From Acidobacteriota bacterium (GTDB lineage: Bacteria; Acidobacteriota; UBA890; WLXD01), in contig CBDFKD010000002.1 in NCBI GenBank assembly GCA_965248695.1, positions 5,376,001-5,440,000 of the forward strand: a stretch of DNA of 64,000 nt, read 5' to 3'. The notes beneath the pieces are model-generated. The model was not told the DNA's origin, did not search any database, and was given only the letters and a program-made list of their open reading frames with translations. How positions within the stretch are numbered: the stretch's first letter is position 1; every line of letters begins with the position of its first letter. Shown here one piece after another: positions 1-64,000 of the stretch. The position numbers were made by a program, and so were the translations under genes.

Positions 1-721
1 TGTCGTTGGCAAGCTCTTCGAGGGTCGCCGGCATTCCTAGCGGGTGCACGCTGGCGGCGAGACGAAGCTCGTCCGCGGGAATGTACGGCACCTGAATCTC
101 GTTGCCGTCGACCATCAGCCGCATGAGCTCCAGGGCGTCGAGCTCCTCCTTGTTGAACAGCTCCTCCGCATTGCGGTCCAACGTCGGATTTTGCGGCACC
201 CATCCGAGCGGGCTCTCGTAGAGACCGTGAACCTGGAGGTCGACCGTCTGACCGACCGTCACGGCGAGCAGATCGAGGTTGTCGCCCGGGATCATGATCT
301 GGCCGCTGGGAGGCGGTCCTTCTTGCTGGAAGCTGAGGGCTGGCTCGTCGGCCGCCTCATCCTGCCCTTCGGCCGTGTCCTCCCCGCCCGCGTCGTCGGG
401 CGCGGTCGACACCGGTGGCGGCGCGGTGGTCGCCGGAGCGGCGGTTCCGTCGACGAGCAGAATCGAGTCCTGGTCGATATGGACCACCTGCAGCCCGGTA
501 ACCACGACCTCGATGCTCGAGGGCGGGACGCTAAGCGCGTGCAGCATGAAGGGTCGCGGATGGCTCGGGCTGGCGAGGTACTCGGCCATCGTCAACTGCT
601 GCGGCGACTTCAGGTAGAAGTCGGTGAAATACGGCACCGCGAAGATGTAGTAAACGAAGGCCGCTGCCAGCAACAGTAGGAGCCAGTTCAGCGGATCTGT
701 CAGGGTCTTTTTGAGCGCCAT
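1..721 (-). CDS. Hypothetical membrane-anchored protein, 3' end truncated by window edge
   Basis: Read manually (not in ORF track): ATG at 721 gives MALKKTLTDPLNWLLLLLAAAFVYYIFAVPYF..., an N-terminal TM helix, then an acidic/Pro linker; frame open to position 1. Confidence 0.7.
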   Translation of the reverse strand, partial: MALKKTLTDPLNWLLLLLAAAFVYYIFAVPYFTDFYLKSPQQLTMAEYLASPSHPRPFMLHALSVPPSSIEVVVTGLQVVHIDQDSILLVDGTAAPATTAPPPVSTAPDDAGGEDTAEGQDEAADEPALSFQQEGPPPSGQIMIPGDNLDLLAVTVGQTVDLQVHGLYESPLGWVPQNPTLDRNAEELFNKEELDALELMRLMVDGNEIQVPYIPADELRLAASVHPLGMPATLEELAND

Positions 722-865
722 CGGGCCGCTCCCGCGGGACGTGATTCGGGGTTCGTGGGATTGCTTGTGTTGGGCAAGCTTGGCAGAGATGCCAGCGGGG
801 TATTTCGAGGCTGGCGCATTATATGCGCCCAAACCGAGACATGTCGAGTTGCGTTGAAAAACACC

Positions 866-1909
866 TTATCCGGAGCGTGCGAAGCGTGTCACGTCGTCCC
901 GCTTGCCCAGGACGATCAATATCGAGTCGGCCTCCAGCTGGTAGCCCGGTGCCGGATTGAACTTCATTTCACCACCGGTACCCATGACACCGACGACGAT
1001 CAGTCCGAAGTCACGCCGGATGTTGCACTGCTCGATCGACTTGCCAATGAGGGACGAACCGGCAGGAACGCTGAACTCGTCGAGTTGTAGGTCGAGCCCC
1101 TGACTGGTCGTCACCGTGTCGGTGAAATCGACCGTGTGCGGCCGGGTGACGGAGTTCGACATGGATCGTGCCCCGATGCGCTCGGGAGAAACGACCCGGT
1201 CTGCGCTGGCCGCGAGGAGTCGGCGGTCACCCTGCTCCGTGACGCTGCGAGCGATGATCTGCAACCCGGTGCAGATATCGCGCGCCAGCAATGTCACGTA
1301 CAGGTTATCGGCCTCGTGCGACAACGTCAGCAGCAGGCCCCGAGCTCGCTCGATACCCGCCGCCCGCAGCACACTTTCCTCCACCGCGTTGCCGTGCAGG
1401 TACGGTATGCCCGCGGCAGCCGGATCGCCAAGCGCCTCTGCGTCGTTGTCGACCACGAGCACCGCCACGCCGTCCGCGACCAGGTGCCGACAGGCCTCCC
1501 TACCCACGCGACCGTAGCCACAGATGATGTAGTGCGCGGTGAGATTGGAGATCTCCTTGTCCATTCTTCTTCTCCCGACGACTCGTCGGAGGTCGCCCTC
1601 GATCGCCAGACGCGAGAGCATCGCCGCTACATAGAGAAATGCGCTCGCTCCAGTGAGAATCAAGGTCATCGTCAGGAACCTGCCGCCGGTCCCCAACGGT
1701 CGGACCTCCTGAAAACCTACGGTGCTCAGGGTCAAGATGACCATGTACAGACTATCGACCAGTGTCCAGCGTTCGACGATCATGTAGCCGGCCGTGCCGG
1801 CCGTCAGGATCAAGGCGATCGCTACCACGCCCAGGCGAGTCGATTGCATGCGCCGGCGATGTTCGACGTCGTTGACCGCGTACAGGGGTGCCGTCGGTAT
1901 CGACGTCAA
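866..1909 (-). CDS. Potassium channel, 2TM pore with TrkA-N/TrkA-C (RCK) domains
   Basis: TLSTVGF selectivity filter, ICGYGRVG Rossmann motif, C-terminal TrkA-C; start TTG 1909 or ATG 1849. Confidence 0.9.
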   Translation of the reverse strand: MTSIPTAPLYAVNDVEHRRRMQSTRLGVVAIALILTAGTAGYMIVERWTLVDSLYMVILTLSTVGFQEVRPLGTGGRFLTMTLILTGASAFLYVAAMLSRLAIEGDLRRVVGRRRMDKEISNLTAHYIICGYGRVGREACRHLVADGVAVLVVDNDAEALGDPAAAGIPYLHGNAVEESVLRAAGIERARGLLLTLSHEADNLYVTLLARDICTGLQIIARSVTEQGDRRLLAASADRVVSPERIGARSMSNSVTRPHTVDFTDTVTTSQGLDLQLDEFSVPAGSSLIGKSIEQCNIRRDFGLIVVGVMGTGGEMKFNPAPGYQLEADSILIVLGKRDDVTRFARSG

Positions 1910-1913
1910 CGGT

Positions 1914-2396
1914 TCAGCCGAGCTCACCGTCGTGGATCGTGCGGAAGCTAAGAACCTCGTAGTTGCGGTCTCCGCGCGGTGTCTGAACCGTGATCTCGTC
2001 GCCGTCGGCTCTCCCTGACAGGGCCCGGCCGATCGGCGAGGTAACCGAGATACGGCCCGCTTTCGGATCCGTGTCATCGGCGGAAACGAGCCGGTAGGAG
2101 ATCTCCTCGTCATTGTCGAGGTCGAGCAGCTCCACTGTTGATCCGAAGCCGATCGAGTCGCGCGGGATCATCGCGGTGTTCATGCCCGATATGGCCTGTC
2201 GCTTTTGGTACAGGCGCAAGAGCAGCGCGGTGACCGTGTCCTTGCGGTCCTTGGCCGCCTCGTGCTCGGCGTTCTCACTGAGATCGCCGTGGGCGGCAGC
2301 TTCCGCCAGCTGGCGTGGGAGCTCCACTTTGAGCTCACGCTCCAGAACGCTGACTTCGGCCTCGAGCCGCTTCAGGAGGTCTTCACGAATACCCAT
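1914..2396 (-). CDS. greA: Transcription elongation factor GreA
   Basis: HGDLSENAE motif; ISVTSPIGRAL C-terminal motif. Confidence 0.95.
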   Translation of the reverse strand: MGIREDLLKRLEAEVSVLERELKVELPRQLAEAAAHGDLSENAEHEAAKDRKDTVTALLLRLYQKRQAISGMNTAMIPRDSIGFGSTVELLDLDNDEEISYRLVSADDTDPKAGRISVTSPIGRALSGRADGDEITVQTPRGDRNYEVLSFRTIHDGELG

Positions 2397-2477
2397 CGGC
2401 GGGATCCTGTTTGGCTGGACGATTTGTGGGTTCTCGGCGACGACGTGCGAGCTGCCTCGTCTAGTCGATTGGAGCGC

Positions 2478-3533
2478 TCAACGTCGGACGCGTGCCAGGG
2501 CAACTACTGCTGCCTCCGACGTGTTGTCGAGATGGAGGGACTGCCTGTAAGCGCGTTCCGCCTCGGTCAGCTGATGCTGCATTTCCAGTGACAGACCGAG
2601 GTTATACCAAGCGCCAGCGTCCCGAGAGCGCCGCTCGATCACGTGACGAAACGCCCTCTCCGCAGGGCCGTAGTCCTGCAGCAGGAGTGCTGCGGTGCCC
2701 CTGGTCATCCAGGCGTCAAGATCCTCGGGCACACGGCTCAAATGGTCCGCTAGCACCTCGACGGCGGCCGCTGGCTGGTCGTTGGCGATCAGCGCACGCG
2801 CCAGATCGTAGCGCGCATATCGGTAGTCAGGCGACAGATCCAGCGCCTTCTCGAAGTCGTCGATAGCGTCGGCGTAACGCTCGTCCAGGTAGGCCGTTAT
2901 GCCCCGATAGGTCCAATACGCGGGATTGTCGGGTAGCGGCGCCCCGACGCGCACCGTGGTGCCCGAAACCGACCCGTGGTGCGGCTCGTCCTCTGGCAAG
3001 GATTCGGGCGGCATCTCTGTGTACAGGGTCTCGATGCCGTCAATGAGCGCCGGGTCGAGCACGCGCACGAAGATCTCGGTCAGGTAGATCTGGAAGTCGT
3101 CAACCCGCACCGCGCCCAGACCTACGTGGGTGAAGGCCGGGTCCATCCGATTCAGCCGATGCCCCTCGCTGACCTGCAACGCCGCGTGCAGCGCCTCGGC
3201 GCCGCGATTCCGGGCAACGTTCTCACCGAACTGCATCACGCGCGGGAACGCGAGCTTGAGACGCGTCTCGGTGCCTACACCGTGGAGAAACGAATGATGG
3301 GTCACGACGCCCCTGGCGGCCATCTCTCGACTGTGCTGGTAGGCCAGCAGGTCCAGATCCGCGTGCCCTTCGAGCTCCCCCATCCCGGCCTCGGCGCGCG
3401 CCGCGTTCAGCATGCCGAGCACGGCGCCGCCGACCCCGGCTTCCATCTCCGTCGGATACGCGACCGGGTCCGTTTGCCCATCGGCGACGCCGCAGAAGCA
3501 AACGAAGATGGCAGCGGTCGCGAGACGGCTCAT
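2478..3533 (-). CDS. Secreted CAP (SCP) domain protein with C-terminal TPR repeats
   Basis: Signal peptide; LNAAR..HS..M..GENV..SEGHR.N CAP motifs; TPR repeats (AWYNLGLSL); start overlaps upstream stop (ATGA). Confidence 0.8.
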   Translation of the reverse strand: MSRLATAAIFVCFCGVADGQTDPVAYPTEMEAGVGGAVLGMLNAARAEAGMGELEGHADLDLLAYQHSREMAARGVVTHHSFLHGVGTETRLKLAFPRVMQFGENVARNRGAEALHAALQVSEGHRLNRMDPAFTHVGLGAVRVDDFQIYLTEIFVRVLDPALIDGIETLYTEMPPESLPEDEPHHGSVSGTTVRVGAPLPDNPAYWTYRGITAYLDERYADAIDDFEKALDLSPDYRYARYDLARALIANDQPAAAVEVLADHLSRVPEDLDAWMTRGTAALLLQDYGPAERAFRHVIERRSRDAGAWYNLGLSLEMQHQLTEAERAYRQSLHLDNTSEAAVVALARVRR

Positions 3534-3982
3534 GAGAACAGCAGCGCCAAGGCTCCGCATGCCAGGTTGAACTGCATGCTCAGGACAGAGGCTCGATGCA
3601 GTTGATCGAATTGCGCGTCGCCGGAAGTTCGCCCCTCGGCGCGCAGCCGCCGCAGGCGCGGCGCGACCACGCGGGCGGAGTAGATCGCGCTGGCGCTCAT
3701 CATGGCGATGCATACGTACTCGATGGCATACCAGGGGGACAGCCGACCGAACCAGGCCACCAATAGGGGGCTCGTGATCCACAGGAACAGTATGCACCCC
3801 ATGACCACCGCATCGAAACGACGCAGGATCGCCGACATGATGCGGCCGGCCTCCTGCCGGCTGGATGCGGTGCGAAAGACCGCCGGCGCGGCAACGATCC
3901 CGACGGCAACCATGCCGCCGATCCAGATCCCGAGCGCGGCCGTATGCAGGAAATGGAGCGTCAAGTAGGTCCAGTTCGGCAT
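3530..3982 (-). CDS. DUF4149/CopD-like four-TM membrane protein
   Basis: H..ALGIWIGG...AP.VF and FDQLHRAS motifs. Confidence 0.75.
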   Translation of the reverse strand: MPNWTYLTLHFLHTAALGIWIGGMVAVGIVAAPAVFRTASSRQEAGRIMSAILRRFDAVVMGCILFLWITSPLLVAWFGRLSPWYAIEYVCIAMMSASAIYSARVVAPRLRRLRAEGRTSGDAQFDQLHRASVLSMQFNLACGALALLFS

Positions 3983-4032
3983 CGACTCGTTCCTCCGGTC
4001 ATCGAATGCGAGCCCCGTCATGCTGCCCGACC

Positions 4033-5730
4033 TCACCCATCCGAGCCTATCAGCGCCAAGAAGTCACCTGCACTCCGAGTGTTCGCCACCTGCTCCGGGC
4101 CGAGCCCGGCACGCCGTGCCATCGCCACCCCGAGCCGCATGTGATCGAGGCCGACGACGTCGTGAGCATCCGTCGAAATCACCACTTGGGCACCCACCTC
4201 GGCCGCCAAGCGCAGGTTTGTCGCGCCCAGGTCGAGGCGCTGCGGGTGGGCGTTGCATTCGAGCAGGACGCCGCGATCACGAGCGGCGCTGAAGACGCGC
4301 TCCAGCTCCAGCGAAGACGACTCGCGGCGGTTCAGCCGCCGGCCCGTGGGATGCGCCAGCACGTGCACGTTGGGGTTGTCGAGCGCCCGTAGCAGGCGAA
4401 GGGTCATCACGTCGCGTGCCTGGTCCATTTGAGAGTGAACCGCGGCAACGACGCACTCGGCGTCCGCCAGGCAGGCGTCGTCGAGATCCAGTCTGCCGTC
4501 CTCGAGTATGTCGACCTCAACGCCACGGAGTAGACGAAAACCGTTGAGGCGGCTGTTGAGCGCTTCGATCTCGGCCCACTGGCGTGCCAGACGGCGGGCG
4601 TCGAGCCCCCCGGGCATTCGTTTCGAGTGATCGGTGATCACGGCGTAGTCATAACGCCGTGCCGCCGCCGTGGCCATGACATCGATCTCGGCGCGTCCGT
4701 CGCTGGCGGTGGTGTGCATCTGGCAGTCGCCACGAATTTCGTCGAGCTGCACCAGTTTTGGCAAGCTCCCGAGAGCCGCCGCTTCGACGCTGCCGTGGTG
4801 CGCTCTGAGCTCGGGAGGGACGACCGGCAGTCCGGCGGCAGCATAGACCTGCCGCTCAGTTGCCAGGTTGTCGAATGCGACCGGTGCTCCGCCAGCCGAT
4901 CTGTCCGCACGATCCTGCACCCGTCGGCGAACGGCGCTCGTATGCTCATCGGGGCCGGTACTCGCACACCAGACACTTCCAAAGGACTGTCGAGCGGTCA
5001 CCTGAAGCTCGACGATGGCACCGTCGGCCAATCGCACACGCGCGCGACTGTCCTCATGGATCAGCAGCTGCTCGACGTCGTCGCGGACAACGAAACGATC
5101 CACCGGATCGACTGCACGCTTGCAGGCGGCCAGCAGATCGATGCGGTCCACAGTTGCCTCGCGTCGCCGAACCGCACCGGCAATCTCGACACGCTCGACA
5201 CCGTCGTGCTCACGGAGCTGTGCGACAAGAGCCTCAGCACGCGGAAGCGCGTCTCCGAGGAGCATCCGCACTCCCTCGGTTCGCCGTCGGTGCAGAGCGC
5301 GCAATATGCGCGCCTGCGTCTTCGTGCCGAGGCCGGGTACCTGCTGCAGCGCTCCGTCTGCCGCCGCCCTGGCGAGATCCTCGATCGATCCGATGCCCAG
5401 TGTCTGGGCCATGGCGCGAGCCCTTTTGGGGCCGATACCCGGCAATCGAACGACCTCCAACAAGCCGCCCGCATTCCCGGCGAGCAACTCGGCGTGCTCG
5501 CGACAAGCGCCGGTATCGAGCAGCTCCTCGAGCTTGGCGGCAATCGCTTTTCCGACGTGCTGCAGATCGCCCAGCTGCTGGGTCCGTCGTATCTCGGCTA
5601 GCGGTTGGCCGAGGCCACGGAGCGACTCGGCTGCCAGCCGATAGGCGCGCACGCGGAAGACGCTCTCGCCCTGAATCTCGCGAACGTCGGCGATTTCATC
5701 GAGGACGCGTGCGATGTCCGCGTTGCGCAC
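4033..5730 (-). CDS. polX: DNA polymerase X family / PHP exonuclease (polymerase site altered)
   Basis: N-terminal FRVRAYR, HhH motifs GIGPK and GLGTK, PHP motifs TDHS, HPTGR, STDAH. Confidence 0.92.
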   Translation of the reverse strand: MRNADIARVLDEIADVREIQGESVFRVRAYRLAAESLRGLGQPLAEIRRTQQLGDLQHVGKAIAAKLEELLDTGACREHAELLAGNAGGLLEVVRLPGIGPKRARAMAQTLGIGSIEDLARAAADGALQQVPGLGTKTQARILRALHRRRTEGVRMLLGDALPRAEALVAQLREHDGVERVEIAGAVRRREATVDRIDLLAACKRAVDPVDRFVVRDDVEQLLIHEDSRARVRLADGAIVELQVTARQSFGSVWCASTGPDEHTSAVRRRVQDRADRSAGGAPVAFDNLATERQVYAAAGLPVVPPELRAHHGSVEAAALGSLPKLVQLDEIRGDCQMHTTASDGRAEIDVMATAAARRYDYAVITDHSKRMPGGLDARRLARQWAEIEALNSRLNGFRLLRGVEVDILEDGRLDLDDACLADAECVVAAVHSQMDQARDVMTLRLLRALDNPNVHVLAHPTGRRLNRRESSSLELERVFSAARDRGVLLECNAHPQRLDLGATNLRLAAEVGAQVVISTDAHDVVGLDHMRLGVAMARRAGLGPEQVANTRSAGDFLALIGSDG

Positions 5731-5743
5731 GGTGAACCACCGG

Positions 5744-8530
5744 TCACTGCGCGTCGGGCGCGACGCCGTAGTAACCCTCGCGTACCTGAACCCAGGCCCC
5801 CGGCTTTCCCTTCACCTCGACGCGTAGCTGGCGCCAGGTACCGTCGTAGCGCACATTGCGCGGGTAATACGACAACGCGTACTGGCTGTTGAGCTCGTCA
5901 GCGATGAGGCCGTAGATCTCCTCCAGCTCTTCGAGGCCGATGGGGAAATAGGGCGCTCCACCGGTGGCATCGGCGATCGATCGCAGCTGCTCGACGCCAC
6001 GTTTGACGGCACCGCTGGCATCACCGTACTCGGTGCCCTCCTGCATCAGCTGCAGACCGATCGTGTACACCAGCACGTCCGACTGGCGGAGATATTCCAG
6101 AACGTCTGCAAAGGCCATCTGGCTGTTGGTGTCGAGCCCGTCCGACAGCACAACCAAGGCGCGCTTCCCGGTGCGCCGGTTGAGCTTACGAATCGTCTCG
6201 GCGAGCGTATCGAAGAGCGCCGTGCTGCCGTCCGGATCGATTGCGTCCAGCGCCGCCTTCAGCGCCTCCTTGTCGTGGCTGAAATCGGAGTAGAGCCAGA
6301 CGCGATTGTTGAAGCCGAGGATCATTGCCTGGTTGATATCGCTCACCAGGGCATCGACAAGCCGCACCCCTCCGGCACGCTCGGCGCGAATGCCCCCGCC
6401 GAGCATGCTGCTGCTCTGATCCAGCGAGAGTGCGGCCGAAACCGGAACTTCGCCGAAGTCGAACTGCACGATCTCCTGCTCGGCACCATCCTCGGTAAGA
6501 CGGAAGTCTTCCGGCGTGAGGTCGCGCACCAGACGGCCTTGAGCGTCGCGCACGGTAGCGTGCACGGTTACCAGGTTGACGGTCGCGCCGAAGGAGATCG
6601 AGGCGCGATCAAGCACGATGTCATCGCTGGCGACCCGATCACCGGCCACTGCGACGGCGCGAATCACGAAAACTTCCTCGTCGTCCGGGAAGCTCCAGGC
6701 CATTTGGAATGGCTCCGTGTCGGCGGAGCCGATACGGCGGTCGTTGACGTAGAAATCGACGCGCTCGGCCGATTGGGACCCCATCACATTGGCGATCAGC
6801 TCGACGTCGCCGATCGGCAAGGTGTTGGGCGACGGGGATCCGATCCGCACTCGGAAGCTCGGCTCGATTGAGGACTCGGCTGCGCTCCCGTTGTCCCCCG
6901 CATCGTCGTCGTCCGGCTGGGCTGCGGTGGAGTACCGCGTCACCGCAGCCGTCGATCGCTCTTCGGGCTCGGCGGTGACCGTTCCTTCGGCTTCCGCAAT
7001 GCTCGGTGGACTACGGTAGATGCCACGGCGCGCACGTCGGGGTGCCTCGGGCGCATCGCGCACGACAATGTAGGCGTTGACCACCCCGGGCGGCTGCGCC
7101 ACGATCTTGTCCGTCAGATCCTCGACCGTTCCGGCCTCCCAGAACCGCGCCTCCACTCGCGCGTGACCGGTGCCGCGATTCGGGTACCCGAGCGCTTCTT
7201 CGATCAGGCGCGTCTCGCGCGGACCGATGCTGACGAAGTAGGCCCGCTGCACCCGCTCAGGGCGATCGAACCATTCGGCACTGATCAGGACTCCGACTCC
7301 GGTGACCCGGTCGGTCCTGTTCGTAAGCCGCAGCTGAAACGGCTCGACTCGTTGCTGCGACTCGTCCAGCGTCATCGAATCTGAGAGCAGCAACTCCCCC
7401 ACCGAGAAGCGCTCGTCGAACGCGAAGAATCGGCGCACGTTGTCGGCGTCGCCAAAGCCATGGCTATTGTTGGAGCGGTTCACGTCCGGGATCAGCCCGT
7501 TCGGATCCACGCTGACGCTGACAGGGTTGCAGGAGAGCTCCATCTCGATGGATTCGTCGTCGACGCCAGGGGCGACCGACTCCGTGGTGACCTGTCCATC
7601 AGGGCAGCGCGCCTGGACCGTCACCGGTACCGGGAAGGGCACGTCGCGGAGCACCCGGGCTCGCAGGCGAGTGGTCCCCTCACGAAGGCTGACGCGATCG
7701 ATGCCGACGTCGAGTGTCACTGTCGGCTTCAGCCAATCACGCACGACAGCATCGGGGTCGGGCTGCCGGGCGCGGCCGATGGCGTCGATGATCGCCGCCA
7801 GTTCCACGGATGGACGGGCCACCATCTGCCCGATCGCCGAGGTGACGACGTCGGCGCCGTACAGCCCTTCGAGTAGCTTGAACGTGGCATAGGCTTTACC
7901 ACGCGCCGCATCGGTGAGCGGTACCGCCGTCAGGTCCACCGGGCGCCGACTCTGTGCCGCGCGAGTGAAGTTGGCCTCGATCCCGTAGAGCACCGGCGTC
8001 GTCGACTTGAGATCACGGTAGATCCGATCGGTAAGGTAAAGAGCGGCGCCTTCCGTCCACCAGGGCGCGTCGCCGCCGGGTGCTCCGAGCGCGACTCGGC
8101 CGACCACGTAGGCACCCAGCCAGCGGGCGTACCCGAGGGCGTGAGCTGCTCCGAAGTCCTGCAATAGCAGCGGTACGTTCGTATGCATGACGACGACCGC
8201 CTGGCGGCCTTCACCGCGAACCTCGACGACTCCGTCGGCGCCGCTACCGGGTCCCGAAGCGACAGGCTCCCAACGGATCGTCCCGGCGGGCACCTCGACG
8301 CCGGTCAAACTGGAGATGCGGGTCGCCGCCACATCGGCGAACGACGCGAGGTTGATCGCCCAGTCGCGCCACGGTTCCGGATACTCGAGCCGAATGGGGG
8401 CATTCGACAACCTCAGAGTCGCTACCTGAGTTGCAGATGAGGCCACCGCACGGGAGGCAGCCGGCACCGACAACGCCACCAGTACGGCGCACGCGAGAGC
8501 GCGGCAAAACTGCTTGCGGGCATCTATCAT
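5744..8530 (-). CDS. Large secreted protein: degenerate gluzincin-like N-terminus, Ig-like domains, C-terminal VWA domain
   Basis: Signal peptide; V.D..G..V..L...DF...EDG..Q; MIDAS DQSSS, TALFD and LSDGLD; WWTEGAALY. Confidence 0.8.
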   Translation of the reverse strand: MIDARKQFCRALACAVLVALSVPAASRAVASSATQVATLRLSNAPIRLEYPEPWRDWAINLASFADVAATRISSLTGVEVPAGTIRWEPVASGPGSGADGVVEVRGEGRQAVVVMHTNVPLLLQDFGAAHALGYARWLGAYVVGRVALGAPGGDAPWWTEGAALYLTDRIYRDLKSTTPVLYGIEANFTRAAQSRRPVDLTAVPLTDAARGKAYATFKLLEGLYGADVVTSAIGQMVARPSVELAAIIDAIGRARQPDPDAVVRDWLKPTVTLDVGIDRVSLREGTTRLRARVLRDVPFPVPVTVQARCPDGQVTTESVAPGVDDESIEMELSCNPVSVSVDPNGLIPDVNRSNNSHGFGDADNVRRFFAFDERFSVGELLLSDSMTLDESQQRVEPFQLRLTNRTDRVTGVGVLISAEWFDRPERVQRAYFVSIGPRETRLIEEALGYPNRGTGHARVEARFWEAGTVEDLTDKIVAQPPGVVNAYIVVRDAPEAPRRARRGIYRSPPSIAEAEGTVTAEPEERSTAAVTRYSTAAQPDDDDAGDNGSAAESSIEPSFRVRIGSPSPNTLPIGDVELIANVMGSQSAERVDFYVNDRRIGSADTEPFQMAWSFPDDEEVFVIRAVAVAGDRVASDDIVLDRASISFGATVNLVTVHATVRDAQGRLVRDLTPEDFRLTEDGAEQEIVQFDFGEVPVSAALSLDQSSSMLGGGIRAERAGGVRLVDALVSDINQAMILGFNNRVWLYSDFSHDKEALKAALDAIDPDGSTALFDTLAETIRKLNRRTGKRALVVLSDGLDTNSQMAFADVLEYLRQSDVLVYTIGLQLMQEGTEYGDASGAVKRGVEQLRSIADATGGAPYFPIGLEELEEIYGLIADELNSQYALSYYPRNVRYDGTWRQLRVEVKGKPGAWVQVREGYYGVAPDAQ

Positions 8531-8603
8531 GCGTTCGAGTATAGCATCGGGCCTTGCTCGAAAATCCTGCTACCGGGCTCGGATCCCATCCCTGACCGGA
8601 CCC

Positions 8604-8634
8604 TGAGTAATTATCGTAACTCACTGAATATACT
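8604..8634 (+). promoter_or_regulatory. Promoter of fixCX with inverted-repeat operator
   Basis: TGAGTAA-N6-TAACTCA at 8604-8623 just upstream of TATACT -10 box at 8629-8634. Confidence 0.5.
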
Positions 8635-8736
8635 GGCGTTAAGGGAGTACGTGCGAGAGCCCCGATGGTTCTGCAAAGCGTCCTGACGACTCCCGTCTGA
8701 TGCATCGCCGCTAACAGCGACAACGAGAACTGAACG

Positions 8737-10041
8737 ATGTCAGATGAACGCTTCGAGGTGGTCATCGTCGGCGCTGGTCCGGCGGGCGCCGCTGCCGCGC
8801 TGACGCTGGCGCGCGCCGGGGTCGAGGTCCTCGTCCTGGAACGCGGCGACTATCCGGGTGCCAAGAACCTCTTTGGCGGCATCCTCTACACCGGCGTGCT
8901 CAACGAGCTCATTCCAGAGTTCTGGGACGAAGCGCCGATCGAGCGGCACATTGTGAACCGCCGCTGGCTGGCGCTGGATGACGACACGCAGATCGGGCTC
9001 GACCTAAAGAGCGCCAAGTTCGACGTCCCGCCGTTCAACAACACCTTCACGGCACTGCGATCCAAATTCGATCGATGGTTCGCCGAGCAGGCGGAAGAGG
9101 CCGGCGCGATGATCATCTGCGAGACCAACGTGGAGGAGCTGATCGTCGATCAGGGCAGTGTGCGAGGAGTCCGTACGGGTCGAGACGAGGGCGACGTCGA
9201 GGCCGATTGCATCATCCTCGCCGAGGGATCGAACGCCTTGCTCGCAGAGCGCGCCGGATTCAGGCCGATGATGAGTCCGACCAACCGCGTCAACGCCGTC
9301 AAGGAAGTGATCGCCCTTCCGCCGGAGATCATCGAAGATCGCTTCCATCTCGAAGGCCGGCAGGGAGCGGCGCTCGAGTACTTCGGCGGCGCCGTCAAGG
9401 GAACGGTCGGATCGGCATTCATCTACACCAACCACGACAGCCTCTCGGTTGGTGTCGGCAGCATCATCGCCGAATACCTACGCCTGCGCCTGGCTCCCCA
9501 CGAGATGCTCGACTGGTTCAAGGCCCATCCGATGGTGGCGCCCCTGCTGCGCGGCGGCGAGACCGTTGAGTACGCCACCAAGATGATTCCCGAGGACTCG
9601 TACGACCACCTCTCCGATCTGTACGAGGATGGTCTGCTGTTGATCGGCGATTGCGCCGGTCTGGTGAATCCCTCGATTCATCACGAGGGCACGAATCTGG
9701 CGATGGCCTCCGGCGTGGCGGCCGCCGAGGCAGTGCTCGAAGCACGCCAGAAGAACGATTTCTCCAAAGCAACCCTGGCGACGTACCGCGAGCGACTCGA
9801 GCAGTCCTGGGTCATGAAAGACCTGAAGCGATACCGCGACACGGTGCATTTCCTGCTCGAGAACCGCGAGTTCGTGAAGGACTATCCTGACCTCACCGTG
9901 CGCTTGATCCGCCGCTACTTCACCATCGACGACACGCCAAAGGATGACGTGATTCGAGATCTCTGGCGGCTCATTCGTGACGAGGTCAGTTTCTTCAAGG
10001 CGGCGCGCCAGATGTGGCGCGCCCGCAAGACCATGTTGTGA
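8737..10041 (+). CDS. fixC: FixC-type ETF:quinone oxidoreductase flavoprotein
   Basis: GAGPAG FAD motif; ERG..PG.KN..GG; FDRWFAEQAE; IGDCAG...EGTNLAM. Confidence 0.9.
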   Translation: MSDERFEVVIVGAGPAGAAAALTLARAGVEVLVLERGDYPGAKNLFGGILYTGVLNELIPEFWDEAPIERHIVNRRWLALDDDTQIGLDLKSAKFDVPPFNNTFTALRSKFDRWFAEQAEEAGAMIICETNVEELIVDQGSVRGVRTGRDEGDVEADCIILAEGSNALLAERAGFRPMMSPTNRVNAVKEVIALPPEIIEDRFHLEGRQGAALEYFGGAVKGTVGSAFIYTNHDSLSVGVGSIIAEYLRLRLAPHEMLDWFKAHPMVAPLLRGGETVEYATKMIPEDSYDHLSDLYEDGLLLIGDCAGLVNPSIHHEGTNLAMASGVAAAEAVLEARQKNDFSKATLATYRERLEQSWVMKDLKRYRDTVHFLLENREFVKDYPDLTVRLIRRYFTIDDTPKDDVIRDLWRLIRDEVSFFKAARQMWRARKTML

Positions 10042-10048
10042 GGTGGTG

Positions 10049-10360
10049 ATGGCGATCGACGTTCGCGAATACCTGAAGCCCCACAAATCGCCCTCGATGG
10101 CCGAGCGACTCGACCTGGTCAAACGACGGTTCGCCGATGAAAGCCATATCCATGTGGACCAGGACGGTTTCCGCGCCGACCCAGACCAGGCCGTTCTGTT
10201 TATCTGTCCGGCGCAGGTGTTCAAGCTCAACACCGAGGATGGGGGCTGCATCGTCAACTACGAGGACTGCCTCGAGTGTGGTACCTGTCAGGTAGCGCGC
10301 CGCTACACCACCTGGAACAACCCGCAAGGCGGCTTTGGGGTGTCCTACCACTACGGCTGA
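10049..10360 (+). CDS. fixX: FixX ferredoxin-like protein
   Basis: CPA...CLECGTC...W..P.GGFGV, directly after fixC. Confidence 0.9.
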   Translation: MAIDVREYLKPHKSPSMAERLDLVKRRFADESHIHVDQDGFRADPDQAVLFICPAQVFKLNTEDGGCIVNYEDCLECGTCQVARRYTTWNNPQGGFGVSYHYG

Positions 10361-10376
10361 TCCGAGGTACCGCCTG

Positions 10377-10700
10377 CTAGCTGCAGCGAACGAACACCCG
10401 CAGGAAGGTGTGCTCGCGCAGCACGCCGAGGTACTCGTTGCCGGTGCTCATGCACCACGCAGGCACATCGATCTCGACCCCGACGTCGTCGGCAAGCAGC
10501 ATCGCTGTCTGGCCGGCCCGCATCTGCTTGGCGGCGTTCTGGATACGGATCACGGGCTCCGGACAGAACGTGCCACGTGCGTCTACCGTCAACTCCGCGG
10601 AGTCCAGGAGCAGCCGCATTTGTTCCGCCGAGGCGCTGCCGTGGACCTGTTGACGGAAGGTTGCCCCCCGGCGATCTGACGGGCGGCGCGACGGCGTCAA
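10377..10700 (-). CDS. TusA-family sulfur carrier
   Basis: DARGTFCPEP motif, DVPAWC; start TTG 10700 or ATG 10619. Confidence 0.85.
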   Translation of the reverse strand: MTPSRRPSDRRGATFRQQVHGSASAEQMRLLLDSAELTVDARGTFCPEPVIRIQNAAKQMRAGQTAMLLADDVGVEIDVPAWCMSTGNEYLGVLREHTFLRVFVRCS

Positions 10701-10708
10701 TCCACGCC

Positions 10709-11755
10709 TCAGATGCGGATCTCGTCGAGGAGTCCGTCCTCGCGCACGGGCTCCACCACCAGCTGGCCCTCGTTCTCGTCGAGGTGCCAGTGCACCGGCA
10801 CCTCCGCCTCGCCGCGGCCGGCACAGTAGCGCGCCGTGATCTTGCACGCGAGCTCGAGCTGCTCGGCGGACGGGGCTCCCTCGATCAAGGTCAGCGGAGA
10901 GCTGAACTGCTCCACCCAAACCGCTCCCCGACCGATGCGGAATCGTTCGAGGAAGTCGTTCTCCGCCTCGTGCCGGCCGACGATGATCTTCACGCCGTCG
11001 CCGAGACGAAAATGGCGACCGACTTTCAACAACATCATGTCGTCGGGATCGACCTCGTTGCCGCGGTCGGTCAGCAGATCGCGGAGCTTGCGGGAGAAAT
11101 TCTCGTCGGGCAGGAAGCAGCATCCACCCGCAGGTTGCGGGTAGTCGATGAGGTCGAACTCGTCCGCCAGGCGCATTTGTTCGTGGCGCGAGCGGCCCGA
11201 GATGGCGTACAGGTCGTCGCGACGTACCCAGCCCTTCTTCTCGGGAATCGTCGGCTGCAGCAACTTGGCGGACAAGGGCCGCAGCAGGAGGCCTTCGAGC
11301 TCCGTCTCGCGCTCGATTGCCTGCATCGGTGGTCGCCGCTGGCTCATCGGCCGCTGCCCGAGCACCTCACCGGTAAAGATGAAGTCGTAACCCTGCTCTT
11401 CCAACATGGTCTTGGCGCGCTTGAGCATGAAGATGCGGCAATCAATACACGGGTTCATCCCCGAGCCGTAGCCGTGCTTGGGGTTCAGGACCACTTCCGA
11501 GAGGTAGTCGTCCTTGATATCGATGATCTCGACTGGAACCTGCAGCTGCGCCCCGGCGTGCAACGCGTCGTTGCGATAGGGCTTCTCGCGGTTGTTGGCG
11601 TTGCCCATGAGGCGATGCCGGTCGGCAACGCAGAACCCAGTAGAGAAATGCAGACCGAGAACCTCGACGCCGAGGCGCTGCAGGATGCTCGCGGCAAGCG
11701 TCGAGTCGAGACCTCCGGACATCAGGCCGAGTGCGCGAATAGGTCGCTGCGTCAT
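10709..11755 (-). CDS. ThiI/MnmA-like PP-loop tRNA thiolase
   Basis: SGGLDS PP-loop, NPCIDC, TGEVLGQRPMSQ, PAGGCC. Confidence 0.85.
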   Translation of the reverse strand: MTQRPIRALGLMSGGLDSTLAASILQRLGVEVLGLHFSTGFCVADRHRLMGNANNREKPYRNDALHAGAQLQVPVEIIDIKDDYLSEVVLNPKHGYGSGMNPCIDCRIFMLKRAKTMLEEQGYDFIFTGEVLGQRPMSQRRPPMQAIERETELEGLLLRPLSAKLLQPTIPEKKGWVRRDDLYAISGRSRHEQMRLADEFDLIDYPQPAGGCCFLPDENFSRKLRDLLTDRGNEVDPDDMMLLKVGRHFRLGDGVKIIVGRHEAENDFLERFRIGRGAVWVEQFSSPLTLIEGAPSAEQLELACKITARYCAGRGEAEVPVHWHLDENEGQLVVEPVREDGLLDEIRI

Positions 11756-11907
11756 GTTCTCGTCAAGCCTGGTAGCACCGGATCGTGGGTACGGACTCGC
11801 AGCGTCTGAATCGCCTGGCGGCCGGCTGCAACCGCGCGTCTCGGCGGGCGACGGCGTGCGCCAAGCGTAGCATAGGGCAGGCGCGTCAGACGGGCGTCCG
11901 GCGCACC

Positions 11908-12507
11908 CTACCGGGCTGCCGAAGAGCTCCCTCGGCCCCAGCTCAGGAAGGGAACCCAGTCGTCGTGCGGATCGACCGTCGGCAGCAGCGAGGTGGCCGG
12001 ATGCCATGCCGGCTGCCGTGGCTCGCGCAGCAGCCGCATGCCGGCCTCTTCCGGGAGTCGATTCGCCTTGCGGGCGTTACACCGGAAACACGAGACAACG
12101 ATATTGACCCAGGTGGCGCGGCCGCCGCGCGAGCGCGGATGGACGTGATCCAGCGTCAGCTGCGAAGACCCCGCAACCCGGCCGCAGTACTGGCACTGAT
12201 GCTGGTCGCGCAGATAGACGTTGGCGCGGCTGAACTTCACGCGCGGTCGCGGAACTCGATCGTATTCGAGCAACTGGATAACGCGGGGCACCACGATCGA
12301 GCACGACGGCCCCGAGATCACGTCTACCGAGTCGAGCCTCGACCGGTTCGAGGCCTCGCTCCAGCTCTCCCAGCTGTAGGTCGCGAAGTCATCGGTGACG
12401 ACCTTTCCACGCCCGACGTAGAGCAACGTGAGCGCTCGGCGCACGTTGACCACGTTCACCGCCTGCCACAGGCGATTGAGAACGAGAACGCTAGCGTTGA
12501 GCCCCAT
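11908..12507 (-). CDS. HNH endonuclease (McrA-like)
   Basis: RD...CQYCG...TLDHVHPRSRGG...W.N.V.SC..CN..K. Confidence 0.92.
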   Translation of the reverse strand: MGLNASVLVLNRLWQAVNVVNVRRALTLLYVGRGKVVTDDFATYSWESWSEASNRSRLDSVDVISGPSCSIVVPRVIQLLEYDRVPRPRVKFSRANVYLRDQHQCQYCGRVAGSSQLTLDHVHPRSRGGRATWVNIVVSCFRCNARKANRLPEEAGMRLLREPRQPAWHPATSLLPTVDPHDDWVPFLSWGRGSSSAAR

Positions 12508-12584
12508 TCGGTGCTTCCGTCCGAGTTGCATCCGTTCCAGGTTCGATGAGTCATTTTAGCAGTCGGGCTGCCACGACTACTCGG

Positions 12585-13772
12585 TCAGCGCTCGTCCACG
12601 ACCCCGTGTGCGCGAAGAATCTCGATCGTCCGCTGCAACGGCAACGCCTCGACCGTGCCACGCGCCCCGATCGTCGTGTGCGCCTGAAACAGGCTGTTAT
12701 AGATCGACTCCTCAGTGGCCTCGATGGCCGCCAGAAACAGAGGCGACAGTCGGTCAGTGGGCAACGGTGACGTCCGCGGCCGTGCCCCGCCGTCGGGTCC
12801 TGAGCGCAGACCGACATGGGTGGAAAAGGCAATCACGTAGTCGCCGCTGCCATTCGACCCGGAGGCGCCGGTGCGCGCCATGCCCATGAAGGCGCGCAGC
12901 GCCAGCCGCTCGAGACTGACCGCATCGAGCGGCGCGTCGGTGGCGACAATCATCATGCAGGACCCGTCGGCCTGCTCGCCCTCTCCGTCCGATCCGTCGA
13001 GCGCGTCACGCAAGTAGTATCGCCCGAGTTCCACGCCGACAGGCGCACCGGCGATGCTGAGCACACCGCCGAAGTTCGTCTGCACCAGTGCGCCGACCGT
13101 CCAACCCCCGAGTTGTTCCGGTAGCCGGCGTGAGGAGCTGCCGATGCCACCCTTGAAACCGAACGCGATCGTCCCGCTCCCGGCTCCTACTGCCCCTTCG
13201 GCCACGACCCCGGTGCTCGCCGACTCGATCGCCGTCCGCACGTGCTCGGGCAGGATCGGACGGGCGCGGATGTCGCTCAGGTAGCCGTCGTTGGTCTCGC
13301 CGACAATCGGGTTGATCGAACGCACGTCCTCGTTGCCAGGCAGATCGAGCATGTAAGAGATGAGCCCGTCCGCAGCACGCGGGACGCTCAGGGTGCCGGT
13401 CAGCAGCACCGGGGTCTCGATCGTCCCGAGCTCCCGGATCTGGCTGATGCCGGTCAGCTTGCCGAAGCCGTTGGCGACGAAGACCGCGCCTGGCACCTTG
13501 TCGCGGAAGAGGTTTCCGGAATGCGGCAGAATCGCCGTTATCCCCGTGTTCGTCCTTGGCGTGACGACCAGCGAGGTGTGACCGACGCGAACGCCGGCAA
13601 CATCAGTGATGGCGTTGAGCGGACCCGTAGGCAGCACACCGGACTCGACACCGAAGTCGCGCGCACGACCCCGTCCGTTCGGTTGCTGAGCGTCGGCCGG
13701 CCCCCCGGGCGCCGGTATCGAGATGAGGACAGCGGCGATCGTCGCCAGCCAGTAGCACCGCGTCCGCCTCAC
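12585..13772 (-). CDS. dmpA: DmpA/P1 family aminopeptidase with signal peptide
   Basis: NAITDV.GV.VGH, ETND..L, KGGIG, NG/SGD autocleavage site. Confidence 0.9.
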   Translation of the reverse strand: MRRTRCYWLATIAAVLISIPAPGGPADAQQPNGRGRARDFGVESGVLPTGPLNAITDVAGVRVGHTSLVVTPRTNTGITAILPHSGNLFRDKVPGAVFVANGFGKLTGISQIRELGTIETPVLLTGTLSVPRAADGLISYMLDLPGNEDVRSINPIVGETNDGYLSDIRARPILPEHVRTAIESASTGVVAEGAVGAGSGTIAFGFKGGIGSSSRRLPEQLGGWTVGALVQTNFGGVLSIAGAPVGVELGRYYLRDALDGSDGEGEQADGSCMMIVATDAPLDAVSLERLALRAFMGMARTGASGSNGSGDYVIAFSTHVGLRSGPDGGARPRTSPLPTDRLSPLFLAAIEATEESIYNSLFQAHTTIGARGTVEALPLQRTIEILRAHGVVDER

Positions 13773-14419
13773 CCGGTACCTCCTGCGTCGCCGAAGACGG
13801 CGCGTCGAAGATCATCGACGGCAAAGCTGGCCATACCTCGCCGCCTCCGCTCCTCCTCGACGCGCGCCATACGAGCCAACAGCTGTTCGACACGCTCTCG
13901 TTTCTCCGGGACCTGCCGCGCCTCGAGTGGGCTCATACCATCGAGCCGGGACTGGGGCTGGCGCGCCCACCGAGCCGCAAACGAGGCGTAGAACTCTGCC
14001 AGGACCTGCGCTTCGTAATCGGAGCTCCACGATTCAGGACGGTCGGCGACGTGGGATCGGCGGCCAGGAAGAAATCGCGCCAGGTCGTCGCGCGCGGCGA
14101 CCCGAGCCCTGGCATGCGGACGAAGCTGCTGATCGAGCGACCGCCAGCCGCGACCAACCGCCCCGGCGGTTGCTCCTTCCAGGACTAACCCGTTGTCCCG
14201 CAGCCGAAGAAGAAAGGCATCGCCAGATGCGCTACCCGGCTTCGCGTCGTCGTGCCACCAGTACCAGCGATGTGCCGAGCCGTCCCCGGCGGTGTCCGAC
14301 AGTTCCTGAGCGCCGAGCGCGAGCAACGCCTGGTGGGTTGCCACGGCATCGTCAACCTCGAAGAAAGCCTTGCAGAAAACGAGGCTCGAACGCTGCGGCG
14401 ACGTCAACGGCGCACTCAT
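13769..14419 (-). CDS. Hypothetical protein
   Basis: Coupled to dmpA start; C-terminal W...P...L.G.SP motif; TATAAT 7 nt before ATG 14419. Confidence 0.65.
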   Translation of the reverse strand: MSAPLTSPQRSSLVFCKAFFEVDDAVATHQALLALGAQELSDTAGDGSAHRWYWWHDDAKPGSASGDAFLLRLRDNGLVLEGATAGAVGRGWRSLDQQLRPHARARVAARDDLARFLPGRRSHVADRPESWSSDYEAQVLAEFYASFAARWARQPQSRLDGMSPLEARQVPEKRERVEQLLARMARVEEERRRRGMASFAVDDLRRAVFGDAGGTG

Positions 14420-14448
14420 CCGGCGGATTATACGCACTCTCGAGCCAT

Positions 14449-14615
14449 TCTTGATGATATAGTTATCATATTAAAATCGTATTACACTTATTTACAGTTT
14501 TTCCACAGGCCTGACGGCCCTGGCGAGCCTCGCCAGCACGCCGAAACCCCTTATATGTCGGTGATCCAGGTCCGGAACGGCGGAAATAGGATTCCGCCAC
14601 CACCGATTATCCACA
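14449..14615. promoter_or_regulatory. AT-rich tract with DnaA boxes
   Basis: TTATCCACA 14607-14615, TTTTCCACA 14499-14507, TTATTTACA 14488-14496; ATGATA-N4-TATCAT 14454-14469. Confidence 0.55.
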
Positions 14616-14707
14616 GCGACTCTAGTGGCGAACGTGTGCACCGATGACATTCGTCGAAGGCGACCCCACAGACGGGATGGACACTCGAGGAGGGCCGGAT
14701 CTAGCGA

Positions 14708-15274
14708 ATGACTGAGACACGGGATCCGAGCCTCGAAAGCGACCCTGGCGACGATGCGTCCGAAGCCACCAACGGACCGGATGCCGGTGTCGACCTGACC
14801 GACGAGGTTGATTGCGCCCTCTCGTTAATCGCTGTCGTCGAGAGTCGCGTTCCGGAACCGTACCGGCTCGAGATTGTGCGCGCCCTCCTCCCCCAGGCCA
14901 TCGGCAGAGGGACCGGCGATGTCACGCCCTCGACGGTGACTCGACCGCGCGCTGCCTCCACCGGCTCACGACTGCAACTGGCGCCGTACGCATCGGTTCT
15001 ATCCACTCCCGGCAAGATGCTGTTGAAGGCCCTGGTGGCGCTCGAGGCCACTAGCCTTCAACTCGGTATCGAGTGGATGACCCCGAGCGAGATCGAACGC
15101 TTTCTCGCAGAGCGCGCCAGGGTGCCCTCGGTATACCGGACTAACCTGAGCAACGCGCTACGAGCGGCTCGCGATCTCGTCGATCGGCGACGACGCGGTA
15201 GGGCCTACGAGTACCGGATTACCCGCCGGGGCCGGGCCGCCCTTGAGCGCGACCTTGCCATCGGCGGCTCGTAA
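14708..15274 (+). CDS. Hypothetical protein with C-terminal winged HTH
   Basis: GAGGAGG upstream; MTPSEI..LSNAL...LV.R....AYEYRITRRG wing pattern. Confidence 0.7.
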   Translation: MTETRDPSLESDPGDDASEATNGPDAGVDLTDEVDCALSLIAVVESRVPEPYRLEIVRALLPQAIGRGTGDVTPSTVTRPRAASTGSRLQLAPYASVLSTPGKMLLKALVALEATSLQLGIEWMTPSEIERFLAERARVPSVYRTNLSNALRAARDLVDRRRRGRAYEYRITRRGRAALERDLAIGGS

Positions 15275-16187
15275 CGTCGCCACTTTTGTCCTCAGGGCAC
15301 TTCGTCGTGGAGAACATCGCCACGGAGCTCAGTCTGTTCCGGTCGTTCTCGGCTCATCCGGCCGTGGCGCGATCTTGTCTGAAGGCTCGGCGGTCGCCCC
15401 GGAAGGGGATGGTCATCTGCAGCCAGGGTCCCGGCGACGATGTACGTAGCTCCCGCTCGGAGTGGCGCGACCTCGTAGCCTAGCGCTCCATCTCTAATTG
15501 GGCGCGGTGTTCAATCTGGCGCGAGGCGCATAGGCCGTCTCCGGCTCGCCGAGCCTCCCCGGAGGCGCGCCGCGGGTAGGGCCCTTCCCGGAAACGATGA
15601 ACGTGGCCGGCCGGCGATGCGGTGTGGTCACCGGACCATGCCGTCACGACGTCGAGTGCTCCTGCCGCCCGACGCCCATGGGCGTCGGTGGCTAGGGATC
15701 ACGACGCGCCGGCCGGCGCCTATTAGGCAACAAAACGCGGCGGGACGGTGGGTGACGGCATCTGCGCCCATCGAGCCCCTCTGAGCACCGAACAGATCAC
15801 GCTCGGTTCGAGGAGCGGGCGTCCGCGCCCTACCGTCAATAATCGTTTGAACCGTGACACTCGCCTGCAACACCGCCAGCGCTGGAGACCGGGGCGATCA
15901 ACTGCTGCGAGTGGCGACGTTCGTCACTAACTGAGTCTGGCTAGCCGCCGCTGGAACCGCTGGAAGGCCGCTTGAGCGAGGTCGAGACAAGGCGCGCAGA
16001 TGAGAGTCGATCCGGGTAGTTCCGGTATTCGAGCTCCAGTACTCTGCCTTACGCACCCGGTGTCCCTAGCGCTAGACATCCGCGCGTGTACCGCCCGCCT
16101 GGATCGGATAAATGGCTTCTACGGACATCTAGCCGCCGAGATCTCACGTCGCACCGCCCCGTGGAGCATGTCGCCCGCGCGTCGCCA

Positions 16188-16207
16188 AATGTCGGCGCGC
16201 CGACATT
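16188..16207. other. Perfect 20-bp palindrome, candidate parS
   Basis: AATGTCGGCGCGCCGACATT about 140 bp downstream of parB. Confidence 0.55.
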
Positions 16208-16344
16208 CCCTGAAGCGTTACCTGAGTTTGTGAACTGGCGTGCGCGGGCGTGGCGCTCGGCGAATTGTGCCGACGACCACGGCGTCGCCCGGCCGGGACC
16301 CGTGTACGAACGGGTCATCGATGCGTGCCTGAAGGGTCCGCTAC

Positions 16345-17208
16345 TTAGTTGGCGGGAATGCCCTTGGATCGCAAGCTACGGATCGCCTCCAGCAGCGAGC
16401 GCTCGACATCCGCCAGGGAAACCTCTTCGTTCCCCAGGAAGACGGTCACGGTAACGCCCTCCTTCGACCGGAACGTCAGTCGACGCGGCGGGCGTCGCTT
16501 AGTCGTGTTGCCCGCCTCCGCCTGCGCCGCGGCCCTTTGCTCGGCACGCCGTATCTTTCGCAGATCATCACGAGTCAGTCCTTCGTCAACGACCCGTTGC
16601 GCCAGAGCCGCCATCTCCTCGGCGGTCTCGCGCCGGCAGATCTCGAGCATCAGGGACTTGCCGCGGATGCCGGCCGCCTCCAGCAGCGCGCGGACCTCAC
16701 GCGGCATGACCAACAAGTTGAGCGACTCGGTGACGCTGGTCCGCGACTTGCTGATGCGCTCGGCTACATCGTCGTGGGTGAAGCCAAACTGGTCGATCAA
16801 CGCTTGCAGGCCCTCCGCCTCCTCAAAAGCGGAGAGGTCCTGCCGCTGCAGATTCTCGATCAAAGCGATCTCGAGCGCGCGCGCGTCGTCTACGTCCAGG
16901 ACGATGCATGGCACCTCCTCGAGCTCAGCGGCGCGTGCCGCTCGGTAGCGACGCTCCCCCGACACGATCTGGTAGCCGCTCGCCGCACGGCGGACTAACA
17001 GGGGCTCGAGGATTCCTACGCGCTGGATCGAGGCTACTAGCTCTTCGAGGCGCTCAAAGGACTGGCGCGGCTGGTGAGGGTTGGGCCGCAACAATTCCAG
17101 CGGAAGGAACTGCCCGACGGCACTCGTGTGTTCCGTCGCCAGCTCTTCGACGAAATGGGCGTCGTGCCGCATACGTGTAGTCACCGGCAGGCCTCGTCGC
17201 TTAGACAC
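16345..17208 (-). CDS. parB: ParB/Spo0J family partition protein
   Basis: PNPHQPR, GILEPLLVR, SGERRYRAA, ALIENLQRQDL, HTH. Confidence 0.95.
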   Translation of the reverse strand: MSKRRGLPVTTRMRHDAHFVEELATEHTSAVGQFLPLELLRPNPHQPRQSFERLEELVASIQRVGILEPLLVRRAASGYQIVSGERRYRAARAAELEEVPCIVLDVDDARALEIALIENLQRQDLSAFEEAEGLQALIDQFGFTHDDVAERISKSRTSVTESLNLLVMPREVRALLEAAGIRGKSLMLEICRRETAEEMAALAQRVVDEGLTRDDLRKIRRAEQRAAAQAEAGNTTKRRPPRRLTFRSKEGVTVTVFLGNEEVSLADVERSLLEAIRSLRSKGIPAN

Positions 17209-18004
17209 GCGCCAGTACCTCCTCTCCGAGCTTTGCGTACTGTTCCGCGCCAGTCGATGATGGCGCGTGGGTGAAAATCGCCTCTTTGTAAGCCGGACTT
17301 TCCTCCAGCCTCACGTTCCGGCTAATGACGGTGTCGAACACCTTGTCACCGAATACGCGCCGGACCTGCTCCACAACATCGCGCCCCAACACAGTTCGAC
17401 GGTCGAGCATTGTTATCAGCACTCCGAGGAGCTCCAGTTTCGGGTTCACTCGCTGACGCACCCGCTGCACGGTATCGAGCAGATCGTCGGTTCCCTCCAT
17501 CGCCAAATACGACGACTGAATCGGGATCAGCACGTGCGAAGCCGCTACAAGCGCGTTAACGGTGAGTAGTCCTAGTGTCGGCGGCGTATCAATAACTACG
17601 AAACGATACTTTTGCTCAACTGTGGCCAGTTGGTCGCGCAGCCGATAATGCCCGTCGAACTCGCCGGATAGCTTGATTTCGAGCTTCGCCAGCGCGATAC
17701 GGGCTGGGGCGACGTCGAGGCTTTCGAGCCGCGTGCGACAGATGATGCCGTCGAGCCCCAGGGTGGTCTCGACCAGCGCGTCGTAGATCGTGAGCTCGAA
17801 TTCGCTTGGATCGACAAAGGAGATCGTGCTGTGCGCCTGGGGGTCCAGATCAACGAGCAGCGTACGATGCCCCTTGAGCGCCAGTGCCGCTGCCAGATTC
17901 ACTGCGGTGGTCGTCTTGCCGACGCCGCCCTTCTGGTTCGTCACTGCGACGATCAGAGTCCGGCGATCGGCTTCGTCGGTCGTATAGCCGTTCCCAGAAT
18001 CCAC
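17201..18004 (-). CDS. parA: ParA/Soj ATPase
   Basis: NQKGGVGKTT, DLDPQ, IDTPP. Confidence 0.95.
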   Translation of the reverse strand: MDSGNGYTTDEADRRTLIVAVTNQKGGVGKTTTAVNLAAALALKGHRTLLVDLDPQAHSTISFVDPSEFELTIYDALVETTLGLDGIICRTRLESLDVAPARIALAKLEIKLSGEFDGHYRLRDQLATVEQKYRFVVIDTPPTLGLLTVNALVAASHVLIPIQSSYLAMEGTDDLLDTVQRVRQRVNPKLELLGVLITMLDRRTVLGRDVVEQVRRVFGDKVFDTVISRNVRLEESPAYKEAIFTHAPSSTGAEQYAKLGEEVLARV

Positions 18005-18238
18005 CCTGAGCGAGTCCTTCCGTACCGGCGCGCCGTCCCCGTGCCCGACGAGTCAAACCTACGGCGCCTGCTTGTTCCGGTTGCCCGGGTTCTATGGCCG
18101 CCACATTGCGCCTGCGCGCTCGCTTCATCCGCGCGCGGCGCGTCCCCCGAACCGGCTGCGAACCCTTCTTCGCTCGCGGGACGACCCATCATGCAGGAGG
18201 ACCCTGGAGAGCGCAACCGAATCGCCGGTCACGGAGCA

Positions 18239-18724
18239 CTACATCTCGTATTTCGAGAACTCGTCGGGGTCCAGATTCTCGAACCAGCGCCGTAGGCGCT
18301 CCGAGCTCGACAGATCGCGGTCGTCATCGACGGAGCGGGCCTGGTCTAGTACCGACTCTTCAACGAAGATCGGGGCCTCGGTGCGAAGTGCCAGAGCAAC
18401 GGCGTCGCTGGGGCGTGAGTCGACCGTGACCTCGCTACCGCCGACGTCCATATAAATCAGCGCGAAGTACGTGTTCTCCCGTAGATCGGTGACCACGATC
18501 TTGTCGACCCGAGCGCCGAACGCACCCACCATGCTGTGCAACAGGTCGTGCGTCATCGGACGTGGCGTATCAATCGCCTCGACCTTCAAGGCGATCGCGT
18601 TGGCCTCGAAAATCCCTACCCAAATCGGTAGCACATGGTTTTCCGATTCATCCTTGAGGATGACGATCGGCATGTTCGTCACAGGGTCAACCATCAGACC
18701 CTTGACCTTCATCTCGACCTGCAT
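18239..18724 (-). CDS. Bifunctional nuclease family protein (DUF151)
   Basis: LPIWVG..EA.AI, RPMTHDL, DSRPSDA. Confidence 0.92.
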   Translation of the reverse strand: MQVEMKVKGLMVDPVTNMPIVILKDESENHVLPIWVGIFEANAIALKVEAIDTPRPMTHDLLHSMVGAFGARVDKIVVTDLRENTYFALIYMDVGGSEVTVDSRPSDAVALALRTEAPIFVEESVLDQARSVDDDRDLSSSERLRRWFENLDPDEFSKYEM

Positions 18725-18800
18725 GCGGCGCTCCTCGCTTGGAAACGACTATACGCGCGCTTCGAAGAACGGATCAAGCATCGTACACGCCTACTGATCT

Positions 18801-20222
18801 TCAGTGCGCTTCGCCCACGGCGCGGCCGTAGAGGCTATGCGCTGCGTGTGCGGTGATCTCCACATCGACCAATCGGCCGATGAGCCCCTGATCTCCAGGT
18901 ATGTTGACGATGTGATTCGAGGGGGTTCGCCCCGAGACGTCTTCCTCGGTTCGTTTGCTGATCGAGTCGACCAGAACCTCGACGCGCCGCCCGATCCAGG
19001 CGGCGTTGTGACGCTTCTGAATCTGGCGCCCGACCTCCTGGAGCTCGAGAAGTCGTTCGCGCTTGACCGCCGCGGGCACGTCGTCCTCATAGTTGAGCGC
19101 CGCTGTTTCCGGGCGCTGCGAATACTCGAACGAGTAGAACGAGTCGTACTCGACACTCCGAACCAGGCCGAGGGTGTCGCTGAAGTCGGTCTCCGTCTCG
19201 CCGGGAAAGCCGACGATCAGGTCGGTCGACAAGCCGACATCCGGTACCTGATCACGCAGCGCCTCGATCTGTCGCCGGTACGTATCGGTCGTGTAGTGCC
19301 GGTTCATCTGAAACAGGATCCGGTCGGAACCGGATTGCACCGGAAGGTGGATATGGTTCGCCACCGTAGGGCACGCGGCCATCGCCTCGATAAGGCGCGG
19401 TGACAGATCTTTGGGATGGGACGTCAGGAAACGAACGCGCTCGACCCCCGGGCTCGCGCCGGTTGTCGAAGCCAGTAGGTCGTCGATCGCCACCAGGAGC
19501 GCCGGGAAACCCATCCCGTTGTCGGGGTCAACCCATGAGTTCACGTTCTGTCCCAGCAGCGTCACCTCGCGATAGCCCCGTAGTCCAAGGCCGCGAATCT
19601 CGTCGAGGATCGCGTCGCCGCTACGATAGGTTTCGAGACCTCGAGTACTCGGGACGATGCAGAACGAGCAGTAGTTGTTGCAACCCTCCATGATGGTCAC
19701 AAACGCGCGTACGCGGTCCTCGCGGCGCGCCCCCGGAGCTTCGAACTGCACCTGATCCTCGGTGTTGACCTGTGGTCCGTGCCCCGACTGAACACGGCCG
19801 AGGACACCCTCCAGGCTGTGGATGGCGCGCGTACCGATAACGAAGTCCACACTGGGCTGGCGCTCGATGATCTCTGCACCGCGCTGCTGTGCGATGCAGC
19901 CGGTGACACCGACCAGCACTTCCCGGGGCTCGCTACCGCGGCCGCCCTCACGGCGCAGAACGTCCTTCATCTGTCGCAACCTGCCGAGCTGTGAGAACAG
20001 CTTGTCCTCGGCGCGCTCGCGTACGGAGCAGGTGTTTACCAGCACGACGTCGGCGTCCGACGCGTGCTCGGCGGCCTCGTATCCCATGCCTGCCAGGAGA
20101 CCGGCATAGATCTCGGAATCGTGAACGTTCATCTGGCAGCCGAACGTCTTGATCCAGTAGCGCGGCTTGCGGCTGGCGCTACCGCTCGCGTCGGGCATAC
20201 ACAGGCTCTGTTGATCGGTCAT
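18801..20222 (-). CDS. miaB: tRNA methylthiotransferase MiaB
   Basis: TFGCQMN, NTCSVRE, CNNYCSFC radical-SAM motif, TRAM domain. Confidence 0.95.
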   Translation of the reverse strand: MTDQQSLCMPDASGSASRKPRYWIKTFGCQMNVHDSEIYAGLLAGMGYEAAEHASDADVVLVNTCSVRERAEDKLFSQLGRLRQMKDVLRREGGRGSEPREVLVGVTGCIAQQRGAEIIERQPSVDFVIGTRAIHSLEGVLGRVQSGHGPQVNTEDQVQFEAPGARREDRVRAFVTIMEGCNNYCSFCIVPSTRGLETYRSGDAILDEIRGLGLRGYREVTLLGQNVNSWVDPDNGMGFPALLVAIDDLLASTTGASPGVERVRFLTSHPKDLSPRLIEAMAACPTVANHIHLPVQSGSDRILFQMNRHYTTDTYRRQIEALRDQVPDVGLSTDLIVGFPGETETDFSDTLGLVRSVEYDSFYSFEYSQRPETAALNYEDDVPAAVKRERLLELQEVGRQIQKRHNAAWIGRRVEVLVDSISKRTEEDVSGRTPSNHIVNIPGDQGLIGRLVDVEITAHAAHSLYGRAVGEAH

Positions 20223-20303
20223 TGGAGAGGCTTGCCCGGAGTGTGCGGATAGATGGGATCGCTCGGCGTCCGGAACGGCGCACGGCGTTCTGCGCGAGCC
20301 GGA

Positions 20304-20954
20304 TTATAGCAGCCGCGAACCCAGGAACTGGCGCAGATCGGTCTCGCTGACAGCCCCGTGTCGGAGGATCCGGGCCGGCTCTCGGGTGATGTCGACGAGT
20401 GTAGATGGACGATTCGCCCGCGTTGGCCCGACGTCGACGGTGCCCGCCAGGCCGCCGGGCTCGAGCTGCAGAGCATCGACCGTGGTTGCCGCGGGCTCGC
20501 CCGTACGGTTGGCAGACGTACCGGACAGCCCGCCGACGCGGCCGGCGATGCGCCGCGTCACTGCCGTACCGGGCACGCGCACGGCGACCAATCCTGTGGC
20601 GCTGACCAGTGGGGGCGCGAGATCAGCGGCGGCCGGCATCAGCAGCGTCAACGGTCCAGGCCAGAATCGCGCCGCGATCTGCTCCAGCAGCGAGCTCGCA
20701 GTCGGTGCCAGTTGACGCGCGGCCACCACCGTCGGGACCAGCGCCAACAGCGGCTTCTCCGGACCGCGGCCCTTGAGGCGTTGCACGCGCTCGAGTGCGT
20801 CCGCACAGCTGATATCCGCGGCCAGCGCGTACGAGCTTCCGGTAGGCACGGCGACGATTCCACCGTCCTGAATCATCGAAACTATGGCTTCAAGCTCGCA
20901 ACCGAGGTCCGCATTCGAGCGGATGACCCAACACTGCATCTCATCTCCGGCCAC
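20304..20954 (-). CDS. tsaC: Threonylcarbamoyl-AMP synthase (Sua5/TsaC)
   Basis: K.R...KPL, FWPGPLT, TSANRTG, PSTLVD. Confidence 0.9.
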   Translation of the reverse strand: MAGDEMQCWVIRSNADLGCELEAIVSMIQDGGIVAVPTGSSYALAADISCADALERVQRLKGRGPEKPLLALVPTVVAARQLAPTASSLLEQIAARFWPGPLTLLMPAAADLAPPLVSATGLVAVRVPGTAVTRRIAGRVGGLSGTSANRTGEPAATTVDALQLEPGGLAGTVDVGPTRANRPSTLVDITREPARILRHGAVSETDLRQFLGSRLL

Positions 20955-21062
20955 TGACAGGCTCTTTCAGGTTAACCTGGGCGCTCCGGGCCGTTGGCCT
21001 GGCTCTCTCTCTCTCGCCCGTCGCGCCACGTCTCTGTTTCCCTGAGGTGCCCGAGCCGCCCG

Positions 21063-22451
21063 ATGCATGACGCCGCCTCAGGTGATCTGTTCGGTCCGCC
21101 GGACGGGCCTGCCAGTCCCGCCGAGATCGATCCCGGGGCACCGCTCGCCGAGCGCATGCGCCCACGGACCATCGAGGAGGTAGTCGGCCAGGAGCACCTG
21201 CTGGGCGATGGCAAGTTGCTGCATCAATTCGCCATCTCGGGGCGCCTGACTTCGCTGATCCTCTGGGGGCCCGCCGGCGTCGGCAAGACGACCCTGGCGC
21301 GCATCGTCGCAGTCGCCGGTGACAGCCGCCTCGTCGAGCTGTCGGCGACGACGGCAGGGGTCAAGCAGGTTCGTGAGACGGCGGAACAGGCAGCTCGGCA
21401 GCGGCGCCATTCCGGCGGCCGGACCGTCCTGTTCATCGATGAGATTCATCGCTTCCACAAGGGCCAGCAGGACGCCCTCCTCCCGTGGGTGGAGAATGGG
21501 TCGATCGTGCTCATCGGTGCTACTACCGAGAATCCCTCTTTCGAGGTGGTGCCCCCGTTGTTGTCACGATGCCGCGTCGTGCGGCTTGCGACGCTGACGA
21601 CGGACGACCTCGAGCAACTTCTCCGGCGCGCTCTCGCCACGCCCGGGCCGCGCGGTCTCGACGCATCGTCGGTCGAGTTTCCCCCGGCGCTCCTGAGCCA
21701 GATCGCCGCCCTGGCCGACGGTGACGCCCGCGCCGCGCTGACGGCGCTGGAGCTCGCCGTCGGTCTGGCTCGCCAGCGGGACCCGAAGGACGCGGTTGTG
21801 AACGGAGGCGACGTCAAGGAAGCGCTGCAGCGTCCGCACCTGCGCTACGACCGCGAAGAGCACTTCAACCAGATCTCGGCGTTACAGAAGAGCATCCGAA
21901 ACAGCGATCCCGATGCGGCCCTCTATTGGCTGGCCCGCATGCTCGAAGCAGGTGAAGCACCCCTGTACGTGGCTCGGCGGCTGGTGCGGATCGCCAGTGA
22001 AGACATCGGCCTCGCCGACCCAACGGCGCTTCCGGCCGCCGTCGCCGGCATGCAGGCGATGCACGCCATCGGCATGCCGGAGGGCGCGCTGGCGCTGGCA
22101 CAGGTGGCGATTCACCTGGCGTCGGCACCCAAGAGCAATAGCCTCGAGGCCGCATACATTGCTGTGGTGGACGAGATCCGCGCAAGCGGCAGCCTGGCCG
22201 TGCCGCTGCATCTGCGCAACGCTCCGACCCGCCTGATGAAGGAGGAAGGGTACGGTCAGGGTTATGTCTACGCGCACGACCTGGCAGATGGGGTCGCGGC
22301 GATGACCTGCCTGCCGGAAGAGATCCAGGACCGGCGCTTCTTTGTGCCCGGCGAGCGCGGGGCCGAGGTCGAGATTGCGAAACGAATGCGGGCGGCTGCC
22401 CGGGCCAATCGAACTCCCGCGAACCCGGATGCCGTCGACGACTCGGGCTAG
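21063..22451 (+). CDS. rarA: Replication-associated recombination protein A
   Basis: [38 protein letters not shown]. Confidence 0.95.
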
Positions 22452-24943
22452 CTGATTCCGGGTGCCCGGCGCCGCGATACCTTCTTCTTGCGGCGCGGCG
22501 CCGAGCTGGCCGCGGCCTTGCGCGGAGCCGGAGGCAACGCCATCAGCGCGTGCTCGAGAGCCTCCTCAACCCGGTCTATGAACACGAAGTCCAGCCCCTT
22601 GCGCGCCGCTTCCGGTATCTCTTCGAGATCCTTCTCGTTCTTCCTCGGCATGAGGACCCGCTTGAGCCCGGCGCGGTGCGCCGCCAGGACCTTGTTCTTG
22701 ATGCCACCCACCGGAAGCGCCAGACCACGTAGGGTGAGCTCGCCGGTCATGCCCAGGTCGCTGGCGACCCGGCGACCGGTGAACAACGAGGCCAATGCCA
22801 CCAGCATCGCGACGCCCGCCGACGGTCCGTCCTTCGGGGTGGCGCCGGCAGGAACGTGAACGTGTACGTCGTAGGTCTTGAACGTGCCGTCGGCAATACC
22901 GAGCTCGCCAGCGTGGCCACGCAGGTACGACATCGCCGCCTGGGCGGACTCCTTCATGATCTCACCGAGCTGGCCGGTGAGACGCAGCTCCCCCTTCCCC
23001 TTCATGCGAGTCGCTTCGATGAAGAGAATGTCGCCACCGCTCACGGTCCAGGCGAGGCCGACCGCAACGCCGGGAACGGCTGTCCGCTCGGCGACGTCGG
23101 AAAAGAACTTGATGGGTCCGAGGAAACCATGCAGATCGCCAACGGTGACCTCGAGAGGCTCGGCGGGAGCCGCCTCGGGGTCGTCGATACGTTCCGCAAC
23201 CAAGCGCGCGCGGGCACGGCAGATCGCCGCCACCTCGCGTTCCAGGCCGCGCACTCCGGCTTCCTCCGTATAGTCGCGCACGATCGCCGCGATGGCGCCG
23301 TCGGCGAACCCGAGTTGCTCCGGCGTCAGGCCGTGATCATCAAGCTGACGCGGTACAAGGTAACGCTGAGCGATCTCCACCTTCTCTTCGGCCGTATAGC
23401 CCGGCAACTCGAGGATCTCCATCCGATCGCGCAACACAGCGGGTATGCCCTCGGGCATGTTGCCGGTGGCGATAAACAGCACCCGCGAGAGGTCGAAGTC
23501 GACCTCCAGATAGTGATCCGAAAACGTATCGTTCTGCTCCGGATCCAGCACCTCCAGCAGAGCAGAGGACGGATCGCCGCGGAAGTCCTGGCCGACCTTG
23601 TCGATCTCGTCGAGCATGAACACCGGGTTCATCGACGCGGCGCGCTTGATTCCCTGGATCACGCGGCCAGGCATCGCACCCACATAGGTGCGCCGATGGC
23701 CGCGGATCTCCGCTTCGTCGTGCACGCCCCCGAGTGAAAGCCGCACGAACTCACGCCCGAGAGCCGCCGCGATCGAGCGACCCAACGACGTCTTGCCCAC
23801 TCCGGGGGGGCCGATGAAGCAGAGGATGGGTCCGCGCTTGTCGGGCTTGAGCTTGCGCACGGCCAGGTACTCGATAATCCGCTTCTTCACCTTTTCCAGG
23901 TCGTAGTGATCCTGGTCGAGAAGCTCTGCGGCGGTCTTCAGATCGAGATTGTCCTCGGTGTACGTGCCCCACGGCATGTCGAGAATCCACTCGAGATAGG
24001 TTCGCAACACGTGGTGCTCGGCAGCGGCCGGCGACATCCGAGCCAGCCGATCGAGCTCCTGGGTTGCTACCTTGCGAACCTCATCGGTCATGACGGCTTC
24101 GTCGATACGGCGACCGAGCCGTTCGATCTCGGCGTCGTCCTCTTCCTCCCCGAGCTCCCGCTTGATGGCTCGCAAGCGCTCTCGCAGATAGATCTCGCGC
24201 TGGCCGCGATCGATCTCGCCTTGCACCTCCGATTCGATCTTCTGGGACAGCTCGAGCACCTGGACCTGATGCGTGAGCTGCCCGAGCAACACGGTGAGCC
24301 GGTCCGCTACGGAGACCGTTTCCAGCACCCGTTGCTTGTCGTCGACACTGGTGGCGATATGAGCTGCGATGATGTCGACCATGTCACCGGAGCGAGCCGC
24401 CGCCCTCGCCAACCCCTCGAGCTCCGACGGTAGGTTGGGCGACAGCTCGATGAGCTGACGCAAGAGACGCATGGCGCTGACGCGCTTCGCCTCCATCTCG
24501 ACGGTTAGGGATCCTGGCTTCTCCGGTACCTCGAGCCATGCGGCGTGCATGTACGGATCTGTCGAGGTGACCTCGGCGAGGCGCAGGCGTTGGACGCCCT
24601 GGACGATGACGTTGAGGTTGCCGTTCGGCAGCTTCAGAACCTTCACCAGGCGCGCCAGCGTCGCCACCTCGTGCAGATCATCCGCCAGCGGCTCCTCTAT
24701 CTGGGCGTCGCGCAAAGCGGTGACCGCCACCAGCCGATCGTTGTCGAGGGTCTCCGTGACCAGCTGCTGTGAGGGCTCCCTGCCGACGAGCACCGGCATG
24801 ACGACGCCCGGAAACAACACCGACCCACGTAGCGGCAACACGGGCAGCGTCGCCGGGAACTCGATGTCTGTTTCCGCCGGGTAACCGAGCTCCTGCTGGA
24901 TCTCGGCGTCCAGATTGCTGTCGAACGGATCGGAATCAGCCAT
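22448..24943 (-). CDS. lon: ATP-dependent protease Lon
   Basis: LPVLPLR N-domain, [28 protein letters not shown]. Confidence 0.97.
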
Positions 24944-25056
24944 TTCTCGTTGTTCGCTCTCTCGATTGGGCGCCGGTAGCAGCTACCCTCGCGGATATCG
25001 TACCGCGCCCCATTCGTCCGTATAGCGCAGCGCCGCTCAGCCGCACGCTGCAGAGG

Positions 25057-25980
25057 TCATTCCTTCTCTCGGCGTGGATCGTACGGGTGCTCGTCGCGCA
25101 ATTGCCGCATCACCTGCAGCATCGACTCGTCGAGGGTGGTCGGCAGGGCAATCGACACCTTGGCCATGAGATCGCCCGCCCCACCGGTAGCGCGCGGCGC
25201 GCCCCTGCCACTCACACGAAATACCTGTCCGTTTACCGTCCCGGCGGGAAGATTGATCGCAGTGGTGCCATCGAGAGTCGGAACCTTGACGTGCCCACCG
25301 AGCGCGGCCTCGTAGATCGTGACCGGTAGATCGGTGTGCAGATCGTCGCCGACGAGACGAAACTGCGGGTGGCTGGCGATGCCGACCTCGACGTACAGGT
25401 CGCCACTCCCGCCGCCATTCGAGCCGGCCGCTCCCTTGCCTCGCACGCGCACTTTGGTCCCGGGGCGCACCCCGGCGGGAATACGCACCCGCGTGCGGCA
25501 AGCCTTGCCGTTGTCCGCCCGGTAGCTGATGACGCGCTCCGCGCCGTTGATCGCGTCCTCGAGACCGAGGTCGACACGCACCTGGACATCGCGCCCGCGG
25601 GAGGGAGGTGCTTGACGAGGGCGCGGGCCACCGAAGGGGCCACTCGAGCCCAGGCCACCGAGCAGGTCCTCGATGTTGAATCCACCGACCGAGAAACCTC
25701 CGCCGCCGAAGAACTGGCCGAACTGCTCCGAGAACCCCGAAGCGTCGAAGTCACGCGCGAACGCCTCGTGACCGACCTGGTCGTATTTCTTCCGCCGCTC
25801 AGCCTCCCCGACGACATGGTAGGCCTCCGAGATCTCCTTGAACCGATCCTCGGCCTTGGCATCGCCCGGGTTGACATCGGGGTGCCACTTGCGCGCCAGT
25901 TTCCGATAGGCGCGCTTGATCTCTTCGGCGGTTGCCGTCTTCGCGACGCCGAGAACAGCGTAGTAGTCCTTGCGAGCCAT
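25057..25980 (-). CDS. dnaJ: DnaJ-class co-chaperone without zinc finger (CbpA type)
   Basis: J domain with HPD, G/F-rich linker, C-terminal domain, no CxxCxGxG. Confidence 0.92.
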   Translation of the reverse strand: MARKDYYAVLGVAKTATAEEIKRAYRKLARKWHPDVNPGDAKAEDRFKEISEAYHVVGEAERRKKYDQVGHEAFARDFDASGFSEQFGQFFGGGGFSVGGFNIEDLLGGLGSSGPFGGPRPRQAPPSRGRDVQVRVDLGLEDAINGAERVISYRADNGKACRTRVRIPAGVRPGTKVRVRGKGAAGSNGGGSGDLYVEVGIASHPQFRLVGDDLHTDLPVTIYEAALGGHVKVPTLDGTTAINLPAGTVNGQVFRVSGRGAPRATGGAGDLMAKVSIALPTTLDESMLQVMRQLRDEHPYDPRREKE

Positions 25981-26032
25981 CTAGCAAGCCGTGGTGAAAG
26001 GGCGGTGGGTCATGAGGTCAGCCCTGCCCATT

Positions 26033-28654
26033 CTAGGCCGCTGCGTCAGCGGTGACAGCGTCGGCCACCTTGCGGAACGCGAGCACGGACGTCGTCGGGT
26101 CAGCATCCACCCGCACCCGATCACCTTCGGTGTATTCGCCCGACAGGATGGCCTGCGCCAGCGGGTTCTCGACGAGTTGTCGAATGACACGCTTGAGTGG
26201 ACGAGCCCCGTACGCCGGATCATAGCCCCGCTCCGCCAGCAGCGCTTCGGCGGCGGTGGTGAACTCGATGTCGAGATTGCGCTCCGCCACCCGCATCGCC
26301 AGCTGGTCGAGCTGAATGCGCACGATCTCCCGTAGATGCGCTGCCGATAGCACCGAGAAGACGATGGTCTCGTCGACGCGGTTGACGAATTCCGGGCGGA
26401 ACGTTTGCCGGACGGCGTCCATGACAGCCGCCTCGACCCTCTCGATCCCTATCTCGTCGACCCGTTGTAGGTGTTCGCTGCCGAGATTCGAGGTCATGAT
26501 GATGACGCTGTTCGAGAAGTCGACGGTGCGTCCCTTGCCGTCAGTCAACCGACCGTCATCGAGGATCTGGAGAAGGATGTTAAAGACGTCGGCATGTGCC
26601 TTCTCGATCTCGTCGAGCAGAATGACCGAGTACGGACGACGGCGAACCGCCTCGGTCAGGAAGCCACCCTCCTCGTGCCCGACATAGCCCGGCGGCGCCC
26701 CGATCATGCGTGCTACGGTGTGGCGCTCCATGTACTCCGTCATGTCGAGTCGAATCATGGCCTCGTCGCTATCGAACATGAACTCCGCCAGTGCCTTCGC
26801 CAACTCGGTCTTGCCGACGCCGGTCGGACCGAGGAACATGAAGGATCCGTACGGACGACCGGGCTCCTGCAATCCGGCGCGGGCGCGGCGGATAGCGTCC
26901 GATACGGCGGCTACAGCCGTCTCTTGTCCGACCACGCGTCGGTGAAGACGAGCCTCCATCTCGAGTAGCTTCTCGACCTCCCCTTCGATCAGCTTGCTGA
27001 CCGGAATGCCGGTCCACCGCGACACAACGCCGGCGACGTCCTCGGCGTCGACTTCCTCCTTGAGCATCGCGTTGCCGTCGCCGTGCAGTTCCTCCAGCCG
27101 ACGATGCGACGTCTCGAGCTCCGCCTCTGCATCGCGAACGACGCCGTAGCGCAGCTCCGCGGCGCGCGCCAGATCACCGTCGCGCTCGGCGCGATCCGCC
27201 TCGGTGCGCGCCTCCTCGATCCGCCGCTTGAGCTCCTGGATGCCACGCACGTGTCGGACCTCGTCGTCCCACCGCGCCCGCAGGTCTTCGTGCTCTGCCG
27301 CCAGGACGCCGAGATCTTCCTCGAGCACGCTCAGACGTTCACGGGAAGCATCGTCGTCTTCGTTGCGCAGCGCCTCACGCTCGATCTCCATCTGGCGGCG
27401 GCGGCGTTCGATCTCGTCCAACGGGGCCGGCATGCTATCGATCTCCACGCGCAGGAGCGCTCCGGCCTCATCCATCAAATCGATCGCCTTGTCCGGCAAG
27501 AATCGGTCGCTGATATAGCGATGAGAAAGCGTCGCCGCGGCGATCAGCGCGGCGTCACGAATCCGTACGCCGTGGTGAACCTCGTAACGTTCCTTCAGAC
27601 CTCGGAGGATCGAGATGGTTTCTGCTACGCCGGGCTCTTCGACCCGCACCGGCTGGAACCGCCGCTCGAGCGCCGGGTCTTTCTCGACGTGCTTTCGGTA
27701 CTCGTTCAACGTCGTGGCACCGATCGCGTGCAGCTCTCCCCGCGCCAGGGCCGGCTTCAACATGTTGGACGCATCAACGGATCCCTCAGAGGCACCGGCT
27801 CCGACCACGGTGTGCAGCTCATCGATGAACAGGATCACATCGGCGGCCTCGGTGACCTCCCGTAGGAACGCCTTGAGCCGATCCTCGAACTCGCCGCGGT
27901 ACTTGGCCCCAGCCAGCATTGCGCCGAGATCCAGGCTAATCATGCGTCGGTCTTTCAAGGTCTCCGGGACGTCTCCGTTGACGATGCGCTGCGCCAGACC
28001 TTCGACGATGGCCGTCTTGCCCACTCCGGGCTCGCCGATCAAGACCGGGTTGTTCTTGGTCCGTCGCGACAGCACCTGCACCGCACGGCGAATCTCCTCG
28101 TCACGACCGATCACAGGGTCGAGCTTGCCGCGGCGCGCGGAGGCGGTGAGATCCACGCCGTATTGACCGATGGCGTCGTACTTATCCTCGGGGTTGGGAT
28201 CGGTGACGCGCATCGATCCCCGCACTTTCTGCAGCGCCGTGAACAGCTCGTCGCGGCCGACGCCGCGCCCGGTGAGCAGATCGGCCGCCTTGCCCCCAGA
28301 CCCGAGGAGTCCCAGTAGCAAGTGCTCTGTGGAGACGAACCGATCCTCTAGCTGATCGGCTTCGGTGTGGGCCGCCTCGAAAGCCGCGCTGGTCGTTGGC
28401 TCGAGGTACGGCTCGACGTTGCCGCCGGTCACCCGTGGGCGGAGCTCGGCCTCCTGCAGGGCGGCGTGGTGCATTGCGTCCGGATCGCTTCCGAGCCGCT
28501 GCAGGACGGTACGCACGACGCTGTCCGTCGGCTCAAGCAAAGCCACCAGCAGATGCAGGCCGGCGATCCCCTGGTGCTCCATGGACTGCGCCAGCGTTCG
28601 GGCGCGTTGCGCAGCCTCCTGCGCCTTCACGGTAAACCTGTCGAAACGAATCAT
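26033..28654 (-). CDS. clpB: Chaperone ClpB
   Basis: Two AAA+ modules ([16 protein letters not shown]), long coiled-coil M domain. Confidence 0.97.
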
Positions 28655-28668
28655 GTCGAGGGTCCTCC

Positions 28669-29304
28669 TCAGCCGCGCCGATCTCGCCGCTCATGTGGCG
28701 ACGAGAAGGGCTCCCGGTTCAGATCACGCACCACCGATGCCACACGCCCGATCACCTCGATGTCGGCGCCAGCGTCGAAGCGGCCAATCAACGGCACCGC
28801 CGCTCGACGACCTCCTGCCATCTCCAGCAGAAGGACGCGGCGAGACTGGATGCCCAGCAAAAGGTCTCCTCGGCGATGCTCGGCGCCGCAGTCGACCACT
28901 AGCAGATCGCCTTGCAGGATCCCGCGGGAGACCAGCGAGTCGGCGCGCACCTGCACCGCCACCGCGTCAGGTCCTACCAGCCTGCCGTCCACATACAGCT
29001 CGCGTCCGCTACGCCGCGTGAGGCCGCCCTCAGACGGAACCTCGGCGACCACCGGAACCGCGACTGACCGGCGCCCAGCCGTCGGACGTGCGAGGCGCGC
29101 CAGTTCGATGCCGCGCGACGCGCCGGGACGGCGGCGTATGAACCCCTTGCGCTCGATCGCCTTGAGGTGATCGGAGATCCCGGCCGCCGATGTCAGGCCA
29201 AAAGCCCCGGCAATCTCCATCAGCGTTGGTGGGATGCCGTTCAGGCGCACCTGACCGACGATGAAGTCGTAGATCGCGCGCTGTCGTCGGGTGAGCGGCA
29301 TCAT
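28669..29304 (-). CDS. LexA-like repressor with degenerate S24 peptidase domain
   Basis: LT.RQ..IYDFI...PPT..EI..HL.A.E.KG.I.R....SRGI LexA DNA-binding domain; no Ala-Gly site and no catalytic Lys. Confidence 0.85.
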   Translation of the reverse strand: MMPLTRRQRAIYDFIVGQVRLNGIPPTLMEIAGAFGLTSAAGISDHLKAIERKGFIRRRPGASRGIELARLARPTAGRRSVAVPVVAEVPSEGGLTRRSGRELYVDGRLVGPDAVAVQVRADSLVSRGILQGDLLVVDCGAEHRRGDLLLGIQSRRVLLLEMAGGRRAAVPLIGRFDAGADIEVIGRVASVVRDLNREPFSSPHERRDRRG

Positions 29305-29374
29305 CTGCCCGGTCCTCGCATCGAGATTCGGCCGTAGCTAACGGCCGGTTCAGGTGGGGGCTGGAAACGAGACC

Positions 29375-29420
29375 ATTATACCGAAATAACTTACGGTATA
29401 CAAGAAATTCTTTCGGTATC
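29375..29420 (-). promoter_or_regulatory. Sigma70 promoter of the lexA-like operon with two overlapping palindromic operators
   Basis: Minus strand TTGTAT (29403-29398)-17 nt-TATAAT (29380-29375); TATACCGAAA-N4-TTACGGTATA 29377-29400 and TATACAAGAA-N4-TTTCGGTATC 29397-29420. Confidence 0.8.
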
Positions 29421-29486
29421 CCTGGCAGACCGCAAAAGCGTCGCCGATTTGTCGGAGATGGGGCTCCCGCCCTCGTGTCCCGAGCT

Positions 29487-30146
29487 CTAGATGGCGGCCG
29501 ACTGATCCTGCGGCCAGGGACATACGTCGGCCAGCACACACCCCTCGCAGTCGGGCTTGCGCGCCTTGCAGGTGTAGCGGCCATGCCAGATGTAGAGACG
29601 CGAGATGTCGCGCCAGCGGTTCTCTGGATACAGCTCCCCGAGCCGTTGCTCGATCTTCACGGGATCCGACTCGGCGGTCAGGCCCAGTCGCTGGCTAACA
29701 CGCCGGCAATGCGTATCGACCGCTATCCCCGGGAGCCCGAAGGCACCGGCGCGCACGACGTTCGCCGTCTTGCGCCCTACGCCTGGCAGCGCCGTGAGCT
29801 CTTCCATCTCGCGGGGCACTTCGCCGCCGTGCAGCTCCACCAGCATGGCGCAGCAACCCTGGACGCTCTTGGTCTTCTGACGGAAGAAGCCCGTGCTGCG
29901 CAGCTCCTCCTCGAGGTCGTCGCGCGACGCCTCCGCCAGCGACGCGGCGTCCGGGTACTTGCGGAACAGTCCCGGCGTGACTTGATTGACGCGCTTGTCC
30001 GTCGATTGCGCCGACAGAATCGTCGCAATCAGCAGCTGTAGCGGGCCGTCGAAGTCGAGCTCGACGCGCGCCTCCGGGTACCGTTGCTCGAGTCGATCCA
30101 GGATTTCCGCGGCGCGAACCTGGCTCTCTCTTCGGCGCGCCGTCAC
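29487..30146 (-). CDS. nth: Endonuclease III
   Basis: ILSAQSTD, LPGVGRKTA HhH, VDTH, C.ARKP.C..C.L...C. Confidence 0.95.
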   Translation of the reverse strand: MTARRRESQVRAAEILDRLEQRYPEARVELDFDGPLQLLIATILSAQSTDKRVNQVTPGLFRKYPDAASLAEASRDDLEEELRSTGFFRQKTKSVQGCCAMLVELHGGEVPREMEELTALPGVGRKTANVVRAGAFGLPGIAVDTHCRRVSQRLGLTAESDPVKIEQRLGELYPENRWRDISRLYIWHGRYTCKARKPDCEGCVLADVCPWPQDQSAAI

Positions 30147-30943
30147 CCCGCCCCTCCTGCCGCCTCCTGCGCCGAGGTGCTGATCCGCACCGCGGTGGTA
30201 AGCAGTTGGGTGTGACCCACCATGCGATGAGCCGGACGCGTCTTCCCGGGCCGAGCGAGGATTTCTCGTACCAGGACCTCCACTGTTTCGACCATGCCGA
30301 AACCGTGCTCCGGCAGCGCCCCGGCGAGCCGCTCGACCTGGTTGAAGGTTGGTGTGCCGGCCGCGAACCTGCCGCTGCCGCGCAACGATGCGGCAATCGC
30401 AGCGAGCTCGACCCAGGGCTCGGGCACGTCTGTGAAAACGGCGTCGACGTCGGGCTCCAGCTCATCGCCCGCCTGTCGCAGACGGAAGTCGAGCCCCTCT
30501 TCGATACCAGCTGCCGTGGTGTTGTCGCGCGCGAGCTCCAGGAACTCAGGCCGGCGGTCGTAGGAGTACACCATTCCGCCGGGTGCCACCGCCTCTGACA
30601 GGGCAATGGTCATCGCCCCCGATCCCGAGCCGATCTCGATCACTCTGGCGCCGGCGCGCAGGTCGAGCGCTGCGACGAGGAACGCGACGTCCTTCGGATA
30701 CATGATGTTGGTGCGCCGGTGCACCTTCATCATGCGGTCGATCCACCGAGGTCGAAGAAGCAGGAGGCTCGCCCCGGTGTTGGTCAACAGCACGTCTCCC
30801 CACGCCCGCCCGATAACGTCATCGTGCTCCATGGCCCCCTTGTGCGTGGAGTGTCGCTGGCCGGTTTGCAGGCGCAACAGGAACGTCTTTCCGTCCTCGA
30901 GCGTGACGAGCACCTGATCGCCAGGACGGATCGTGTCGGTCAA
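30143..30943 (-). CDS. trmI: tRNA (adenine-58-N1) methyltransferase
   Basis: IMYPKD, EIGSGSGA, DVPEPW, RP.HRMVGHT. Confidence 0.9.
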   Translation of the reverse strand: MTDTIRPGDQVLVTLEDGKTFLLRLQTGQRHSTHKGAMEHDDVIGRAWGDVLLTNTGASLLLLRPRWIDRMMKVHRRTNIMYPKDVAFLVAALDLRAGARVIEIGSGSGAMTIALSEAVAPGGMVYSYDRRPEFLELARDNTTAAGIEEGLDFRLRQAGDELEPDVDAVFTDVPEPWVELAAIAASLRGSGRFAAGTPTFNQVERLAGALPEHGFGMVETVEVLVREILARPGKTRPAHRMVGHTQLLTTAVRISTSAQEAAGGAG

Positions 30944-31139
30944 AGCTGGAGGCTCCTGAGACGGTCGGTATCCCGTACGCGGGAGAAGCGGTCGCGGCGC
31001 GAGAAGGCCGCGGCGCGCGCACCGAGAAGGCGGTGCGGCGGCTACTGTAGCATGCAGGTTCGGCGCCCCAAGAGGCCCTCGCGATCGCGACGCCGAGTGC
31101 TATGCTCGAGTACCCTCGTCACCCGATCCGGAGATTGGC

Positions 31140-32414
31140 ATGCCCGACCTGGTCGCCCCCCTCGGCGGCCTGATTCTGCTGCTCGGCTTGTCCGGCTTCT
31201 TCTCCAGCGCCGAGACCGCGCTAATGGCCGTCAGCCGATATCGGTTGCGCTATCTCGAGCGGCGCGGGGTGCGGAACGCCGATGTCGTGCGGCGCCTGAT
31301 CGAGTCGCCCGAAGGGCTTCTCGCTGCCATCCTGCTGGGCAACAACTTCGTCAACATCGCCGCCTCGGCCCTGGCGACGGCGATCGCCATCCAGGCCGTC
31401 GGTGACAACGGCATCTGGGCCGCCACGGTTGTGATGACGGCGGCGATCCTCATCTTCTCGGAGATCGCACCGAAGACCATCGCGGCCCGCAATCCGGAAC
31501 GGTTGGCGTTGATCGTGGCGCGACCGATTCAACTGACGGTGCGACTCTTGCGTCCGTTCGCCAGCTCAGCGGCCGCCGTCGCTGGTCTGGTGATCCGCCC
31601 GTTGGTGGGCCCGGCGACCGGCGTTCCGGTGGTCTCCGAGGAGGACATCAAGGGCATGCTGGAGCTCGGCGAGGAAGAACGTGTCATTGCGCGCGAGAAA
31701 CGGCGCATGTTGTCGAGCATCTTCAGCCTTACGGAGACCACTATCGAAGACGTGCTGATTCCGCGCACGCAGGTGAAGTCGATAGCCATCGACGCTACGC
31801 CGGTGGAGGTGCTGGAGGCGATCCGTGAATCCGGGGCGACCCGCCTCCCCGTGTATCGCGGCAGCCTCGACGACGTGGTCGGCATGCTGCATTCGAAGGA
31901 TGTTTTTCAGTACTGGGAACGCATCGGTGACCTCGACATCGAAGCGATCATGCGCAAACCGGTCTACGTCCCGGAAACGGCAACTCTCGAGACGCTGCTG
32001 CGCCTGTTCCGTCACCATCGCCAGCACATGGCCCTGGTCATCGACGAGTACGGTGGGGTGGAGGGCATCGTCTCGCTGGAGGACCTGCTCGAGGAGATCG
32101 TCGGCGACATCGAAGACGAGCACGACGAGCCACAGCAACCCCAGCTCATGGAGGTCGACGATGGCAGCCTGCTGGTCGAAGGCACCTGCCCGATCAGCTT
32201 GTTGAATCGCCGCTACGACCTGAGCCTCAGCGCCCGCGACAGCACGACGCTGGCCGGCCTGTTGATGGAGTGGAGCGGTGATATCCCGCAGCCCGGTGTG
32301 CGCCTGACCCACGGTGACCTGACGTTCAATATCCGGCGGGCGAGCCGAAATCGAATCGACCTCGTCCGCATCGAGGGCCTGGGCGACGGCGACGACGAGC
32401 GGCACGACAGCTGA
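31140..32414 (+). CDS. HlyC/CorC (CNNM + CBS) transporter
   Basis: [19 protein letters not shown] pair, DEYGG, CorC C-terminal domain. Confidence 0.92.
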
Positions 32415-32453
32415 CGGTCGGCGATCTCGCCGCCGAGCGGACCCACTCTGCGC

Positions 32454-33668
32454 TCAGAACAACGACACTTCTACCGCCGATGCCGCCGGCACGACGGTGA
32501 CCTCCGGTCCGATCTCGATCCACCCGCTCGCCTGCGCCATGCTGCTGACAGCGCTGGAGAACGTGAACGACGGCGTCGCGACGTTGCCTTCCACGAGGAC
32601 CGGCATCAGATGCGTCATGCCGGAAGGCGACCGAACCTCCTCCCCCAGCTCACAGCTCCGCGTCGGGCGCGCCGTCGCTCGGTGAGCCATGCGGCGCACT
32701 AGCGGATCGACGAGTGCATACGCCTGCATCATGCAGGTGGTCGGAAACCCCGGCAGCCCGATGACGGCCCTACCGGCAGCCCGACCGACCAGGAGCGGCT
32801 TCCCGGGGCGCACGGCAACGCCGTGAACGCGGACCTCCCCCAGGTCGCCGACCACGTCCGCCACGAGATCACGCCGACCCACCGATGTGCCTCCGATCGT
32901 GACCACCAGATCAAACCCCGGGCGTTGCATGACTTCGGCGAGCGCGTCGCGGCGGTCGACGACGATGTCGGCACGTTCAACCATCGCCCCGGCTCCGGTG
33001 AGCAGCGCCTGCAAGCCGGCCGCATTGGAGTCGTATACCTGCCCGGGCTCGAGCTCGGTACCGAGCGGCACCACCTCGTCACCGGTCGGCGTGACCAGTA
33101 CCCGCGGCCGCTCCCAAGCCTCGATCTCCTGCACACCGCCGGCAACGCAAGCGGCCAGGAACGCGGCGTGCACGACCTGACCCGGCACACCGATCGGTCG
33201 TCCGGCCTTCAGATCCTCGCCGCGGCGTGACACGTGTTGTCCTGGTTCGACGGCCGACGACAGGCAGACGGCATCGCCGTCTCGGCTGGTGCGCTCTACC
33301 GGAATTACCGCGTCGACGCCGTGCGGCACCGGCGCGCCGGTGGCGATCTCGACACAGGTACCCGGCTCCACATCGAAATCCGCCGGCTGGCCGGCGGCAA
33401 TCCGGGCGACGCATCGCAGCACCGCGCCGGCGCTGTCACAGTCAGCGGCACGCAGCGCGAACCCATCCATCGCCGCTCGGTCGGCGGTCGGAACGTCGGT
33501 AACGGCCACCGCGTCGGCCGCCAGAACTCGGCCCACTGCGTCGGCGAGCGCGACGTGCTCGGTCCGGTCAACCGGCACGGCCAGGTCCATCGCGGCAGCT
33601 CGAACCTCCGCGTAGCTTGTCAGGTCGGCGAAGGGTCGCATCCCCGTGCGATCGGTCCGGGCACTCAT
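32454..33668 (-). CDS. moeA: Molybdopterin molybdenumtransferase MoeA
   Basis: AMDGFA, IATGAP, TGDE, GGTSVG, RPGKP, LPG.P. Confidence 0.92.
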   Translation of the reverse strand: MSARTDRTGMRPFADLTSYAEVRAAAMDLAVPVDRTEHVALADAVGRVLAADAVAVTDVPTADRAAMDGFALRAADCDSAGAVLRCVARIAAGQPADFDVEPGTCVEIATGAPVPHGVDAVIPVERTSRDGDAVCLSSAVEPGQHVSRRGEDLKAGRPIGVPGQVVHAAFLAACVAGGVQEIEAWERPRVLVTPTGDEVVPLGTELEPGQVYDSNAAGLQALLTGAGAMVERADIVVDRRDALAEVMQRPGFDLVVTIGGTSVGRRDLVADVVGDLGEVRVHGVAVRPGKPLLVGRAAGRAVIGLPGFPTTCMMQAYALVDPLVRRMAHRATARPTRSCELGEEVRSPSGMTHLMPVLVEGNVATPSFTFSSAVSSMAQASGWIEIGPEVTVVPAASAVEVSLF

Positions 33669-33702
33669 CGGGCCGCAGTTTAGCAGGTTAGACTCCGCCA
33701 TC

Positions 33703-34836
33703 ATGGAAGCTCGCGCGCGCTTGACGGCGGCCATTCGCGAGGCCGCCAGCGACGAAGGATTCGACCGCTGTGCCGCGGCGCCCCTTGTCGTTCTCGAGGC
33801 CGTTCCACGACTACGAGAGTGGCTGCGCCGGGGCCACCACGGCGAGATGGGCTGGCTGGAACGCAACCTCGAACGCCGGTGCGATCCGAGTGTCGTCGTC
33901 CCCGGGGCGCGCTCGGTCGTCATGCTGGCGCGCGACTATCACACCGGCCACGAGGCCACCGAAGACCCCAGCCTGGGCCGCCTCTCGCGTTACGCCTGGG
34001 GCGACGAGTACCACGAGGTACTTGGCGCTGCCGTGCGACGCCTATACGAGCGCATCCGAACCCTGTGCCCGGAGGCCGCGGGACGCTACTACGTCGACAC
34101 CGGGCCGGTGATGGAGAAAGCCTGGGCGGAGCTCGCCGGCCTCGGCTGGATCGGCAAACACACGAACCTGCTCGGCACGCGTTCCGGCTCCTGGTTTTTC
34201 CTGGCGGCAATCATCCTGGACGTCGAGCTCGACTACGGTGTCCCTGAGCGCGACCACTGCGGTACCTGTCGGGCCTGTATCGACGTCTGCCCGACGGACG
34301 CGATCGTAGCGCCGTACGTGCTCGACGCGCGGCGCTGCATCTCCTACCTGACGATCGAGCACCGAGGGCCGATTCCGCGTCCGCTGCGATCGCCGATCGG
34401 CAACCGTATCTTCGGCTGCGACGATTGCCAGGACGTATGCCCCTGGAACCGTTACGCACGCGTTACGGATGATGCAACGTTCGCGCCCCGTCGCGAGAAC
34501 CAGGCACCGCTCCTCCACGAGCTCATGCGCCTCGACGCCGACGGCTTCCGTGCACGCTTCCGACACAGTCCGGTACGCCGCGCAAAGTACGCGGGATTTC
34601 TACGCAACGTCGCCATAGCGCTCGGCAACTCGGGCGATGTGGAAGCCGCACCGGTGCTCGCGGAGCGTCTCGGTGACGACGAGGCGCTGGTGCGCGGCCA
34701 TTGTGCCTGGGCTCTGGGCAAGATCGGTGGTCCGGTAGCGCGGGACGCGCTGGATGCGGCGTTGGCGGTGGAGCGCGATGCGTGGGTCAAGGAAGAGATC
34801 GAACTGGCGTTGGAGTCGCCCAGCGACGCGGCCTAG
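33703..34836 (+). CDS. queG: Epoxyqueuosine reductase
   Basis: RYAWG..YH, VDTGPVMEK, GWIGK, CGTC..C...CP, GCD.CQ.VCPWN, HEAT repeats. Confidence 0.95.
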   Translation: MEARARLTAAIREAASDEGFDRCAAAPLVVLEAVPRLREWLRRGHHGEMGWLERNLERRCDPSVVVPGARSVVMLARDYHTGHEATEDPSLGRLSRYAWGDEYHEVLGAAVRRLYERIRTLCPEAAGRYYVDTGPVMEKAWAELAGLGWIGKHTNLLGTRSGSWFFLAAIILDVELDYGVPERDHCGTCRACIDVCPTDAIVAPYVLDARRCISYLTIEHRGPIPRPLRSPIGNRIFGCDDCQDVCPWNRYARVTDDATFAPRRENQAPLLHELMRLDADGFRARFRHSPVRRAKYAGFLRNVAIALGNSGDVEAAPVLAERLGDDEALVRGHCAWALGKIGGPVARDALDAALAVERDAWVKEEIELALESPSDAA

Positions 34837-34892
34837 CGGAGCGAGTCCGAACCACCCGGCCGACCGTCATGGATGCGCTTGTGTGGCATTCT

Positions 34893-35083
34893 CTAGCAGG
34901 CCGTGGTGGAAGTGTGGCGGGCCTGGCGACAGGGTCTTGCGAGGCGGAGGCAAGGAGAGAGGAGGAGGCGATGGTCACCCCATCGTTGACGACGAACGAC
35001 GCAGCATACGCGCGCAATCCCCTGTCGCCCGGAGGGTTACGGCGAGTAACCAGACCCACCACACTTCCACCACGGCCTGCTAG
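34893..35083. mobile_element. MITE-like element, 191 bp, 34-bp terminal inverted repeats bounded by CTAG
   Basis: Left CTAGCAGGCCGTGGTGGAAGTGTGGCGGGCCTGG matches the reverse complement of the right end with 2 mismatches; internal IR GGCGACAGGG/CCCTGTCGCC; no transposase. Confidence 0.75.
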
Positions 35084-35101
35084 GCTGCACAAGGAGGTTC
35101 G

Positions 35102-35959
35102 ATGGGGCTCATCAGCAAGGTCCGTTTCGCCGGCACCGCGACGCTGGCCGTCGTTGGCCTGCTCGCTTGGACGCACGAGCCGCCGCCCACGCTCGTCTAC
35201 CCCGTCGATCTGGTCCCGGCGGTCGACGGCTGGGTGGTCGCCGACTTCAAAGCGCACGGCTTGTTGAAACTGGCATCCACAGGTGAGATCGACCCCATCT
35301 ATCAGGGGTCAGGGATGCCGCGCTCGCCGCTGTACGGCACCCGGTCGGTCCTTCCCTCCCCCGATGGGGACGGCTGGATCGTCGCCGACCCCGGAACCTT
35401 CGGGCTCTACCGGGTCAGCTCCGACGGCGAGCTGTCGACGCTCACGACCGAGCTCGACATCCCGCAGGGCCTGGCGCGTTTCGATGATCAGTCGCTCCTG
35501 GTATCGGATCTTCGTAGCGGCATCGGCGCCGTGCACCGCGTCACCCTCGATGGTCGGGTCACGGTGTTCGCCGAGATCGAGAGTCCCAAGGGAATCGTCG
35601 CCGATGGTGACGACGCCTTCGCTGTCGTGTCGCACGGAGAACGCGCCGTGTTCCGTATTACGCGAGCCGGCCGGGTATCGACGATCGCGGCCGGTGAGCC
35701 GTTCGATTTCCCGCACGATCTCGTACGCGATCCGGATGGCAGCTTCGTGGTGACCGACGGCTATGCGGCCGCCCTTTTTCGCGTGTCTACCGAGGGGACG
35801 GTCAGTGTTCTGGCTCAGGGACCCCCGCTGATCAACCCGCAAGGGATCGTGCGCGACAACGATGGGTACGTGGTCGTGGATCCCCAGGCCGGGGCCGTCT
35901 TCCGGGTCTCGATGGACGGCGTGGTGACGAGCATCTTCACGGTGACCGCCACACCGTGA
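35102..35959 (+). CDS. Secreted NHL-repeat beta-propeller protein
   Basis: AAGGAGG RBS, signal/TM segment, repeated P.G/D.....G...V.D blades. Confidence 0.8.
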   Translation: MGLISKVRFAGTATLAVVGLLAWTHEPPPTLVYPVDLVPAVDGWVVADFKAHGLLKLASTGEIDPIYQGSGMPRSPLYGTRSVLPSPDGDGWIVADPGTFGLYRVSSDGELSTLTTELDIPQGLARFDDQSLLVSDLRSGIGAVHRVTLDGRVTVFAEIESPKGIVADGDDAFAVVSHGERAVFRITRAGRVSTIAAGEPFDFPHDLVRDPDGSFVVTDGYAAALFRVSTEGTVSVLAQGPPLINPQGIVRDNDGYVVVDPQAGAVFRVSMDGVVTSIFTVTATP

Positions 35960-36032
35960 CTTGCTCCACCCTGACCGCCGAGTAGCGCCACAGTCCGATG
36001 CCCGCCAGTCGGCGCTCGAGCAGCACCACGCG

Positions 36033-36593
36033 TCAGCCGGTTATCGCCTCGTAGATCGCCGCGCCCTTGGACCGCAGCTCTTCGTCTGACAGCCCTTCGA
36101 GCTCGTGCGGGAACACGATCCATTCGTCGGTCTCCACCTGCCAGTAGTCCGGCACGATGTTCGTTTCGTTGCGCAGTGGCTTGTAGTAGACGGTCGCGAC
36201 GCGCATCTCGGGCGAGTTCAGACGAGCTCGCTGGCGGATCTCCTCGAGGATGGCCGCCATCGTGTGTCCGGTATCGAACACGTCATCGATCAGCAGTAGT
36301 CGGTGATCGGCCTCCAGCACGTCGATGATGTGGTCCACCCCCTTGATCTCCACGCCCGCGTCGCCGCGCTGCATCCCCTGGTAGGACTGGGTCTTGATCG
36401 TCGTGTGGTAGGGATCGAGACCGCGCAACCGAAAGTACTCGTGAATCAGGATTCCGGGCGGCGTACCGCCGCGCCAGATGCCGACGAGAAAGTCCGGTCG
36501 AAATCCGTCGTCCCAGATCTCGCGCGCCAGACGCACCGACTCCAGCAGGAGCGTTCGGGCATCGATGAAGATCTTCGGAATCGGCTCGCCCAA
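36033..36593 (-). CDS. Purine phosphoribosyltransferase-like protein
   Basis: WRGG, LLIDDVFDTGHT PRPP loop, WIVFPHE. Confidence 0.88.
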   Translation of the reverse strand: MGEPIPKIFIDARTLLLESVRLAREIWDDGFRPDFLVGIWRGGTPPGILIHEYFRLRGLDPYHTTIKTQSYQGMQRGDAGVEIKGVDHIIDVLEADHRLLLIDDVFDTGHTMAAILEEIRQRARLNSPEMRVATVYYKPLRNETNIVPDYWQVETDEWIVFPHELEGLSDEELRSKGAAIYEAITG

Positions 36594-36936
36594 GACGTCG
36601 GGCTCCGCTGTGCGGGGGCTGACCAGATGCGGAACGGTAGCAGGTTTGTGGGCCCGCGGCAGCGGTGGTTGACGGCCGCCATAGGCGTCGATAGGCTGAC
36701 CGCTTCAGGGGCCTCCTCGGGTACGTGCGGTGGGCGCGTAGATCGGGGCGAGCATGGGGGCTCGGGGGTTCTTCCTCGCACCATCGCTAGCCCGATCTGT
36801 TGCCGTGCATCCGGGGTTCGATCGCATGGAGAGGGCTGTAATGGGGTTCATCGGGCACCAGTTTATCCAGCAGGTTCGTAGCTTCTCCGACGAGATGGTG
36901 CGCTACTCGTCTAACCATCTCGACATCGAGTCGGGC

Positions 36937-38277
36937 GTGCCGCGAGGACTGAGTCTGTCCAGCGTCGATGACGTAATGGGCTTCGTCCGCGAACACGAGA
37001 TCACCTCTATTCGCCTGTGGTTCACCGACATTCTCGGCTTCCTCAAGACCTTCGAGATCACCCAACACGAGCTCGCCGGCGCGTTCGAAGAAGGCATGGG
37101 GTTCGACGGCTCGTCGATTCACGGGTACCAGCGAATTCAGGAGAGCGACATGATTGCCGTTCCCGTTCCGGAGACCGCTCAGTTCATCCCGTTCCAGATC
37201 GGCCCGTCGCGTTGCATCCGCATGTACGCCGAGGTGCGCAATCCGAACGGCGATCCATACGCCGGCGATCCCCGGAACATCCTCAAGCGCCAGCTGGACC
37301 GTCTCACCGAGCACGGTTTCTCACACATGAACATCGGCCCGGAGGCGGAGTACTTCTACTTCAGCGACGGGGTCTCCACCGATGGCCTCGACCAGGCGGG
37401 CTACTTCGATCTGGTTCCCACGGATGCTGGCGACGATCTTCGTGAGGCGACCGTTTTCGCGCTCGAGGCCATGGGCATCCAAGTGGAGTACACGCACCAC
37501 GAGGTTGCACCCTCGCAACACGAGATCGATCTGAAGTACGACCGCGCGTTGGATATGGCCGACAAGCTGCAAACGTACAAATGGTTAGTAAAGGAAGTCG
37601 CACGCCGCAATGGCGTACACGCCACCTTCATGCCCAAGCCGCTGATGGGCGAGAACGGCAGCGGCATGCATACCCACCTGTCGATCTTCGACGGCGACAA
37701 CAATGCGTTCTACTCGGCGGACGACGAGCATCACCTGTCGGCGACGGCGAAGCATTTCCTGGCCGGAGTTCTGGCCCATGCAAAGGAAATCTGTCTGCTA
37801 ACCAACCAGTGGTACAACTCGTACAAGCGGCTCGTTCCGGGCTACGAAGCGCCGGTGTACATTGCCTGGGCGGAGCGCAACCGTTCGGCTCTCGTCCGGA
37901 TCCCGCAATACAAGCCGGGCAAGGAAGTGGCGACGCGGATCGAGCTTCGCTTCCCGGACGCCGCGTGCAATCCGTATCTGGCGTTCGCGAGCATGCTTGC
38001 CGCCGGCCTGGACGGTGTGGAGCGCGAGCTTCCACTGCGCGACCCGAGCCCCGAGGATCTCTACCACCTGTCCGCCGTAGATCGTGTGGAGAAGGGCATC
38101 GATGCACTGCCGCACGATCTGTTCGACGCCGTCGAGGCGGCGCGGGAATCCGAGCTCCTGCGCGAGACCCTGGGATCGCAGGTGGTGGACAAGCTGGTCG
38201 AGACCAAGATCGACGAGTACGACGGCTACCGCCTGCACGTTTCCAATCGCGAGCTCGAAGAGAGCCTCAAACTCTAG
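36937..38277 (+). CDS. glnA: Glutamine synthetase type I
   Basis: FDGSS, HHEVAPSQHEI, ATFMPKP..GENGSGMH, SYKRLVPGYEAP, NRS; start approximate. Confidence 0.95.
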   Translation: MPRGLSLSSVDDVMGFVREHEITSIRLWFTDILGFLKTFEITQHELAGAFEEGMGFDGSSIHGYQRIQESDMIAVPVPETAQFIPFQIGPSRCIRMYAEVRNPNGDPYAGDPRNILKRQLDRLTEHGFSHMNIGPEAEYFYFSDGVSTDGLDQAGYFDLVPTDAGDDLREATVFALEAMGIQVEYTHHEVAPSQHEIDLKYDRALDMADKLQTYKWLVKEVARRNGVHATFMPKPLMGENGSGMHTHLSIFDGDNNAFYSADDEHHLSATAKHFLAGVLAHAKEICLLTNQWYNSYKRLVPGYEAPVYIAWAERNRSALVRIPQYKPGKEVATRIELRFPDAACNPYLAFASMLAAGLDGVERELPLRDPSPEDLYHLSAVDRVEKGIDALPHDLFDAVEAARESELLRETLGSQVVDKLVETKIDEYDGYRLHVSNRELEESLKL

Positions 38278-38335
38278 TGGCCCGTAAGCGGGCACGAGTG
38301 CCCGGCAGCCGGGAGGCAAGGACACGGGACCTCCG

Positions 38336-39037
38336 GTGAGAAGAGCGGCAGCGGTCGGCAGCTACGTCGGGATCATGGTCTTCGTGGCGCTGGCCTACGA
38401 GACGTACACGGGAAGCCTCGATGCCGCGACGTTCCTGCCCATCGTCGGTTTCTACCTGGCGACATCGGGCATCATAACGGCGTTCGCGGTCTGGACTGCC
38501 GGCGAAGTCGGCTTGCCGAGCTTGCTGATCCTGTCGGAGTTGCCGGTGCGGACGCGATGGACACGCTGGGCGATCTACGGCGTGGGTGTCGGATTGCTGC
38601 TGTGGATCGGCAACATCGTGCTTTCCGGTGGCGGCGGTGAGGCTCTCCGCCCATGGTTCTGGCGCCGCATCCAGACACCTTTGGGGACCGTCCTGTTCTC
38701 GGCGCGCGCAGCGCTGCTCGAAGAAACGTTCTTCCGTCTCTTCATGATCCCCTTCCTCGTGTCCATCGTCATGCGCATGCGACCGCCACAGTACCGACTC
38801 CGCCTGCAGGGAGGCGCCGCGCGAGCGATCACGAGCAAGCCCGAGCCGAGTCGTTGGTTGATCGCATCCGCGACGCTGATCTCGTCGGTCCTGTTCGGCC
38901 TGGCGCATCCCTTCAGCCCGGTGCCGGCAATGCTGCTAGCTCCGCTGCTGGCTGTCAGCTACCTACGAGGTGGCTGGGAATCGGCCGTCACGGCGCACTT
39001 CATCGCCAACGTGATCGTCTTTTCGGTGTACTTCTGA
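38336..39037 (+). CDS. CPBP/CAAX family intramembrane protease
   Basis: EETFFR, FGLAH, AHFIAN motifs with TM segments. Confidence 0.85.
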   Translation: MRRAAAVGSYVGIMVFVALAYETYTGSLDAATFLPIVGFYLATSGIITAFAVWTAGEVGLPSLLILSELPVRTRWTRWAIYGVGVGLLLWIGNIVLSGGGGEALRPWFWRRIQTPLGTVLFSARAALLEETFFRLFMIPFLVSIVMRMRPPQYRLRLQGGAARAITSKPEPSRWLIASATLISSVLFGLAHPFSPVPAMLLAPLLAVSYLRGGWESAVTAHFIANVIVFSVYF

Positions 39038-39106
39038 CGGGCTCCGAAACCGTCTCCCCGAGTCCGCGTATAGAGTATCGACGCTGCCACACAAGAGGAG
39101 GAGATC

Positions 39107-39430
39107 GTGGAGATCATCGGAGCGCTGCTGGGGCTGGTCGTTGCGGTCGCGGTCGGAGGCGTGCTCGTCGTTCTCCTCGGTCTGTTGCTGTTGCCGCTGA
39201 TCCTGCTTCTGAAGCTCATCGGGTTCGGCGCCAAGGTGGCCTTTTCGACCGTCGGGTGGGTGCTCGGTGGGCTGTTGTTACTGCCCCTGATGGTGCTGCT
39301 GCTGCCAGTTATCCTCCTGGTCGGCGGCCTGCTGCTGCTGAAGCTCCTGATCCTGGCGGTCCCGTTGCTCTTCCTGGCGCTGGTGGTTTGGGCCCTCGTG
39401 ACGATGGTCCGCAGGCCGGCGACCGCGTAA
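39107..39430 (+). CDS. Small Leu-rich membrane protein
   Basis: Strong GAGGAGG RBS before GTG; almost entirely hydrophobic. Confidence 0.7.
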   Translation: MEIIGALLGLVVAVAVGGVLVVLLGLLLLPLILLLKLIGFGAKVAFSTVGWVLGGLLLLPLMVLLLPVILLVGGLLLLKLLILAVPLLFLALVVWALVTMVRRPATA

Positions 39431-39493
39431 CCGGCGCCGAGGGCGACCGCGGACGCGACCGCTTCGAGCAACACTGATCCGCCGCGACGCGGC

Positions 39494-40493
39494 TCAGGTA
39501 GCTTCGGCGAGCCCGGTCAGACGTGCCAGAGCGCGGCGGACGTTGACGCGCGTTACCTGCTTGCGCCAGTAGTACATCAGATCGACATTATCGAGCGGAG
39601 TAGCGCGCTCGTACGCCGCCTCGGCAACCTCGGCGAGCAACTCGGCGTTCGGCTCTTTGCCCTCGAGCAGCTCCCCTGCTTCCGGCACCGCGACCGGGTG
39701 CGTATGCACCGCGCCGAGAACCAAGCGAGCATCCCGCACGGCTCCATCGACCATGGACAGGGCTGCGCCCACGCCGAGAATCGGGAAGTCGAAGCTGCCG
39801 CGCCGGCGCACCTTCAGATAGGTGCTGCGCAGCTCCGCGACCGCAGCCGGCACGCGCACCGCGGTCACGATCTCGCCCGGCTGCCGGGTCAAGTACTCGA
39901 TGCCGTCGTCCTGGTAGAGGGCCCCCAACGCCAGCGTTCGAGATCCGGCCGGTCCGACCAGCTCCACCGTCGCCCCGAGGGCCATGAGCAGCGGCGCCGT
40001 GTCGCTCGAGGACACCGCCCAGCACTTGCTGGAGCCGGGGGCGACGAGGCATATGTCGCCGTCCTTCTTCAGGCAGAAGCCGATGGCGCGGCGCCACTCG
40101 TATGTTTTGGTTGTAGTAGTTACAGCGGGTGTCGACGCACAGGTTGCCGCCCAGAGTGCCCATGCGTTGGACCTGCAAGTTGGCGACCTGCGCCGCCGCC
40201 TCGGCGAGACCGGCGCAATGCAGGCGCACACGGGCGTCATCGGCCAGCTGACGCAGGGTCACTCCGGCTCCTAGAAGCAGCGCGCCGTCGGGCTGTGGCT
40301 CGATCGTGCGCATCTCGTCGATGCGCCGGATACCGATGAGCACCGGCGGCTCGAACTGGCGGCGCTTCATGTTCGGCAACAAGTCCGTGCCCCCGGCGAC
40401 GTACATGGCGCGGCCGTCCGCGTTGGACCACAGGTCGACCGCCTCGGCCACCGTGCGCGCGGCGTGATACTCGAACGGCGGCAGACGCAGCAC
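39494..40493 (-). pseudogene. hcrB: HcrB-like FAD/[4Fe-4S] subunit, frameshifted near 40105-40108
   Basis: AGGTDLLPNMK and TLGGNL in one frame; YEWRRAIGFCLKK...FDFP in another; removing one base of the T4 run restores NQTYEW. Confidence 0.8.
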
Positions 40494-40569
40494 TTCTAGG
40501 ATCCGGCGGCGCAGGTGGACGGCATATCAGCCCGACCCGCCACGTGATCGAGGCGACTCGACACGCCCC

Positions 40570-42989
40570 TCAGTCCTGCCGCCGACGGGTAGGAACGTAG
40601 GGCTCGGGTGGTTTGTCGTACCAAACCGGATCGACCTCCAGCGGCGCTTCCCAGTCGACCTCCGGCATGCCGGCCGGACCCACCCGCGCGTCCTTGCCTT
40701 CGGCTTTGAGGCGTAAACCGGCCAGTACCTTTTCAGGCGTGATCGGAAGCTCGTCGATACGAACGCCGATGGCGTTGTAGACCGCATTCGCGACCGCCGG
40801 CGGCACCGGAAGGAGTGGTCCCTGCCCGACTTCTTTGGCGCCGAACGGGCCTTCACCATCCAGGCTCTCGATCAGGAATGTCTCGACCGGCGGCATCTCG
40901 AGAAAGGTCGGGCTCTTGTACTCGAGCATCGATGGGAACTTGTGCAGACCCTTACGGAAAACCTGCTCTTCCATGAAGATTTCGCCGAGCGCCATGTAGA
41001 CCGAGCCCTCGACCTGTCCTTCCACCAGCTTCGGGTTGATCGAGCGACCGATGTCATGACCGATCCAGATCCTCTCGGGCGTGACGATCCCGGTTTCCGT
41101 ATCGACATCGACCAGCACGGCGGCAGCGGTGTAGGAGTATGCCGGCGATGGTCCGACCCCGGATCCCTTGTACGGGCCGGCAAGCGCCGGCGGGGTATAG
41201 GAGCCTGTCGCCGACAGTTGCCCGAACATCGCCTCTGCCAGTGGCACCGCCTGAGCAAAGCGCATCGACGCACCGCTAGCTCGGTGCTCGATTCGCCGGT
41301 GCGCGAATCGAAGCTCGGCGGCACCGACGCCGAGCTTCGCCGCCGCGGCGGTGGCAAGCATCTCGCGAATCTTCTCTCCAGCCTCCTTCGCTGCGTTGCC
41401 CATCATGAAGGTAACGCGACTGGAGTACGAACCGAGATCAATCGGCGTGGTGTCCGTGTCGGACACCACGAGCTGAACGTCCTCTGGCTCGATCCCCAGC
41501 ACCTCGGCCACGGTCATCGCCAGCACCGAGTTGGAACCCTGACCGATATCGATCTCCATGCACTTGGCGCTGACGCCACCGCCCCGGTCGACCTTCAGAT
41601 CCACCGAGGTGTGCGGCATCTTGTTCCAGTAGATCGGCAAACCCGCTCCCGACAAGTAGGCACCGGCAGCGGCGCCAATGCCTCGGCCAAAGGGCAGGCT
41701 GTGTCGCAACTCGGAATATCCGGACTCTTCGCCCACACGCGCGAGGCACTCATCCAGGCCGCAGGAGGTCACGCGCATGTAGTTGGCGGTCATCGAATAC
41801 TCGTCCACGAGAATTCGACGACGGTACTCGAGCGCATCGACTCCGAGCGCCTCGGCGACGCGATCGAGATGCACCTCGAGGGCATAGCGAGGCTGCGGCG
41901 TGCCGTGTCCGCGCTTGGGGCCGCAGGCGGGCTTGTTGGTGAAAACGCGCACGCCACGGAACCGATAGTTGGGGATCTTGTAGGTCACCGTCTGTAGCGC
42001 ACCGGTGTAGTATAGGTGCTGGCGACTCCGTACGACCCGTACGCCCCACCGTCGACGCAGGAAACGAAATCGAGCGCCAGGATGCTGCCGTCCTCCTGAT
42101 GCGCCGACTTGACCCACATCAGCACCGGGTGGCGCCCGCGATGAGCGTAGAAGACCTCTTCGCGAGTCAGGGTTATCTTCACCGGTCGCCCGGTGAGCAT
42201 CGACAGCTTGGCGACCACGAACTCGTGCGGAAAGATGTCGGACTTGCCGCCGAATCCACCGCCGTTCGGCGTCGCAACCACCCGGATCCGGCTTGCTGGC
42301 AGCTCCAGTACCTTCGCCAGCGCCTTGTGGACGTAGTGGGGCGTCTGTGTGGAGGACCAGAGCGTCAACCTTCCGTCGGCCGAGAACTGGCCAACAGCGC
42401 TGTGTTGCTCCATCGCCAGATGGTTGTTGCCGGAATAGAAGTACACCCCCTCGTGAACGGAGGCGGCAGAAGCCATCGCCGCCTCGACGTCACCGAAGTG
42501 CAGATGTACTTGCTTGTGGACGTTGTCTCGCGGGCCGTAGTCGTGGATACGGTCGTCCTCGTCGACCGGGCTCAGACCTTCCTCGATGTCGAACACGGTG
42601 GGCAAATCCTCGTACTCCACCTCGATGAGCCGTACCGCCTCTTCGGCGACGAACTCGTCGCGCGCCGCCACGGCCGCTATCGGATCGCCGACGAAACGCA
42701 CCCGATCCGGCTCGAGCGGAAACTCATCCTCGCTCACCGGCAGGATGCCGTACTTGTTGCGCGGCAAATCCTTGCCCGTGATGACCGCCTTCACACCTGG
42801 GAGCGCCAGCGCCTGGGAAGTATTGATGTGAACGATGCGAGCGTGAGGCCTGTCCGAGCCGTAGATCTTCCCGTACAGCATCTGCGGGAGCTGGATGTCA
42901 TCGGCGTAGATCTCCTGACCGGTGGCCTTCCTAAGACCATCGACCTTGGGCAATGGTTTGCCGACGACGGACAGGTCCAGCTTCTCCAT
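40570..42989 (-). pseudogene. hcrA: HcrA-like molybdopterin subunit (xanthine dehydrogenase family), frameshifted near 42011-42014
   Basis: GGGFGGK, DGGAY in frame 1; RGHG.PQ, GQG, SSR, EGQ.EG, GAKEVGQ in frame 2; removing TA restores GVASTYYTG. Confidence 0.8.
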
Positions 42990-43017
42990 GCTCAGCCCGC
43001 TCTCCCACGGCGCGCGG

Positions 43018-43614
43018 TCACCGCCGCGGCCTAGTCCCATCAGAGCCGCGTTTGCCCTCGACCGGATCCAAGCCGAGATCGGCCTCGTAGGCGGGGGTCG
43101 CCAATACGCGATGCGTTGGATCGTCGTCGCCGGCAGCACGGCGCTCGCGGATGCGTTCTCCCGCTAGCTCGATCGCCTCGAGGATCTTGAGATAGCCAGT
43201 GCAGCGACAGAGATTGCCGGACAGGTAGGTGCGGATCTCGTCGCGGCTGGGGTCAGCATTCTGTTTTAGCAAAACGTCTGCCGACACCAGGATCCCGGCA
43301 CTGCAATATCCACACTGTGACGCTCCGAGCTCGCCGAACGCCACCTGCAGCTCGTGCGGATCGGAGCCGGACAATAGCCCCTCAACGGTACGCACCTCGC
43401 TTTCTTGCAGCTCGACGGCAAGCGCCAGGCAGGACAGAACGGGCTCGCCATCCACCTGCACCGTGCAGGTACCGCATTCCCCCAGCTCACAGCCGTGCTT
43501 GGTGCCCGTTAGCCGCAGATCCTCGCGGAGCACCTCCAGCAGCGTCTTGTAGACCGGCACAACGAGGTCGAATTGCTCGCCGTTGACGCGCAGCTGGATG
43601 CGCTCCCGGTTCAC
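43018..43614 (-). CDS. hcrC: HcrC-like [2Fe-2S] subunit
   Basis: GTKHGCELGECGTC, QCGYC, NLCRCTGY. Confidence 0.9.
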   Translation of the reverse strand: MNRERIQLRVNGEQFDLVVPVYKTLLEVLREDLRLTGTKHGCELGECGTCTVQVDGEPVLSCLALAVELQESEVRTVEGLLSGSDPHELQVAFGELGASQCGYCSAGILVSADVLLKQNADPSRDEIRTYLSGNLCRCTGYLKILEAIELAGERIRERRAAGDDDPTHRVLATPAYEADLGLDPVEGKRGSDGTRPRR

Positions 43615-44405
43615 TTCTCGCGCCCTCCGAACCTCGGCGCCCGCTTGTCGCGAAGCGCGCGCAGCCCCTCTCCAACGTCGTCGCTCACGAACAGATCCTC
43701 CTGCACCTCGGTCTCGGCGGCCAGGCTGGCCTCGAGCGAGCCATCCAGTCCACGACGCAGCAGGTATTTCGCCTGACGCACCATCTCGCGGGCCGTCCCG
43801 CGCGAGGCGAGCTCGGTGGCGCGCTTACACACCTCGTCGGGGGCCACGACCTCGTGCACCAAGCCGAGCCGCAGCGCCTCGTCGCTACCCACGGCGCGGC
43901 CGCTGATCACCAAATCGAGGGCGCGCGAGTAGCCCACCAGCTGCGGCAGCCAGAAGCTCGCACCCCAATCCGGGGCCAGACCGATGTTGCCCCAGCTGGC
44001 GGCGAGGCGTGCCGTCTCGGACGCGACGCGCAGGTCACAATTGAGCACCAGCGCAAACCCGGCGCCGGCGGCCACGCCATTGATCGCCGCCACGGTCAAG
44101 CCGGGGAAGGCCTGCAGGGCGAGGACGCACTCCACGCCGGCATGAAGAATGTCGTGAAACCCCCGCTGATCCTGTGTGTCGCGAAGCTCGCCCATCACAT
44201 TGACATCACCACCGGCGCAAAACGCCTTGCCCTCGCCGGTAATCACGAGTGCGGCGATCTGCTCGTCACGCGCCGCCTCGACGATTCGATCGCGCAGTTG
44301 TTGGCGCATGTCGTACGCAAGCGCGTTCATCTTCTCCGCTCGCGACAGCGTGATCCGGGCTATCGCGCCGTCACGCTGCGATGTCACGAGGGTGCGTCCG
44401 TTCAC
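43611..44405 (-). CDS. Enoyl-CoA hydratase/isomerase (PaaG-like)
   Basis: AFCAGGD, NGVAAGAG, IGLAPD.G; GTG start overlaps thiolase stop. Confidence 0.9.
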   Translation of the reverse strand: MNGRTLVTSQRDGAIARITLSRAEKMNALAYDMRQQLRDRIVEAARDEQIAALVITGEGKAFCAGGDVNVMGELRDTQDQRGFHDILHAGVECVLALQAFPGLTVAAINGVAAGAGFALVLNCDLRVASETARLAASWGNIGLAPDWGASFWLPQLVGYSRALDLVISGRAVGSDEALRLGLVHEVVAPDEVCKRATELASRGTAREMVRQAKYLLRRGLDGSLEASLAAETEVQEDLFVSDDVGEGLRALRDKRAPRFGGREK

Positions 44406-45610
44406 GCCGTCGCCCCCAGGCGCTCGACGAGCAGGCTGGTGCCCATGCCCCCCGACACACACAGCGTGGCTAGCCCGACGCGCTCGCCACGCCGTCGCAG
44501 ACCATGCAGCAGCGTCACCACGATGCGGGAGCCTGTGCATCCAATCGGATGTCCGAGCGAGATGGAGCCGCCGTCGCTGTTGAGCCGCTCTTGGTCAAAG
44601 CCCAACTCGCGATCGACCGCCAGCACCTGCGCCGCGAAGGCTTCGTTGAGCTCGACCCGATCGATATCGGTGAGGCTCATGTCCGTCCGTTCGAGCAGCT
44701 CGCGAACTGCAGGAACCGGTCCGATGCCCATCACGGCCGGATCGACCCCGGCCTGCGTCGCCGCCAGCAGGCGTCCTTCGGGGACGACGCCATGCTCCTC
44801 CGCCGCCCGGTCCGACATCAGCACCAGGGCAGCCGCACCGTCGGTAACCCCACTGCTGTTTCCGGGGTGAACCGTCCCGTCCTTCTTGAACACCGGTTTC
44901 AACCGCGCCAGGCTCCCCACGGTGACTGCATCGCGCGGATGCTCGTCGCGCGCGACAACTGTAGCGCCTCGTTGGCCGGGCACTTCCACGGCAGCGATCT
45001 CGGCGTCGAAGTGACCCGCGGCGCGTGCCGCCTGAGCGCGCTGCTGGCTTCGAGCTGCATACTCGTCCTGCTCGCCGCGCGAGATGTCGTAGCGCTCGGC
45101 CAGTCGTTCTGCGGTACGCCCCATGAGGTCGCCACAAAGCGGACACATGAAGCCATCCTTGAACTGGCCGTCAAGCAGCTCCGCGTGGCCGAGCCGGGCG
45201 CCCCAGCGGGCCGTCGGCAGCAGATACGGCGTATTGCTCATGCTCTCCATGCCGCCCGCCACGACAACGTCGGCGACGCCGAGGGTGATCGACTGCGCCG
45301 CCAGGATGATCGACTTCATGCCGGAGGCACACGCCTGATTGATCGTGAACGCAGGTGTCTCCACCGGAATACCACTGCCGACCGAGACCTGTCTGGCGGT
45401 ATTCGGTCCGCAGCCTGCCTGTCGCGCGTGCCCCATGATGACTTCGTCGACCGCAGCCGGGGGCACGGATGCGCGCTCCATCGCTGCCATCACCGCATGC
45501 GTGCCGAGATCCACGGCACTCAGCGGGCGAAGACCACCTCCGAACCCCCCGATCGGTGTGCGCACCGTGCCGGCCAGGAAAACCGGTCGTCCCTGACGCA
45601 GGTCAAGCAC
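44402..45610 (-). CDS. Acetyl-CoA acyltransferase (thiolase)
   Basis: CASG, NEAFA, GHPIG, LCVSGGMG. Confidence 0.95.
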   Translation of the reverse strand: MLDLRQGRPVFLAGTVRTPIGGFGGGLRPLSAVDLGTHAVMAAMERASVPPAAVDEVIMGHARQAGCGPNTARQVSVGSGIPVETPAFTINQACASGMKSIILAAQSITLGVADVVVAGGMESMSNTPYLLPTARWGARLGHAELLDGQFKDGFMCPLCGDLMGRTAERLAERYDISRGEQDEYAARSQQRAQAARAAGHFDAEIAAVEVPGQRGATVVARDEHPRDAVTVGSLARLKPVFKKDGTVHPGNSSGVTDGAAALVLMSDRAAEEHGVVPEGRLLAATQAGVDPAVMGIGPVPAVRELLERTDMSLTDIDRVELNEAFAAQVLAVDRELGFDQERLNSDGGSISLGHPIGCTGSRIVVTLLHGLRRRGERVGLATLCVSGGMGTSLLVERLGATA

Positions 45611-45669
45611 GAGGTCTCTCGTGCGATCGGTCGGCGGCTCCCATGGATTCGTATCCCTACCGCTCGGGC

Positions 45670-46449
45670 TCAGCGACCCTGGAAGTCGGCGTCACGCCGC
45701 TCGGTATACGCCTTGACACCCTCTTGAGCGTCGGCCGAGCTGAAAAGCCGGTTCTGCAGCTCGCGCTCGAGTGCGAGTGCGGAGTCCAACGACATCTCCA
45801 TGCCCTCCTGCACCGCCAGCTTGATCAGGCCCTGCGCCATCGTCGCGCCTCCCGCCAGGGTCTTGGCGAAGGCAACCGCCTCGCCGAGCACGTCGTCGTC
45901 TACGACGCGGTTCACCAGGCCGATGCGCTCGGCGCCCTCGGCGTCGAGCAGGTCACCGGTAACCATCATCTCCAGCGCACGCCCTTTGCCGATGAGGCGC
46001 GGCAGTCGTTGCGAGCCTCCGGTCCCCGGAAGCACCCCGAGCTTCACCTCGGGAAGGCCGATCTTTCCCGCCGAGCGGCCCATGATCCGAATGTCGCACG
46101 CCAGGGCAATCTCCAGACCGCCGCCCACACAATGCCCGTTGATCGCCGCGATGATGACCTTCGGCGTGCGCTCCAACCCTTGCAACGTTTCATTGCAATG
46201 CAGGCAGAACATGGCCTTCGTCCGCGGGTCACTCGTTGCCAGCATGTTGATGTCGGCACCGGCAGAGAAGAACTTGCCACCGCCTCCGGTGAGCACCATG
46301 GCGCGCACGTCAGCATCGTGGCGCACGTCTTCGACAACCTCCGCCAGCTCGTGCATGAGGGTCGAGTTGTACGTATTACCAGGGTCGCGCGTCATCGTAG
46401 CGACGGCAACGCCATCTGCTTTTTCGAGGCTGAAAATCGACCAGGCCAT
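45670..46449 (-). CDS. Enoyl-CoA hydratase
   Basis: FFSAGADI, GGGLE, PEVKLGVLPG.GG.QRL. Confidence 0.92.
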   Translation of the reverse strand: MAWSIFSLEKADGVAVATMTRDPGNTYNSTLMHELAEVVEDVRHDADVRAMVLTGGGGKFFSAGADINMLATSDPRTKAMFCLHCNETLQGLERTPKVIIAAINGHCVGGGLEIALACDIRIMGRSAGKIGLPEVKLGVLPGTGGSQRLPRLIGKGRALEMMVTGDLLDAEGAERIGLVNRVVDDDVLGEAVAFAKTLAGGATMAQGLIKLAVQEGMEMSLDSALALERELQNRLFSSADAQEGVKAYTERRDADFQGR

Positions 46450-46755
46450 GGACCTACTCCCACGAGACGGTGAGGAGACGGACAGCTGACATCGAAGCGG
46501 CCCGGGGGGCGCGTAGGGCGGCGACGAGAGGCGGCGAAGGCACCCCGACAGGGTAGGTTGACACTACCACCGGCCTCGGGGGCCGGCAAACGCGTTGAAA
46601 ACGGGCAACGGCCCGAAAATGCTACAGTTACCAGCGATCTGCACGTCGCCGCACGGTTCACCGCGCGGCGCATTTTCAGGTGGCGTGACGCGGCGAATTA
46701 GGGTGGCAAACGCCCGGTCCGGCGGGGCGTTCAGGGTCGCGAGCGGAGGAACGAG

Positions 46756-47055
46756 ATGCGCGTCAAGGTTGTACGTACACCGGGCGAGCTTCGTGACGAG
46801 ATCGGTCACAAGATCATGGTGTGCAAGGACTGGATCGGTACGGTTCAGCGTGAGCTCAGCGACAAGGAGCTATCGGAGGCAGGGTTCCACCCGAAGCGCA
46901 GCGAGCGCGTCTACGAGGTGCTGTTCGACAAGTGGGGGCAAGCGGTCGCGATACCGGCCGTCAACCTTGTCGAGGTCGACGACAACGATGAGCTGCTGGA
47001 GCTCGACGACGAAAACGACAGTATCGTTCTCGACCTCAAGAGCCGCCAGCGGTGA
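46756..47055 (+). CDS. Hypothetical 99-aa protein with acidic tail
   Basis: GGAGGA RBS, GC3-rich codon usage, fills an intergenic gap. Confidence 0.75.
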   Translation: MRVKVVRTPGELRDEIGHKIMVCKDWIGTVQRELSDKELSEAGFHPKRSERVYEVLFDKWGQAVAIPAVNLVEVDDNDELLELDDENDSIVLDLKSRQR

Positions 47056-48172
47056 TGCGCGCGTGCTCGCGGACGACAAAACGGTCCGTCATTCCCGCCA
47101 CGTAGTCGCCGATTGCGACGCGAGTGCCGACGCGCTCCGCCCTCAACCGATGACGCTCGGGAAGCTGCCCTGGATCGTCCATGTAGGCGCGGAATAGCTG
47201 CTCGATGGTCAGGCGGGCGCTTTCCATCTGCTCATGTACCAGGGGACTCTGGTACAGGCGGTGCGACAACATCTGACCAAGCTCGGCGATGTCCGCGCTG
47301 ACTTGCTCGGAGTGACAGGCCAGGTTTGTCGCCTGGGCACGGACGTCTTCTAGATAGCGTACGCCGCTGGCCATGGTTGCTTCGCGCGTGCTCTCGATCA
47401 GGTCCGTAACCAGCGTGTCCACCATCCGTCGGATGGTCTCGTTGAACAGCTCGCGCTCCGTCGCACCGGGGATCTCGGCGCTCGTCTGCTGGTAGGTCCG
47501 TCCAAAGAGCGGCGCTTCGGCGACGAGGTCAACGATCGTCAGCACGTGCGCCTCGACCCCGTCGTCGATGTCGTGCACGTTGTACGCTAGGTCATCCACG
47601 AGATCGATGATCTGTGCTTCCAGCGGCGGCCGCTCGTGAGGCCTGAACTCGCGCAGCTCATCGCCGCCAAGGTGCTCATAGCGCGCCGAGTGCTTGGCGA
47701 TTCCCTCACGTACTTCGTACGTCAGGTTGAGGCCTCGAAAGCCGGGGTACCTCTCTTCGAGCTCGACCACTGTCCGCAGCGTATGGCGGTTGTGTTCGAA
47801 GCCACCGCTGCCGCGCATCATGTCGTCCAGCACGCTCTCGCCGACGTGTCCGAACGGCGGATGGCCGAGATCATGAGCCAACGCGATCGCCTCGCTCAGG
47901 GAGCTGTTGAGTCCCAATACCCGCGCAGCCGTGCGAGCCAGCTGAGCTACCTCGATGGTGTGGGTCAGCCGAGTGCGGAAATGGTCGCCGTGATGGTTGG
48001 GGAAGACCTGCGTCTTGTACTCCAGACGTCGAAACGCACGCGAGTGGATGATTCGATCGCGGTCGCGCTCGAAAGCATCCCGGTAGGCGTGCTCCGGCTC
48101 CGGGTAGCTGCGACCGCGCGATTCTTCTGACCGCATTGCGTACGACTGCAGTCCGCGGTGCGTGCTCGACAT
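47036..48172 (-). CDS. dgt: dGTP triphosphohydrolase
   Basis: RDRDRIIHS.AFRRL..KTQV, RTRLTH, HDLGHPPFGH, DYVAGMTD. Confidence 0.95.
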   Translation of the reverse strand: MSSTHRGLQSYAMRSEESRGRSYPEPEHAYRDAFERDRDRIIHSRAFRRLEYKTQVFPNHHGDHFRTRLTHTIEVAQLARTAARVLGLNSSLSEAIALAHDLGHPPFGHVGESVLDDMMRGSGGFEHNRHTLRTVVELEERYPGFRGLNLTYEVREGIAKHSARYEHLGGDELREFRPHERPPLEAQIIDLVDDLAYNVHDIDDGVEAHVLTIVDLVAEAPLFGRTYQQTSAEIPGATERELFNETIRRMVDTLVTDLIESTREATMASGVRYLEDVRAQATNLACHSEQVSADIAELGQMLSHRLYQSPLVHEQMESARLTIEQLFRAYMDDPGQLPERHRLRAERVGTRVAIGDYVAGMTDRFVVREHARITAGGS

Positions 48173-48364
48173 TGGACTCGACCTCGTCGACGGAGACGGG
48201 GCAACGGTAGTTAGGGGCGCCGCCACGAGCAAGCCGGCGTACGCACCTCGAGTAGGTGTCTCGACGCAACGGGTTATGATCGCGGCGCTCTCGACCTACA
48301 GACCTTCTTTCGCGATCCGAACCACCAACTTCATCCACCGCCGGCAGGTGAGGGAGAGGCACCG

Positions 48365-49717
48365 GTGTCTGAGCGAGCAACCGAAACGTTGGTCCTGATC
48401 AACAGCTACCTCTGGGGCCCACCGATGCTGTTGCTGCTGGTGGGCACCGGAATCTACCTGACCGTGGTGCTGGGTGGGATCCAGTTCCGTATGCTCGGCC
48501 ACGCGCTCCATCTTGCGCTCGTCAAGCGCCAGGAGGACGACGACGCCGAGGGCGACATCTCCCACTTTCAGGCGTTGATGACGGCGCTTGCGGCCACCGT
48601 CGGTACCGGCAACATCGCCGGCGTGGCTACCGCGATCGCCGCTGGTGGTCCAGGGGCGCTGTTCTGGATGTGGGTCACCGGCCTGTTCGGGATGGCAACC
48701 AAGTACGCCGAAGCCCTGCTGGCGGTGAAGTACCGGACCACCGACGAACGCGGTCAGATGAGCGGCGGCCCGATGTACTACCTGCGTGACGGTCTTGGGA
48801 GCGCCTTCCTCGGTAGCGCCTTCGCGCTGTTGACCGCCCTGGCGGCCTTCGGCATCGGCAACATGGTGCAAAGCAACTCTGTCGCCACAGCGATGGAAAG
48901 TTACTTCGGCTGGCCTACCTGGATCACCGGCCTGCTCATCGCGGTGGCGACCGGAACCGTGATCCTCGGCGGCATCCGCGGCATCGCGCGGGTCACTCAG
49001 GTGCTGGTTCCAGCCATGATCCTGCTCTACGTCGGCGCCGCCCTCGTGGTCATCGTCACCCGGCTGGATCAGATTCCGTCGGTCTTTGCCCTGGTGGTCG
49101 GCCACGCCTTCTCGCCGACTGCCGCCGCCGGCGGCTTTCTGGGCGCCACCGTCGCGCAATCGATGCGATACGGCATCGGCCGCGGAGTTTTCTCAAACGA
49201 GTCCGGGCTCGGCTCCGCAGCAATCGCGGCGGCGGCGGCGCGGACACGACATCCGGTAACCCAGGCGCTCGTCTCGATGACCCAGACGTTCATCGACACC
49301 ATCGTCGTGTGCTCGATGACCGGATTCGTCATTCTGTCCACCGGCGTCTGGGATTCCGGCGTCGATGGCGCTCCCCTTTCGGTCGACGCGTTCAACGCCG
49401 GGCTACCCGGCGCTGCCGGTGGTGTGGTGGTTCCGCTGGCCCTGGTCTTCTTCGCCTACTCGACAATCCTCGGTTGGTCGTACTACGGCGAGCGCTCGAT
49501 CGAGTATCTGTTCGGCCAGCGCCTGGTTACCCCGTATCGCGCCGTGTTCACGGTGATGGTGTTCGTCGGTGCGATAGGACGGGTCGACTTCGTCTGGCAG
49601 CTCGCGGACGCGCTGAACGCAGCGATGGCCGTCCCGAACTTGATCGGCCTGATCGGCCTGGCCTCCGTCTGCCGCCAGGAGACGCGCGACTACCTGGCGG
49701 GATTGGTAAAGGGCTAG
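48365..49717 (+). CDS. Sodium:alanine/glycine symporter (AGCS family)
   Basis: [34 protein letters not shown]. Confidence 0.95.
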
Positions 49718-49865
49718 TGGCGTGCCGGCAGAACTGGGTGCGGAGGTCGGAGATTTGACCTGCAGTTCCTATGCCAGGTATCGTGGAGAGGTCCTCTGGC
49801 TAGTCTCCGTTAGCGAATCCCCTTACCCCGAATGGGGTGGGTCCCCTAGACAAAGGGGTTCGACG

Positions 49866-52088
49866 ATGCGGAACCGTGCATACGCCTCCTTGGCCGGAGT
49901 GTTTCTGTCCGCGCTGGCCCTCTCGGTGCCGGCATTCGCGCAGACGGCCGACGATCCGATTCCGGCACGCGTGCGCTATTTCGAGGGAACCGTCACCGTC
50001 CAGCGAGCCCACGCTGCCGAGACCTCCGCGGCGTTAGTGAACCTGCCTCTGGACGCCGGCGACCGAATTTGGACCGACGGACAGGGGCGCGTCGAGCTCA
50101 CCTTCGGCGACGGCACGACGGTGTGGCTGGACCACCTGACGACGGTCGACGTCGTAGCCTTGCCACGCGCCGACGGCGCCACGATCCTACGCTTGTGGGG
50201 CGGCTCATTGATCGCCGAACGTCCGGGCGTCTACGAGCGCACGGAGCAGACCCTGCGCGTCGACACCGCCGAAGCGGGCATCGTCCTCCGACCACAGGGC
50301 TCCTACCGCATCGACCTCGACGACGAGCATCGCGTCTGGTTGTCGGTGTACGACGGCACCGCGACGATGACCGCCGGCGAGCTCACCGAGATCGTCGCCG
50401 CCGGCGAGACTACCTACGTCGAGCCCGGAACAGCCCCCGCCGAGGTGGCCGATTTCAACACCGCGGACAACGACGATTTCTCCAACTGGCAGATCGAGCG
50501 CTGGGTGGCCATGGCCGAGACCCAGAACCATGTTCGCAACCGCGACTATGTGCCCGAAGCCGCGCGTCCATACGCAGCTGATCTGGAGGGCAACGGCGAC
50601 TGGGTCTACTACGACGACTTCTCCTCCTACGCTTGGCGCCCCTCCGTCGACGTCGGCTGGGCCCCCTATCGTAACGGGCGATGGGTTTACTCCTACGCCG
50701 GGTGGACCTGGGTACCGTACGCCTCTTGGGGCTGGGCGACCGTCCACTACGGTCGCTGGCATCAAACGCCCTACTACGGCTGGATGTGGTTCCCGGGGAG
50801 TGTGTACTCGCCCGGCTGGGTGAGCTGGTATGCCGGTAGTGGCTATCTCGGATGGTCGCCCCTCGGCTACTACAATCGCCCGTTCCTGTCGGTGAACCTC
50901 TTCTTCGGCGGGCACTACGGCTACGGGCACGGGTACCACGGCGGCCGCAACTACGACTACGCCGTGCGACGGGGTGGCAAGGCGGTCGCCGGACAGGGGT
51001 ACGCCCGTAATCTCGACGGCGACCGTGGCTGGACGTTCGTCGATGCGGATCACTTCGGGACCGGCAAGACCGAGCTGCGCGCCACCTCTCGGACTGCCAT
51101 ACCGCGCCAGGGAACCGGGAACGCGGTGAGCTTCGAAGGCAAGCTCCGTCCTCGCAGGCCGGGGACTCTGGCGAACATTTCCGGCTCCGGCCGGAGCGCG
51201 GTGGCACGATCGGGCATCGCCCAGGGCACCGGCGCTCGCTCGACGACGGATCGTGGCATCGGTGTGCGCCCCACGCATCCGAGTCGCGGAGCTGCGGAGA
51301 GCGTCGGCGGGGCCGCTTCGCGCGGCGCTATACCGGGCGCAGCGGGAGATAGAGCCAAGGTGAGCCCACGTTCAGGACGCAGCGCACCATCCACGGCTAG
51401 AGAAGCACGGCCGCGAAGCGGCAGTGGCGAGACCGCTCGTCCGAGAGCGACGCCACGGGCTGGTAGCGGGTCGAGATCCGACAGTCGAGCTGGCGCCCGG
51501 CCGCGCTCCGGCTCTCCGTCGCGTGGATCATCGAAACCGCGAGCAGGATCGGCGCGGCGACCGCGCTCCGGTTCCGCAGGTCGGCCGCCGCGAACAGCAA
51601 CCTCCGGCGCGTCCGCGTCAGCCGGGCTGTCCCGTGCAGCCGGGCTGCCGACGCGCGCCAATCTGAGCGGGGCGCCCGCAGGCGTGAGACCGGAGAGCCC
51701 GGTCTCGCGTGGCGCGATCAGCCGGTATGCGCCGCGCACCAGCCAGTACCAACCGCAGACTCGCGCCTATCAGCCGCAAACGCGCGCCTACCAGCCGAAC
51801 ACCAACCGCTACCAGGCAAGCCCGCGATACTCGCCTTCGCGTCCATCGGCCACAAGATACTCACCATCGATCCAACCGCGCAGTGCTGTCGGCTCCCGCT
51901 CGGCGCCAGCGATGCCACGGTCGTTCTCGGCGCCGCGCTCGTTCTTGGCGCCACGCTCGGTCGGAGCGCCGCGAGGGTCAGCGGGCCGTCGCGGGGGCGT
52001 CATGTCCGGGCGGTCGTCGGCACCATCGCGCGGCTCGATGGGCAGATCGTCAGGACGAACGGCGACTCGGCGATCTGGGAGACGCTAG
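49866..52088 (+). CDS. Secreted FecR + DUF6600 protein with long Arg/Ser/Gly-rich tail
   Basis: Signal peptide; N.PL..GD..WT...R.E; W.PY..GRW, WGW...HYGRW; low-complexity C-terminus. Confidence 0.8.
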   Translation: MRNRAYASLAGVFLSALALSVPAFAQTADDPIPARVRYFEGTVTVQRAHAAETSAALVNLPLDAGDRIWTDGQGRVELTFGDGTTVWLDHLTTVDVVALPRADGATILRLWGGSLIAERPGVYERTEQTLRVDTAEAGIVLRPQGSYRIDLDDEHRVWLSVYDGTATMTAGELTEIVAAGETTYVEPGTAPAEVADFNTADNDDFSNWQIERWVAMAETQNHVRNRDYVPEAARPYAADLEGNGDWVYYDDFSSYAWRPSVDVGWAPYRNGRWVYSYAGWTWVPYASWGWATVHYGRWHQTPYYGWMWFPGSVYSPGWVSWYAGSGYLGWSPLGYYNRPFLSVNLFFGGHYGYGHGYHGGRNYDYAVRRGGKAVAGQGYARNLDGDRGWTFVDADHFGTGKTELRATSRTAIPRQGTGNAVSFEGKLRPRRPGTLANISGSGRSAVARSGIAQGTGARSTTDRGIGVRPTHPSRGAAESVGGAASRGAIPGAAGDRAKVSPRSGRSAPSTAREARPRSGSGETARPRATPRAGSGSRSDSRAGARPRSGSPSRGSSKPRAGSARRPRSGSAGRPPRTATSGASASAGLSRAAGLPTRANLSGAPAGVRPESPVSRGAISRYAPRTSQYQPQTRAYQPQTRAYQPNTNRYQASPRYSPSRPSATRYSPSIQPRSAVGSRSAPAMPRSFSAPRSFLAPRSVGAPRGSAGRRGGVMSGRSSAPSRGSMGRSSGRTATRRSGRR

Positions 52089-52103
52089 CGTCACGGCCCG
52101 CCA

Positions 52104-52478
52104 CTAGTTGAGCGACGGCCAACCTGCGTCGGACGCATCGATCGAAACCCGGTCCTTGAACGACTCCCAGGTGAAATGGCGATGCGATATCTCTGCTTCG
52201 TCGGGCGCCCAGCACCACAGCACGTTGGGGTCCGGCGTGCGGAAGTCAACTGTGAAGATGCCCTTCGGCTGCGCGCCCATCTCCAGGATAACGCGCGCCC
52301 ACTCGTCGAGAACAAGTCGGGTCTCGGCGTCGACCTCGTCGGCCGCCGACGGATCGGCCTTGTGCTCGTCGCGTAGCTCCCGCATACGCCGCCGCGTTGT
52401 TGCCGTCACCTGATTCACCAGTCGAAGCGCTCGGTTGGCCTCGTCGAGTGTGAAGATGCGAAAACGATGCTGTGACAC
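52104..52478 (-). CDS. DUF2203 family protein
   Basis: FTLDEAN.AL, G...K....VDF, WCW...E..I...H. Confidence 0.8.
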   Translation of the reverse strand: MSQHRFRIFTLDEANRALRLVNQVTATTRRRMRELRDEHKADPSAADEVDAETRLVLDEWARVILEMGAQPKGIFTVDFRTPDPNVLWCWAPDEAEISHRHFTWESFKDRVSIDASDAGWPSLN

Positions 52479-52548
52479 GAGTTCCTGCCCCCTTTTGCGC
52501 CGCACGGTAGCATGGCAGCAGCTTGTCGACGAAACTCGTCCGGGCATC

Positions 52549-52577
52549 TTGCCTATGGGTGGGTCCCCGGCTATGAT
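52549..52577 (+). promoter_or_regulatory. Sigma70 promoter
   Basis: TTGCCT-17 nt-TATGAT. Confidence 0.7.
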
Positions 52578-52583
52578 TCCGAG

Positions 52584-52775
52584 TGCCCCAGCCGCTAAGG
52601 GCGGGAGGGTCAGCCCCCCCCACCCCCGACCCCCGCCCTTTGAAGGGATTCCGGGTACCACCCACAGCCCACCCCACCGGAATCCCTCTGCGCTGAAACC
52701 GGTGCGGCGGCCAAAATGGCCGCCGCACCGGATTGAAACTCGGAGAAAGCCGGGCTCGCCCCGGCTTTCTCTATG
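52584..52775 (+). ncRNA. Candidate four-hairpin small RNA or leader with C-rich loops
   Basis: Hairpins at 52597-52640, 52644-52687, 52699-52731 and 52743-52771, downstream of the promoter. Confidence 0.65.
52743..52775 (+). terminator. Intrinsic terminator-like hairpin
   Basis: GAGAAAGCCGGG-CTCGC-CCCGGCTTTCTC, 12-bp stem with pyrimidine tail. Confidence 0.6.
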
Positions 52776-52813
52776 TCCGGATACCGCTACCGGCGGACCT
52801 CAGGAGCAAACGT

Positions 52814-53812
52814 GTGACCTCGGCGGTATCGCGAATCTTCTCGGGTATCCAGCCCACGGGCGAGCTCCACCTGGGCAACTACTTCGGCGCGGTGCGCAAT
52901 TGGGTGCGGCTGCAGGAGGAATACGCCCAGACCATCTACTGCGTCGTCGACTACCACGCCATTACCCATGAGATCGACGCCCGGGGCCTGCCCGAGCGCT
53001 CCCTGCGTCTGGCCGGCGACCTTATCGCCTGTGGCATCGATCCCGAGCGCTCGATCCTGTTCGTGCAATCACACGTACCGGAGCACACCGAGCTCGCGTG
53101 GGTCTTCAGTGCGTTCGCTGCGCATGGCGACCTGAGCCGGATGACCCAGTTCAAGGACAAGTCCGAGCGCAGCGGCTACGTCAACGCCGGATTGTTCACC
53201 TACCCGGTCCTGCAGGCGGCCGACATCCTCTTGTATCGCTCCGACGGCGTCCCGGTCGGCGATGACCAATCCCAGCATCTCGAGCTCACGCGCGGTATCG
53301 CGCATCGGTTCAATCAGACCGTCGGTACCGACTTCTTCCCGGACGTCCAGACGCTTCTTACCTCCGGAAGCCGGATCATGTCGCTCGCCGACCCGTCGCG
53401 GAAGATGAGCAAGAGCCTCGGCGAAAAGCACTACATAGGGGTAATGGAGTCACCGGAGTCCGCCACCAAGAAGATCCGCTCCGCGGTCACAGACAGCGGC
53501 GACGCAACGAGCGACGAGCTCAGCCCCGGCGTCGCCAACCTGATCGGCATCTTGAGGCTGCTGGAGGCAGATGCGATCGCCGACGAGATGGCCGGCGCCG
53601 CGCAGGCCGGTGAGCTGATGTACGGCGAGCTCAAGGCCGCCGTCGCGGACCATCTGACCGCCGCGCTGGAACCGACGCGCGCGCGCCGCGCAGAGCTCGA
53701 CGATGCCGACATCGCCGCCACCTTGAAGACCGGCGCCGACCGCGCCCGAGAGATCGCCGCCGAGACGATGAGCCATGTCCGGCGGCTGATCGGTGTTGGC
53801 GCGGCTCGCTGA
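52814..53812 (+). CDS. trpS: Tryptophanyl-tRNA synthetase
   Basis: SGIQPTG..HLGNY, YPVLQAADIL, VPVG.DQ, KMSKS. Confidence 0.97.
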   Translation: MTSAVSRIFSGIQPTGELHLGNYFGAVRNWVRLQEEYAQTIYCVVDYHAITHEIDARGLPERSLRLAGDLIACGIDPERSILFVQSHVPEHTELAWVFSAFAAHGDLSRMTQFKDKSERSGYVNAGLFTYPVLQAADILLYRSDGVPVGDDQSQHLELTRGIAHRFNQTVGTDFFPDVQTLLTSGSRIMSLADPSRKMSKSLGEKHYIGVMESPESATKKIRSAVTDSGDATSDELSPGVANLIGILRLLEADAIADEMAGAAQAGELMYGELKAAVADHLTAALEPTRARRAELDDADIAATLKTGADRAREIAAETMSHVRRLIGVGAAR

Positions 53813-53912
53813 GCCAGCGTCATATCTCCAGGGCTTCCCGGGGCCGAGGGAAAGGGATCGAGCAAGCTGTCCTTTCCTGTCCCGTCATAGTCAGTATTAG
53901 TTACTATTAATC

Positions 53913-53931
53913 AGTTATAGATTCTATAACT
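53913..53931. promoter_or_regulatory. Palindrome in AT-rich island
   Basis: AGTTATAGA-T-TCTATAACT, perfect 9-1-9 inverted repeat. Confidence 0.5.
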
Positions 53932-54039
53932 CTATATAAATGTCTTATAGTGTGACCAGGCTTCAGTTACATTTCACAGCGTACTGAGTCTCAGCAAACG
54001 GGATTGGGTCTCCCTCTTGCAGCAGACCAGGAAATGCTC

Positions 54040-54108
54040 TGAAGGGCGTGTCGCTCGTGTTACGACCGGGGAGGTGGGACAGTCGGCGACGCGCCCTTCA
54101 TTTTTTTT
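54040..54108 (+). terminator. Long hairpin followed by T8
   Basis: 15-bp stem 54040-54054/54086-54100 (one G-U pair), then TTTTTTTT. Confidence 0.55.
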
Positions 54109-56860
54109 CGCCCGGGTAGATCGCTTCTCCTTCGCTGACTAGCTCGATCACCCGCGCGCGCAGCGCTTCCATGAAGCGCTCCTGAGCCTCGCGGTCGCTG
54201 CCAGGCGGCAAGGTTATCGGCTCGCCGAAGACAACCGCCGTGTGGTGAGGCCTGAAGCCACCGTCGCGTGGCCACATCTGGTAACTCCCCCACATGCCGA
54301 CCGGAACCACGGGTACGTCGAGGTGTCGCGCCAGAATGCCGGTCCCACGCCGAAAGCGCTTTACTGTGCCGTCGTTCGACCGACCACCCTCAGGGAAGAT
54401 CCCCAGCACCATGCCGCGCCGCAGCCCTTCCGCAGCTGCCTGCATCGCCTGTTCCAGGTGCCGGTTCTGATCGATCGGAACGGTACGCAGCAGCCTGGCG
54501 ATCGATCCCAGAATCAGGCCGCCAAAATAGGCGCTGTAACCAACGAAGAAGATGCGGTGGTAAACGCGGCGCGGCAGGGCCGCCACCAGCAGGAACGGGT
54601 CCACGAAGCTCAAGTGGTTGGGCGCAAGGATGAAGGGGAAATTCTGCGGCAGGTTCTCGACACCCAGCACCTCGAACCCCCACCATGAAAGGCACCGGGC
54701 GCCGAGCTTGAAAAGGCGAAACAGCACCGCCTCCCAGACGGGGCGTGTTCGCAGGTAGGGCTCGATCTCGAGCGGGGTGTCGGCCAGCACCTGCGACCAG
54801 CGATCACCAGCAGTGACAGTGGCCGCTGTCGAACCGTCGACGTACGTACCGACCAGGTCGAGCAGGTCGCCCACGGTTTGCACTCCCGCCGCCGCCTCCT
54901 GCGGCAGACGCAGACCGAGGGCGGCTTCGATCTCCGCGTGCACCTCGACCCGGTCGAGAGATTCGAGGCCGAGGTCCAGATCGATATGCTGCGCTCTTGC
55001 CACGCCCTCCGCCCGCGCATGTCGCGACAATATGGCGCGCACCGAGTGCGCCCAAGGCGGCTCGTTCACGGCGGATTCCGATTCCACTGATGCCGCTTCG
55101 ACAGATGGTCTGACGCCGCCGCGAGCCAGGATCTCGCGCTTGAGCTCGAACCGCTTCAGCTTGCGCGTCGTGGTTCGCGGCAGCGGTGCACTGCGAATCT
55201 CCAGGCTGGAAACACGCTGCGGCGACGGCAGCTGCAGGCCGAGTCCATCAATCTCCCAGGTAACCATCTCGCGGACGTTGGCTTGTCCGCGGCTTCGGGC
55301 ATGCTCGACGTTCGGCACGACCACTGCGTGCAGGCGCTCGGCGCCACGGCGGGCGGCGTCCTCCAGCCCGAGTATGCAGATCTCGTCAATGAAATCCGAT
55401 TGCCCGTAGAAATCCTCGAGCTCCTCGGGGTAGATATTCTTGCCCGACGCAAGCACGACGATGTCCTTGGCGCGGCCGGTGACCATCAGGTGCCCGTCAG
55501 GCAGCAGGCGCCCCAGATCACCCGTCTTCAACCAGTCGCCATCGAAGACTGCTGCGGTGGCGTCGGGATTTCGGTAGTACCCGATCATCCGACTCGGTGA
55601 GCGCGCCTGAATCTCCCCCACCCCGGCCTCGTCCGGCTCATGGATCCGCAACTCCACACCGTCGACCGCTCTGCCGACCGTGTCGGGCCGCCGATCGTCC
55701 GGCGGCAAGATCGTGAGCACGGCGGTGGCCTCGGTGAGACCGTACCCCTGCAGAAGTGGGAATCCCAGATCGAGAAAATCCTCGAAGACGCGCGCGTTGC
55801 ACTTGGCGCCCCCGGTAAGAAGAATTCGCAGTCGCGGCCCGAACGGCGCGTGGGCGGCGGCAAAGAGCCGGCGACCGAGGGACACGCCCAGGCGCTTGCG
55901 GGCGAAACGGCTCACCGCCAGAAGCGCGCCGGCCAGCCGACGCCGGAGCGGCGGCAGCGCCTGGATCCGACCCATTACGCGATCGTGGAAACGATAGAAG
56001 AACAGCGGCACGCAGGCGAAGGCGGTGATGCCGAACCGCGGGAAGGCGGCGATGATGCGGTCAGGATTGAGGTCGGTCAGGAACGTCGCCTGGCCGCCGA
56101 CAAACACCGGCGCCAGACATCCGGCCATCAACGGCAAGGCGTGAAACAGGGGCAACACTCCGAGGACATGATCTTGCTCGGTCAGGCCGATGCGGCGTAG
56201 CCCGGCTTCGATGTTGCTCGCCAAGGCATGGCGCGAAAGTGCCACCCCCTTCGGCAACCCGGTGGTGCCCGAGGTGTACATGATGGTGGCAGGCTTGCTG
56301 GTTGCCGGTCGGGGCGCCCACTCGCCAGGCGGATCCTGAGCGGCGACGAAATCGTCCCAGGAATCGCCGCAATCCGGTCCGTCAGCAGGAGGGAGCGGAC
56401 TGGTATCGCTCTCGTTCTCACCGTCCCAGCGTCGGTCGCCACACGCATCAACGTCGAGTCGACGGGGTGGGGTCTCCAACCCAGTGCAGGCTTCGACGAT
56501 CTTGGGCCCCAGCGCGTGCGAGGTCAGCACCAGGCGCGCGCCCGAATGCTCCAACACCCGACGGATCGCCGCCGGTTCCAGCGCCGGGTCAATCGGTACG
56601 ATGGTCGAGCTCGCATACCAGGTAGACAAGTAGCCGACGGGCCATGCCGGCCGATTCTCCATGCACAGCGCTATACGCTCGCCGTCGCCCAGGCCCGCCG
56701 CTACCAGAGCGGCCCCGAGCCGTTGCACGCGCTCCGCGAGCGGTCCGTACGCGAGCACCACCGAGCCGCGCTCGCCGGCAAGGCGAAATGCCGGCCGCCT
56801 CGAGTCCGCCGTAGAATGCTTACGGAGCAACTCGATGAAGTCACGGTGGGCTTCTGTCAT
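54098..56860 (-). CDS. Long-chain acyl-CoA ligase / ACP / PlsC acyltransferase fusion (Aas-like)
   Basis: YTSGTTG.PKG, GYGLTE, TGDLG; DLGLESL ACP Ser; NHLSFVD and FPEG. Confidence 0.92.
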   Translation of the reverse strand: MTEAHRDFIELLRKHSTADSRRPAFRLAGERGSVVLAYGPLAERVQRLGAALVAAGLGDGERIALCMENRPAWPVGYLSTWYASSTIVPIDPALEPAAIRRVLEHSGARLVLTSHALGPKIVEACTGLETPPRRLDVDACGDRRWDGENESDTSPLPPADGPDCGDSWDDFVAAQDPPGEWAPRPATSKPATIMYTSGTTGLPKGVALSRHALASNIEAGLRRIGLTEQDHVLGVLPLFHALPLMAGCLAPVFVGGQATFLTDLNPDRIIAAFPRFGITAFACVPLFFYRFHDRVMGRIQALPPLRRRLAGALLAVSRFARKRLGVSLGRRLFAAAHAPFGPRLRILLTGGAKCNARVFEDFLDLGFPLLQGYGLTEATAVLTILPPDDRRPDTVGRAVDGVELRIHEPDEAGVGEIQARSPSRMIGYYRNPDATAAVFDGDWLKTGDLGRLLPDGHLMVTGRAKDIVVLASGKNIYPEELEDFYGQSDFIDEICILGLEDAARRGAERLHAVVVPNVEHARSRGQANVREMVTWEIDGLGLQLPSPQRVSSLEIRSAPLPRTTTRKLKRFELKREILARGGVRPSVEAASVESESAVNEPPWAHSVRAILSRHARAEGVARAQHIDLDLGLESLDRVEVHAEIEAALGLRLPQEAAAGVQTVGDLLDLVGTYVDGSTAATVTAGDRWSQVLADTPLEIEPYLRTRPVWEAVLFRLFKLGARCLSWWGFEVLGVENLPQNFPFILAPNHLSFVDPFLLVAALPRRVYHRIFFVGYSAYFGGLILGSIARLLRTVPIDQNRHLEQAMQAAAEGLRRGMVLGIFPEGGRSNDGTVKRFRRGTGILARHLDVPVVPVGMWGSYQMWPRDGGFRPHHTAVVFGEPITLPPGSDREAQERFMEALRARVIELVSEGEAIYPGEKK

Positions 56861-56899
56861 CGTGGCGCAGTATAGACGGCGGCCAAGCTGGACGAGCCA

Positions 56900-57274
56900 A
56901 TGCCCGGGAAGATCTCACTGGCAAGATTCGAAGCGATTGTCGAGGAGGCTCTCGACGGTCTGCCGGCCGACTGGACGGCCCGCCTCGACAACGTCGCGAT
57001 CGTGATCGAGGACGAGCCCGATGCGGATCTCCTGGCCGAGCTCGGACTCGATCCCAACAGCCAGGACAGCGACTTGCTGGGCTTGTATCAGGGGACGCCG
57101 CAGAACATGCGCGAGCTCGGCGGCTGGGACCTACCTGACCGGATCGTGATCTACCGAGGCCCGACGCTGCGCGAAGCACGCCACCGCAGCGAGATCGCGC
57201 AGGTCGTGCGCGAGACCTTGCTGCACGAGATCGGTCACCACTTCGGGCTCGAGGAGGACGATCTGCCGTTCTGA
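56900..57274 (+). CDS. Zincin-like metallopeptidase (DUF1025 type)
   Basis: LLGLYQG, PDRIVIYR, HEIGHHFG. Confidence 0.9.
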   Translation: MPGKISLARFEAIVEEALDGLPADWTARLDNVAIVIEDEPDADLLAELGLDPNSQDSDLLGLYQGTPQNMRELGGWDLPDRIVIYRGPTLREARHRSEIAQVVRETLLHEIGHHFGLEEDDLPF

Positions 57275-57286
57275 GCCCCCCCCGGT

Positions 57287-59044
57287 TCAGCGGGGGCGCG
57301 ACGGCCCGGCTGGCGCCTCGACCGGAATCTGCGGCACCGGGGCAGCGCGCGAACGCATCTGCGGGCCACCGGTGCCGGCGTCGTCGATCTCGATGCCGAG
57401 TTGCTCCAGCAAAGTGCCCTTGTTGAACTCCAGGTTCGCCAGCGCGATGTTGAGCCCGATCAGCGATAGGAGCTGTCGCTGGCGCGCCAGGGTCAGCTGG
57501 CGCTGAAAGTTCAACACCTGGAACGTCGAGCTGATCCCTGCCTCGAAACGCCGCAGCTCGGCCTCGTACTGGCGCTCAGCCAGCCCCAGCGCGTTCTGCG
57601 CCGCGCTCACAGCCTGCACACCGCCGGTGACGTTACGGGCCGCCTGCTGCACAGCCAGGCGAATCTGAACCTGACGATCTTGCAGCTGGGTCAGCGCCTG
57701 CCTTTCTCGGATGGACGCTTGTGCATGCTGGGCCCGCGCAGCGTCGTTGCGTACCGGAAACGAGACCTGAAGTCCCACCGACCAGTTGCGAAAGTCTCCT
57801 GACATCAGTTGCTTGAGAGAGTCCGACAGCCCGCCCTCCTGCACCTCCGCAACACCGGTGCTGCCGAAGATGCCTCCGGACCTAAAGATCTGATCACCAC
57901 CGAGGCCGTTGACGGTGGCGTTGGCGACGAGGTCGAGCTGCGGAAGAACACCGTTGCGCGCCGCCCGGAGATCGATCTTCCGGCTCGCCAGGTTGACCTG
58001 GTCCAGTCCGATCAGCGGGCTCTTCTGCAGTGCCTCCGCCACCGCCATCTCCATGTTGATGTTGGGCGCCTCGACCGCAGGCTCGTCCGTCGGAATGATC
58101 TCGACGGTCCATCCTTCGGCCACGACAGAGTCGAGGTTGAGGATGGCCTTGAGCTGGTCCTGCTGGTTCTGCAGGCCGATCTGCGACTGGATCAGCGTGA
58201 GCTCGGCGTCGGCCGCCTGCTGCTCGGTCTGGATTACGTCGACCGCCGCCAACGTACCGATGCGCACCATCGTGTTGTTTCGGGCGAGCTGCTCGCGCGC
58301 CAGATCGAGGCTCTGTTCGGCAATATCGACGTTGCGGTATGCCGATACCAGGTTCCAGTAGGCGAAAATCACCTGCGCGAGCTGCAGCTGCAGCTGCTGA
58401 CCGAACTGGTGACGGCTAACGGTGAAGTCGTTCTGTGCCACAAGCAGCTGTTGCCGGTTCGCCGTGCGGCCGAAGTTACGCAACAGGGGCTGTCGGACGG
58501 CCAGCGTCAAGCTAGTGGTGTATTGCGGGTTGAAGGTCGAGAACTCGTTGTTGGTTACCAGCCGCGAGGCGTTGCCCGAGAACGACCAGCCGAGCCCAAA
58601 CGCAGTGTTGGACGAAACGTTGAATCCGGCGACGATGGATTCCCGCGTCAGGACATCAGCACCACCGAGAATCGAGGCGGTGGGCTGTGTCGAACGGTTG
58701 AACTGCTGCGGCAAGTTGAAAACGAAGACCGGATCGAACCTCGATCTGGCGAAACGGATCTGCTCCTCCGTCAGGTCCGGGTTCAGCGAGGAGAACCGCA
58801 CCTGAAGGTTGTGACGCAGCGCCAAATCAACGACCTGGCGGAGAGACAGCTCCAACACCTGGACGGTTTCTTGCGACGGTGCGGTCTCATGCACGCCGTT
58901 CGTTGTCGCACGGGGCGCCATTTCAACCGCGAGCACAGCCTCCTGCTGCGTTGACTGAGGGGCGGCGACACTCACCGCCGGCACCAGAAGGAATAGCGAG
59001 CCCAGCATCGTCGCTACGTGGCGATTCGGCGTCTTGGACATCAT
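57287..59044 (-). CDS. TolC family outer membrane efflux protein
   Basis: Signal peptide; LSL...V..AL..N; QPLL..FG; AYWNL; RFEAG.SS. Confidence 0.9.
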   Translation of the reverse strand: MMSKTPNRHVATMLGSLFLLVPAVSVAAPQSTQQEAVLAVEMAPRATTNGVHETAPSQETVQVLELSLRQVVDLALRHNLQVRFSSLNPDLTEEQIRFARSRFDPVFVFNLPQQFNRSTQPTASILGGADVLTRESIVAGFNVSSNTAFGLGWSFSGNASRLVTNNEFSTFNPQYTTSLTLAVRQPLLRNFGRTANRQQLLVAQNDFTVSRHQFGQQLQLQLAQVIFAYWNLVSAYRNVDIAEQSLDLAREQLARNNTMVRIGTLAAVDVIQTEQQAADAELTLIQSQIGLQNQQDQLKAILNLDSVVAEGWTVEIIPTDEPAVEAPNINMEMAVAEALQKSPLIGLDQVNLASRKIDLRAARNGVLPQLDLVANATVNGLGGDQIFRSGGIFGSTGVAEVQEGGLSDSLKQLMSGDFRNWSVGLQVSFPVRNDAARAQHAQASIRERQALTQLQDRQVQIRLAVQQAARNVTGGVQAVSAAQNALGLAERQYEAELRRFEAGISSTFQVLNFQRQLTLARQRQLLSLIGLNIALANLEFNKGTLLEQLGIEIDDAGTGGPQMRSRAAPVPQIPVEAPAGPSRPR

Positions 59045-59106
59045 CGGCTCCAGCGAGAGATCGTTCGGTTCGCCCGATGGCGGACGTAGCCGTGTAACCC
59101 TAGAGG

Positions 59107-59122
59107 AGCAAGCGCTGTGCCA
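59107..59122 (-). promoter_or_regulatory. Sigma54 (-24/-12) promoter of the tolC-like gene
   Basis: TGGCAC-AGCGC-TTGCT on minus strand, about 60 nt upstream of ATG. Confidence 0.75.
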
Positions 59123-59243
59123 GCTTGCCGTGCTCTGAGGTTCCTGCCGGCCCGTGATAGCGCATCGAAAAGCACCAGCCGTTGCTCAGGTGTTCGATTA
59201 TGGGACGGGGCGTGCCGGAAAAGCGACGCCCTGCCGTGGCGCG

Positions 59244-60179
59244 TCAACGTCCGCCACACTCCATGAGCTCCGCATCTACCCCCACCCGCAGCCCGCCGTC
59301 CACGGTGCCCGTGCCGCGGGCCATGCGGGGCGTATTGAAGATCGCTGCGGCGCGCCCGGCGTGGTCGACAACAACAAGGCCACCGCGACCGTCGACGCGC
59401 TCCAGATCAGCCAACGCGGCGCGGCCTGCATCGGCAGCATCGTGCCCGGCCGCCATGCAGGCAACAGCCGTCTTGGCCATTACCACGCGCAGGATACCCT
59501 CGCCCCAACCCGTGGACGATGCCCCACCATGGCGCGAATCAGCGTAGGTCCCGGCACCGATGAGGGGTGAGTCCCCTACCCGGCCCGGATACTTGTCCAA
59601 GGTGCCGCCGGTTGATGTCGCCGCCGCGATCAGGCCATCTCGGTCTCGACAGACCGCACCCACGGTACCCATGTGGTCGTCGGCGCCGGGAGCGAACTCC
59701 TCGTCGATCAGGGTCGTCTCGCCGGCACGAACACGCAGATACCGTTCTCGCGCTCGCCCGACCAGCAAGTCGCGAGCGCGGCACAACGAGACGCCGTGTT
59801 CGGCGGCGAAGCGCCGCGCGCCTTTTCCCACCAGCAACACGTGTGGTGACGCATCCATGACTCGACGTGCCAGCGTCACCGGGTTGCGCACCCCTTCCAC
59901 CGCGGCGACCGCCCCGGCGTCGAGGTCATCGCCCTCCATGATCGAAGCATCGAGCTCCACTCGGCCGAGTCGGTTCAGGTGCGATCCCTTGCCGGCATTG
60001 AACGCCGGATCGTTCTCGAGCATGCGTACGACGTATTCGATGACATCGACCGATCCGGTGCCTTCGCCGAGCATCTTCCAGCCGACGCGCAGCGCCGCGG
60101 ACACACCATCGAGATGCTGCTGGACCTCGCCGTCTGGCACGTTCCAGGCGCCTCCGTGGACTGCGAGAGCGACGGTCAA
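59244..60179 (-). CDS. iaaA: Isoaspartyl peptidase / L-asparaginase
   Basis: VHGGA, FNAG.GS, GTVGAV, TSTGG, GRVGDSP; start approximate. Confidence 0.92.
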   Translation of the reverse strand: MTVALAVHGGAWNVPDGEVQQHLDGVSAALRVGWKMLGEGTGSVDVIEYVVRMLENDPAFNAGKGSHLNRLGRVELDASIMEGDDLDAGAVAAVEGVRNPVTLARRVMDASPHVLLVGKGARRFAAEHGVSLCRARDLLVGRARERYLRVRAGETTLIDEEFAPGADDHMGTVGAVCRDRDGLIAAATSTGGTLDKYPGRVGDSPLIGAGTYADSRHGGASSTGWGEGILRVVMAKTAVACMAAGHDAADAGRAALADLERVDGRGGLVVVDHAGRAAAIFNTPRMARGTGTVDGGLRVGVDAELMECGGR

Positions 60180-60340
60180 GCTGGTGTCCTGTTGCAGAGG
60201 AGTACGTCGTACGCTTCGGGCCACGGCTCGTCGCGCTTGCGGCGACCGGACGGCCACTCGCAAACTGTGGCAGCGGCTGATGCCGGTGGCAAGCGCGCAC
60301 CTGCCGCGGACAGGCCTTTCAAGGACGGAGATTGGAGCGC

Positions 60341-60817
60341 ATGAGGATCGTCGAACGCATCGCCTGCATCGAGCAACGCTTACACCAAGCGGAACGGCGA
60401 GAACGGCGGTGGCGCCTCGGGTCCGCTGCCATCGTCATCGCTGCCACGGTGATCGTCGCCGGGGGGCAAGCAACGCGAACCCGTGTCGTCGAGGCGCAGA
60501 CGTTCGTCGTCCGCGACGCCAAGGGGCTCGCCCGAGCGCAGCTCGGCATTACCGACGACGAGCCCGGGCTTTCGTTGTTCGACAGCGACGGGCGTCTGCG
60601 CGTTGCCGTCGCTGTCACGGCCGATGGGCCGATCCTTAGCTTCTTCAACGGAGACGGCAATCCGCGCGCGGAAGTCGGTGGGCGCGGCGATACCGCGTTC
60701 ATGATCCTCCGCGATTCCGAGGGAGCGCCGAGGGCGGCGATGGCAATCCAAGCCGATGGCTCCCCGAGCCTGTACCTGCTCGACGAAAAAATGACCCCCT
60801 TATGGAAGAGACCGTGA
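60341..60817 (+). CDS. Hypothetical membrane-anchored repeat protein
   Basis: Coiled coil + TM + about 21-aa D..G..R repeats; GGAG RBS. Confidence 0.75.
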   Translation: MRIVERIACIEQRLHQAERRERRWRLGSAAIVIAATVIVAGGQATRTRVVEAQTFVVRDAKGLARAQLGITDDEPGLSLFDSDGRLRVAVAVTADGPILSFFNGDGNPRAEVGGRGDTAFMILRDSEGAPRAAMAIQADGSPSLYLLDEKMTPLWKRP

Positions 60818-60848
60818 GCCTCGTGGGAGCTGACGTGTCGTCGGGGAT

Positions 60849-62333
60849 CTACAGATAGGGAATGAACAGCGCCGCGATCGCATCGCGGATACGGATCCAC
60901 AGCCGCCGCTGATCGAGCTCTTCGAAGCTCACCTGGCGCGACGTTTCGATCAGGCCGCTCGCGTACGCCGCGAGGGTCCCGGCCAGGGCGCGATCGTAGA
61001 CCTCGAGCGAGAGCTCGAAGTTGAGGCGCAGCGAGCGTGGGTCGATGTTGGCGGAGCCGATCTGAACGTACTCGTCGTCCACCAGCAGCACTTTGGAGTG
61101 CGCGAACGGGGCCGGCTGGTAGAAGACACTCACCCCCCAGTGCGATAGCTCCGAGAGAATGTTCCGCGACGCCCAGTGAACGTACGGCAGGTTGTTCTTC
61201 GCCGGCAGGATCACGCTGACCTCGATGCCTCGAAGAGCGGCTGCCTTGAGCGCCGCGATCAGCTCGCGCGGCGGCAGGAAGTATGGCGTCATGATCCACA
61301 CACGCCGACGAGCGGCGCCAACTGCACCGATGATGATTGCCGCCAAGCGGTCGAAATCCTCGTTCGGTCCGTCGACCACGACGCGCGCCATCGCCGGGCC
61401 GCGCGGATCCTCCTCGTGGTTCGACGACGGCTTCAGGTCCTCGCGGGTGGTGAACTCCCAATCGTCAAGGAAGACACGCTCGACCTGCCGGACGGCCGGC
61501 CCACGGATCTCGAAGTGGATGTCGGTGACTCGACGCGAGTCGCCTCCGCCGACCAGATGCCGGTCGCCGATGTTCATGCCGCCGGTGAACGCCCGCCGTC
61601 CATCCACCACGAGGATCTTGCGATGGTTCCTGAGGTTGATCGCCAGCTGCGGAGGCAGCAGGCGTGGAGGCAGGAAGCGGGCGTGACGCACTCCCGCCCG
61701 CGCCAGCACCTTGGAGATGCGGGGCCAGCCGTATAGCTCGCCCACACCGTCGACCAGAACCCGCACGGCCACTCCCCGAGAGGCCGCCGCGGCCAGCGCA
61801 TCAACGAATCTGCGCCCCGTAGCGTCGGGCTCGAAGATATAGGTCGCCAGATAGACGCTGTGCTGCGCCGCCTGGATCGCGTCGATCATCGGCGGATAGG
61901 CGCCCTCTCCGTTGTGCAAGACGGTAACCGCGTTGCCCTTCGTCAGCCGGCGACGCGTAACGATTCGCCCGAGGCGTATGAGATCACCGAGTGGCCCGTC
62001 GGGCGGCGCAGACAGCTCGTCGGCGATCACGGTATCGGCGCCGGCCATGCCCGGCGGAGCTCCCACCCCCGACCGATGCTTGATCTCTTCGGGCGTGTCG
62101 GCGTGCAATCGCTTGGCCCGCGTGCGGATGCGATTGATTCCGAATACGTAGTAGAGCGCCGGCCCGACGATCGGGAACATCACAGACACGGCAATCCAGC
62201 CGAGGGCCGACCTTGGATCACGCTTGAACAGCAGCGCGTGGAGCGTCGCGCTCGCTGCCGCGGCGAATCCCACCGCGGCGCCCAGCACACCGCCAGCGCC
62301 CCGAAGCAGTTCCTGCAAGTCGCCCGCACCCAC
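60849..62333 (-). CDS. cls: Cardiolipin synthase
   Basis: Two HKD motifs (NHRKILVVD, HSKVLLVD) and N-terminal PLDc_N helices. Confidence 0.93.
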   Translation of the reverse strand: MGAGDLQELLRGAGGVLGAAVGFAAAASATLHALLFKRDPRSALGWIAVSVMFPIVGPALYYVFGINRIRTRAKRLHADTPEEIKHRSGVGAPPGMAGADTVIADELSAPPDGPLGDLIRLGRIVTRRRLTKGNAVTVLHNGEGAYPPMIDAIQAAQHSVYLATYIFEPDATGRRFVDALAAAASRGVAVRVLVDGVGELYGWPRISKVLARAGVRHARFLPPRLLPPQLAINLRNHRKILVVDGRRAFTGGMNIGDRHLVGGGDSRRVTDIHFEIRGPAVRQVERVFLDDWEFTTREDLKPSSNHEEDPRGPAMARVVVDGPNEDFDRLAAIIIGAVGAARRRVWIMTPYFLPPRELIAALKAAALRGIEVSVILPAKNNLPYVHWASRNILSELSHWGVSVFYQPAPFAHSKVLLVDDEYVQIGSANIDPRSLRLNFELSLEVYDRALAGTLAAYASGLIETSRQVSFEELDQRRLWIRIRDAIAALFIPYL

Positions 62334-62376
62334 GGCCCGGCTCCCAGCGACTATGGAACGTCGCTCTCAGGACTAC

Positions 62377-64000
62377 TCAGAACAGACCCTCGACGCCACC
62401 CTCGGGCGTAACGCGCATTCGATTGGCAGCCGGCACCCTGGGCAGTCCGGGCATGGTCATGACGTTGCCGAGATGGGCGACGACGAACCCGGCGCCCGCC
62501 GACGGCGTTACGTTCTGGACGCTCACCGTGAATCCCGTTGGTCGGCCCAGACGGCTCGCGTCATCGGTCAACGAGGCGGGCGTCTTGGCCATACATACCG
62601 GGGTGTCTCCGAGGTCGTTTGCTTCCAGGAAGGCGATCGACTTGCGCGCCTGTGAGCTGAACTCGACGCGCTCGGCACCGTAGACGCTGGTCGCGATCGT
62701 CTCGATCTTGTCGGCAATCGGCAGATCTGTCTCGTAGGCATGCCTGAAGTCCGCCTCGTCGGCGTCGAGCGCGGCCACCAACTTGTGCGCGAACGCCTCA
62801 CCGCCCTCACCACCGTGCGCGTGGATCTCGAGAGTGTCGGCGCGCACTACCTTCGCGGCGCAGTGCTCGAGCACGGCGTTGACTTCGGCATCCGTATCGG
62901 TGGCGAAGCGATTGATTGCAACCAGCGGCGGCAGACCGTGCAGGCGGACGTTGGCAATGTGCGCGTCGAGGTTGGCGGTCCCTGCCTCGACCGCGGCAAC
63001 ATCCTCGCTCGTGAGGCTCTTCGACTCCGCACCGCCATGGAGCTTCAGCGCCCGAATCGTGGTGACAAGCACAGCCGCCTGTGGGCTTATGCCTCCGAGA
63101 CGGCACTTGATATTGCAAAACTTCTCGAACCCCAGGTCGGAACCGAAACCTCCCTCGGTAATCACTACGTCCGCCAGCGACATCGCCGCCCGCGTTGCGA
63201 CCAGCGTATTGCAGCCATGCGCGATGTTCGCGAACGGGCCACCGTGCACGAACGCCGGCCCTCCTTCGATCGTCTGTACGAGGTTCGGCCGGATGGCATC
63301 CCGGAGCAACATGGTCATCGCTCCGGTGACCTCGAGGTCGCGCGCCAGTACCGGACGCCCCTCGTAGTCGGCGCCAACAATGATGCGCCCGAGACGCACC
63401 TCGAGATCGTCGATGTTCGTCGCCAGACATAACGTCGCCATGACTTCGCTCGCCGCGGTAATCACGAAGCCGTCTTCCCGGGGAACACCGCTCATGGGAC
63501 CACCGAGACCGATCACGAGCCGCCGCAACGCCCGATCGTTCATGTCAACGCAACGTCGCCAGGTGATGCGCCGGGGATCAATGCCGAGCTTGTTGCCTTG
63601 ATGCATGTGGTTGTCGATCGCCGCCGCCAGCAGACCGTTGGCCGACGTTATGGCGTGCAAGTCACCGGTGAAGTGGAGGTTGATGTCCTCCATCGGCAAC
63701 ACCTGCGAATACCCGCCACCGGCGGCGCCACCCTTGATACCGAAAATCGGCCCCAGGCTCGGCTCACGGATCGCTGCGGCCACATTCTGACCTATTCGCC
63801 GAAGCGCCTGCGAAAGGCCCACGCTTACCGTGGTCTTACCCTCCCCCGCACGGGTCGGGGTCGTCGCGGTGACGATCACCAGCTTGGCTTTCGGCTGCAG
63901 GCGCTCGAGCGTCGGGCGCCGGAGCTTCGCCTTGTCAGATCCGTACAGATCGAGGTCATCGGACGACAGCCCGAGCTCAGCCGCCACGTCGGTGATGGGT
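62377..64000 (-). CDS. fhs: Formate-tetrahydrofolate ligase, 5' end outside window
   Basis: PT.AGEGKTT, GIKGGAAGGG, HGGPFANIAHG, MTMPGLP. Confidence 0.97.
   Translation of the reverse strand, partial: PITDVAAELGLSSDDLDLYGSDKAKLRRPTLERLQPKAKLVIVTATTPTRAGEGKTTVSVGLSQALRRIGQNVAAAIREPSLGPIFGIKGGAAGGGYSQVLPMEDINLHFTGDLHAITSANGLLAAAIDNHMHQGNKLGIDPRRITWRRCVDMNDRALRRLVIGLGGPMSGVPREDGFVITAASEVMATLCLATNIDDLEVRLGRIIVGADYEGRPVLARDLEVTGAMTMLLRDAIRPNLVQTIEGGPAFVHGGPFANIAHGCNTLVATRAAMSLADVVITEGGFGSDLGFEKFCNIKCRLGGISPQAAVLVTTIRALKLHGGAESKSLTSEDVAAVEAGTANLDAHIANVRLHGLPPLVAINRFATDTDAEVNAVLEHCAAKVVRADTLEIHAHGGEGGEAFAHKLVAALDADEADFRHAYETDLPIADKIETIATSVYGAERVEFSSQARKSIAFLEANDLGDTPVCMAKTPASLTDDASRLGRPTGFTVSVQNVTPSAGAGFVVAHLGNVMTMPGLPRVPAANRMRVTPEGGVEGLF

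Follow-up and report, generated by a model that had tools for sequence, protein, structure and literature searches.

The window, the 64,000-nt stretch of the host genome (G000) that was analysed, contains four codirectional genes that would form a single proteostasis operon headed by a LexA-like regulator:

28669..29304, minus strand: lexA-like gene (211 aa, second in-frame ATG at 29301), product comprising a LexA-type winged helix-turn-helix, a linker and an S24-type C-terminal domain predicted to be catalytically dead
26033..28654, minus strand: clpB, the only ClpB in the genome above the NCBIfam cut-off
25057..25980, minus strand: dnaJ-like co-chaperone gene, without zinc-finger domain, CbpA-like architecture
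22448..24943, minus strand: lon (LonA), last gene of the cluster; the genome has a second lon

These reading frames are those described in the initial annotation, and re-measuring the distance from the lexA-like stop codon to the clpB ATG returned the same 14-nt gap. ClpB and Lon both score above their cut-offs; the CXXCXGXG zinc-finger domain was not found in the dnaJ-like product with Pfam and NCBIfam profiles. Two DNA-repair genes flank the cluster, nth upstream and a convergent rarA/mgsA gene beyond its lon end. A permissive Rfam scan of positions 22000-30200 gave no matches. Among sequencing runs, four from one study contain the locus as DNA, and no RNA run is listed for it.

Repressor inactivation by self-cleavage has its textbook example in the LexA fold. 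In Pfam, the lexA-like protein matches LexA_DNA_bind (PF01726) over its full length (1-65, 3.9e-22), whereas the Peptidase_S24 match reaches 17.5 bits, under the cut-off of 23.3. Its score of 102.9 bits against NCBIfam lexA TIGR00498 likewise falls below the equivalog threshold of 110.95. Profile comparison shows homology between the C-terminal domain and the S24 domain of LexA, with hhalign giving 98.6% (E 7e-16) against the C-terminal domains of canonical Acidobacteriota LexAs, and the family profile matching PDB LexA C-terminal domains at 1e-28 (profile positions 84-179). Equivalent residues were assigned by profile alignment to E. coli LexA chains and by hhalign to the canonical Acidobacteriota LexAs. 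Ser91-Glu92 (VPSE) takes the place of the scissile Ala-Gly, Ser123 (ADSL) that of Ser119 of E. coli LexA and Leu160 (VLLLE) that of Lys156, in agreement with the alignment by eye in the initial annotation. Loss of the Ala-Gly pair and of the lysine extends to the relatives, the pair being present in 0 of 19 orthologs and the lysine position being hydrophobic (L/M/V/I) in all 19. The catalytic serine, described before as kept, is indeed so in this protein and in four close relatives only (5/19), and is not a feature of the family. With the Ser-Lys dyad and the scissile bond both lost, self-cleavage is predicted to be absent.

Missing catalytic residues, together with S24 and whole-protein scores under the curated cut-offs, are also what a decaying, functionless remnant of a duplicated lexA would display. 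This explanation is extremely unlikely and already contradicted by sequence comparison: all 19 orthologs and one variant, drawn from two families, have unbroken reading frames, conservation extends to the operator and the gene order (see below), and dN/dS lies well under 1 in both domains. For the dead C-terminal domain dN/dS is 0.08-0.42 (11 pairs, with one pair saturated), which indicates purifying selection; neutral decay of this domain, named beforehand as an outcome that would overturn the proposal, did not materialize. The domain is most likely kept as a dimerisation or sensor module, dimerisation being assumed from homology.

As a sensor, the domain could respond to a small molecule, redox state or starvation, and the operon could be tuned to that signal. 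Purifying selection in the absence of catalytic residues fits this idea, as does the invariance or near-invariance of D106, R108, G128, L130, G132 and D133 within the paralog family; as far as excerpts of the literature tell, cyanobacterial LexAs with non-SOS roles answer to salt or redox. We nevertheless regard such a signal as unlikely. The protein is predicted to control only disaggregase, co-chaperone and protease genes, Pfam and NCBIfam contain no ligand-binding family that matches it, and cleavable LexAs share several of these conserved positions, which points to the fold rather than to a ligand.

The gene had been proposed to encode an extra LexA paralog, which proved true: two more lexA genes of the genome score above the TIGR00498 cut-off (160.4 and 153 bits), so that the dead LexA is the third. 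LexA1 is intact and imuA-linked, LexA2 is the second lexA, and the recognition helix of the dead paralog is unlike that of either. Among 401 genomes of the phylum, orthologs are confined to two families of one Acidobacteriota order. In a tree of LexA paralogs drawn without cyanobacterial sequences, the dead paralogs form a single clade (support 100/100), whose inner topology mirrors the split of the two host families. Relatives keep clpB as the neighbour of the lexA-like gene, immediately downstream of it in 20/20 loci. The complete order lexA-like-clpB-dnaJ-lon is intact in 15 of the 18 longer loci; contig ends cut two of the remaining three, and no lon match was found in the remaining 2 kb of L125. 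Eight of the 20 loci have an ATGA stop/start overlap between the lexA-like gene and clpB, and seven more a gap of ≤3 nt, which argues for co-transcription. The paralog was missed in G001 because the contig ends there. Searches with the ClpB of G000 gave only partial matches (48-51% identity) in three reduced genomes of the order and no match in a fourth, G025, which is 55% complete; in none of the four was the dead paralog found.

The region upstream of the lexA-like gene contains a promoter, read from the sequence, and two candidate operator sites:

29375..29403, minus strand: sigma-70-type promoter, -35 TTGTAT (29403-29398), 17-nt spacer, -10 TATAAT (29380-29375)
29378..29399, no strand assigned: candidate primary operator in the spacer between -35 and -10, a 22-bp palindrome with core TACCGAAATAACTTACGGTA (CCGT-N8-ACGG)
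29398..29419, no strand assigned: candidate secondary operator, degenerate in sequence and lying exactly 20 bp upstream of the primary site; its arm nearer the promoter also serves as the -35 box

A consensus scan picked up the equivalent promoter in the relative L118 and missed the present one because its -35 box fits only 3/6 positions; the arrangement TTG...17 nt...TAnnnT is common to the orthologous upstream regions. Between the -35 and -10 boxes, a ~20-bp palindrome CYGT-N8-ACRG occurs in 20/20 orthologous promoters, which do not count as independent observations because the position weight matrix (PWM) was built from the scored sites and the orthologs are kin. The primary operator, an inverted repeat, is the top PWM match of the whole genome (33.1 bits) and agrees with the operator pattern at 0 mismatches, where 0.13 chance matches are expected in the window. 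The secondary operator ranks second in the genome (22.0 bits), followed by a next-best match of 17.8 bits. The double layout with its 20-bp spacing recurs in L006/L115, L007/L116, L009/L124, L013/L119 and L018. In the genomes of relatives the operator pattern was matched in three of five, and the sole match with ≤1 mismatch in each of these three was the gene's own promoter. No operator site >15 bits was found outside the promoter within the ~10-kb operon loci, and the best score among 30 clpB loci of other Acidobacteriota was 18.0 bits. A wider regulon was considered and rejected, as the other PWM matches in the genome (≤17.8 bits) have poor arms and were taken as chance; the same holds in the window for a PWM match near 14479 and a 3-mismatch pattern match at 63141. 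Leader lengths vary so widely among orthologs that a small hairpin at 29329-29347 in the 5' leader is not conserved, and an RNA thermometer was dropped as a candidate.

With the regulator encoded in its own putative operon and the operator overlapping a sigma-70-type promoter, autoregulation is probable, and the question arises how far control extends downstream. The regulator might act on itself alone, or as an activator, with clpB, dnaJ and lon driven by promoters inside or after its gene. A weak promoter-like match (9/12) over the clpB end, before dnaJ, and a 303-nt spacer between regulator and clpB in G007 would suit such a scheme, which is very unlikely all the same. The weak match was the only promoter-like one in 7.8 kb, close to the 0.7 expected by chance, and no promoter-like site was found in the G007 spacer. 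Furthermore, an operator located between -35 and -10 is where a repressor binds, not an activator, and in 15/20 loci the regulator stop codon overlaps the clpB start or lies next to it. Co-transcription of clpB with its regulator thus gains support, and none of the observations that the initial annotation had named as speaking against its reading was made.

Descent from LexA raises the possibility that the operon still belongs to the DNA-damage response, with ClpB, DnaJ and Lon induced along with repair genes and the dead paralog inactivated indirectly, by an anti-repressor, by mixed dimers with a cleavable LexA or by trans-cleavage. The gammaproteobacterial SOS box has the consensus CTGT-N8-ACAG; the half-site spacing of the candidate operator is the same, and the site in L016 reads CTGT-N8-ACAG outright. 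Moreover, the genome encodes an intact LexA1, and the neighbouring nth and rarA are repair genes. We consider this scenario quite unlikely. Not one of the 19 orthologs has the Ala-Gly pair or the lysine, the recognition helix differs from those of both canonical paralogs, and no anti-repressor candidate was found in the conserved cluster. In LexA1-type promoters the conserved palindrome is a different one, and LexA2-type promoters have none resembling the operator of the dead paralog. Rather than being shared across an SOS regulon (recA, lexA, uvr, imuA etc.), the site is found genome-wide only at its own promoter and, by this comparison, is distinct from the SOS box of the present genome. Given the repair-gene neighbours and the SOS-box geometry of the operator, a residual DNA-damage link may remain.

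Other heat-shock regulators are present in the genome at other chaperone operons. An hrcA gene lies at C2:4389321 in a cluster hrcA-grpE-dnaJ and is preceded by a CIRCE element with one mismatch at C2:4388881, and an HspR-like MerR gene (G000:C2:4393597-4393839) follows dnaK-dnaJ in a dnaK-dnaJ-merR operon. The CIRCE element before hrcA is the only good match in the genome; none with ≤4 mismatches was found at the lexA-like/clpB locus, in line with the initial annotation, and the combination of HrcA domain and CIRCE that defines HrcA-type control is missing there. Pfam detects no MerR domain in the lexA-like protein, and no RpoH above its cut-off was found in the genome. In two other Acidobacteriota (L168, L170), a MerR/HspR-like gene heads a dnaJ-clpB cluster. 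Outright displacement of HspR by the paralog was rejected since the HspR-like gene is retained after dnaK-dnaJ, and at most the clpB-dnaJ-lon part changed hands. As HrcA/CIRCE and an HspR-like regulator already exist, the dead paralog would be a third repressor of chaperone genes, neither a substitute for all of them nor a necessity.

Taken together, homology, loss of catalytic residues, gene order, gene overlaps and a genome-unique operator, all read from sequence, suggest that the dead paralog is probably a local, RecA-independent autorepressor of the clpB-dnaJ-lon proteostasis operon, derived from LexA and devoid of self-cleavage. The initial proposal of a repurposed proteostasis repressor is supported as regards paralogy, dead chemistry, clpB synteny and selection, and the conserved operator adds to this; the serine, however, is not conserved in the family, and the paralog would be one of three chaperone-gene repressors. 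A repressor dimer would bind C(C/T)GT-N8-AC(G/A)G between -35 and -10 of its own promoter, and in the present genome a second, weaker site 20 bp upstream, and binding would silence a single transcript of lexA-like, clpB, dnaJ-like and lon. Its own operon would be the only target. We infer that proteotoxic stress, rather than RecA or DNA damage, turns the operon on via loss of active repressor, either by titration of the chaperones that maintain its fold or by Lon degradation, by analogy with HspR/DnaK, HrcA/GroEL and CtsR/ClpCP. A bolder extension, which we regard as doubtful, is a new class of LexA-derived heat-shock repressors whose former cleavage domain senses folding state. For example, DnaJ, ClpB or Lon from the same operon might recognise the former cleavage loop; repressor activity would in that case reflect how much chaperone and protease capacity is free, closing a feedback loop on the cell's only clpB.

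With canonical LexA (E. coli type; PDB 3JSO, 1JHH) the dead paralog shares the architecture of winged helix-turn-helix, linker and S24-fold C-terminal domain, an operator with tetranucleotide arms 8 bp apart (CTGT-N8-ACAG in canonical LexA) and, probably, autoregulation. Unlike canonical LexA, it lacks the Ala-Gly bond and the Lys general base, does not conserve the Ser, falls below the equivalog cut-off and has one predicted target locus of chaperone and protease genes instead of an SOS regulon. HrcA/CIRCE and CtsR are dedicated chaperone/Clp repressor systems with operators at sigma-70-type promoters, fed back by their own products; the dead paralog belongs to a different protein family than HrcA and CtsR. 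In actinomycetes the HspR regulon includes clpB, with DnaK as HspR co-repressor. HspR (MerR family, HAIR operators) is an autoregulated repressor in a chaperone operon, as we propose for the dead paralog, and, according to the title of reference 21 in PMC9775585, actinomycete lon belongs to the HAIR/HspR regulon. In contrast to HspR, the dead paralog comes from an unrelated protein family without a MerR domain and has an unrelated operator. HdiR and IrvR of Streptococcus mutans are, as far as source excerpts go, LexA-like regulators tied to stresses other than DNA damage. Both still undergo cleavage, whereas the dead paralog has lost this chemistry, and to our knowledge neither controls clpB, dnaJ or lon. 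An excerpt of PMC8565304 says that HdiR, from Lactococcus lactis, responds to heat shock. According to excerpts of PMC7567884 and PMC4759255, LexAs of Synechocystis sp. PCC 6803 and other cyanobacteria do not mediate a typical auto-cleavage SOS response and regulate other processes. Such LexA-family repressors with non-SOS roles resemble the dead paralog in its proposed role, but these excerpts describe the organism's own LexA with many targets, whereas the dead paralog is a third copy with one local predicted target. Among the titles and abstracts covered by the literature searches, none reports clpB, dnaJ or lon under the control of a LexA-family protein, and none deals with heat-shock regulation in Acidobacteriota.

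In the host phylum of widespread, barely cultured soil bacteria, a LexA fold has thus been retained over long evolution without its cleavage chemistry and linked to protein-quality-control genes. If the proposed role is correct, the few dedicated heat-shock repressors (HrcA, HspR, CtsR, RheA) would be joined by one derived from LexA, and the case would illustrate how a duplicated global regulator may turn into a one-operon regulator via small changes in recognition helix and half-site (CTGT to CYGT). It would also offer a clean system to ask what a catalytically dead S24 domain senses. Physiological weight comes from an operon that holds the genome's only clpB over the cut-off, in a genome with no RpoH over its own. 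Dead paralogs labelled LexA would be miscounted as SOS regulators. The lexA-like genes are annotated 'repressor LexA' or 'hypothetical' in the source records.

The LexA-like regulator lies on the same strand as clpB, a dnaJ-like gene, and lon in the source genome (G000; 5.9 Mb, 65% G+C), of which the window covers C2:5376001-5440000. Gaps of 14, 52, and 113 nt separate regulator and clpB, clpB and dnaJ, and dnaJ and lon, and together with the ORF calls they confirm the codirectional arrangement described in the initial annotation, including the 14 bp between the LexA-type gene and clpB.

Features of the locus (window coordinates) and further lexA genes of G000
20994-22451, + strand: rarA/mgsA, convergent, closes the cluster downstream
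22448-24943, - strand: lon, above the NCBIfam equivalog cut-off
25057-25980, - strand: dnaJ-like gene, 307 aa, J and C-terminal domains, no zinc finger
26033-28654, - strand: clpB, above the NCBIfam equivalog cut-off
28669-29304, - strand: LexA-like regulator, 211 aa (ORF and Pfam/NCBIfam)
29378-29399: primary operator palindrome, core TACCGAAATAACTTACGGTA, fills the -35/-10 spacer
29487-30146, - strand: nth (endonuclease III), directly upstream of the regulator
G000:C2:697364-697936 (locus L001, 1390-1430): LexA1 and its promoter; relatives in L196-L201
G000:C2:5336571-5337164 (locus L002): LexA2, 215 aa, ~68 kb from the paralog

The same-strand genes upstream of the regulator are a trmI-like gene and nth. 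Two DNA-repair genes, nth upstream and rarA/mgsA downstream, flank the proteostasis operon, and the C-terminal Fe-S motif of Nth was also seen 5' of the regulator in loci L016, L021, and L024. By Pfam and NCBIfam, the operon dnaJ has a CbpA-like architecture without zinc finger. The operon clpB is the sole ClpB above cut-off in G000, a second lon copy is located elsewhere in the genome, and no RpoH scored above cut-off in G000.

Domain searches identified a complete LexA DNA-binding domain in the regulator (Pfam, 3.9e-22), followed by a C-terminal half that matches the S24 peptidase family below its cut-off (17.5 versus 23.3 bits); the NCBIfam lexA model likewise stays below threshold (102.9 versus 110.95 bits). 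A profile built from 19 orthologs matches E. coli LexA chains at 1e-28 and also matches isolated C-terminal domains. When regulator residues 79-211 are compared by hhalign with canonical LexAs from Acidobacteriota (33 sequences), the probability is 98.6%. As judged from these profile comparisons, the C-terminal half is a true LexA C-terminal domain. Both alignments place the Ala-Gly bond at Ser91-Glu92, the nucleophile at Ser123, and the general-base Lys at Leu160, in agreement with the proposed loss of cleavage site and catalytic Lys. This loss extends to the relatives: Ala-Gly is found in none of the 19 full-length orthologs, which carry SE, SV, SA, AL, GG, GS, SR, AR, AH, or AV instead, and the Lys position is L, M, V, or I in all 19. 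The catalytic Ser, noted initially as kept, is indeed present in G000, yet it is no family feature, being retained in 5/19 orthologs (four of the source genus and one other). S24 peptidases act by an established Ser-Lys mechanism and, because these catalytic residues are lost, self-cleavage of the regulator is not expected; we consider it very likely that the protein escapes inactivation by this route. The dead C-terminal domain is nevertheless still under purifying selection: Nei-Gojobori dN/dS for 12 ortholog pairs is 0.08-0.42 in this domain (one pair being saturated) and 0.03-0.22 in the DNA-binding domain, which contradicts neutral decay. The ortholog in genome G005 (L024 961-1722) is a 254-aa variant with a ~45-residue linker insertion rich in Arg, Ala, and Gly between the two domains; clpB still follows immediately downstream, and the operator sits almost at the start codon.

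Two other lexA genes of G000 score above the NCBIfam cut-off, making the regulator a third paralog. LexA1 (238 aa) is a second, intact lexA of the kind that the initial annotation suggested looking for, with Ala-Gly, Ser, and Lys all present and an imuA-like gene following it. Its promoter carries a palindrome, CAGACA-WW-TGTCTG, conserved in 7/7 relatives examined, which is probably the SOS box of the source lineage. In a tree of 52 sequences, rooted at midpoint only, the paralogs form a single clade on a long branch with 100/100 support, outside both canonical groups and with an internal topology mirroring the two host families, f1 and f2. LexA2, the higher-scoring lexA of G000, keeps Ala-Gly and a Ser, and its catalytic Lys position is Gly (TAVGRFF). 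Among the LexA2 relatives compared (L033, L192-L195, L190, L191, L026-L032), this position is Gly in four of five f1 members and Ala in the fifth (G007), Lys is retained in two f2 members, and the reduced genomes of g9, a genus of f2, have Arg there and Ala-Ala at the cleavage site. Family f1 may thus hold two LexA-type proteins incapable of self-cleavage and only one capable of it. The promoter motif of LexA1 differs from the operator of the regulator, and LexA2 promoters contain nothing resembling either.

Searching 401 Acidobacteriota genomes with the family profile returned 19 matches at 270-313 bits, all within f1 and f2 of a single order; all remaining matches reached at most 140 bits, and ten of these lower-scoring ones, upon inspection, were canonical LexAs, none beside clpB. 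The survey tallies take in two unpublished genomes, G071 and G047, on which statements about loci L158 and L180 rest. The paralog is present in 22/26 genomes of the order. These 22 comprise 19 full-length genes, the G005 insertion variant, a contig-end fragment in G021, and a remnant in G001, where a contig begins with the final 21 codons, directly 5' of clpB. The four genomes lacking a paralog match are G015, G016, G017, and G025 (1.2-2.5 Mb, completeness 55-88%). The queries used detected no ClpB ortholog in them either, the G000 ClpB giving partial matches at 48-51% identity in G015-G017 and no match in G025. G015, G016, and G017 belong to g9 (1.2-2.5 Mb, 72-88% complete), and a larger g9 member, G020, has both genes. 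Among the best 80 LexA-related loci of a species-representative collection, clpB is nearby only in the six Acidobacteriota orthologs. Within 5.8 billion proteins, the regulator family makes up 51 clusters at E <= 1e-20, of which the named ones are called "repressor LexA" or "hypothetical", with PF01726 as sole precomputed domain.

The adjacency to clpB is conserved throughout, clpB following the regulator directly in 20/20 loci, and among the 18 longer loci, which include two pairs of identical records, 15 show the full regulator-clpB-dnaJ-lon order. Two of the other three stop inside clpB or dnaJ, and the third, L125, has no lon match in its remaining 2 kb. Regulator stop and clpB start overlap as ATGA in 8/20 loci and lie -1 to 3 nt apart in seven more; larger gaps measure 14 nt in G000, 58-59 nt in two loci, and 303 nt in G007. 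The G007 insert (L118 7703-8015), seen at the regulator/clpB junction of that genome only, has long internal inverted repeats and looks like an inserted small repeat element; a scan of this spacer found no promoter-like or terminator-like match.

The 182-nt spacer between nth and the regulator contains TTGTAT and TATAAT separated by 17 nt, with the primary palindrome filling the interval and a degenerate copy exactly 20 bp upstream, whose inner arm is the -35 box. An equivalent palindrome, equally placed relative to TTG and TAnnnT, occurs in 20/20 orthologous upstream regions and is a perfect 22-mer in L017; the count matrix of the 20 sites gives the consensus C(C/T)GT-N8-AC(G/A)G, in which the central positions are A+T-rich. 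The gammaproteobacterial SOS box is CTGT-N8-ACAG, and the operator has equal half-site spacing, reading exactly CTGT-N8-ACAG in L016; it therefore fits a LexA-type dimer. E. coli LexA residues N41, A42, E44, and E45, which we take to be base-contacting, align with A, G, A/S, and D in the regulator family. A weight matrix from the 20 sites, which come from mutually related orthologs and are themselves among the sites scored, assigns 33.1 and 22.0 bits to the two G000 promoter sites and at most 17.8 bits to the rest of the 5.9-Mb genome. Its maximum is 18.0 bits in 30 clpB loci of other Acidobacteriota, and nothing exceeded 15 bits outside the promoter in twelve ~10-kb operon loci. A loose pattern matched three times in the window (0.13 expected), two matches being the promoter sites. 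The operator pattern matched three of five relatives' genomes, each with its own promoter as the sole match with at most one mismatch; at two mismatches, matches occurred at roughly the frequency obtained with a reversed control pattern. The regulator likely acts as a dimer that represses its own operon and no other. The 5' leader of the regulator contains a small hairpin (window 29329-29347; stem 7 bp, loop 5 nt), which is not conserved among orthologs, whose leader lengths differ widely, and which has no Rfam match.

Whether the operon signal is proteotoxic stress we judge to be evenly balanced. Candidate routes of repressor release would be thermolability, titration of DnaK/DnaJ/ClpB, or degradation by Lon. 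Refolding-based feedback would be homeostatic, as it is for HspR and HrcA; Lon-based feedback would be self-amplifying. ClpB belongs to the HspR regulon.

Both hrcA and an HspR-like gene, raised in the initial annotation, are present in G000. Upstream of hrcA-grpE-dnaJ (dnaJ with zinc finger) lies a CIRCE with one mismatch, and a second CIRCE-like site with three mismatches is located at C2:4485199. A dnaK-dnaJ-merR cluster adjoins hrcA-grpE-dnaJ tail to tail (both in G000:C2:4386500-4398500, locus L189), its MerR sharing 48% identity with an HspR-like protein of another Acidobacteriota. Of the 30 clpB loci from beyond this order, seven have hsp20 immediately ahead of clpB (six same-strand), four a zinc-finger-less dnaJ, two grpE, and one lon; no LexA DNA-binding domain was detected in the 55 of 83 upstream ORFs scanned (two or three longest per locus). 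Two of the four dnaJ-clpB cases are headed by a MerR/HspR-like gene, identified by Pfam in L168 and by a near-identical helix read off the translation in L170. The operon dnaJ shares 42% identity over its full length with the hspR-linked dnaJ of an outside clpB cluster, and matches the dnaK-linked dnaJ of G000 in separate pieces at 30% and 42%. We infer as plausible that, in this order, a LexA duplicate took control of a clpB/dnaJ(/lon) unit which other lineages keep under HspR.

LexA-family members beyond the SOS paradigm include cyanobacterial LexA (PMC7567884, PMC4759255), IrvR, and HdiR, reportedly heat-shock responsive (PMC8565304); a paper cited by PMC9775585 (reference 21) names lon in its title as an HspR regulon member. 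The titles, abstracts, and passages searched contained no LexA-derived repressor without cleavage chemistry heading clpB-dnaJ-lon. Non-SOS LexA-family members and dedicated chaperone-gene repressors are each already known. The dnaK leader at L189 carries a degenerate HAIR-like inverted repeat.

Follow-up and report, generated by a model that had tools for sequence, protein, structure and literature searches.

A single-copy structured RNA with C-rich hairpin loops ahead of trpS in one class of Acidobacteriota: a candidate RNA family

In RsaE/RoxS of the Firmicutes and in CcsR/cuckoo of the Alphaproteobacteria, C-rich loop motifs pair with G-rich Shine-Dalgarno regions, and the cuckoo family is present as tandem copies within a genome. 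RNA structure is also put to use ahead of aminoacyl-tRNA synthetase genes, as in the thrS operator of Escherichia coli, where two hairpins that mimic the anticodon arm of a tRNA bind the dimeric enzyme. In the put RNA of phage HK022, stems and loops are both constrained in sequence and contact RNA polymerase. The 6C RNA (B11) of Actinobacteria needs no chaperone: its C-rich loops are reported to base-pair directly to G-rich ribosome-binding regions (PMC6486639). The rnTrpL RNA of Sinorhizobium is reported to be a short RNA that termination releases from a tryptophan-related operon leader and that also acts in trans, providing a precedent for a leader that doubles as a small RNA (PMC6614838).

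The window analysed here, a stretch of 64,000 nucleotides from an Acidobacteriota bacterium, contains a locus that shares features with these systems. The 335-nt spacer between a DUF2203 gene on the minus strand and the divergent trpS gene on the plus strand holds a promoter and four hairpins (Table 1). A preliminary description of this DNA had read the spacer as a promoter-to-terminator small RNA of ∼190 nt; its TTGCCT-N17-TATGAT promoter and all four hairpins are present base for base at the positions listed, and the unit as a whole is supported, being conserved in relatives and single-copy.

Table 1. Features of the spacer upstream of trpS and of its flanking genes. Positions follow the numbering of the window; H1-H4 denote hairpins 1-4, f1 the family of the window and f2 its sister family.
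Feature	Position	Strand	Description
Sigma-70-type promoter	52549..52577	+	TTGCCT -35 (52549-52554), 17-nt spacer, TATGAT -10 (52572-52577)
Single-stranded 5′ tail (..CCCCAGCCGCU..)	52584..52596	+	Kept in f1 only (19-sequence alignment)
Hairpin 1 (H1)	52597..52640	+	G-rich 5′ arm, 2-nt bulge, 4-bp inner stem, 16-nt loop
Hairpin 2 (H2)	52644..52687	+	Perfect 11-bp stem, 22-nt loop
Hairpin 3 (H3)	52698..52732	+	Perfect 15-bp GC-rich stem; f1 only; sequence differs between genera
Hairpin 4 (H4)	52743..52771	+	12-bp stem GAGAAAGCCGGG / CCCGGCTTTCTC
H4 and U-rich tail, intrinsic-terminator-like	52743..52779	+	A-tract, GCCGGG/CCCGGC core, UUUCUCUAUGU
trpS and Shine-Dalgarno sequence	52802..53812	+	AGGAG (52802-52806), GTG start (52814)
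DUF2203 protein gene	52104..52478	-	124 aa; Pfam PF09969, 6.3e-13; start at 52478

The promoter of the RNA is the one sigma-70-like site that a promoter scan found on either strand of 52000-53900 (mean of 0.3 in shuffled sequence), and transcription would start at about 52583-52585. The outer arm of H1 is formed by AAGGGCGGG and CCCGCCCTT, and its loop, AGCCCCCCCCACCCCC (52612-52627, 16 nt), contains runs of eight and five C (C8 and C5). The loop of H2, GTACCACCCACAGCCCACCCCA (52655-52676, 22 nt), has 13 C in its 22 nt, such that the two loops, which are predicted to be unpaired, together hold 26 C in 38 nt (68% C) in a genome with a G+C content of 65%. The 3′ half of loop 2, GCCCACCCCA (52667-52676), is the sole loop segment invariant in all aligned homologues; it includes the CCCACCCC put forward in the preliminary description as a seed, and we regard it as a candidate seed or binding site. 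Folding of the plus strand gave -123.2 kcal/mol against -94.0 ± 4.8 kcal/mol for 200 shuffled sequences (z = -6.1), with none of the 200 as good. The minus strand folds nearly as strongly (z = -5.5), so the strand is not assignable from folding alone. The minimum-energy fold of the window has a helix (P0) that encloses H1 and H2, while the consensus fold does without it.

H1 and H2 form the conserved core of the RNA, with 82-97% identity across the class; the exceptions are a copy with a partial deletion (73%) and a match cut short by its contig (81%). In both hairpins the stems as well as the C-rich loops are nearly invariant. The alignment of 19 sequences has 118 columns, of which 48 show no variation and another 17 hardly any; the two H2 arms and the conserved segment of the H2 loop are among them. 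The neighbouring DUF2203 protein is 49-60% identical between f1 and f2; by this measure the RNA appears better conserved than the proteins that surround it. The C-run of loop 1 ranges from 5 to 20 C among homologues, one copy being without any A, with the caution that homopolymer lengths in assemblies may be unreliable. Upstream, the promoter hexamers TTGC.. and TAT(G/C)AT are found in all 19 loci that include upstream DNA, at -128 to -139 from the end of H2, and the sequence of the promoter spacer varies between them.

The covariation check proposed in the preliminary description came out differently for the two halves of the RNA. In H3 and H4, which occur in f1 only, compensatory changes are seen in 4 of 20 pairs, and the helices are kept despite sequence differences between genera; the alignment covers nine of the 11 f1 loci, without the differently arranged L014 and L019. 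For H1 and H2, the covariation support that the alignment offers is minimal, because the sequence hardly varies: H1 has one compensatory pair, G-C to A-U, in five sequences, and in H2 eight of the ten modelled stem pairs never vary and the other two change to U-G alone. The U-G pairs in H2 and the G-U pairs in H4, together with the promoter upstream and the U-tracts downstream, point to an RNA on the plus strand.

The same locus is the only full-length match in the 5.89-Mb genome. Of 26 genomes of the order, 20 each gave a single match to a covariance model built from 19 copies of the RNA, and so did all 12 of those with at least 90% completeness and at most 5% contamination. The possibility that the hairpins are simply high-copy, REP-like repeats, which the preliminary description had allowed for, thus fails. 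Among 40 relatives, a DNA search found the RNA in 10/10 f1 genomes and 10/15 f2 genomes, and a search of 15 genomes of the class that are at least 85% complete returned matches from f1 and f2 alone. In a sample of 151 genomes of the phylum, 13 members of the class matched the covariance model at E ≤ 3e-21, and none of the other 138 did so below E 0.1. When 185,579 species genomes were scanned with a sequence pattern, 18 matches came up, with titles that name Acidobacteriota or Acidobacteria metagenome-assembled genomes (MAGs) in 16 cases, an “uncultured bacterium” in one and “Dehalococcoidia” in one. Every genome that carries the RNA is metagenome-assembled. In metagenomes, a loose pattern yielded at least four copies that are true by the covariance model, among the 115 matches listed; the pattern was too loose, so the environmental spread of the RNA is under-sampled. 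Among the genomes searched, the RNA appears confined to one uncultured class of Acidobacteriota.

The gene order around the RNA is fixed as DUF2203 ← RNA → (aminotransferase →) trpS. The divergent DUF2203 gene lies upstream in 20 of the 21 genome loci, the remaining contig beginning within the RNA. Downstream, trpS follows directly in six loci, which belong to genera g1 (that of the window) and g2, and a PLP-dependent aminotransferase gene comes next in 14, with trpS behind it in 13 and one contig ending early; one further contig stops inside the RNA. The RNA is always found with the (aminotransferase-)trpS unit, in the 21 genome loci and, in the same gene order, in four distinct metagenome loci, besides L048, a duplicate of L121. 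Outside the class, neither trpS nor this aminotransferase gene was found within ∼1.5 kb of DUF2203 genes in the 15 loci examined. One g2 locus (L019) has ∼170 nt of extra non-coding sequence between the terminator-like hairpin and trpS where the aminotransferase gene is missing, and this sequence may be a remnant of its deletion.

The trpS product matches Pfam tRNA-synt_1b (2.4e-71) and the NCBIfam trpS equivalog (308 bits, cut-off 176.75). The enzyme (TrpRS) is 332 aa long and the trpS model spans residues 7-327, with no extra domain evident; a tblastn search found one tryptophan--tRNA ligase gene in the whole genome. Between the promoter of the RNA and the downstream start codon, no second promoter-like site was present in 19/19 loci, even at 8 of 12 matches. 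With no other promoter and a single-copy trpS, we infer that trpS is transcribed from the promoter of the RNA and through its hairpins. The RNA would therefore also be the 5′ part of the trpS transcript, a point absent from the preliminary description.

On the DUF2203 side of the promoter, ACGGTAGCA(T/C)G is kept in f1 at ∼52504-52515, and its minus-strand reading, TGCTACCGT, resembles an extended -10 element that would serve DUF2203, ∼25-30 nt before the start codon. An AlphaFold model of the DUF2203 protein (pLDDT 88.3) shows a two-helix hairpin and a small beta domain, and the invariant residues include W60, K72-G73, V77-D78-F79, C89-W90, E94, H101, and R110. The model had no PDB match at E ≤ 0.001 in Foldseek, and VIA-align gave generic helical-hairpin matches (Z ≤ 5.8); the predicted fold provides no lead on RNA or RNA-polymerase binding.

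With GCCGGG-CTCGC-CCCGGC taken as its stem and loop and TTTCTCTAT as its tail, H4 has the shape typical of an intrinsic terminator. A terminator scan of 52000-53900 found none and left H4 unflagged, probably because the stem runs over the A- and U-tracts. In the other genera of f1, a hairpin homologous to H4 is followed by a clearer U-tract than that of the window, and in the f1 loci that were folded the strong hairpin with its U-tract ends ∼15-45 nt before the start codon. No terminator follows H2 in f2, where 54-87 nt of weakly structured, variable sequence lead to the start codon of the aminotransferase gene. Across loci, the distance from H2 to the Shine-Dalgarno sequence is 54-217 nt, and the intervening structures are varied.

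The preliminary description had named a trpS attenuator as the alternative to a small RNA, and in its classical form this suggestion does not hold up. Folding of the window gave no antiterminator that rivals H4, the four hairpins being independent and stable, and forbidding H4 cost 16.7 kcal/mol. When the transcript was ended just short of the 3′ arm of H4, the GCCGGG core of the 5′ arm lay in a weak helix of 4-5 bp and its A-tract part stayed unpaired; RNAalifold placed neither an enclosing nor an alternative helix in the consensus. No leader-peptide reading frame is kept among homologues, and indels of 1 nt and 7 nt inside the conserved region exclude a conserved open reading frame. The conserved plus-strand part holds neither the UGG specifier nor the T-box sequence of a T-box, the GGGTGGTACC string occurring on the opposite strand only, and the gene next to the RNA is that of the aminotransferase in most loci.

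In comparison with known RNAs, the sequence appears to match no catalogued family, although in kind it would resemble the small RNAs with C-rich loops. At gathering thresholds Rfam gave no match in the whole window, and at E ≤ 10 a search of 51500-54000 with Rfam 15 gave nine weak matches, none of which reached its gathering score. The best of these, Collinsella-1 (52642-52830; E 0.0017; 23.9 bits against a gathering score of 35), extends from H2 through H4 into the region of the trpS start and owes its score to generic GC hairpins; isrK (23.1 against 50 bits) and Pxr (20.7 against 80) also stayed below threshold. The 6C, cuckoo/CcsR, RsaE, Acido-1, and T-box models were unmatched at E ≤ 10 in 51500-54000, and the kinship with cuckoo/CcsR, RsaE or Acido-1 that the preliminary description had considered is thus not borne out. 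Like 6C, the RNA would be a promoter-to-terminator small RNA, in a high-G+C host in which no Hfq gene was found (genome 96% complete), with runs of C as conserved hairpin loops, high conservation and stable synteny. The 6C feature of loops with runs of six or more C is present here in the C8 of loop 1. The RNA differs from 6C in its phylum, in the lack of an Rfam match, in its loops, which are much longer (16 and 22 nt) and have A among the C, and in that transcription would reach an essential tRNA synthetase gene only through it. It shares with RsaE/RoxS and CcsR/cuckoo the repeated C-rich motifs exposed in hairpin loops, but its C-runs are broken by A (CCCACCCC) instead of reading UCCC or CCUCCUCCC, the complement of its motif is not a canonical Shine-Dalgarno sequence, and, unlike cuckoo, it has one copy per genome.

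Other likenesses lie with leaders. Like the T-box and E. coli thrS leaders, the RNA is structured, stands upstream of an aminoacyl-tRNA synthetase gene and has a terminator before the start codon, but its loops are 16-22 nt long, unlike 7-nt loops of the anticodon type. As in put, the layout is a promoter, two conserved stem-loops, terminators, and genes; unlike put, it belongs to a chromosomal unit of one or two genes and not to a long operon, and in f2 there is no terminator to overcome. The rnTrpL RNA derives from an attenuator ahead of trpE that depends on the ribosome, on a leader peptide containing Trp codons and on alternative hairpins, whereas the RNA described here precedes trpS and has neither a leader reading frame nor an alternative fold. 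What appears to set it apart from the small RNAs with C-rich loops is the combination of much longer loops, invariant stems, and an obligatory place at the head of the sole trpS.

Target searches were crude, based on k-mer complementarity in a single genome. The exact complement of the invariant 10-mer occurs at nine sites outside the locus, against 5-67 for composition-matched shuffles. Genome-wide, complementary G-rich 9- to 12-mers were not enriched (411 against 414 for reversed controls in the case of 10-mers), and neither were complementary sites near the starts of open reading frames (22/296 against 18/322 for reversed controls, and 5-7% in eight shuffles). Three individual mRNAs were rejected as targets: Obg, in which the site lies inside the coding region and is not conserved; ferritin, in which the G-run Shine-Dalgarno sequence is confined to the genus of the window; and DUF2203, in which a G5 run upstream of the start is found in that genus only. 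Several genes in the genus of the window have ribosome-binding G-runs of the AAGGGGG type, for example DUF2203 (52484-52496, minus strand) and a ferritin-like gene (G000 C1:41977-41993), and pairing between these and the C-rich loops is conceivable. In the other genera GGAGG or GAAAGGA takes their place, and the G-runs are not conserved class-wide.

Two further genes have perfect complements next to their starts. A three-copy P-loop gene (GGAAGGGKT in the translated copy; 483-489 aa; one copy at G000 C2:703932-705401, outside the window) has GGGGTGGGGG, a perfect complement of loop 1, directly before its GTG start. In a two-copy gene for a 184-aa protein, the string that lies 2 nt ahead of the ATG start, GGGGTGGGCT, is fully complementary to the invariant part of loop 2. 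Both genes probably belong to mobile elements. Near its 3′ end, 16S rRNA has a match of 7 nt (UGGGGUG) only, which we judged to be chance. RNAduplex comparisons with all 59 tRNAs found by aragorn gave full-length duplexes and were uninformative, with tRNA-Trp in 8th place. The aragorn set includes two tRNA-SeC(tca) genes (G000 C2:4678307-4678404 and C2:5559422-5559519), both outside the window.

The explanation we tentatively prefer, with rather less than even confidence, is a 6C-like, Hfq-independent small RNA with C-rich loops that is freed by termination, trpS being supplied by read-through. The RNA, structured, ∼190 nt long and specific to the class, would be made from its own strong promoter and, in f1, would end at the intrinsic terminator H4. 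Its working part would be two rigid hairpins, each presenting a long, unpaired and C-rich loop, with GCCCACCCCA in loop 2, and the loops would form G-C pairs with G-rich single-stranded RNA, or be read by a protein, without Hfq. As the promoter of the RNA is the only one available to trpS, the same transcription unit would also supply trpS (aminotransferase-trpS in most relatives) through read-through of H4, and the RNA would be a leader-derived, dual-use transcript. A small RNA of this kind agrees with the promoter conserved in 19/19 loci, the f1 terminator, the single copy per genome, the conserved unpaired C-rich loops, the plus-strand pairing changes, the lack of an antiterminator, and the lack of an Hfq gene, which fits the 6C mechanism. 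It agrees less well with f2, where the RNA has no terminator and resembles a plain 5′ UTR, or with the fact that the RNA never stands away from the (aminotransferase-)trpS unit. Complementary sites are neither enriched nor conserved, simple seed pairing would not need stems as invariant as the loops, and covariation in H1 and H2 is minimal, with one compensatory pair.

Invariant stems and loops do suit recognition by a conserved protein, as expected from a close rival that is possible rather than probable: a cis leader of (aminotransferase-)trpS, in which H1 and H2 would dock a trans factor that sets the transcription or translation reaching trpS, the short RNA being a by-product. The factor could be Rho, whose preference is for unpaired C-rich RNA, or else TrpRS, another RNA-binding protein, or RNA polymerase in a put-like processive antitermination. 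Synteny is strict in every locus, the RNA is kept directly upstream of trpS where the aminotransferase gene is missing (g1 and g2), no other promoter-like site precedes the start codon of the unit in 19/19 loci and trpS is single-copy; the f1 terminator, ∼15-45 nt before the start codon, is in the usual place of an attenuator, and in f2 the RNA is simply the 5′ UTR. However, no alternative fold joins the conserved domain to the terminator, and there is no common expression platform, f1 having a terminator and f2 no recognisable element; the distance (54-217 nt) and the structures between H2 and the Shine-Dalgarno sequence also vary widely. T-box, leader-peptide, and known riboswitch features are missing, a conserved reading frame being excluded by the indels in the loops; TrpRS is a standard 332-aa enzyme with no extra domain evident; and an operon of one or two genes is unlike known processive-antitermination systems. 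A more specific proposal, and an improbable one, is a sensor of tryptophan status, in which CCA arrays would be read in cis by dimeric TrpRS (through tRNA mimicry as in thrS, with another architecture) or by tryptophan, with transcription then either ending at H4 or continuing into trpS. CCA, which abounds in the loops, is the anticodon of tRNA-Trp and also the universal 3′ end of tRNAs; in at least three homologues loop 1 is without CCA. An unlikely explanation is that of a passive structural element, whose 5′ hairpins would stabilise the mRNA against 5′-end-dependent decay or insulate the divergent promoters and would have no partner in regulation. The hairpins are indeed stable and near the 5′ end, their position after the promoter is fixed, and the searches gave no partner or target; yet a stabiliser needs structure only, while 48 of 118 columns are invariant, unpaired loop positions included, in a class in which DUF2203 proteins are only 49-60% identical between families, and the terminators before an essential gene would be left unexplained. 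Very improbable, in our view, is a DNA-level element that controls the divergent promoters, either through G-quadruplexes in the G-rich template strand (GGGGGTGGGGGGGG, GGGGTGGGCTGTGGGTGG) or through inverted repeats that bind a transcription factor. The minus strand has at least four G-tracts under each loop and the arms of H2 are an invariant inverted repeat, but their spacing shifts by 1 and 7 nt among homologues, too much for a dimeric DNA-binding site, and selection for RNA pairing on the plus strand is indicated by H1, with its compensatory G-C to A-U change, and by the U-G changes of H2. The position of the RNA between its promoter and a terminator on the same strand also speaks against this reading.

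If the preferred reading as a 6C-like small RNA is correct, chaperone-free pairing by C-rich loops would extend beyond the Gram-positive phyla and could be a general answer for high-G+C genomes; if it works as a leader sensing TrpRS, Rho or tryptophan, the RNA would represent a new control of an essential tRNA synthetase. On either reading, the sole trpS would depend on transcription through a terminator-bearing RNA. To our knowledge, almost nothing has been described of RNA regulators in Acidobacteriota, and we know of no cultured member of this class. Single-copy and present in every good genome of the class, the RNA is a clean candidate for a new RNA family.

The window also contains what looks like the opposite of a single-copy RNA. 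At 34885-35095, in the spacer before an open reading frame that starts at 35102, lies a long hairpin with 34-nt arms that are 94% complementary and 123 nt apart (-133.4 kcal/mol, z = -10.1). This hairpin has 106 matches in the genome and 57-116 in many f1 and f2 relatives, in repeat units of ∼150-190 nt with up to 96% identity, and looks like a MITE- or REP-like family of structured repeats of the class.
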